Below are positions 1-64,000 of a stretch of 64,000 bases of DNA, in pieces (position 1 is the first letter of the stretch; each line of letters starts with the position of its first letter). The DNA lies in assembly GCA_009103225.1 (NCBI GenBank), contig RHPI01000797.1, positions 843,723 to 907,722 on the forward strand, read 5' to 3'. The notes under the pieces were generated by a model that had not been told where the DNA came from, made no database searches, and worked only from the letters and a program-made list of their open reading frames with translations. The stretch is from Chlorokybus atmophyticus (lineage: Eukaryota; Plantae; Mesostigma and Chlorokybus algae). A program made the translations under genes and the position numbers.

Positions 1-17867: not shown

Positions 17868-19810
17868 CAATGAAGCCTGCGGTACGCAACCATAAGAAGT
17901 CTCCGCGACACACCAGCAACTCGCTCAGCAGCATCCTGCACATGACTCGTTGATCAGGTGTTCAAGCCACAATGTCCACTTCTCATTCAAGTCCCCTACC
18001 CTCCGCAGACTTTATAACGTTGAATGCATACTACAAGTGCATGGTTAGTACCTCAATGCGGGACAGGTTTCGTCGCACAGCTGTCTCATTGCGCGCAGAT
18101 CGAAACATTGTCAAGTATGCCGTCACAGCGCAGATCAATAGGAACAGAAAGCCCACGAAGAGCGCGGCGTAGACGCAACACCGAAGCTTCCGTGCGTGCT
18201 GAGCTTGCCTTGCTATGCTGCCCCACAGCGCAGGCTCTGCATACCCTGCAAGTTGTTGGTTTCAACATATGCTCAGATGAAGCACGACTGGGCACGCATA
18301 TTCACAATAAGTGTCAGCGCACTCAGGTCCTAAGTGACACCACAACATAGGCCTTGGCAGTGCCAAAGCACCATCTAGCCGCGATGGGTGGGAAAGTTCT
18401 TAACCCATGTGGCACGATAACCCAAAAACAGAGGGTGCTCGTAAGGCCAGCCTCACCTTGAACATGGGCAATCAGCTGCAGCTCAGATGACGCTCGCCCA
18501 TTTTCGCTGAAAAGCTGCCGCACCCGCTTTGTACCCAGCAGTCTGCACACAGGAGCAGCAACATCACTGGTTGAATCCTGTTGATTATCACACAAGATGC
18601 AGGACAATAAAGCCACCAGCAGAAAGTGCGCAAAGCAAGTGTGAGTTGCCTGACAATGGCACCATCACTGCAAGCACAATCTGTGCTTATGTCAACATGC
18701 GCAGGTCCATGCATGCAACCTGTGCCTGTGCACGCGTCACCTGGGCTGAGAATGCACTGCTGTGAATTCTCAGTTAGCAACACGTTTCCCTCAAGACAGC
18801 AACCCCTTTCCCTCAAGACAGCAACCAGCACATGCACTACAAGTGTGCATTCGGTTCCGCCAGTGACTCACAGCAGCAATTGCTGTCACTGGCGCATCCA
18901 AGCAAGCGGAATTTACAGCAGATATCAGGTCACAGGCTAACTGTCCTGTTGTTGCTGGGCTGAATGGCTTGGACAGGCAATGCAATGCAATAAATGATAC
19001 ACGACAGCTACATTCTCCTTCGCGTGCTGTCTCCAATCTTTATGGCAGACACTTATGACAATGGCTTTAAACCTCAGCATGCACGTGTTGCATGTGAAAA
19101 GAATGATGTGGAGATGACAGTCATAGCCAAGTGGTTGCTGAGTGATGATGATCCGAGCCTCACTTGTTGCCATGCAGGTCAGTGAGGTGCGTAATGCGAA
19201 TAAGGTGGTGAGTCTGGTGGAGGTAGTGCTCCGCCACCAGGGCCTCGAGGTCGTAGACGGTCATGTCGTCCTCCTCCAGGCCGGACACGTCCACCAGCAC
19301 GGGCCTTGACGGCCGACAGGTCATCCTCACCGCCACCCATCGCACCATCACACCAACGCAGCATCCACAAGTCACCTCTTCTCCATCAACCCAAGCTCAG
19401 CTCAAGCTAGCAGCGATTTGGGCTCAAAGCGTGGCCAGCCTGGCAGCAACAAGGCAGCAGCAGGCGCAACTCTCCTCCTAGCCTCTTCACAAAATCTTCC
19501 CCATCATCTCCTTCAACTTAGCAAGCAGGGCAGACGAGCCTAGGAAATACACACAGCAGGCACACTAACTACAGCTTACTGCTCCCAAGCAGCTGCGCTC
19601 CGAGGCAACTATTGCTACTGCTTATCAGCATCACACGCGCACATGACAACCGCAATGGCTACCCTTTGATGACAAACCCAGTGCAACTACCCTACTCCCT
19701 TCTCACCCACGTCGTCGTCCTTGTCTGCCACCTCCTCCCCCGCTGCCTCCGCCGCCGCCCGCAAGATCGCTCCGCACAACGTCAGCTGCCAGCTGGCAAC
19801 ACACTTGACC
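17868..19810 (-). CDS. Hypothetical multi-exon gene; exon chain not resolved; includes a probable transmembrane segment
   Basis: GC3-rich exon-like segment RPVLVDVSGLEEDDMTVYDLEALVAEHYLHQTHHLIRITHLTDLHGN with a GTGAG donor (~19160). AG/GT-bounded segment YAEPALWGS...YAALFVGFLFLLICAVTAYLTMF...RIE (~18050-18245). Possible last exon DAAERVAGVSRRLLMVAYRRLH*. Confidence 0.3.
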
Positions 19811-20589
19811 GCAGGTGAATTCCATATCTTCATTGAATGCTGCCAATGTAAACACTGTTGTGCTGTTTATGCCTATATGGCTGTCTGGGCATTCTTACTG
19901 TCAGTACTAAGTTAGGGTTTTGCAGCGGCGGCGGCGACGGCGGCCTTGAGGTGGCCGTGCGGCCGGAGCTGCGCAAACGAGGCTGTTGGAGGTCGTCGCT
20001 GAAGTAGGTGAAGTTGGCAGCAGATTGCTTCTTGTCTGCGAGTTGACGACAAAAGTAGTCTGGCATGTGCGCCATTTGCTTCTGAGAGAAGTTTGGCATA
20101 CAGTATGTTAAAGAATGTGCGGTTCTACTAGATTTTGCTTTTCTCAAGCCCGGCTCCCGTCCAACCTGTTCTCTGTATGCAACAGCTCCGGAGATAAGTT
20201 AAATTTGGATTTCTTGAGTTGTTCATGCTCTGAGTTAAGCATGTGTATGTTGATCTCGTTTGCAAGCTTGTGCAAGCTTCGGTATATGTTGCAGCGTGGA
20301 CAGCCACTTGTTCGATGTGTAGCTGAGTACAAGTATCACCCTTGGCATGTATGCATCTACAGATTTTGTTGATTGTGCAAGTTACGGCATTGCAGCGCAT
20401 TGAAGATGTGTCCATGGCACATAACTAAGGCATGCATCATCGTTTACCATCTGGTTCATTCATTCCTGCCAACACTACTTGCAGAGGGTTTTGTTTTCCA
20501 CATGCAGTGCGTTTTTTTCTGCGTGTGCATGTCGCTAAAACTCACTTCTTGCACAGTGGTAGCCAGTCTTTCTATGGTGCTGCATCCTC

Positions 20590-22049
20590 ATGCCCGACGT
20601 GAAGAACCTGCAGCTGGCCAAACCACCCGGCTCGTCTTCCCTGCGCAGGCTGCCTGATATTGCACCATCAATACCCTTTGCATACGGCACGGTTGCTTTC
20701 TGGCTTGGAAAGAAGGTACGCGCACAACAAATCAGCTCTGTATGCAGCGTGTATGACACAACATGACACACATAGCATCTACGGCTGTGGCCTGGCAGGC
20801 GGACGAATATCATTCGCACAGATGGACTTGCTATGTGCGGTCAACCGACAACACAGATGATTTGGCGTACATCATCAAGCGTGTGGTCTTTAACCTGCAC
20901 CCTTCCTTCGCCAAGCCTACTCGCGTTGTTGAACAGCCTCCCTTCCAAGTAGGCAGCTTTACCAGCCCTCACGCCTGGCTGTTTGTTGGTTGCATGACTC
21001 GTTGAATCAACTCTCTGTGACTTCGTGCAGGTGACAGAGACAGGCTGGGGTGAGTTTGAGATCGCCATCACTGTGTTCTTTCAAGGTGACGCAGCTGAGA
21101 AGCCAGTTGAGCTGTTTCATCACTTAAAGCTCTACCCCGAAGAAGAAGCTGGCCCGCCAAATACCAAGCGACCAGTACGTGCTTGTCACTCTTGTGTTCA
21201 TGGGTTGACCACTATCTCCAGACGTCGTTATCTGCATGAATCCAGTCGACACCCGGAGCGTTGTTACAACTGTCAACATACATTACAGCTTTATGCCACT
21301 GTTGTATGCTAGCTTTTTCTCATCCGCTACTGGTATGCTTGCGCTTAGCTGATTGCCAACGTGGCACAGGTGGTTGTGGAAAGCTACGATGAGTTTGTCT
21401 TTCCTGAGCCAACAGAAGCGTTCTACGCCCGTATCACGGCGCATGCAGTGGAGCGGGCTGCATTGGCAGAGCCTCCAAAAGGTTGGTTATCTTAGCAAGC
21501 ATCCTATCAACATTGCAAAGCGTCCTTGTGATTGTGAATTTGGTGACTGTTTGATGCATGCTTTGAAGTAATTGTTGCTTTATTGTAGATGACTTGTCAG
21601 ATCCAGTGTCTGCAAAAAGAAATCTCAACAGCATTGCAGCCGCCCAGGCAGCAAATTCCGCAGCCAATCCTACCGCCAAAACAGCTCAGGTAGGCTAGTG
21701 CACAGTTCCCGTGCTACTCTGCTCAACTGGCTGACAGCCTCTTTGGCGCTATTGTGTTCACTGATCGATCGCAGGAGGTTGGTTCGACGCCAATGATGGG
21801 GGTGTTGTGGCCTTTCTTTCACACGCATAGCGGTGCAGACGAACTAGCACGTGTCCAGGCAAGCATGGCTCGCTCGCTCGAGGTTTAGTTGCTGTTGCCT
21901 TATCATGTCAAGTTCATTGCTAATGCCCTCATGCTGCACTTTTGCAGGCAGCTCGACAGCAGGTATTGGAGGCTGCGCAGCAGATGCAGCAGCAGCTGGC
22001 AGCGTTGGAGGCAGAGATCAGGCACCTGCGAGGCATAGAAACCGTGTAA
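20590..22049 (+). CDS. YAF9: YEATS-domain protein (Yaf9/GAS41 family, NuA4/SWR1 subunit)
   Basis: [15 protein letters not shown]|[15 protein letters not shown]...[25 protein letters not shown]|[17 protein letters not shown]...[10 protein letters not shown]|[14 protein letters not shown], plus a C-terminal coiled coil; ATG 20590, TAA 22047-22049. Confidence 0.93.
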
Positions 22050-25000
22050 TTGCGGTTGTCTGCACCCTCTGGTATACAACGTCACACTATTTATTGTACA
22101 GATTGTTGTATGCGCATTTTGCTGCTTACTTCAGTTGCAACTTATATATTGCAGCTGATATGTACAGGATGTGCTCAAGGCAGTTTTGTATATGCAGTAT
22201 GCAGAAGCAAATAAGCGCACACATAGTGGAGTGGTGGGGGAAGAGAGGAGGTGTGGGGGGAGATTGGGAGGGAGAGAGCGGGTTGCGCTGCACCACACTG
22301 CATGTCATCCGCCTGCACATTAACGTCCTACTAACTGCAACAAGTATTGCACAGGTAATGACTGGACTCTACACAGCATGCATGCATGACTGACGGTGGT
22401 GGTGAGTAGGTAGATAAGTGTTAGGCATAGGAATGAGGCAGTGAGTGCAATGTATAGCCCAGTGGTTGTGTATGTATGATTGCATGCGTGGTAGAGTGCA
22501 ATGTCACATGACGTGTGCATGCCATGTGTATGGTTGCCTTGCATGCATGACATCCCCATTGCATCTTGTAAACACAAACAGCATGCAAGCATGGTCATAT
22601 GCCATCAATGGGCTAAGATCCATTGCTTGTTGCTACCTAACACGCTACATTAGCCTATACCTCCCCGTTAGACATGCATACATGTTAGTGTCCATTACCT
22701 GCACGACAGGCAGGTATAATGATACGCAAACGTGCAGTTTGCAGCTTCCGTTAATTGCCGCTCGTACATTGCAACCTATATGTTTCCTGATGCGCGAGCT
22801 CTGCTACTGTTAAGCAGTGTTCTGTGTGGTGTGGTGGGGACGGTCAGATCTCGCCCCGAGTGCTACACATCATGCGGCAGTTGCCTATGTATGTGATCTG
22901 GTTTGTGCAAAGGCATGTGAGCCCCTTAGCTAGGTGGTGTGCTCAAGTTGTAATGTAATGATCTGAACGGTGCCTTTACTGTTTTGCTGTGTTCATACTA
23001 TAAATGCTTTGTCAACCTCATTGCTATACCCTATGTAAGCACTAGGTAATATTGATGCAGATGCGTCATTGTGCTGAGACAAAAAGGGCAAGCAGGTAGT
23101 GGTGGACACAGCTATAGACGTATAAACGCGTACTCGGTATAAGCACTATGCAGTGTTACTCATTATCTCATTGCGCCTGGCATTGTGTGTGAATTTGCAT
23201 TGGGTGCCAGCCGCGTTTTGTATGCATGTGCATTAAAGCGTACACCAACACACCCATCCCCACCGTAAATTCGCAATTTATATTGGTTGCTACATTGGCA
23301 TATGCTGATGATGTGCATATTTTGATGCATATGTTGCACTATAAACGGTAAGTAGTATATGAAGAAGAAATAAGATACTGATACACTTATCTAATCCTTG
23401 CAAAAATATCTAACCGACCAAGTGTTGAACACTAGGTTGATTGATATTGTACATATGTCCAATGCAGTAAATGTCGAGTAACATAACACAATATATGTGG
23501 ACTTGTAAAGACCCATGAAAAGACAGCACCATATATGTGTGCTAACATCATGATGTCGAAGAGTGCATGGGAGTATACATAATTAATCACTTGTTTGATT
23601 AAGTGGTAAAAGAGTGTGGCGCAAACATCTTGAAACGCTTTTAACAGCAGGCTTTTGTCATGGTTGCTCAACGTACAGGATATGCTAGTAGTTGTAGATA
23701 TGCATGACATCACTCACAACATGCCAAACAGCATGCACCCCACACAACCAACCACCAGCGCTGACCCACGCCCACGCCCTGCCTGCAGGTACAGCCAACG
23801 GGCCTTGCTGGCTGTACGTCGTCGTTGCTGTCGTCGTTCCCTTGCTGTTAAGTTACATAGAAGCATTATGCCCCTAGCTAAGCCCTCTGAGGAATAAAGC
23901 TCTGGGTGGGTGCGTGGGTGGCTGTGCGTGTGGGATTGTAGATCGCCATGTGTGGCATAGCATGCAGTGCATGAATGAAGCACCATATCAGATATATGCA
24001 AGCTCATGGTAACACAATCACCGGGCTATGCACACTGTTTGTTTAAAGCTCACTACATTACATAAAATTAAACCTCCCCGTTAAGCATGCATACATGCGT
24101 ATTGGTAGTGCATTACTCGCCCACACGGTGTGCTATAATGTCATTGGTTAAACAACAACATCCCATATATGATGTCGATGTGTGCGCAAGTGAACAGTGA
24201 AATGTGTTTGTCAGCACGTGTCGATGCAATTATGAGGCTACCAACTCATCATATGTTTATCATATCATAAATTACTTAACAATTGCTTAATACCCTTAAG
24301 TTTTAACCATGACGTGCTGCAATATTGATTGAATTGTTATAGCATTCACATCACGAGAGGGGCGCTAGACAATACATTGCGATATTTCTGTAACAATTTT
24401 TAAAGTTTCTGTAGGTGTCTTTTTAATTTTTGATTGTGGCACGAATATAAAACATTACTACACAGATTGCAAACCGGTGGCCAACAATAATCACATGGTC
24501 AGAACCTTTTTGGACCGGCGAAATATAATGTGATGGCATGCTTGATGTTAAATAATATGCACATATACCATAATATGCATTTCATTGGGTCACATAGTTT
24601 TTTGATGGTATTTATTATAAATCTTACAAGGTGATACAGCAGCCAAAAACAATGCCCCTGTACATCCATACATAATTTATAACATGTTTATTGCTTAATG
24701 ACGTATTATAAACATTATAGTGTAATGCTTGTTTGTATGACGTACTTAACACCTGTAAGTTAGGGGCCCTAACTTGCAGCCTGTAACACCTGCAACAGGC
24801 GGACCAAGGAATATATGCACGTAAATTGGAAACGCACAGTGGAACGGAGTTTCCTCCGAATTTCGCCAGTATGTGTTTCGTCGTTGGTATCGCCATGTTT
24901 CACCAGAGTGGTGCTGCATGGCGATTTGGCGAAATCCTGCAAATGCATGAGGCATACGTGACACTTGCATGACGCATGCTCGTACGCGTGACGCATTACA

Positions 25001-25311
25001 TGTAGTATTGCATGTTCACTATGTGTGTGACGCAATACTACGATACAGCAGGTTTTGCACAAACACATCAGTATAAGGTCATATACATTGCAACTAGCGG
25101 TGCGGCTGATTGGGCGACAGATCGAACGGCCGATACCTATTGACGCCTAACCAATGAGAGGCAGGCAGGCCGCGCAGCCCGGCAGTCGCGGGTGCCGTAT
25201 GTAACTGGCCGTCGTGCGTGGGGCGCGGTGATGTGTCTGGGTGCACTTCGCCGGCCGGCCCAGCCACAACAAATCTCGCCGAATGATACGCGACGCGCGG
25301 CTTTGCAGCAC

Positions 25312-25420
25312 AGCATATGGCGTCACTTGATCACATATCGTATGATGTGCTAGCATACGACATCATATGTCGCGATATGCTCTACAGCATATGTTGGATA
25401 TCACACATATGGTGTCCGCA
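25312..25420. repeat. 10-bp-period CATATG/CATATC array A1
   Basis: gcatatggcg..acatatcgta..gcatacgaca tcatatgtcg cgatatgctc.. Confidence 0.75.
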
Positions 25421-25523
25421 TGGAATGCGCTTCAGTTTAGGTCAATCAAACATGATTTTCGGTTCCGTCATATTAACTGAGGTTATCCGTCACATTTTAA
25501 CTGAACTCTGCCAATCAAACACT

Positions 25524-25628
25524 TATGACATGCGACATCGCACCATATCGTTCCATATCATAACATGTGTTGTCACAGCGGACATATGCCGGCATATGAT
25601 GTCATATGACGTAATATGGCGCGGCGTC
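25524..25628. repeat. 10-bp-period array A2; left arm of an imperfect inverted repeat with 28097-28198
   Basis: ccatatcgtt ccatatcata ... catatgccgg catatgatgt catatgacgt aatatggcgc. The reverse complement aligns to array B with two exact 16-mers (catatgacatcatatg and atgttatgatatggaa). Confidence 0.85.
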
Positions 25629-25867
25629 GCTGGACATCGTGAGTTCCCTGTGCAACATGTTAACAGAGATTCAGTCAAACTGTGTTTCGTGCGTAATGTG
25701 CCTGCGTATGATGGGATATCATACGCGCCCGGGCGATATGATCGATGATTACCACGGCCCGGAAACCAAGTTGCATGCAAGCTCTTGGACAGCAGTGACG
25801 CCAAGATTGTCGAGCTTAGCGGCCGCGTTGTTCGTTTGTGCATTGCGTCGTCTTCTTTCTCAGGTCC

Positions 25868-28123
25868 ATGGCGGGTTCTCGGCGTGTTGCCACCTTCGAA
25901 AATTACTTCGTCCGTTGCATCTATGGCTGCAACCTCACGGGCCTACACAAAGGCTGGATCGCCAGAGTGGGAGTGCAAAATTTCAGGTCTCACCTTACTA
26001 GCGGTGTTCACGAGGACGCCTTCAATGCATTAACACGCCAACAGCAAGACGACTTGCTGAAGTACTGGTTGGATCTGGTGAGTCCTGCATGGTAGCATGC
26101 ATTGTGCATGTTTGAATAGTAAACTGTTCCACAGCTTGAGAGTTCAACAATGCGCAATGTCATTGTCAATTTACTTTGAGTGCATGTTGCTGTTTGCATA
26201 ATGGCACATGGGATGGACTTATGTGGGATTGTAATCATCTATGTACTTGTTGCCACTTAGGGTCGGGCTGCAGTGGCACGACACAACTTCAATCCTACTG
26301 TGGGTGCCTTTATGCCAGTTGCTGGAACGTGGCCTTTGCAGCAACCAACCCCCCTGCCACCGTCGCTGCATGATGTTCTGCACCCTGTCGAAATCTTATA
26401 CGATCCTAATCTTATTGAAGACTCCAATGCCAGTGCCTTGACGGTGCCCACAGGTATGTGACTGCTTCGTGGTGACAGTAACGGTTTCATTGAATGCATG
26501 TATCCCAACAGGTCTTCGTGTGACTCCGTCTAAGCGCCGTAGGAATTTGTCTATGGCGCCTGATACTCCCACCACGTCTTATGTCACTGACGCTGAAACA
26601 GGTGATCAATGTCATCGTTGCAGAGGTTCCCACCTGATCCGTGAATTATATGAACGCAGGGGAAGCAATGCCGCGGTTGCCAACTCACCAATTTACACCT
26701 GAGCTTATGCGTGCTGCTATCGACACCTTCAGTGGCCACCTGACTCGTGAAGTACAAAACAACGCTCGTCTACAAAACGAAAGTAAGGGAAATTGTGGCA
26801 TTGTTTTGACACACACCACTGATGGCATTGTTGGCAGATTTCAAACTAGTTGACGAGAACACAGTCCTTCGCGAGCGTAACCTGAAGCAAGCAGAGCAGC
26901 TACGCCGCAACCAGACACAGCCTGTTCCCCAGATCGCTGCAAAGCTGTTGAAAATGATCAGTGAAATCAATGGTCTGCGTGCAGGCCATGCTGCTGCAGA
27001 ACAACGCTCTGCTGACCTGGAGCGTGCATTACACGAAGAGCGTGCTGAGCACGTTAAAATGACAGAAAGTGTCAAAAACGCAGACGCAGCAAGCATCGTG
27101 GGTTTACGCAAGCAGCTGACAGAAGTTCAGCGCAGGGCCACACAGTTGCAGCAACACAATGAGCGTAATGATGCAAGATTGGCGCGCCTGCAATGCCAGA
27201 TTGGAGAAGCCAACCAGACAATTGCTGCACAAAAAAAAAAGGTGTGTGTTGCTGCACTGTTAGATTTTCCAGCAACTGACATTCTGTTGTAGATCTCAGA
27301 GTTGACAAGCGTCCTGCGTCTTCAAACGGCAAACTGGCGATTTCGTGAGCGTGTTGAACCCAATGGCGTGCAGTTCGAGAGCTTCCAGCAGGAACTGGAA
27401 GTCACCAGAAAGGAGTTGGACAGCTTGGCAAAATACATGTTGAAAGAGATCGACCTTGACGGACAGGTACTGAACAATTACAATTATGACAATTATCAAC
27501 AAATGCAACACCTTGGTGTTCATTGGTTGGTGTGCCAGGTATCGCTCCTCAATCGCAGAGATGTTAAAAGGCAGCTGCAACTGCAACTATACCAAACACT
27601 ATGGGAGAAGCTTTGTACCTACCTCTGCACAGTTGCCCCGTTGTTGCGTGAAGCAGCAACAACCGAAGAAATGCAGCAACATGTGCGCCAGGACTACAAG
27701 GGCAAGCGCGTGGTAGACAGTGAAGACAACACATGCGGGATCTGTTGCGAGCAGAAGCCAGTGGAAGTGTTGTTACCAATGCCATGTTGCGGAGCTACAC
27801 TGTGCCGTCAGTGCTTGAAGAAGCTGCGCACAGGATCTCACCCTCAAGTTGAGTGTCCTTTCTGCCGCCGCTTTCAACTTATTTTTATGCAGCGCCCACC
27901 ACGTGGTGTAGAGCTCCCCGATTTCCCTGTATGTGAACTCAGCAGCAGTGACGATGATGAGGATGTTGACACACACAATACCGGTGCTGCTGGCGCTGGG
28001 CCTTCGCAGCCACCCCCCCCCCTGAGTAGACCTGTATCATGGAACCCGTTTTGCTTGTGTGTTAACATGACGCACAGGGAACTCACAATGTCCATTGACG
28101 TCGCGCGACATTTTGCCATATGA
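25868..28123 (+). CDS. Coiled-coil + RING-finger protein (putative E3 ligase) with an N-terminal C2H2-like motif; 6-7 exons
   Basis: Phase-compatible GT-AG exons: MAGSRR...CIYGC...FRSHLTSGVH...YWLDL | GRAAVARH...VPT | GLRVTPSKRRR...AET | GEAMPR...NE | FKLVDEN...(coiled coil)...QKKK | ISELTS...DGQ | VSLL...CGICCEQKPVEVLLPMPCCGATLCRQCLKKLRTGSHPQVECPFCRR, followed by an acidic tail. Confidence 0.8.
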
Positions 28124-28198
28124 CATCATATGTTGGCATATCAATCGCTGGGTCACCATATGTTATGATATGGAATGGCATGGGGCAGTGTCGCATGA
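28097..28198. repeat. 10-bp-period array B; right arm of the inverted repeat
   Basis: catatgacat catatgttgg catatcaatc ... catatgttat gatatggaat. Confidence 0.85.
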
Positions 28199-28336
28199 CG
28201 AGTTCTTGCATACGTAGCATACGTACATTTATGAAGCTCACCACCAATATGCACCCATTGATTATATCGACACCAAAGCATGGTGTCACACAAACTGTCC
28301 AACACACATGGTGACCTACTCAAACAACAGCCAGTT

Positions 28337-29834
28337 TCACTCTTTTTTCTTTTTCTTATTGCCAAAACCGCTACCACTACGTCGGCGCGCCCAAAATGCT
28401 TTGAACCTCGCTGGGTTGCCTTCATCCATATTGTAACCTTTGCACCCTCGAGAGTCGTATTGGGCGATATACATAGCTTCTAACCAATCTATTCGCGCCT
28501 TGCAATGTCCTTTATCTAATACTTCCAACTGCACTTGCTCTTCAAAAGGTTTACTGCTATCTAAGTCAGGCAACATTTTCTTAGGCGGGTGTCTACGATG
28601 TTCCTTATAACGTCGACCTGGGTGGTTACTTTGACCGATATATACTTTCTGTGTTGCCACATGCGTCAACTTGTAGATAAACTTCACACCTGTGTTTATG
28701 GGTTGCGCACGTTTTTTGAGTTACGTGCAGAGGCGCGAATGTTGGTGTTGGCATTGATGCTGTTTCTTGCTGCCGAGGATCGCAGGATCATCTGGACCTC
28801 ATCGTTTACCTGCAAAGAACAATGGTACTATGAATGCTGCAGTACACATCCGAGATTGATGTTGAATATGGAACATATATGCGTAGCGAAGTAGAAGCAA
28901 GGCAACAGACCACGGGTACAGGATATGAACAAAGGGAGCCAATGCAAAAACAGAAGTGTAACAAAAGATGGAGCGACTGCATGGGTTCTGGCTTGATGTG
29001 CCCATTGTTGTTGAACTCTGCTACGCAACCATAGCATTCTCACGCATCGCGACTAATCTTGGCAAGCACAGTAATCCCATCATCAACTTGGATAACCACA
29101 CACCTCATTGGCAGCAACATTTGCTACTGGAGCTTCCCTTGGGTCTGCTTTGTTGATTTGCTCAATGATTTTTTCTGCCTTTCCTTGCGACATGAAACGC
29201 GCTGTCTCCCAGTTGCAAACTTTGCGAATGTGAACCAGCTCGAACACCTGTGAAACATCTGTTAAGTACAGGTATTTGGCCAATGACCCAGTGTCACATT
29301 GATACATACCTGATTAGCGTAAATTGGCTCTGCATTATCAGGAAGCTCTGGGTTGTCCTTGCGCATCAGAGTGTCCCACAGCTTGTAAGCTACTTGGCGC
29401 TTCAGGTCATCAGAAATGTCGATGCCGAGCTTTCTGAGGTAGTAGATGCATGTTCCTACACATACTTGCATCAGTTAACACATGCACCACAGTGTGTCAG
29501 TGTACATTTTCCGCTTCTCACCAGTTGCAATAGAGTCCCCGTGGTTTATGCGAAACTCTTGAGCTCTCTCTTTGGCAGGGCGAATTAACTTATCGGCCTC
29601 TGGCTTGGTGAATAGCCCCTCAAGCTTGTCGGGAGTGATTCCTGCTGAGTCACATGCTACCAGTTGTTTCGCTGTCAGCGGACGACCAGGCGCATCACCT
29701 CCAGAGCTACTGGTACGTGGACGCTTAGAGCCAGGTTCGTCATTGGAAATTTGAGCGTGGAGCCTCTCGAACAGGTCTTTTCCGTTAAAGTCCATGCTGT
29801 CAACCAAGTGCATTGTCAATGTAACGCTCGCCAA
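28337..29834 (-). CDS. GIY-YIG endonuclease with N-terminal degenerate helical repeats; five exons, ~345 aa
   Basis: Last exon KFIYKLTHVATQKVYIGQSNHPGRRYKEH...LEAMYI...GYN (GIY, YIG, Arg, Glu and Asn motifs). Exons 29834-29522, 29455-29310, 29247-29104, 28809-28725 and 28689-28337 all join in frame at GT-AG sites. One intron is only 35 nt, and the start codon is uncertain. Confidence 0.78.
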
Positions 29835-30242
29835 CTAATGACTCACAGGTTCGAGATCAAACAGAGGCCAACTGAGCCACGTTGTTACCTGTGTCTGGCT
29901 GAGGTGACAGTTTCCGACGATGGGCAGGTGTCTGAGGCAGGTGATGCGACAGGCATGTATGCACAGTGCCCTGCGACTTGATGTTTCAACTGGTGTACAT
30001 TTACAGCAGCGCCAGATATATTGCCTATGTATATCTGCGTGGCAAGGAAAAGGGTCTGTGTCGGCAGAACACCACGTGCTAAGCCATGCCGCCATGGGAT
30101 TGGTCAGAAGAGTTGATGGGGTGGAGGAGATGATTGCATACAAAGCATGGTTGGATGACGGGTGATACGGCAATCAACTGAATGTGCCATGTCATCAAAC
30201 CGTACATGCGTACAGTGTGGTCATGAGATGCAGTTCATCTTA

Positions 30243-30530
30243 CGCGATATGGTTCCATATCGTCGAACATGGAACCATATAACGCAATGTTTTGCAACAT
30301 CGTTCATTCATGCACAAACATCATGCGATATCCGTTGATATCAAACAACGTTGCGCAACAGCGTACCATGTCGCCTAAAGCAATATCGTCCAACTTGGCA
30401 GCATGTAGTGCAATGTTGTGCAACATCGATCTAACATGCTCAAACACTCGCGATATGCGTCGATATCAAACAATGTTGCGCAACATCGTATCATATCGCC
30501 AAATGATGCAACATATGTCACACCATTGCG
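30243..30530. repeat. 10-bp-period array C with a ~127-bp higher-order duplication
   Basis: cgatatggtt ccatatcgtc gaacatggaa ccatataacg; the block caatgtt.tgcaacatcg...gcgatat.cgt.gatatcaaacaa.gttgcgcaaca occurs twice (~30284 and ~30411). Confidence 0.85.
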
Positions 30531-30535
30531 CAACA

Positions 30536-33500
30536 CTAACTGGACTTACCAATTATCAACGTCAATCCCCAGGAACTGCTCACATTACCTTTGTAGTATC
30601 TAAACTGCGTCACTGTTCCCAAAGACCCATTGGCTACACCATCTTGCAGTGAAACGTTTTCTAAAACCAACACCTTTGCTCCCTTGGCGACTGAAGGTAA
30701 TAAGTTGAACTTGGGCTTGTGAATCCAGTCGTGTAGCTCGGGCACGTTCACTGCATTAGAAGTAATTTGTATTGGCACAATGGTATCGGCTGCAAAACGT
30801 TGTCTCACAATCATGCTGTTGAAAGCCAGTGTGTCTTGTACATGTGAACACAATATGGTTGCATCACTTGGTAACTGTTGTAAGTACTCCGAAGTGACCA
30901 GACAGCCACCTAACGCATCTGCTATCTCTGTTGAACTGGGTATGCCAGAACGAATCTGAATCAAGAATTCAGCAAACAGAGGGTCTGAAGCATGACGCAC
31001 TGAAACAGATAAAAAATGTTGCTTACGTAATGGCCACCTCTGTGATGCAGAAATATGGCATTTGTGGCAAACCTGCGATGTGTCTTGGACTTTGTGTCCA
31101 CAAACTGCTGGCAGTTGCTTGTGGTCACCAACCAATACAACGCCGATTGTTTGAAGAAATTCTCCACATAAACTTGCTGTAAGCGCAGCATCACCAAGTC
31201 AAACAACCGCGATGTCATCATGGAAAACTCGTCAATAACAAATACTCGACAATGATGTAACAGTTTGTAAGCATCATCCATAGCAGTTACAAACCGGAGT
31301 TGCTGACCGTTGACAGGTATTGCAAAGTTGGAATGTACAGTTGAAGCTGATGAGCTGAGCCGCAAAGCCGCAGCGCCAGTTGTAGCACTGAGTAAAACAG
31401 GTATCCCAGCAACGCGCAACTTGTGAGTGATGAATTTGGTCAAAAATGTTTTGCCTGTTCCTGGACAACCAGATATCACATGTAGACCAACCGGTGTTGC
31501 AATGATACTACTTGCGGTGCATTCTTGCTGGCTGGTCAAAGAGAGATTGTTCGCAAACGCAAACTCCTCAACATTCAATGTACCTTGAAACATTGGCGCC
31601 GATACATCTGAGTCCGTTGTCACAGTTGAAGCTGGAGATGCAGGATTGGATGATGAAGCTGTTGGATACTGCGTAGTAGGTTCTGGTGCAGTTTGACTGT
31701 CTGTCGGACCAGCTGCAGCCATAGACAAGGCATTAATAGCATTATCAGTGGTCTGCATCATGGCATTCATCATATGGTGAATCTTAACATCATTGTATAG
31801 ATGACGTTCGGCATAGCGCGTGACATGTGTCAACAAACTGCGGTTTGTGTTGTTAATGAAACCCCGCAACACACATTCTTCATAGTAAGTGCGTGATTGG
31901 TTGTTCAAAGAAATCAAATCAACTTCAGAGCGAAAAGTAACCCGCTGAAGAAGCAAATTGAAACAAAACCCTTCAGTGCTGTGTACAGGATGGTAATCCG
32001 TGAATCTGATGATGCGCGGGACAGCTAACTCATAAACGAATGCATTCAGTCTGTCTCTTAGAGTACGCACAGTGTTATGTGGCACAGTGTCTCCATCTCG
32101 GTGCATGTACTGTCGAAAGTAGTTGTACATTGTGACTCTTTCTACCTCGTCAGGCCTGACACAATAACGATGAATGGGATGCACAATTACTGTCCGTGCA
32201 CGACTGTTCACTATGCGAGAACGATTGTTAGGCAAACGCGTGTCAACATATGTTACATTGGACGACATTTGCATGATGGGAATATCTAAACATATCAAAG
32301 CAGCTTCAGCTGGAGCAATGGGTTTGGACAAGTACATTGTGTTCAATATGCGCAATTCGTTAACAGTCAATCCTTGCAAACCGAGTGCATTGGTGTCTAA
32401 TGCATCATCAACAGTGCCACAAGGTTCCATTTTTGTTGTGTACTTGACTAAATACTTGCTCCAATGACTGTCAGTGACTTGCAACACATTACAATGAGCA
32501 CCCCACAACAATAAAAGCACTGGATGTGTGGGAACAACATTGCGGTCACAAGTGCGTGGTCTGTAATAATCGTACCTGCGCGTTTCTGTGTTGAACTGAG
32601 GTCGACGATCTGGTTGTACGGGATACGGAAAGCCCATGTCGCACTTGTTGTCAAATGCTCTGCAGCCACTGCCAAAATCAGAACACTTGTGCATTTGCTT
32701 GCGTACAACATATTCATAAAGGACTCGCAGTTTAGAATCAGTTGGTACAATTATTTGCTGATTTGCATGGTCAAAATCTCCGGGGATAAACGCAGTGATT
32801 TCACTGCAAACTCGTTTAACATCGTCGGGATGTAACCACAACATAACATGTGCATGCAAAGATCCACGGTGTTGTGTTTCATACCTGATAACATAGTGCA
32901 TCACACGTCCAAGGATATCCTTTTGCATGATATATTCTTCAAAGAAGGTGCTGAACCGATGATGAAACAAACGTGCGCACTCCACAGGGGCATCGCGCCA
33001 ACTAAGTTGCGTGGAGACATTGTGGAGAACATTCTGCAAATCAATGATCTCAGGGAATTTGGTACTGGACACTTCATCTGCAGTCATGGTGACAAAGAGA
33101 TGAGGCATACCCCAATGCTCAACCAGACACAGCAGCTCACTCAACTTTTGTCGATGCCAACTCGGAGATCCAATGATGTCACCAGGGACACGAAATTTTA
33201 CAGCGTTTTTGATGGCATCGTTGATTGTGGCAGTAGGTCGTTGTTTGAGGAACTTTTCAATATCAGCGTCCACAGCAACTTCGCGGCACTTTCTGACTGT
33301 AAGAAGTGATTGACGGATTTGGTACATCAACAGCAAATAAGGCTTGTACAATGTGAAAACTGAGAACGATTGTGTAAGACGGAACTTGACATAGTCTGAC
33401 AGTCTGCTGTACACGTTACCATCAAAGAACCCACGATTGTGCGGAAACAACATGGGAAACAGAGCAGACTCAACAGTTAAACCAGGAATATTGTACACAC

Positions 33501-34332
33501 CACCTGTATCCATGTGTATCAAAAGAGGAACACAAGGCTCACGCAGCGACATATGTCCAACGCGCAACATGGTGTCCACTGTGACTTCAACTGTGCTGCG
33601 CGAAGGAAATGGCAACAAAGTGGTTAAAACGTATGTGTATGCTGATTCACCAGCAATGTTCAAAGGATTACGATCCTGTGCACGAGACACAATGCTACGA
33701 ATAGTAGATGAACCGACAGTGGGGATGCCGTCAGAACCAAATGGTTGTTCTGCCAAGGTCTGATATTTCTGAACCAGAGTGTTGGACGATAATAGCTCGC
33801 TCAACAACTCCAGCAACAAGATGGCATGTTGGTTCTGATGTGTAAACTCATCCCAAGTGATAAACGGACCGTTAATCATATTCAACTGCTGAATTTGGCC
33901 CGAAGTGAAACTGTATGAGTTATATAAGTCGCAAAGCGCCATGGACGTGTTAACAAGGGACAACATCTGCACTACCATTGGATGTATCTCCAACAACTTG
34001 CGAATGTACACTGCGCTGTGTAATACAATGTAACTGGAACGCTCCGACCCGTGACTACATCGATGGCATTGGTAGTAATCACTATCACACTTGGTATAAT
34101 CGGACATAAAAACATTAGCCAAATCATATGGTGCAACGGTGGATACTGATCGTCGATACATTGGACGATAAGTAGCAGCAGCAGAGTAAAACTGTACATG
34201 CCCGCACAAAGAACAACATTGCATTCGCGTGACAAACTTACGTTGTGCATCTTGCCAACAGGAAAGCAAATCATCGCAGTTGTCCCACAATTCGCAATGC
34301 TGAGACAAATCGCAATGTTGCTCATAAGTCAT
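30536..34332 (-). pseudogene. Helitron RepHel (HUH Rep + PIF1 SF1B helicase), frameshifted at ~31160 and lacking recognisable helicase motifs V/VI
   Basis: N-terminal CxxC..CxxC; GSPSWH...GMPHLFVTMTADE; YETQHRGSLHAHVMLWL (HUH); YLVKYTTK (catalytic Tyr pair); GCPGTGKT (Walker A); SATTGAAA; TVHS; FVIDEFSMM (Walker B). It continues in another frame as VVLVGDHKQLPAV...SVRH...VANGSLGTV. Confidence 0.92.
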
Positions 34333-34481
34333 AGCGGATGACGAAACAACACACCAGGAACATATCAACCGCCCTAGCATTTGTCGCCATCCAAAAGAAC
34401 CATCTCGGCACAGTCCAGCAATGAGGGCGTGCAAAGGTGCAAATCCACATGCACAATATCTCTGATGTGTAGTAAAATTTT

Positions 34482-34570
34482 GCGATATGATTACATATGC
34501 GGCGATATGGACCAACATGGTGCCATATGATTACATATGCGGCAATATGGCGCAACATGGTACCATGTGA
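34482..34570. repeat. 10-bp-period array D (40-bp higher-order unit)
   Basis: atatgattacatatgcggc.atatgg..caacatggt.ccat twice. Confidence 0.85.
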
Positions 34571-35216
34571 TTAGCAAACGCTGTTAAGTGTTTCAAAACT
34601 AAATAATCAACGTAACGTTCACGCCACGGTACGTGCTGCGAGTTTTAGTAGATAATGCTGAGGTTACGACCATTAAAATAATGCTAACCTGAATTACCTT
34701 AACGTTAAGATTCAACTAAACGAAAAATTGCATCGTTAGGCCACCATTTGGTCACGCATGAGATTGATCAAATGGGATCGCAACGGTGACAACAGCCAGT
34801 TGCTCAAAAAGGCAGCAAAATGGTCAATCATTGCAAAGATGCGTAAAAGATGCTCAAAAATATCTCAGCGGCAACCGCTTACCAACGGCGACCCAAATTG
34901 CTAGGGATTTAGTGCAATTGCGGCACAGTTAGTGGTTAAAACGGCCGCGTTTTTGGCGGTACGAGGTCGGAACAGGCCCCATACCCCAAAGACATGCCGC
35001 CACTACTCACCCTTGTTCTAACTAATCCACTCTACCCTTTAACGCTAATTGATTACACGCTATAGTTACTGCGTCATCAAACATGGTCAACAGCCGAACT
35101 ACTATCGTTCATGAATTCTCGGCTATACGTCCCTCGATATACAGGGGCCAACACTTGGTAGTTTATCATGCGACTAACGATGGTGCGCACTGAAACTTGT
35201 CCCCGTTTATCGTTTT

Positions 35217-35366
35217 ACGCCCTAATAGCGGCAGTCAGCCGGCTACCGGCCATACCTCACGTTATGTGGAGTATATGTACCCCATTAGACCGGCGCAAAG
35301 CGGCACTTGCGCTGCAGCATGATCGGTCGGTGGGCAATCGGCCGGTCATCGAGAGTATTAGGGCGT
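35217..35366. other. Compact foldable element: candidate structured ncRNA or transposon terminal structure
   Basis: 11-bp closing inverted repeat acgccctaata/tattagggcgt; inner stem CTACCGGCC/GGTCGGTGG; two hairpins (ATACCTCAC..GTGGAGTAT and GCGCAAAG..CTTGCGC); T runs downstream. Confidence 0.4.
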
Positions 35367-36474
35367 TAGGAAGCGTTAGAGGGCGTTAGCGACGCTGCTT
35401 GATGGGTTTTGCAACTTTTCGTTCTTCGGCGCTGGATGTTTTTTTAGGTTTGTGTTTTAGCTAATTGTATCATTTCACAGTTAATCTCAGAATGAACAGT
35501 TTGTGTTTCTATGGTACTTAGTAAACAGTAACCACTAGTTGCAAGCTTGCAAATAGTGTTCTAGCACAACCACAGCTGCTAACCGGCTTCGCCAGGTTTC
35601 GCCAGCATTGGCCAATACCGCCAAAGAGCATCCACCGATCGCCAAGGGCCCTGAGGTTTCACCGTTTACACTGGAAAGGCACTTCCGTCGCAGCAAATTT
35701 CAGTCGTTGACGAAGTCGCTTCGCCGTACGCTTTGGAGCTCCCCTCGGCTCGTACGGTCTCATTGTGGGCCACGCAATCCGTTAGACTCATACATCATCA
35801 CGTGACACACAAGCCACAAGCCAGTTGCAGAAAGCAGCAGAAAGGAAAAGTGGTGTGAAACTTTTGCTGCTCTGCCGCGAAAGCTTCTCGTGGGCCAGAA
35901 GTTCTGGCACTGTTGACAAGGTTGTCGAATGACAACACATGAACAGGCTGTGTGGCTGTTGTTGACGGCAAACGGTTTGTTACAAACCCAAACATGAGTG
36001 TGATGACGAGTTCGTCGTACGGCGGGCCTCACCCTCGCTCTCGTGCTGCCCTGCCCCCGTCCGTACGTACTCTGCCGATTTCGTCTCAACAACCAGCTGA
36101 GGAAGAGAGACTGATATCCGCTTGCTCGATGGCCAGCCAACCGCGACCGCGACTCCTCCAGGCAAAACACAGCGATATCTGCTCCATGCCGTCCAGTATA
36201 TAGACCAGCTTTATCCCAAAAATGTAATTTCCAGTCAGTGGCTGAGGTGGACTGACGCAGAAGCAGAGGCAGGCGGCGGCGGCGGCGGCGGCGGCGGCGA
36301 GGAGGCTGTGCTTGGGGTGGACAGCGAAGCGTGTGACCAGGCATGACAAGGCAGTAGAGGACGGATCGGAAGTGTCAATTGAGTTGAGCTACGCAGGGAG
36401 GAGGGAGGCTCTAGGTTCAAGTTCAGGGTCCAACCACCCACACCTGCCCCCCGGCCCAAGCAGTCACCGACGCC

Positions 36475-39041
36475 ATGGCAGACTACTACCCCGCCCCCGG
36501 GCGGAATCACCTGTTCGTGCCCGGACCGGTCAACATCCCCGAGCCAGTGCTGCGTGCTATGACCAGGTATGTTGCTGTTGCTGCTGCTGCTGCTGTTGAT
36601 ATTGTGGTTGTTGCTGCTGGTGGTGTGTAAAGGGTTAGCTGTTTCTCGGTGTATAGTTGTTGGGAATATCCTGGACAGAAGCAAATGGGTTTTGAGTCAT
36701 GTTGATGCTGGGAGGTGTGCTGTTGTGTGCCACCCCCTCTGCATGCCCGTGTGTGTCTCGACGTGTGTGGAAGCGTTTACGCGTGGTGTTGTATGTGAAT
36801 GTGTGTGAACCATCACGTGTCCACAACAGGAACAATGAGGACCACCGATCTCCCGCGTTCCCAGCCCTCAGCAAGTCCGTGATCAATGACACGAAAAAGA
36901 TCTTTGGCACGGAGACCGGCACGGCGTTCATCTTCCCGGCGACGGGCACGGGCGGCTGGGAGTCCGCCCTCACCAACACTCTATCACCGGGAGACCGCAT
37001 CCTCACCTTCCGCTTTGGACAGTTCTCTCTTCTGTGGGTCAACCAGGTGAGACACACACTTCTCACCCCAACCAGCATATATTCACAGTGTGGATCTCTC
37101 TCTTGTGCAGCATGCATCATTTTTGTGTAAGCGTCTCCTGTATATGGTGGCATACAGCCGTAGAGATCTCAATATGCGGCAATGGCATAGGGGATTGCAC
37201 TGGCAATGTTAGTGACCTAAGCGAGCTGCTGGGGCACCCTCCTAGTTATGGCCTTGTGGTGTATGTTGGCACTGGCATTAGAGTACACCAAGTTTACTTG
37301 TGCTGCTGGTGTGCGTGTAAGTTTGCATTATGTATGTGGGTGATTGTGCAGGCGAGTAATATGAAGACATTTTTGATCTGCGGAATTTCGATTGCCTATC
37401 GTGCTGTTGTGAACGTGTTCTGCAAAGCACTTGCCTTGCCTTACTTTTGCCCATGTGCAATTTGTTGTTCTCTCTCAGATGGAGAGGTTGAGGTTTGACG
37501 TGGATGTGGTGGACGTGCCCTGGGGCGAGGGTATAAATCTGGACATCCTCCGGGAGAAGCTGCGCGCTGACACTGGCCGCAAAATCAAGGCCGTCGCCAT
37601 CGTGCACAACGAGACCTCCACCGGCGTCACCAACCGCCTCTGCCAAGTCCGCAAGGTGCGCATGTGGTCACTTATACATGTTAGTAGCACACATGTTGGG
37701 TGTGTTGGGTGTGGCGCACACAGACCCACAACTTACTGCTGTCCAGGTTATGGATGAGGTGAACCACCCTGCGCTGTTCCTTGTGGATGGCGTGTCCTCG
37801 ATTGGCGCCCTGACCTTCAAGATGGACGAGTGGAAGGTTGACGTGGGTCTCACGGGCTCCCAGAAGGCCCTCTCCATGCCCACTGGCCTGGCTATTGTGT
37901 GTGCCAGTCCCAAGGCCCTTGAGGCCGCCAAGACGGTGAGTGCACATTAGTATTGGCAGTTACAGAAACTCGCATGTCATTGAGTATGGGAAGTCCTGAT
38001 ATCAATTGTGTGTATGTGGTGCTGTGTCTATGATAGGCGTCGAGCACAAGGGTGTTCTTCGATTGGGGAGATTACCTGAAGAGCTATGCCTCGGGCGCTT
38101 ACTGGCCATACACGCCTTCGATCCAGCTGCTGTATGGTCTGCGCACCTCCCTCGACATGCTCTTCCAGGAGGGCCTCAAGGAAGTCAATGACCGCCACCA
38201 CCGCCTTGGCGAAGCCACCAGGTGCAGAGTCCAACAGTCATTACAAGCGCCATACTTATGCACGCACATGCATGCGCAGAGGAGTGCTCGCAGCTGCATG
38301 TTTGCACATACGTGTGCAGACATGCAGCTACACGCACAAATGCACACGCGAATGCACACATTATGCTCGTCAGACACATTGTAATTGTTGTTGCTTGACA
38401 AGCCACCAGTGGAGTCTGCTATCAGCAGTAGTTGTTGTTGCGTGTCTCACATGTCCACATTGTTCACAGGGCTGCAGTAAAGGCGTGGGGATTGAAGAAC
38501 TGCACGGCGCGGCCTGAGTGGCACTCGGACACGGTGACGGCGGTGGTGGTTCCCGACGGCATTGACTCCACGCAGGTCGCCCGCCACGCCTGGAAGAAGT
38601 ACAACCTCTCCCTCGGCCTCGGACTCAACAAGGTCGCCGGCAAGGTCTTCCGCATTGGCCACCTCGGCTCCATGAATGAGGTGTGACACTGGTGAACGAA
38701 AGCATCTATGTTGGCTTTGCTGCTCTGTTTGCTGGTGTGGTATGTGACTGTGTGTGGCTGTTGAGTCCAAGCGGGGTCACATGTGTGCTTGTGGCACACT
38801 TATGTGTGAGTACACGCGTCCCTACATGTGGGCATGTGTGTATGTGTGCACGCCTGTTCGTGGCTGTGTTCACAAATATATTGACATCATGTTATGTTGG
38901 CAGGTTGCCATTGTTGGGGCCATTGCGGGTGCAGAGATGGCGCTGCTTGATTGCGGCGTGAACATCACGCCGGGAAGTGGAGTGGCCGCGGCGCAGGCTG
39001 TGCTGCGCAAGCTCACGCCCATGATCCCGTCGCGCATGTAA
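36475..39041 (+). CDS. AGT1: Serine:glyoxylate aminotransferase (peroxisomal, photorespiration), 7 exons
   Basis: PGRNHLFVPGPVNIPEPVLRAM; NNEDHRSPAFPAL; IFPATGTGGWESALTNTLSPGD; VHNETSTGVTN; LVDGVSSI; TGSQKALS (PLP lysine); YWPYTPSIQLLYGLR; FRIGHLG; C-terminal SRM (PTS1 type). Confidence 0.97.
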
Positions 39042-41248
39042 ACAGTGTAGTGATAGCTGCATGTAAAACAACCAAGAGGATACGTGTATAGCTCTCTCTT
39101 TCTTTGAGGTAGCTGGCTTAGGGCGGTTGCCCGCATGGCTCTCCATGAAGAAGCATGCGCTGTGTACTTGATGGGTTGATTGACTCTTGATCAAGCACGT
39201 CAGTTTGATAATGAAATGACCAGTGCCTAAGGTGGTAAGCTTGAAGCTTGTTTGCCAGTACATATCATGTCATGTTGCAATGGGCCTCATGTAAGAGCAC
39301 AAGGAAGTGAGAGGTTGCAGCTGGTAAGCTTACTGCGTACAAAGATCACTTCATTGTTCAGTTGAGGTTTTAACCATTTTGACCACAATGCGGATGATAT
39401 TGTACGTGTTGCCAGCAGTATGCGCTTCGCAACATTGACACAGATGAGACAAGCTTGTCAAGGCAACCAACAGTGGCAAATGGTTGTCAAGTTGCCAGTT
39501 GTCGCAGATTGCCCATGCTAGGGCATGACGAAATGATTCTTGTTTTATGGCATTGAGATGCTTGGTGTTGTTAGTTAGTGGTGTTAGTTAGTTCGCATTC
39601 AAACACAAGCGATAAATCTTCTATGTACAGGATATGTGCGAGACAATTGGCAATGTGTGCAAAGCGGGTATGGGTGTTAATAACGGTTCATAACAACAAT
39701 GTTGCCCACAAATAGCACATGGCAGCTGATATCAGCTGCTCATGACATGTCATTTGCAGGCTAGCTCAAACCCATGCATGTCGTGGTGGTCTCATACAAT
39801 GTCATGTATACAAGTCTTCTTATCGCATTGCATCGAGCTTATTTCCCAAGAAGAAAGAACCGGTCAAAGAATCTGAAGTTCGCACGCAAAGGAGGAGGGG
39901 GGGGGGGGGGGTAACATACACTCATAGCCATTTTATGTTGCAACAAGCTATCTATGATAAGAGTTGTCCCCAAACTTATACACGGCGGGTATATGCATTA
40001 CACGTTTTACCAATTTCAACCCTTCATGTGCACGAAGCCTCAATAAACTGAAAAGCCTTTGCTGCCGGTCATGGTGTGTGACCGGTAGGGGAAAGGCATT
40101 TCAATAAAATCGCGTGATGCACTCGCACAGTTGAAATTTAAAATTGTACTTTATATTACAAATGTTATATTCCTACAACCCATCAATAGCGGAAACCGTA
40201 TTAATGAATTCATACTTTCGGAGTGCCCTCCTTTTCGTTAAAAAAGGGGCACACTGCTAAGCTATAAAAAACCCCTTTCCTTTATACGTGTATAGGCCCC
40301 CCTTGGCATGAAATTATAAAGTGATTACAGTCGGTTACACTTGGACTACAGTTGTGTTACGCACTCATTATGTTTGGTATGTCACATGTTATATTTTATG
40401 ATAATGAAAGGTAGTCTTAACCTATTACTATGCCTTCTTTCTACAAAGACGCCCCGCAAATCAATTTGAGCGAAGCACTATATTAAAAGGGGGCATGCTT
40501 GGAGTAGCATACATATCGTTCACTGGTTCTTAGTGCATAGTGAATCAGTGAATACAGTATAAACACTGGCTCATTGTATAGTGATGTGGCATACGAGCTA
40601 GCACATGAAATTATTAATCTTTGCCGCAGTGTCGCTTTAAGTGACTTTTGTATTGTAATGCTTTTTATGATTATAAGGTAATTCATATATCCACGGTGAA
40701 GGGTTGGTGCAGGGAAATAGATACATCTTTCGTGCAACAGCATGCTTGATAAGCATGTCAAAACAAGCATATTTACAGAGTTGATAATATGTCACATGTT
40801 GCATTTCATGTGTTTAACTACTCAATATACGAAATCACCAAAGCGCACAAAAGCCTCGAGTATATTGTATGCGGTCGAAGCCATTGAGACCACGCAATAC
40901 TCTGTTACTGTATGAGTTACTTACGCAATATTCGTGATTGTGCAAATGCAAACAATCAGATAATCAATGATGCAATGCTCGTGGATTGTTGCAGCGAAGT
41001 TTTTATCTTTTGAGTCTGCATTTGAACGTATATTTCTTAAAGAAGTATAGCGTTGAAATGGTTGTAAGAGGCATGATCCAGTATACTGTTATGTTCCAAT
41101 CTCAATGCTATGCAAATGTCACCTTACGAGTTGTCAAGATCACATATGCCTCACAGTACTTACGCTCCGTATCTATGTACTGTGCGTACTACGGGCCTGT
41201 ACCAAACCACCGCCCACTGAGCACTGTTCACCATTGGCCACGTGCACC

Positions 41249-43262
41249 ATGGCGTCGTCGTTGCCCACCTCCGCAAGCGTGTCATGGAGCTCAGCAACCG
41301 CAGTGTCCAGGAACACCAGCAGCGCCAGGACCTTCAAAGAGAGGCGATCGGCGGCGAGCAGCGTTACGTCGCAAGCGGGCGGAAGAAGCTTTGCTTTGCA
41401 ACGTCAGCAGCTGCGGCAGTCCCAGGGGTGGTCAGGGTTTGGGGCTGGACAGCAGCTGGTGCTGAAGCAATGGCGCAAGACAAGCACTACTGCGCCATGC
41501 AGGTGGAGTTACAAAGCAGTGGCAGCTGCATGTGAAAGTTGCATTGAGCAGGACAGTTGAGCAGCATAGCCTGCTGACCGGTTGGCTTGCATGCCCCCTG
41601 TTCTTTCTGGCATGTGTAGCAGTCGCCCTGCCCACTTGGCCACGCGCGAGGCTAGCCGAGTGGGCAGGGTGACTGCTACACATGTCACCCTTGAGTCAGT
41701 TGGACCGTAAGGCATTAGAAGTAGCAGGCTGGTTGACGTTGCTTGTCACTGCGTTTTGGCAGATCTGCGGTGCGCATGGAAGCTAAAGCACCGCCAGGCA
41801 AGCATGCCAAGGTGGTTGAGAACGTTGAGGTGGGTTTACACATGTCTTGGGACAGAGCACTTTGGGGTTGTGGACAGGGACTTTGTGTGAGTGACGTGTG
41901 GGAAACATCTATCTTCACTGTTGAGTGGTCTCGGCTTTTTCGGCAGGTGTCGAGAGGCACGCGGTTGCTTACAATGCAGGCCGACGAGAGCGTGGCATAT
42001 GAGCCCGGGCATGTATTCGCGCTGTGGGTGCAGGACTCCGACAGCGGCAAGTGGTCAGTGTGGCAAGTCAATTGCAGGTGTTGCATAATCGATGTTGTTG
42101 CATGTTGTGGTTATACGCAATTGAGTGCAGGATACGGCACCCGTACACAGTGACACGCTGCGAACCCAATGCCGGGCAGGTGTCCTTCGTGTATCGCGTT
42201 ATTCAAGGAGGCAAAGTGAGTGAGGGCTTGCTTGTTTTCAAAACTGTTAATTGCAAGGTGTTGTCTTGAGCAGTCTTGAGCGGGTCCTATGACAGATGAC
42301 TGGCATTCTGGAGTCCTTGTCTGAAGGCGCTGAGCTGAGGTTTGACGGAGAGTATCACGTACCTATATTGAAGGTAGATCCCACCTCTACTTAAGTCAGA
42401 AACACACTTGTGAAGGGTGCTGAGTTTGCGGATGCGCTCCTGCTGGCAACAGCCTGGTGGCAGCTATTGTTGCCTTGACTTGTTGTCGTTGTTGTGGTCC
42501 GTCTGCAGGGTATGGCGCCAGGGAGCACCGCAGTGGTTGGGGTGGCCACTGGCAGCGGGATCGGCCCATTGTACGGGTTTGTGGAGCAGGCGCTGCAGGC
42601 TGGGCTGCAAGTGCCTGTGCTCATTGTGGCAGGTATGCATACCTCCATGTCACATACCAGCATTGCACTGTCGCATACTGGACGCATCATGAGCGGTTGA
42701 GGCAGTTGCTACAGCAGTGCGGTGTTATATGACGTGGCATTGTGCGTATGGGTTCACAGCCCATCAAGAGATATTTGTCTTACCTGCAGGGTTCAGAGAC
42801 ATCGCCGATGTTGCGCTCGCTGATCAACTCGAGAAGCTTGCCAGCAAGACTTCAAACCTCTCCCTTGAATTGACTCTCACGAACCCAAGCAGCGAATGGA
42901 CCGGGCTCACGGGGCGAGTGACTGATGTGTTACCAAGCCTGCTGTCCAAACATGGTGAGTTTGATCAACATTTATTGAGTTCTACATCACAGCTTTATCT
43001 TATGTGCTGTATTCATTGTTGTGTACTGGCGACTTGAAGTTCCTGCATAGCACTCACTGGGAGCTGGGCTGCAGGTTTGAATGCCACGCAGCAAGTGCAC
43101 TTCCACTTGGTCGGCAACGGTGCTATGATTAACTTGTTGCAAGCGACGCTGCACAAGGCCGGAGTAAGCAAGGAGTATGTCACAGTTGAGACATACTTTA
43201 ACCACAACAAGAAGGCAGACCCTGCTGAAGTTGAAAAACTTGCATTAAATTTCCGAGTGTAA
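41249..43262 (+). CDS. FNR-like FAD/NAD(P)-binding oxidoreductase, probably plastid-targeted
   Basis: Ser/Arg-rich N-terminus; YEPGHVFAL; RHPYTV (RxYS/T flavin motif); VYRVIQGGKMT; VGVATGSGIGP (NAD-binding); AGFR; GLTGRVTD; LVGNGAMI; VETYF; stop TAA 43260-43262. Confidence 0.85.
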
Positions 43263-43809
43263 GTCTGTGTACATTACTAGCCTGTATCATGAATAACTGC
43301 AATTGCCACTACAGTTGGTTGCAACTGTGGCTTCCGACTGATGACACTGAGCAGAATGTACTGTACTAAGTACTGTAGGTGTAGGATAAACAAAGGAGCC
43401 ACACACAAACATGCAGTTTGAAGGGGCAACCGAAAGCATGCATAGCCAATAAGAGCCAGAAGAAGGGGTGCTTCAATTGCACCAAGGATTGAACAATAAT
43501 TACAACTCAAGAAAAGGAGCAGGAATAGGTGCTACACCTACGACTACATCCACACGCATTTTTTGGTAACAACCAATTTCTGCTGCAATGAACCGAACCT
43601 GATCAATAGCAATCGATGCCAACTACATGATACAGCTGTGCTGTGTACTCTATGCACAAACTCTCTAAAGAAATGCTATTCAACAATGAAAAGACTGGAA
43701 ACGAACCGAGCTGCCCATTGCGACTGCAGATGTCCAGCATGGGCTGCAGGTCTCGCAATGCACTGGATTGAATAGTACATTGCATTCAATGTGAATGCCA
43801 GGAATCAAA

Positions 43810-46800
43810 TCAATATGTGGCAAAAAGCACGCAGCGTCGCGACTGCGGGTAGGTGCATGTCGCGCAGGACTCGGTGTCGCCGGATGACAGGTTGAGTCCA
43901 GCAAGCTGCACAGTCGCAAAGTGCACAACGACGCACTTGCGCCTGTACTCGGACACGGGGTTTACTTTCTGGAAGGTCTGCGTGGCCACGCGCATGCCGC
44001 TGGTCTTGAACTGATACATGGGAGTGCCGCTCCACTGGGCTTTCTTCTGATTGACAAAGTGCCACTTGGCCATGGTATTGACACTGCCAATGGGCGTCGC
44101 AGCAGCGCCTGTGTTGCCCCTGCAAGCACGAACAAAAGCCGTAGGGTTCAATAACAGCACTGAAGCAAAGAGACGATTACACAACCATGCTGCAACACTC
44201 ACGTGTAATGGATGTCGCTGCCGTACGCCATGTCAATGGACCCATCGCCAAGCTGGATCTTGGGCACGACAAAGGCATCCGTACCAACCGAGAAGTCACA
44301 CACGTCCACGGGCCTCAGTCCTGCGGGGCAGGCTGTGACATAGGTGGTGGTGCCGGGGGGTGGAGGCGAGCGGTTGTTCACAACCGTGGGAGGTGGTGGA
44401 GAGCTCACGGCCTTGGGTGGTGGAGGGCTTGATTTCACCACTGGCGGAGGAGGGGACTTCACCATCTTTGGAGGTGGAGGAGGAGGGGATTGTGCTGTTG
44501 TTGCTGTTGGGGGAGGTGGGGAGGAGACTGCCTTGGGTGGGGGCGAGCTGATGGCCTTGGGTGGTGTTGGGGAGGGAGAAGGTGTGGAGCTCGCAGCACC
44601 ATCAGCCAGGCGGGCGAGCAGGCCAGTGTAGGCAGCGTTGTAGTCGATGGCGACCTCGTTGCTGACATAGTTGTCGCGGGCATCGGCGTACATCTCTTGG
44701 ATGGTGGGGCCGCCGACAATGGCGCCAGTGAGAGCATTGGGGTTGGGGTTGGGGTTCTGGTACCACAAGCCGTAACCCATGCCGCAGTCGTAGAACTTGC
44801 CATCATCGGGGATTGAGGCACCACGATGGTGAGGGCGGAGAGGCGGGTTGCTGCCCCAGCCAACGACAAAGGAGCGCTTCAGTGGGTTCGCGCCCAGCAT
44901 GTAGTCCACCTGGCCGCGAGCCCAAGCCACCACTGAGGCCGGCGAGCGAGGGCCCGCAGTTGACTGGGCGTTGGCCTGGCATTGGAGCTGCATGCCCTTG
45001 CTCTGCAGAGTATGCAATCAGTAAGTAAGCAAGCAATATCGAGACAGCCCAGACACAGGTGTAACAACATGTCTACATATGTGGCGAAACCAAACCTACA
45101 GTTACAAACTGTACCTGGAGCCAATCAGCGTGCACAACCGCCACGAATGCAGCGTTCATGGTGTATCGGAACGTGCCCCACTGCGAGTCGTAGGCCATGC
45201 CATTGGGAGTGTAAGGGATGCGACCATTCGGAAGCCACTCGCATGCAAAGTATGTTGCAGCTGGAACATACTGGTCTCCACCGTCCATGATGCGCGCCAT
45301 CAGAACCTGAAGGCTGTGTGTGAGCAAATGCTTGCACGAGGCAACAAAACTAATGCAGGGTACAGATGTGTACCTGGTTTGCGGCAGTTTTATCGTCCCA
45401 TGAGAACTCAATGGCATAGCGATCGCCACCAAGAGCTACCCAATTGGTAAGGACGTAGTTCTTGTATCCAACCTCACCAGTTGCCAGGTGCAACCAGATA
45501 GCTCCCCACAAAAGCTCATCGCCGTACCCGCTCCACGAGTTGTAGAAGCCAGCTGTCATCAACGCTGTTTCAGCTTGCTTTGCATTGAGGTGATGGCATT
45601 CCAAGCGCTGAGCTGGGATTGGCAACCTTGCAAGCTGACTAACACAAGTACCACAGACCACTTGCAGCCATGTTGCCACAGCCTACCTGCGTTGGTGATG
45701 GAGTCCGAGTACTTGCCCCGGTATGTATCAGCAAAGGCGTGCAACTGACGCGCATGGGTCAGCAGCATGTCAGCGTATGCGTCGCCCTCGCGAGCGCGCA
45801 AGACAATGCTAGCTGCTGCCAACGCTGCTGCCGCCTCTCCTGCCAAGTCAGATCCTGGCTTGGCAGCAGTGATGGCGAAGGAGGGCCTGGCGAGCACACC
45901 GGTTGTTAATAACAAGGACCTGTGCTGCTGATTAAGCGCAGCATTGCAAGCATGAGCTGTTACCTGTTGGTTGTCATTGTTTCTGGGCGCATCCAGCAGG
46001 CATGGTCGGTGTTGCCGTCACCCACCTGGATGGTGACACATTGCATTCAGCTTTGCAACACATCCAGACTGACACGATGATACTAAAGCCGTATAGCTGC
46101 AAAGCTACGTGTGATGAATGCACGACCAAGTACCTTTAGCTGAATAGCACTTACTTGTCCATAGAAGACATTGGGTTGGGGGTGGCACTTCACCATGAAG
46201 TCAGCTCCCCACTTGATGGCATCAAGAACGTTATCAAGTTGATTGGCAGCAGTGTATGAATCACGATGCTCATAGACTCCCCACGACAGCACGGTGATAG
46301 TGTAGGCGTGTGGAAATCCAAACTTGACATTGTCTCCAGCATCGTAGTACCTGTCCAAGCAACCATGTCAGCAGCGCACTATAACAAGGGAGTCTGCCAA
46401 CACCAAAGCCACAAATAAGTTCGTCTCTTACCCGCCAGTCAGATCGAGGCCAACATCAGCACCATCTGTGAGCGCAGAGTCTTGTCGCCATGGAATGCGA
46501 TTGCTGCATTGGAGGAAGGTGCGTATCAGCGACGCACAACACGAGACAACTGACACATGTGAGCACCTCAGCTGTAGCAAATACTTCCCTATTCAGACAA
46601 CCAGCACATGCCACACACAATGCAGGGGTCTAGCGAGTCACTCCACCCACAAGTAGTGAAGAAATGCTTGACATGCTGCAATGCTGCACGTCTAGCGTGG
46701 TCATGCATGCTACGAGCTTACCTTGCAGGCAGGTGGCCAGAGCGCTGTGCCTCATAGAACAGCAGCGACTTCCCCATGAGGTCTGCGTAGTCGGCACCGC

Positions 46801-46891
46801 TGAAGGCAAGAGCAGCTGGTGCGACAGCAAGCAGCACCAGCAGCCCCAGCGCGGTGAGCATGCGAGGAGAAGAGGAAAGGGAAGGAGCCAT
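43810..46891 (-). CDS. Secreted GH9 endo-1,4-beta-glucanase with a Ser-Pro-rich linker and a Cys-containing C-terminal domain
   Basis: Signal peptide; LLFYEAQRSG; WRQDSAL; DLTGGYYDAGDNVKFGFP; IKWGADF; YGQVGDGNTDHACW; PGSDLAGEAAAALAAAS; DELLWGA; SWDDK; QVDYMLGANP; PHHR; LTGAIVGGP; DARDNYVSNEVAIDYNAA; SPPPP repeats; last intron ~44197-44121. Confidence 0.96.
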
Positions 46892-47648
46892 TGCGGAGGT
46901 GTCTGGGCTTCTTGCCAGACGGCTGCTTGTGGTGGACCGCCTTGAGGGCGGCGACCACAGCAGGGTGGTGCCTGCTGCTACTGGTGAGAGCACGACAAGC
47001 AACACTGAACCTGCCCATGGTGGCAGCACCGTGACACCTTATACTCCAGCAGAAGCTATTCCCAGCGACACGGATGATGACAAGCCTCAAAGCGAAGTAC
47101 CCAAGCAAAGCAACCCCGGAGCTACAAGACAAGGACAACTATAGCCCTGCCGCCGCCGACGGCCCCTCCGACCGCCACGTAGCAAGCCTATATTAGCCTG
47201 CCGTTTCAACCTACATTCAAACATGAAGCCTTAATCGGTCTGGCTTCTCACGCAGTGGCGCACAGCGCTTTGCTATCGGGACCCTGCACCGGGGCAACAC
47301 TAGCCGTTTTCACGCTTCTATTCTCCGATAGAAGCCAACTTCAGCGAATCGCGCCACGGGCTATACCGGGGAAGTAGCCAAATTTAAGGTCACGCGACTC
47401 CGAGCGCTAATTGCAGCTTAAACGGCGGTCATCGACTCGAACGGCACAGCTAACGGCGTCGTCAGCAACGCTAGCGTCAACTCCGGCGACAACGCTTGCG
47501 ACAACATGGAGTTAGGGTTTCAATGAGACGTGATGCCACGCAAAATATGCCTTGCTGAAGCAAAGCGGCGGTGTCGGTGGTGCTGGTGACGTTCGCGGCA
47601 GTGAGGCTGTTCCTGAGGGCAGACTTGTCGGCGGCAGCGGCGGCGGCA

Positions 47649-48696
47649 ATGTTTCGGCAGCAGGAGGCGGGGTTGACGGAGCCGTTGCTGGGCAGGGCGC
47701 CGGAGAATGCCGTCGCAGCCCGCGGCAGGAGGACTGAGGGGGAAGGCTTCTGGGCAGGGTTGGGCAGGGTGTTTCGCAGGAAAAGCGGCCTATCAGCCGC
47801 CGTGAAGGAGGTTCCGCGCAAGGTCCCCATGCGGATAGAACCCAAGGTACGCATGTGTGCATACGTTGGGCGGGTTGTATTGCTGACGTAGCGTTAGTAC
47901 AGCTGCTGTAGGCAGACATCATGTGCAGATCATGGGCATGCATGGCGAGCATGTCAAGGACAAAACAATGCCGCTAGTCTGTTCACGCATCGCGCGTTAG
48001 CTGACCACAACAACAAGCTCCATGCAAGCACGCAGCATTGCTGCTCGAGTGACGGGTTGACATAACAGTTTATTACTTACCTCACTCTCTCTGTCTGTTA
48101 TTGCTCTCAAGGTTAGGTCTGTATGCCACAACGCAGCTCATGCCTGTCGTTGTACGCTTGATTCTGAAGCTGTCGGATAAGAGTGCTCGATGTGTTTGAC
48201 AAGAGTGCTTGCTATCAAGCATATGCTGCTGTGCATGTACAAGCTCACGAGTACTGTTGGTGGGTGCGGTTGTTCAACAGCGTGTGCAGTGGTAGTAACC
48301 AGCAAGTCTGCTGCATCGATGCCATTGTCATGCTGTAATGCTCAATCTTCTCAACTGGCATAGGTTTTTTTCGCTAACGAGAGGACGTTCCTGTCATGGC
48401 TGCACATGGCGGTTACCATTGGCAGCATCGGTTCGGCCATTCTTGCCTTTGCAACCGATCCCGATCTGTCTCCAGCAAGCAGTCGCTTAATGGCATCGGT
48501 GGGCATCATGCTTCTCCCCGTGGCGATCATGTTTGCAACATACGCCGCTGTCACCTTCAACACCCGCGCCATGAAGCTTCGGAAACGCGAGGAAGGGTCG
48601 TTTGAAGATAGGAGGGGACCTCTCGCCCTGGCTTGTGTGATGTTCCTCGCCCTTCTCGGCATTTTCGTCATGTCGTTGCTGCGGTTATTTGAGTAA
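47649..48696 (+). CDS. VTC1: Vacuolar transporter chaperone 1-like (DUF202) protein, paralog A
   Basis: KVPMRIEPK|VFFANERTFLSWL followed by three hydrophobic helices and FEDRRGP. Confidence 0.88.
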
Positions 48697-50435
48697 CGGC
48701 TGCAAAGCAACATTGGTGTGTGTAGATACGATCACGCCATCGGCCTTGTCCTTCTTCTCTACTCATCCAATGCACAGCTGAGAGCTACAGCGTCGCAAAG
48801 CCGGCCAACATGCGCGTTGGCTGTGAACATACGGTGTGCTCTCCTGGCTGCAGGTAACCACCGCCCTTCTCTTGGTGGATTTCCAGTTGGTTGCGATGTT
48901 GCGGCGTCGGGTACAATAGACTGGTGTACAAGAAAAGAGATTATCACAGTACAGTCAAAGGCTCACCCGTAGTTATGGTATGATTATAGTATTGGCAACA
49001 ACCCCGTACTTCGGCTGCACATGCACTCCTGTGTGTTGTTCTGCAAGCAACGCATGTCAGTCGCTTAAGCCTGTGTTGATAGCGCACACTGTTTGGGCGG
49101 GGCTTGACTAGTCTGCGGATGGCATCTCCCCTTTGCTGAAGGTAAGGTCCATGCCGCACAACAGTAAGTGCGAACAGGTCTCTGTTGTTTGTTTGGTTGT
49201 ACTCAGTTAAAGTCCAGATTGAGGGGCAAGTTATATCATCATGCATTAGCAGTGTGCTGTAAGGGTGATGGTGGTTGGTCACAGTCCATGCCTCCTGCAT
49301 GGTTGGTGTTTAGAGTGATGGTTCTCACTCTCATGCATACGTTCTGCACCAGCACTACAACCCCCTACCACAAGCACAACTAACACTGCCACGCATTGGG
49401 CTAGTACGTATATAGTAGGCAGATGCAGGGGAGGCGGGTCCGTGATTGGATGGCAACACATTAGGTCAACCTGCAGCGATGAGAGAGGTTGGTGAGCCTG
49501 CACATCTTGCGGTTGTGGTGGAGTGTGTCGAGCAGTGCTTGCACCTAGCAGCGCCCCTGTGCTGTGCGCCAGCATCACGCACAAGCACATCATGGTGTGA
49601 ACCATATATGACAAGTGCGTGTATCTTTGTTGACCAAATGGCAATAGTGCAACACTGAAGAGTGCAACAGTTTTGCAGTCTTCAGCTTGATGTGAGCTGC
49701 GCAGTGGCTAAGTACTATGTACGATCTGTGGTGGTGGAGCCACCTTTCTCGCATTAGTTGAGGCGTGCTGCTGATGGTTGAACAATATGATGTCAGTCAC
49801 ACGTCAAGTGAGTTCCAAGTTCTAAGAAGTTATTTCTGCAATAGTGGAAGCGTGATGCAGGGACACAAGCAGGGCACCAAAGTCTGAGTGCAAAATGTGC
49901 ACTGTCAGCCAAAGGAAGGCAATTCCTGCACACATGCAGAAACACATACGTACACCACGGCAACTTGGGTGAGTTGCACACAGATGCACATGGACCGACA
50001 TACACACAGGCAGAGAGGAACCGAGGTTGGTGGCAAAATGACTTTCTTCCGTCAATGCAGCCTGATATATATACGCCGCAGCTTACACAGGTACACAATG
50101 GCACACTCTCTTCTATCCTACCCACTGGTTCAGCGATACATTGTAAGCTACCTACCTCTAAGCGTATGTATCACCTCTCAATAAAAGAGAGAGTGAGTAA
50201 TATGATCTACTACTAATACACCTATACTAATACACCTACAAGGCCAAGGAGGGGGGGCTGCGATATATTCCAGTAGACTTATTTGGTGGAGACTCTCGTC
50301 TTCTTTTCTGCTAGTCTTCCCCTCCTCAACCAGCCTTTTAGCAACACGCGAGCGTACACAAAACTGTGGTGGTACACCATGGTACACAAACACACGCACA
50401 ACACACTCAACCCAAACCCCACACATCCCCCACTT

Positions 50436-53400
50436 CTATTTCCGAACCCACGCGTCGTTGTAGGAACGCAAAGCTCCAGCCCTCGCCGAGCAGTCGGGTA
50501 CGTTGTTGCCTCCGTTGGGCACATTTGCATCAATAACAACAAAGTTACAACCACCCTTCGGGCAAGGCGAGGAGTTCATATCTCTGTATAGTGGGATGGG
50601 TCGGGAACCCGTCTGTCTCACCCTCACCAATATGAAGTTGTTGTTGGTGTCGTAGAAATACGCCCCGCCGTTGGCAACACGCACGTCATTGACAGAATAG
50701 CGCCTTGCAAGTGGTCTTCGCGTGGCCGTGTCACGGCCCCATGAGTCGTAGTCGCCAAAACCCATATATACCGAGTTCACTTGCGTGCCGGGTGGGTAGC
50801 ACACGGCCACCTCCACGAACTCGTTGTAGTATGCGTTGGTCATGAGGAGTTGAAACGTTTTGGGAATGTGGGTGAGGTGAGCCACATAGGATGCACCAGC
50901 GCTGAGGATGGATTGCCACACACCACCCCGCATGCCGGAAAGAGTGAGTTGGGTTGCACCCCAACTAGCACCACCGTCAAGGTTGTTACGGTACAAGGTG
51001 AGACTCGCGATCTGGCTGTCCGACCGCGACATGAACTCAAAGTTGGTATACCTGATGCATATAGCCACAAGTCAGTGCGGGTACTTCTGCACTAGCTGTG
51101 CGCGCCTATTTGATGCAAGCAACCGCATGCATCACTAATTGTGTGCGTCTCATGCGCGCACGCATAACGTGAGACACACAGGCACGCTCGCTTGAGCACA
51201 CACACGCTCACAGACTGGTGAGCGGCTTACCGGTGGGGGCATGCTAGGCCGTATGCTTGTGACTGTTTGCATCGGTTGGTCTTATAGAACGCCAGGTTGG
51301 GTAGCAATGTCGAGTACGGTCTCCCAGACACGGACCCGTCTTGGTCGAACATATTGCAGGTCTTCCCGCCGTCCCCACCGGTCGAGTCCGGGTTGTACAA
51401 CGGGTATGGGCTGTTGATGAACTTGTTGTTGATGATCGTCGTGGCCACGGACATCCAGAACACGTTGTACCAACGGGGACCGAAGGGAGCGTAAGGCACG
51501 CTCGGCACGCCGTTGGCGTTCTTCAACCATGGGAAGTTGATGAAGGTGTTATCCTCTAGCCTGATTGGTCCATCATACAACCTGTGATCACAACAACCAC
51601 AGGTCAGAGACTGCAAAGACAGATACATATGCACAGACATACTCATGCCCACACACATGCACACCTATCTGAGCGTAAGCACGCTTTTGCACACGTACAC
51701 AAATCCCCACATACACACATACTCAACATACACACACATACCAAACATACCCAACATGTCACCATATACCCACCTTATTGCCGCGTTCCACCACCCGGTC
51801 GGTCTTGAGCTCTTCTGCTGCGCGTCCCACGTCTGCACTCCCGCGGACGGCGTGGACGGGTTGCCCCTGTTGTTGGAGATGCCGAGGAAGCGCGAGCCCG
51901 ACACAACATTGAGACCAGACAGAGAAGGGTTGCCAGAACCTGAAAACTGCACGCCCTCGGGAGTGTCGGAGATGAAAGCGTTGGTGATGTCGAAGGAGTA
52001 ACCGCGAAACCACATTGCCGCATCTGTGGGGAGAGCCGCACGCATTAAACAATGTGTGGGTGGGGGTGGGGGTGGNNNNNNNNNNNNNNNNNNNNNNNNN
52101 NNNNNNNNNNNNNNNNNNNNNNNNNNNNNNNNNNNNNNNNNNNNNNNNNNNNNNNNNNNNNNNNNNNNNNNNNNNNNNNNNNNNNNNNNNNNNNNNNNNN
52201 NNNNNNNNNNNNNNNNNNNNNNNNNNNNNNNNNNNNNNNNNNNNNNNNNNNNNNGGGGTGGGTGGGTGGGTGGGTATGTGTGGATGTGTCTGTTCGTGCG
52301 CATGCGTGCACACGCACGCACAACAGCAACTACTGCTTACTCCATGTGCGCCACGTGGAGAACTTGTCGATGCGGTTGCGTACTCCCGGCAGTGGCTGGA
52401 ATGCCGGGTACACTATGGTTGCGTGGGGATAGTTGATGCCGGGGGTGTAGTCGAGGTTGTCCACGTTGGCGTTGTCGCCGAACAGTCCCGTGCGCGTGCT
52501 GTGACACTCGTTACCCGAAAAAGACTTGATGGCAGTCTTGCATGGCTGAACCCAGTTGTAAGCAGGGATGGACATCGACATACCGTCCGGACCAGCCCTC
52601 AACTGAACAAGCATATTATCACTATTAGTACTGACACAACAAGAACAACAACAACAACAACATGTAGAGTTGCCCACATTCTGTTACCTGGAACCAGTAG
52701 CACACGTTGGGTGAGGCAGCCGCGACGTTGTTCGTGATGGTGTTGCGTGGGTTTGTGATCCAGTACGATGACACGGATGCCGCAAGGTCTGTGCCCATGT
52801 GGAAGCCGCTTGACTTTGGCAGTGTGGCTATCACCAAGTTGCCATCAATCACATTGTCGAACTCAGTCCCATCCTGTTAGTGAAGGGTATTTTCAGTTAG
52901 TCACATGTGCATGTGGGTATGTGGGTGTGTGGGTATCTCACAGCGCACACTTACTTGGAAGTACATGGAGTGTCCGAGTGTTTGGTAGATGACATTGCGT
53001 GACACAACAGCGTTCTGCACGCCATGTAGTGTGATCCCCCTAAAGTTGGTGTGATGGATGGAGTTGGACCTGAGATACGTGCCGGCGGGTACTCGTCCCG
53101 CGAGGTGGAAATGCATCGGGTACTTGCCGATGGTGTTGCCATCTCCACCACCAATGACTTCCACTGCCTCCACGCGCACGGCCCTCACTCCAGCGAGGAA
53201 GATCATGTGGGCACCCGACGCGCTGCCGGGGGAACCGTCTTCCACGATGATGTTGCGTGTGAGGAGGGCAACCTCACCACGCTGCTCTTGACCCCACTCG
53301 TTGTCGGAGAAGTGAGAGTACTTGGCTGGGGGGGAGAACTCGAGCCAGTTGACGCCCAAGTCTGTGATGGTCACCTCCTCAGTCTGCAAATGAAAGAGAG

Positions 53401-54441
53401 AGCAAGTCAGTGACCCACATCACAACATGTCAGACAGCCTTAGCTGCCAAGGCATTGCATGCAGGCAAGCAAGTGTGCGCCATGTAGCATGAATGTATGC
53501 AAGTTTTGGCCGTCATCATACCTGCAGATAGTCGTAGTCTGTGCTTGGTAGGACAATCTTGTCACCAGACTTCCATCCCCAGATAGGTGAGCGTGTGGTG
53601 AGACGACGAGAACCCGCGTTCAGGGTGGAAGCCAATTTCACCCAAGGAGACGCATTGCCCTGTGTGTTGCAACAGAGTCAGTCAGTCACTGCATGCATGC
53701 AAGAAAGACAGCTGTGAGACTCATGCACACACATGCACATGCACACCTTGTGCATGCACACATGCAAGAAGCCAACAGAGTCAGTCAGTCACTGCATGCA
53801 TGCAAGAAAGACAGCTGTGAGACTCAAGCACACACATGCACATGCACACCTTGTGCATGCACACATGCAAGATGCCAATGCGCAGTGAGACATACCCACA
53901 TGCACACATGCACAAGTGCACGCACGAACCTTGTAGCCATGGAGGTCAATGGAACCGCCAGCGAAGACACCGATAGACTTGCCTCCAGCTGGGTAGGGTG
54001 CTGCTGCGCCTCGCGTGAGAACGATGCGAATGAGGTTGTGGAGTGGGCAAGTTTCGGTGCCAGCTTGCAGCGTGCCATACACGGCGATGAAGTTGGTCTC
54101 CAATCTTGTAGTTGCGTCGCGGAAGTAAAGTCCACCAGACTTGGATATAGTTATTCCCCCGCTCACCTTCACCGTAGCCAAGTCCAATAGCACAGGCCTG
54201 TCAATCTGAGGAGAGAGAGTGACAACCAGTTAGTGTCGGCTCACCACACTCATGTGCATGCATGTGGATACTGTGTATGTGTGCGTGTGCTTACTGTGAT
54301 GGAGCGGCCGACGTAGGAGTTGCGTCCAAAGACTGAGGACCAGGTGCGGAGGCCACCTGGGTAAGGGGTGCAGGCGGCTGTGGATTGCGAGCAGCATGCT
54401 AGGAGGAGGATGAGCAGCGGCGGCAGCAGCTGGACTCTCAT
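50436..54441 (-). CDS. Secreted G8-domain / parallel beta-helix protein (CEMIP/TMEM2-like)
   Basis: Signal peptide; G8 region (ITISKSGGLYF..IAVYGTLQAGTETCP..IRIVLT..KSIGVFAGGSIDLHG); WKSGDKIVLPSTDY; RGEVALLTRNI; GKYPMHFHL; SIHHTNFRGITLHG; GHSMYFQ|DGTE; SSYWITNPRNTITNNVAA; LYDGP. Gap 52076-52254 lies in an intron. Confidence 0.88.
52076..52254. other. Assembly gap (N run)
   Basis: N characters flanked by G-rich runs. Confidence 0.99.
53670..53872. repeat. Intronic tandem duplication, ~103-bp unit x2
   Basis: caacagagtcagtcagtcactgcatgcatgcaagaaagacagctgtgagactca.gcacacacatgcacatgcacaccttgtgcatgcacacatgcaaga twice. Confidence 0.92.
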
Positions 54442-55578
54442 GGCGACGAGGTGGCGGTAGAGAACAACGTGGAGGACAATGAGAAGGTCCGCACCAAGGT
54501 GGGGAGAAGAGCAGAGTGTGCCAACGCACTTGTCCGCCTGAGCACGCCACTCAATGCGCAGAGTTCACTGCTTTTACACGGTAGCAGGCAGAGCAATGTA
54601 GTGGCTGGCCGCCAGCGACACCCACTACACCGACAACAACGACGCCGCCGGCACCTTTGCGCATGCAAGCGCAACAGCCGCCAAGTGACCGCACAACATC
54701 CACAAAGCGGCGCTGGACTGATTCAAGTTGCCCACCCGCACATGCACAACTGACCGACTGTTGCTCTCAACAGCACAATGCGCCGCCAAGAGAAATGCCT
54801 GCTGTCTGCCTATGCCTGGGAGCTAGCCCCCGGTATTTATATACGCATGTGACGCCCACTTTTCTGGAATTCATTTGTGGAGTTTTTCCTGGTGTTGGAA
54901 CTTTTCAAGGGCAGGTGGTGTTCCGTCTCTCATGAGTCGTGTCAATCATAGGCGAAGCGGGATGAGTGACGGAGTGACGAGCTCATTTGTTCATGGCGGA
55001 GAGATTTTCTGGAATTGACTTACCTGGCCTTGACTTGGTGCATGCATCCAGTGGAACTTGCTCTAACAGGGGCATGGCCCCCTTTTTTGGTACACCGTAC
55101 TCCAGCAATTCGCTTTGCTCCAATGTAAGGCCCTGCACTCATAATGCAAAGCGTCGCAAAGTGCCCCATCTGCCTACACGTGTAACGGTTACAGGGGCTG
55201 CTGGCAAAAAGCCTTCAGGGGAGATTAGGAGGAAGCGCCCTAAGCCTTAATTCTTGAACATGAAATCATTTGAGATCTATGAAGCTATAGCTTTGTAGCT
55301 GTGGCTCGCGGCTCTTTTGCGGCGGAGCCTTCATGCAAGTTTTGCAATTCAGCATTCAATATTTATTATGGCGCAAAAATGACCTGCATGGCTTGTCGTT
55401 TTGCCGGCAACGGAGAGCTTAGCTGCCACCCTCATCCAGCCACGGGCGCGCAGTTTGCCGCCACCTGTGCTGTCCTCGCCCCCTCGTAACCACTCGGACC
55501 AGTAGAGACTCGTCACCTCGTCACCTGCCAAGCTTGGGAGCGCAAGTCGGTCAGTCCCTTACCGTCAATGCCAAGGTA

Positions 55579-55629
55579 CTAGGGAAACAACCGGGGACGT
55601 GCGCGTCCCTGGTACGTCCCCGGTTGTTT
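55579..55629 (-). mobile_element. Canonical Helitron-type 3' terminus of a separate, probably non-autonomous element extending to higher coordinates
   Basis: On the - strand: GC-rich palindrome GGGACG-CGCA-CGTCCC (55609-55594), 11 nt, CTAG (55582-55579), then T. It overlaps a perfect 16-bp inverted repeat (55585-55600 / 55614-55629). Confidence 0.55.
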
Positions 55630-57439
55630 TCGGGCCCCTGTCTCCAACGGCAAGGGCAACGATCTGCCGGGAGATCTGCGTCCCCGGGGTTAACTGTCAT
55701 TGCAACTGTAATACAGGCTGGTCCAGCCTGTTACAGTGACAGTCGGTAGGCCACTCTCGGTTCTCCAGCGATTGCGTCCTTAAGCGCTCCGATTGAAGAC
55801 AGCTTTATTTTATTACTCAACTCTTAAGGTCATGCAAATGTCTTTGAAGGTGCTGCAAATTCAATGCGAGATACCTTGAGTATTTGTTGGCAACATACGC
55901 AATGCGCAATCTGCTGCACTTTTTTGCTTAATGCTATGTTCTTTGCCATACCATGGCTATGACTGTGCAAAGAGCTGACATTATTAACCGCAGCTTCAAC
56001 CCACAATAAAGATGCGTTTAATAATGTCAGCTCAATGACGACTTGATGTAAAAAAAGCCATAACTGTGCATCGAGACAATGCTAACATATTTGCCATACA
56101 TATCAGCTTATGTGTCATACCCATTACAAGCAACTCAAACATCATATAAGATTTTCACACATGTAGCTATCATTATCTTTCGACATGATTTATCGGTTAC
56201 ACGATATATTGTTTATAGGAAATGAAATGAAAAAAGATCTATTTAACATTATATACTTGGTATTGAAGACTACGCTTGAAGTAAAAGTGCAAGATGTGTT
56301 GATTACCTAAAGATCAAGATCAAATAAACAACGCCTCATATACTTTGTGCATATTATTAAAAACATGTGTAAAGCAATGTGTTGACACCAATTGAAGCAA
56401 CTTTAGCCCACATTCAAGCAAAGAAAAAACCGTATAACAAGACTGTCACATAATGTAACATTTGTACGCATTTGACTATTATCTGCTAAAATGACTTATT
56501 TTGTTCACCATATATATGTATTTTAAGAAAATCTACATGTATACAAAGCGTAGACTACACACATCGCTTTTGATCGATCTTCTGAAAACTACATTCACAT
56601 AAATTAATCCTCTAACATGTACATTTCCATCAAAAACAATGCAAAAAGCAAGTATTTGCACGATAATGATTGTGACTCGCTATGTGTTATGGCTGTTCAC
56701 AAACATGAAGCAGCAAACAAGCAACCCACTCGAAGCAGTGATCGTGACACATAACCTCAACTGCAGTTCACATATACCGGTCGGTTACTGGGTGCATGCT
56801 GTAACTTACAGCCCTACATGATGCATTCACAACGGTGCTGCTGCCGTTTACCGGGCTTTGCAGTGACGGGGTCTATGGACTACACACCTCACGTGAGGTG
56901 CCGGGTAGCCAACAGCGCGCCGATTTGAGATCTGCAAACCGTTGTTGGATAAGTTGCCGCCAAAGCATTATCTGGCTTAGCGCGAATCGTACACTGAACC
57001 AGTAGTGTCACTACCGGTGACTCACTGATAATAGCGGTGTAACCCAGCTTGTAACCCAGATTTACAGGGTCACAGAGGAGTTAGGAACGGTGCGTAGTTG
57101 ACGAACCTCGGTTAGTGGGTGGTTACGAGGGCTGCATAGGCTGTTGCGGACCTGGTGACGGCCCCGGTCGGGTTGTCTTGAGTGGCCGACACATGCGCAA
57201 TGCATGCAAGCATGTGATTAACCACATGCTTGCATGCAGTGCACGTGTCGCCACCGGTCATAAGAAGATCGTAGTCGCCATCTGAGGCGGCTGTTTGCGG
57301 TCGACGGCCTGGATGGCCACCAACAGCTCGTCTAATCCCAGTCGACGCTTTCGACCGCGGGACGAGCGAGGACCAGCGAGGGCACTTCACAAACTGTTTG
57401 TAATTGCATGTTGTGAAGTTAAACACGCAATTTGTGCTT

Positions 57440-57950
57440 GGGATGTATGATCTACTCTCTAAGCTTGTGACTCACACTCACAAGTTGTGAGCCTCATGCC
57501 ATTTGCAGCTTGTGACCTTCACAAGCTGCATTGAGTACACACATCCATGATCACTTTATGCACAGAGCGCAACACAACATCGCTTTGTAAATGACTCACA
57601 TCACATTGCAGTTATTACACATCACGAATTGCAAGTCGATCACCATGATCATCCACAAGTTGCGAGTGTGATTCCCTATGCAACTTACGGCACTCCACAG
57701 CTTGGGGGATGTATGAACTACTCTCTAAGATTGTGAGTCACAAGTTGTAAGCCTCATGCTATGGCTTGTAAACGTTACAAGCTACGTATAATACATGGAC
57801 TGTATTATGTATAGAGTGTTATCAAATAACATTTTATTATACTATATGCACAAAGCGCAAACAACATCGTTTTTTCGGTGACCCACATCACATTTTATTA
57901 AACACACCTCACGCAATAAATGTCGTTCAACCAACAGTATTATATCAAGG
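57440..57950. repeat. Diverged tandem duplication, ~265-bp unit x2
   Basis: ggatgtatga.ctactctctaag.ttgtga.tcac...aagttgt.agcctcatgc and tatgcaca.agcgcaa...acaacatcg.ttt...ac.cacatcaca at ~57440 and ~57705. Confidence 0.75.
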
Positions 57951-59733
57951 TTCACCACAAGGACACGAGATTTACAAAGCTATTTCACACGCCGTAATTG
58001 ATTCATCAGAGCTCTTACATTGAAACCTTTGCCTTTTATAATATATCATGGGGTGGGCAGATATCAAGGCGGTGGAGGGAGGGGAGAGTGATTAATAACA
58101 ATTGCGGGCGAGGAGTATTCAATCGAGTGGCGCGAGCCTTGCATGTAAAGTATTATGTAGGTTGAGATGCAAATGATGGGGGCAATAAGCATCCCAATTT
58201 CCCTTGGGGCAACGAGGATTTATGAAAAACGAGGGGAGTGCAATTGGTATCGAAAATAACTTTCATACCAATTGGTTTGAATTTGACCAAAGCAGAGGGG
58301 GGGGGGAGGGGATATGTTATAAAAGCTTTAAGTACAAAAGTTTATGCCTTTGCAAAGCGGTTTAACAATAGCGTGGGCTCCCAGTTAGTGGATAATTGTG
58401 ATCATCGTGGCTGATGACTTTGTGCTGTGTAATATGTGCCATATATATCGTAGAGACACGTACATTACAACCTACACCCATTTTTGCAATGTTGACCACA
58501 AAAGTAATTAACGCATTATTATAATTGTAACAAAGGCTCGTAATACCTGATTATAATGACAACCCACGGCACTTAAGAAATAAGTTGTAATGTATGGGTC
58601 ACTACGGTATATATGATTATAACACATTATCACATTTCTGTTTCCGCTTGTTGTAGCACTTTTGCCACTCAGCCTTAAATGAAGAGTTTCAATTGCGACG
58701 ACATTGAGGACGCCATGACATGGCGACCACGTTACGCGCGCGCTTTGTGAAAGGTATGTGTTACAGGGTCACATGGGGTTATTGGCGCTATAAACATAGT
58801 TACTAATCTTGCATAAAGCATGCTAGTAGGGCATTTTATTATTTATTTTTACTATAAACAATTATTACCAAACGAGCAATTTATGTTGCTACAATACCAA
58901 TGAGTTTAAGATACTTAAGCTTAATAACAATACTTTTACAAATGTATGCAATTCAACCGTCATTGGTTAATTCAATTGATAATCGCACATATTAAGCGCG
59001 TGGTTAATTTATTTGTAGCAGACATTCATATGCGTAGTAGTAGAGTCTAATGTGTTATATGAGTATGTAGTGCTTTCACACACTATGACGGCATCAATGT
59101 GAAGTGATGCGTGTCAAAGAATATATTGACAATATATGTGCGCGATAATGCGCTTTGAAGCATAAGATTACTTGTTAATAAGTTTTATAATATTGCGTGC
59201 ATCGATCATTCAATCCATGCATAAATGTGCAATGTTTATGGTACAAACAATTTGAAGATTCAACAACAACCAATTACCGTGACCAACATTGATGGTAAAC
59301 AACAAATCGGCACCCATAGTGTAAGACATACTGATATGGCATATACACACGAAGTGTTTTGATTTAAAAAGAGCATATGCGCATTTGCTATACAATGTCA
59401 AACGTTGCCGGCATGCATGAACACCGGAGGGGTTGGGCATTAAGATTGAGATTCCTATGTATATGTGATTAAATTAAAGTATCATGCATGCACAACACCA
59501 GCTGGGGGTGGGATTAAGGTCAAGGTTCCTACATGAATGTGAATGACAAGCCACTTGCAACGTGGTACAACAACTTGGTGGGTGCAGTGCAAGGGGGAAC
59601 AAAACATCTGAAAAGCCGCATACAAGGTTGTGCAAAGGGGCACATGCAGTTGCAATCTGATACAATAGCAACTACAATACCAGCCATATGCTAGTCCATA
59701 TATATGTATTACTTACAACTATGTACAAACACA

Positions 59734-60833
59734 CTAGTCATCAAAAAAGATCTGTATGATGGAACGCACAAGGATTACAGACAAGGCTAGTATAAGCGCA
59801 CCCGCGACTGCGTTGGGCCCCAACCTGTCGTCGAATGGCCCTATCTCTAAATGGTGTAAAGCGTACGCACGCATGTAGAACATCCACGCCGCATACACAG
59901 CAAACACGATTGCGACAGGGAGCAGCACGATGCCTACAAAAGACATCACTTGTGCAGTCAGCGGAGACATCTGTGGATCCATGGCGAAGGTGGACACTGC
60001 GGCGCCAATGCTGCCAATGGTCACAACAACATGTAGCCAGCGCAGGAATGTGCGTTCATTTGAGAAGAACGCCTGCCAAAGGAAGCATTCAAAACAAGGT
60101 CAAACCTATGCAGTTTGAACAGAAGATATAAACTGCATACCACAACTTGAATGCAAGCCAGACAGTACACAGAAAGCTGTTGCTTGAGGGCAAAAGCTTT
60201 GTAGTTGGAATACATGCTTGACACAAGTAGGGTTGCATGCTCGTATGAACATGCAGCACGGCAAAGTGTGATACATCGCTCGAATATCCCGCACACTACA
60301 CATGTGTGCACTGAACGATTCCGGTTGCATGCACAGTAGCAGCAGTGTGATACACTGCACGGCCACAGGGTCACCCTCCAACTCATCAACCAAGACAAGT
60401 GTAATAACTACAGTGACGCTGCCAATGTTGGCTACTCAGCTCAAGCGGGAAACCGATGTCACAGCACACTACTGCTAATCCTGCTCAGTGCATGCAGGGC
60501 ACCGGGCATTGTCGGTGTTGTACTGTTGACTCCTATGTGGAACGATATTGACTTGTTTCAATCAATCCAACGGAAACGTGCTGTTGTTGTTTTCAACAAA
60601 ACGTGGTGGTAAGTAGCGGCATGGCCATGCAAGCGCACCTTGGGAGAGATGCGGGACGGCGGGAGGTCGGTGGACTGAATATTGCGGCTGTAGAAGAAGC
60701 CGCAGCAGCCTCGCGAAGCCTCGTTTGTCTTGGCCGCAGCCGTCTTCGCGGCCACCCCGGAGCTCAGCCCCATCAAGTCTATCCTCGCCTCCGTCCGCCC
60801 CAAGAAGGGGTGCCCGTCCAACCGCCCCGCCAT
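59734..60833 (-). CDS. VTC1: Vacuolar transporter chaperone 1-like (DUF202) protein, paralog B
   Basis: SRISPK|AFFSNERTFLRWLHVVVTIGSIG, three hydrophobic helices and GPFDDRLGP; same intron position as paralog A. Confidence 0.85.
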
Positions 60834-61196
60834 GGCGAACAAGCAGCACGTCGTCTCCTCCTTTTCCTGGGTTCTCCGTGCAACGCACAGAGGCAATGCC
60901 TGCAACCACGGCGGCGGCGACGCCTACGACAACAACGCCGACAAAACTTGACGCTGCGAAAGACAGAGTGTTGGCTTCTATTCGCTGAAGCAGCGAATGT
61001 ACCAAACCACACTCTCGCTACCTTAGCGGAATTCGGACCTCATGTGCAGCAGGCGCAGTAGCGAGAGTCTCGAATTTCTGCAGTTCACTACAGTGAGCGC
61101 ATTACTACGGAATCGGCTGCTGCTTGCATGTCAGCGGTGGCGGTGGCGGTGGCCCGGACTGCGGCGTGCGGCGTCTAGCAGGCATTTTGCTGTCTC

Positions 61197-62517
61197 ATGC
61201 TTGCTGTTACGCTGTACCGGAGCCTGGTGCCATACAGAGCAGCGTTGAAGCTTCTGGAAGAGCTCGCTGCCTTGCGAAGAAAAAACGAGGTGCGTGTGCA
61301 GTACGACAGCTGCGTTTGTTCTGCAGTATTTGCATGCAAACAGCATGAACCAGCTGCTCTTACACTTTACGGACAGACACTTGAATCACTTACGGGTTGC
61401 CGCAAGCACTACAATGTGACACACACAAGCATTCAAGCATGCACTATTGGTTGATCATACATACGGACCGAGTCAATTGCAGACGGGTTACTGCAACAGC
61501 AAGCTTCATAGTCAACTCCAACAGACAGCACACTTGTTCCGGGCTTGCCAGAATAAGCATACCTTACCTAAGGTGTTGCATGCGTTTGAGCAGGTGTGCG
61601 ACCAGCTTCTGGTTCTACAGCACGAGCCGGTCTACACTGTGGGCAAGCGGGCGACGACGCACAACCTGCTCGTGTCGGAGGAGGAACTTGCCAGCAGAGG
61701 CGCGGAGCTCGTGCACACGCGCCGTGGAGGCGACATCACCTTCCACGGCCCTGGCCAGGTTCACATGCAAGCTTTGGGCTGAAGTGTGTCTAGATGATTA
61801 CGTGCACTAGTTGGTTTACTGTCTTTTGCTGCCCTGAAGTCTGTGATGGCTTGTTGTGGACATGTCTGTGATGGCGATGTAGTGGCTGCTCTACCCGACG
61901 GTGAAGTTGAAGGAGAGGCAGCTTGGAGCCCGCCAGTATGTGGAGGCGCTGGAGGATACTATGATCACGACAGCCGCTGAGCATGGCATTGGGGTGCGAG
62001 CATCAGCACTGGAACAATATATGTTTGCATGCACACTATTACGCATTTGCAACTGTACTTGTGTGGGCGCACATGCATGGAGCGTACTCAATTGAGTGAA
62101 CACGACACTAGATGTCATGTTGACATGTCCGGTGTTGTGGCATGTAAGGCGAGGGGACGGATGAAGCTTGAAACAGGGGTATGGGTGGAGGACAGGAAGA
62201 TTGGTGCGATTGGGGTGCAAATCTCTGCCGGTGTGGCATCGCATGGACTAGCCTTCAATGCCTGTCCCAACTTGAGGTCAGAGCCAGACATGGGTCACAC
62301 CTTTGCTGCAGAGCCGTCAATGAAGCAGTGTGTGTTCAGGTGGTACAACAACATAGTGCCATGCGGCATTGCGGGTAAAGAAGTCACATCATTGCAAAAG
62401 GAGCTGGGTCGGGACATTGACATGCATCAAGTAGGCATGCTGTTGATGACAAACTTCTTCAATCACCTTCGCTACAACCAGATGTCATTGATTGAGGCAA
62501 GGAGTCTTTCTAGCTGA
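61197..62517 (+). CDS. LIP2: Octanoyltransferase (lipoyltransferase LipB/LIP2); start approximate
   Basis: LVLQHEPVYTVGKR; RRGGDITFHGPGQ; LLYP; YVEALEDTMI; TGVWVEDRKIGAIGV; HGLAFN; IVPCGI; VTSL. Confidence 0.95.
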
Positions 62518-62853
62518 TCAGTTTGAATGACGCATTGTGACCACTATGTGGTTGCTGCATGTTAGAGGAAGCACACCATGGGCTTTGGAAAAGCCCAGTC
62601 CTCGCAGTAAGCATGCACATATCAGCATGTGAGGACGTCTGCGCATCACCCACATTTGTGTGCATGCAAGAATAGCCAATGTGCAAAGATCACATATATC
62701 CACGGATTGGCACTCAATGTCCTGAGGCAGTCCACTGGGTCTCCTAAATTCTGTTGACTAAATACAGGCAGCTCACCTCTATAACACCGCATGCCAAGCG
62801 CCCGCATGTCTGTCAGTTGGAGGGGTTGCAGGATGCAAGAGACAAGGCTGTCC

Positions 62854-64000
62854 TCAAACAGTGATGTTTGTGACAGATGCTTTCCTATCGACGCGTTTCA
62901 TGATGCCCGCAATGACCTGCCGCCGCATGCTGGTGTTGATGGCACAGCTGGCAAACAACTGGCCGTGTGAACAACATGATTGCAAGCATCCTTGGCACAT
63001 TACACCGTATGCCATACCTTGCCGGGCCCGAGCTCATAGGAGTTGGACAGGCCTTTGCTTAGCAACGTCTTCAGTGTTGTTTCCCATTGTACTGGTGATG
63101 TCAGCTGCAACCGCGCAAGTCAATGTGTTGATAATTGTGACCACGGACAAGCCAGAATGCGATATTATGTTGTAATGCATGCTGCAAGGCCCACTACTTA
63201 GCAAGTTCCAACCTGTTGTGCAAGGATGGACTTGATTACTTCAGGGTCAGAGTGCGGCTTGACGTCCACATTGGACACGACGGGAATGCGGGGCTTCGAT
63301 ATGGTTGTACTCGCAAGGGCCTCGGCAAGCGCTTCTGATGCTGGAGCCATGTACCTGCCGCAGAAAGGTATGTGACATGCATATTAAGCATAAACAACAC
63401 AAACAGTGGCCGGAGTTGTGGAGGAACAGGTAGCAGGTGCAGAAAGGGAGGTGCTGCTTGTGCCTCAAGCAGTATGTGGTTCTCTTACCTTGTGTGGAAG
63501 GCACCGGCAACTGCCAGGCGCACCGTCATCTTAGCGCCAAACGACTTTGCAAGTTTTTCCACGGCTTCGCACCCAGCTATGCCACCTGATACCGCATAGT
63601 TGCCCTGTTGGACACAACACTGCTTTGTTGGCCATATTGCAAGCAGCCAAGACTTGCCTTGAGCACGCCAATGCTCATCACAGTACGAGGCAATAAACAG
63701 AAGCAACAGCCCAACATGCACTGACCGGGCACAGGTAGTTGGCCAAAACTATGCCGTTTTCAGCGCCAGCTTCCTCAGTTGCTGCTTTGCATAGCTCTGA
63801 GACCTGCATGCATGCCCATGGTTGCCACCAACGTTCCCTGGTACTGACACAACTCGCATCAAGAGGTGCAAGCGTGAAGTCAGGCACCCTACCTTGTCTG
63901 AGTCCAACCCGATGACGCTGACCATTCCACTTGCTGTTGCGTCTGCTGCCGCCTGTCAGGCAGCTGCGGTAAGACGCAATCAAAGACACCCCTCCCCCCC
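62854..64000 (-). CDS. fabD: Malonyl-CoA:ACP transacylase (FabD), 3' exons only; gene continues beyond the window
   Basis: AAADATASGMVSVIGLDSDK; LANYLCP; GNYAVSGG; RLAVAGAFHT; YMAPA; PRIPVVSNVD; LTSPVQWETTL; YELGPGK|VIAGIMKRVDR; stop TGA 62854-62856. Confidence 0.93.

Follow-up and report, generated by a model that had tools for sequence, protein, structure and literature searches.

Helitrons are, to our knowledge, thought to require RepHel alone. The Penelope-like elements show that the GIY-YIG fold can be used by a mobile element for target nicking. The HLE2 group (Helitron2 and Helentrons) is characterized by short asymmetric terminal inverted repeats, hairpins at both ends, and insertion between T and T. 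The Helitron2 elements of Chlamydomonas and other organisms (Bao and Jurka 2013, PMC3627910) are described as encoding RepHel alone, with no endonuclease. Two hairpins and asymmetric terminal inverted repeats define them. Helentrons are HLE2 elements whose RepHel carries a fused AP endonuclease (Thomas et al. 2014, PMC4067079). In Sphagnum magellanicum, HELIANO detected a GIY-YIG domain in HelenSM92, a family of the HLE2 group; the paper devotes a single sentence to the domain and treats it as captured (Nucleic Acids Res 2024, PMC11417382). With HelenSM92 as a precedent, the RepHel/GIY-YIG arrangement is not wholly undescribed.

The locus described here is a rolling-circle transposon copy of about 10 kb (~24.75-35.4 kb) in Chlorokybus atmophyticus, and it resembles each of these systems in part. 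The window, the whole stretch of DNA that was analysed, is 64 kb long. The best explanation, with a probability of roughly 0.7, is that the block is a decayed, non-autonomous copy of a Helitron-family element in a streptophyte host, with a conserved GIY-YIG accessory gene, a lineage-specific RING cargo gene, and phased arrays. Both it and HelenSM92 are Helitron-like elements from green-lineage hosts that carry a GIY-YIG domain in addition to RepHel. However, the nuclease here recurs in many distant lineages and co-diverges with Rep, and it lies behind a conserved helical-repeat gene, often after an in-frame TGA. An HLE2 affiliation of the window element, as an earlier note inferred, may be indicated indirectly by the placement of the GIY-YIG-bearing HelenSM92 in HLE2. 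The likeness to Helentrons is that a rolling-circle element has a second, unrelated endonuclease beside the HUH nuclease. The window nuclease differs in being a GIY-YIG rather than an AP/EEP enzyme and in being a separate gene rather than a C-terminal fusion. Pfam finds no Helentron-defining domain in the window ORFs, and the RepHel relatives finish with a short tail after helicase motifs V/VI. The window element shows neither an OTU nor an RPA gene. Helitron2 also comprises green-algal RepHel elements, and Volvox carteri has the same GIY-YIG subfamily beside a RepHel sequence. The difference from Helitron2 is the GIY-YIG nuclease. A search for asymmetric terminal inverted repeats between the two end regions gave inverted matches at chance level (5 observed and 5.9 in shuffled sequence), and another comparison gave one 8-mer. 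Finally, the carrier of the nuclease is a DNA rolling-circle transposon, unlike the carriers of GIY-YIG homing endonucleases and the Penelope-like retroelements.

Gene content of the block

The block lies between two ordinary host genes, as an earlier note on this DNA had proposed, and these can now be named as a YEATS gene and a serine-glyoxylate aminotransferase gene (Table 1). RepHel and the GIY-YIG gene are on the minus strand, and a RING-like gene on the plus strand is convergent to the GIY-YIG gene. Neither self-BLAST nor tblastn detected another copy of the element, or of a part of it, within the 64-kb window. With a single copy to compare, the ends of the element and the inclusion of the RING gene in it are provisional.

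Table 1. Coordinates of the features in and around the block (positions within the 64-kb window).
Feature	Position	Strand	Evidence or remark
YEATS host gene	~20760-21300		One side of block
Candidate 3'-terminal hairpin, perfect palindrome AAGTTAGGGCCCCTAACTT between direct repeats of AGGTGTTA	24757-24775	-	Stem scan
Phased arrays upstream of RING gene (25300-25410; left arm of inverted repeat 25529-25665)	25300-25665	.	
RING-like gene, seven exons	25868-28123	+	Consistent exon phases, no stops
Phased array between 3' ends of GIY-YIG and RING genes; right arm of inverted repeat	28060-28197	.	I1/I2, BLAST
I-TevI-like GIY-YIG nuclease domain	28337-28687	-	PF01541, E 3e-6
Accessory gene, first part, four exons	28696-29813	-	GT-AG introns, compatible phases
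Accessory exon D'	28809-28696	-	Ends in TAA
Accessory exon C	29247-29104	-	
Accessory exon B	29455-29310	-	
Accessory exon A	29813-29522	-	
Phased array upstream of accessory gene, two 125-bp tandem units	30240-30535	.	Direct repeats D4-D6, self-BLAST 81%
RepHel transposase gene, broken	30536-34518	-	Pfam, Helraiser match, tblastn of relatives, motifs
Walker A of RepHel helicase	31470-31447	-	
YxxxY motif of RepHel (KYLVKYTTK)	32457-32431	-	
HUH motif of RepHel (SLHAHV)	32862-32836	-	
FVTMTADE motif of RepHel	33096-33073	-	
Phased array upstream of RepHel, 40-bp higher-order unit	34477-34573	.	TRF period 20/40
Serine-glyoxylate aminotransferase host gene	~36700-38700		Other side of block

The copy in the window is dead, with a frameshifted and truncated RepHel and a GIY-YIG domain that lacks an ATG and whose frame differs from that of the preceding exon. 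The RepHel ORF (34518-30961, minus strand, 1185 amino acids) combines in a single protein an HUH Rep domain, with HxH and two tyrosines, and a PIF1-type SF1 helicase, as expected of a Helitron-like element. Pfam recognizes Helitron_like_N (PF14214, E 6e-25) and PIF1 (PF05970, E 2e-15), which bears out the HUH and PIF1 motifs read earlier, and the protein matches Helraiser (7LCC, E 2e-18). Comparison with relatives by tblastn places a frameshift at 31162-31174 and shows that about 110 residues are gone from the 3' end, with homology running out at ~30554-30611. The helicase is truncated after the 2B domain, and motifs V/VI, which belong to the missing end, are present in all relatives. The premature stop at 30536 directly adjoins the phased array upstream of the accessory gene. 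A search of the protein collection found no near-identical RepHel, and the relatives found are 30-43% identical.

The accessory gene is on the RepHel strand and is spliced in its upstream part, as proposed earlier, but its nuclease domain (28687-28337) lacks its own ATG and is in a different frame from exon D'. The three introns of the upstream part (66, 62, and 294 nt) are all GT-AG with compatible phases, and the product of exons A to D' has three short helical repeats with a basic tail. An intron of 35 nt would join exon D' to the domain in frame, and this is unlikely beside introns of 62-294 nt. The helical repeats match no Pfam or NCBIfam family. A HeH/SAP-like reading of them is an impression only, and in the unbroken relative P0081 the AlphaFold prediction for this part stays below pLDDT 60, compared with about 98 for the GIY-YIG domain.

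The nuclease domain belongs to the I-TevI-like branch of the GIY-YIG superfamily. It has the GIY and YIG strands and the catalytic Arg, His, Glu, and Asn, and Y3, Y14, G16, R24, H28, E68, and N84 are invariant in six GIY-YIG sequences. TIGR01453 matches six of six subfamily members, and profile A1 matches the catalytic domain of I-TevI (1MK0, E 7e-9), in which both Tyr residues and the Arg, His, Glu, and Asn are conserved. In contrast to I-TevI, the window protein has no I-TevI-type C-terminal DNA-binding region and has N-terminal helical repeats instead. A word search with the GIY-YIG ORF gave no matches.

Association of the nuclease with RepHel

Searches from the RepHel side and from the nuclease side both find the two genes together, which agrees with the earlier proposal of an element lineage with a separately encoded GIY-YIG nuclease. 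By tblastn, the same subfamily is found near RepHel in five of the seven distant relatives (30-43% identity), and the remaining ones have flanks of at most about 1.1 kb, not long enough for a judgment. The nuclease is downstream of RepHel on the same strand in three of these loci (L003, L005, and L007) and upstream on the same strand in two (L001 and L006). In the first three, segments homologous to the helical-repeat exons separate RepHel from the GIY-YIG domain. From the nuclease side, a profile search gave 306 clusters at E<=1e-10, and the signature H..P[PN]x[RK]M occurs in 100 of the best 150 of them. RepHel sequence is found no more than 10 kb away at three of five distinct nuclease-side loci (L011 from Volvox carteri, L012, and L014). 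L013 and L014, compared in search of the termini of a related family, have in common a block of 8.1 kb that shows no recognisable Helitron ends.

The domain's nearest relatives are I-TevI and the endonucleases of group I introns, and this raises the question of whether the gene is a selfish, free-standing hitch-hiker of the homing-endonuclease type, like the I-TevI-like phage genes, with no role in transposition. We regard this as unlikely. Its position and orientation relative to RepHel do vary (convergent in L012, and in L011 about 5 kb from RepHel on the other strand), and the domain occurs without RepHel within 10 kb at two loci (L017 and L018). However, the Rep and GIY-YIG domains co-diverge (Mantel r 0.56, exact p 0.014, seven pairs), the subfamily signature is common to at least 100 clusters, the upstream helical-repeat exons are conserved together with the domain, and the catalytic residues are retained across ~25-40% identity. 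These four observations indicate long joint inheritance, with which a selfish passenger would still be compatible. Judging from these comparisons, the GIY-YIG nuclease is a conserved partner of this RepHel lineage.

An in-frame TGA directly precedes the GIY-YIG domain in six loci (L003, L005, L007, L011, L017, and L012), and in four of the six it is TGA-CT. In P0081, P0069, and P0016 the domain is fused with no intervening stop. The recurrence of a UGA at this point suggests that the transposon nuclease is controlled at the level of translation. The window itself offers no argument for read-through, since its junction has a TAA and a frame change.

Under the preferred explanation, RepHel would perform strand cleavage and unwinding in working copies, and the accessory nuclease would add an extra nick in the target or the second strand. 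By analogy, the GIY-YIG protein may be the nicking enzyme of the element, taking the slot that the AP endonuclease fills in Helentrons. Many relatives would make the nuclease at a low level, through in-frame UGA read-through, and the RING gene would be cargo. A stronger version of this model is that a Helitron clade widespread in the green lineage relies on a second nuclease, a helical-repeat protein to which the I-TevI-like GIY-YIG domain is added only on read-through of an in-frame UGA, so that the nuclease dose stays low, and that the iteron-like, 10-bp-phased arrays and the RING gene acquired here jointly form a regulatory system encoded by the element; we consider it doubtful.

If true, co-inheritance of GIY-YIG and RepHel across the Viridiplantae would be the second case of an extra nuclease kept by a rolling-circle transposon, after the AP endonuclease of Helentrons. 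A co-inherited nuclease would also offer a testable handle on element integration.

Phased arrays, element ends, and the RING-like gene

The phased arrays are peculiar to the lineage of the window element. They consist of ATATG motifs in a 10-bp phase, and the four array regions occupy all four gene boundaries, confirming the single decamer family described at each boundary in the earlier note. A relaxed ATATG-type motif finds no other in-phase arrays anywhere in the 64 kb, and the in-phase motif count of the array upstream of RepHel is far above that of shuffled sequences. None of the relatives L001-L010 has such arrays.

Helitron-like elements typically have defined termini, no target-site duplication, and a subterminal hairpin on the 3' side. 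A candidate for the 3' terminus of the element is the hairpin located past the RING gene. It is the sole perfect stem of at least 7 bp within 23800-25340, and the DNA beyond it is AT-rich, with GC down to 0.39. The candidate terminus is on the 3' side only, and a 5' end of the element was not found.

The extent of the element on this side bears on the origin of the RING gene. The element might instead end just past the GIY-YIG gene (~28200), which would make the RING gene a host neighbor or part of another unit. None of the relative loci fetched contains the RING gene, and the L003, L005, and L007 contigs stop 150-360 nt past the GIY-YIG domain, so that it is at most a candidate feature of the element family. 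The gene looks intact, with GT-AG introns of 51-183 nt throughout, whereas RepHel and the nuclease junction are broken. Its GC3 is 0.53, on a par with 0.55 for the host YEATS gene; the values are 0.80 for the aminotransferase and 0.43 for RepHel, and as a guide to the origin of the RING gene GC3, which like the stop counts comes from pooled exon pieces, gave no verdict. Against an early end, the array family, which is specific to the block within the 64 kb, flanks the RING gene on both sides and recurs upstream of RepHel, and the sole strong hairpin and the drop in GC are located past the RING gene. An end near 28200 seems improbable to us. The flanking arrays and the candidate hairpin would place the RING gene inside the element, and it is probably a lineage-specific, host-like gene acquired at the 3' side.

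Two array regions also form a 138-nt inverted repeat (80% identity by BLAST) whose arms, at 25529-25665 and 28060-28197, enclose the RING gene. This would fit a terminal-inverted-repeat transposon of its own, nested within the Helitron. Such nesting is very unlikely: the reading is unsupported because the arm ends lack a target-site duplication, a transposase is absent, and the same type of array occurs outside the arms (25300-25410, 30240-30535, and 34477-34573). The RING gene and the phased arrays illustrate the extent of lineage-specific equipment that such elements can gather.

The RING-like product has, in order, an N-terminal Cys/His finger-like exon, a coiled coil, a C4C4 RING-like finger, and an acidic tail. 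The earlier description of a convergent, spliced coiled-coil/RING gene is upheld as to orientation, splicing (now a seven-exon model), and the coiled coil, but the RING match is below the Pfam cut-off (zf-C3HC4_3, 22.4 bits, cut-off 27 bits). A word search with the RING ORF gave no homologue. An anti-silencing role for the protein is speculation. SLX1, a GIY-YIG nuclease with a RING finger of its own, was weighed as a parallel for the nuclease-RING pairing, and the GIY-YIG profile does not match it (E 1.2). The finger has eight cysteines in the arrangement C-x2-C-x13-C-C-x4-C-x2-C-x14-C-x2-C, and the Atlas neighbors of the protein are all RING families, with scores up to 0.89.

Association of the nuclease with RepHel

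There is moderate evidence, from sequence comparison, that RepHel and the GIY-YIG nuclease of this element share a long joint inheritance. A word search found 12 relatives of the RepHel at 23-43% identity, and the contigs of seven were examined. In three loci (L003, L005, and L007) the same GIY-YIG subfamily is encoded downstream of RepHel and in two (L001 and L006) upstream, always on the RepHel strand; the remaining contigs end about 1.1 kb or less past RepHel. The earlier note had presented the nuclease and the RING gene as parts of one module with RepHel. The search for co-occurrence in related genomes bore this out for the nuclease, found with RepHel in five of the seven relatives, and not for the RING gene, found in no fetched locus.

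A full profile search that started from the nuclease gave 306 clusters at E<=1e-10, with two annotated Volvox carteri proteins among the matches, and the subfamily signature H..P[PN]x[RK]M is found in 100 of the best 150 of these clusters. RepHel sequence lies within 10 kb at three of five distinct nuclease-side loci (L011 of V. carteri, L012, and L014); none was found within 10 kb of the GIY-YIG gene at the other two (L017, also from V. carteri, and L018). The distances between Rep domains and between GIY-YIG domains are correlated across seven pairs (Mantel r 0.56, exact p 0.014). Where the nuclease gene lies relative to RepHel, and which way it points, differs between loci.

In L018 two Helitron-type GIY-YIG domains are head to head (10259-10964; plus strand 10259-10564, minus strand 10964-10683) amid host-like genes for biotin carboxylase, RabGAP-TBC, and Zip. 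In L013/L014 an 8.1-kb block (2717-10852) recurs at 99.8% identity in two settings with different flanks and has a GIY-YIG gene near its right end. Since this block has a DUF3431 gene but lacks RepHel, it may be a non-autonomous derivative. No recognisable Helitron signature was found at its ends.

A GIY-YIG nuclease partner of a Helitron has already been touched on in print, as HELIANO reported a GIY-YIG domain 'captured' in one family of the Helitron2/Helentron group (HLE2) in Sphagnum (PMC11417382). Helentrons possess an AP endonuclease, whereas the window element has none and is therefore not a Helentron. Helitron2 is described as encoding RepHel alone (PMC3627910), in contrast to the RepHel and GIY-YIG nuclease gene of the window element. 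Searches of the block for terminal inverted repeats gave matches at chance level.

The copy in the window

The three coding units of the block were confirmed by ORF listing and Pfam scans. As the earlier note had read it, the first is a RepHel with HUH, PIF1, and TMTAD motifs. The TMTAD, HUH, two-tyrosine, and Walker A motifs are all present, both Pfam domains are recognized, and Helraiser, a Helitron transposase of solved structure (7LCC), is matched at E 2e-18. On this protein evidence the block is a Helitron-like element.

Features of the block and its flanks
Feature	Position	Strand	Remarks
YEATS-domain gene	~20760-21300		left flank
Strong hairpin	24757-24775		only strong one in 23800-25340, beyond RING gene; GC falls there too
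10-bp-phased arrays	25300-25665, 28060-28197, 30240-30535, 34477-34573		units end in ATATG or near variant
RING gene, seven-exon model	25868-28123	plus, convergent	exon phases agree; introns all GT-AG, 51-183 nt; no stops
GIY-YIG ORF	28687-28337	minus	downstream of RepHel; PF01541 E 3e-6
Accessory gene, four exons	29813-29522, 29455-29310, 29247-29104, 28809-28696	minus	GT-AG borders, compatible phases
RepHel ORF	34518-30961	minus	1185 codons; Pfam Helitron_like_N E 6e-25, PIF1 E 2e-15
RepHel frameshift	31162-31174		
Serine-glyoxylate aminotransferase gene	~36700-38700		right flank

Comparison with three relatives by tblastn shows that the RepHel frame shifts once, and no additional sequence able to serve as an intron was found at that site. 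In all relatives RepHel ends with about 110 C-terminal residues that include helicase motifs V and VI (HKSQGAT and LSRV). In the window the homology runs out at about 30554-30611 and a repeat array adjoins the stop at 30536; nothing similar to the missing 3' part was found beyond this stop. Judged from its reading frames, the window copy is dead. The ORF stops exactly at the start of a 125-bp tandem/phased array, so the array occupies the place of motifs V and VI, as if a deletion or replacement had occurred at the junction (30536-30611).

The nuclease is not the stand-alone gene that had been proposed. Its ORF lacks an ATG and lies behind a four-exon gene, terminated by TAA, whose product has three short helical repeats followed by a basic tail; the GIY-YIG domain begins a few bases after the last exon, in a different frame. 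In L003, L005, and L007 the stretch that separates RepHel from the GIY-YIG domain has segments homologous to the three repeats, showing that the whole accessory gene is conserved. No Pfam family was found for the repeats. The AlphaFold model of P0081, an unbroken relative, shows them as helices at low confidence, and the nuclease domain has a pLDDT of 98. By profile comparison the GIY-YIG domain is I-TevI-like. A six-sequence profile matches I-TevI at E 7e-9. TIGR01453 is hit by all six sequences, none of which departs from the catalytic Tyr, Tyr, Arg, His, Glu, and Asn.

Stop codon upstream of the nuclease domain

In six loci (L003, L005, L007, L012, and both from V. carteri) the upstream ORF ends with a basic tail and then a TGA, which is in frame with GIY-YIG and 0 to 11 codons upstream of the domain. 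The context is TGA-CT in four of the six. Three other relatives have a fusion to GIY-YIG without a stop, and in two others GIY-YIG has its own ATG. In the window the nuclease frame reads TAA-CTC and the exon upstream is in another frame, so the window itself gives no support for stop-codon read-through.

The annotated V. carteri proteins XP_002945726 and XP_002948681 (L011 and L017, on GL378323.1 and GL378332.1) omit the first GIY strand, and a genomic TGA directly precedes this strand. These models probably splice around the stop, and the stop that they bypass may be read through. In L012 (9900-10520) the public gene call P0047 takes several in-frame TGA codons as Trp, the last being the one before the GIY-YIG domain, and cannot be translated with the standard code. 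This call looks like an artefact of the alternative code chosen for the contig.

RING gene, arrays, and flanking genes

The convergent spliced coiled-coil/RING gene of the earlier note stands as a seven-exon model, with a RING match that is below the Pfam threshold. The first exon encodes a Cys/His finger-like segment, which is followed by a long coiled coil, a RING-like finger with eight cysteines, and an acidic tail. In three relatives the contig stops 150-360 nt past the GIY-YIG domain, suggesting that no gene follows the nuclease gene in these loci. For this reason, and because no homologue was found by word search or in the fetched loci, the RING gene is probably specific to this lineage and was added at the 3' side of the element. 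The 3' side is a usual site of gene capture by Helitrons. The gene probably belongs to the element, since arrays of one family lie on both sides of it and the hairpin and the fall in GC lie beyond it.

The claim that one array family marks each gene boundary was upheld, as every intergenic spacer of the block has one array. With a relaxed motif there are no in-phase arrays besides these four in the 64-kb window. The RING gene is bracketed by a 138-nt inverted repeat made up of two of the arrays, at which no target-site duplication was found. No phased arrays of this kind were found in the relatives L001-L010. One speculative possibility is that the arrays are binding sites for an element protein. 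Elsewhere in the window (7450-7700, 8980-9100, 13800-13880, and 14960-15030) are two long dinucleotide runs, one of CT and one of GA, along with short tandem repeats of GACCAG/GGCC type, all unrelated to the element's arrays.

The block lies between two host genes, as had been described. From their translated exons these were recognized as a YEATS-domain gene and a serine-glyoxylate aminotransferase gene. GC3 is very high in the aminotransferase gene (0.80) and is 0.55 in the YEATS-domain gene.
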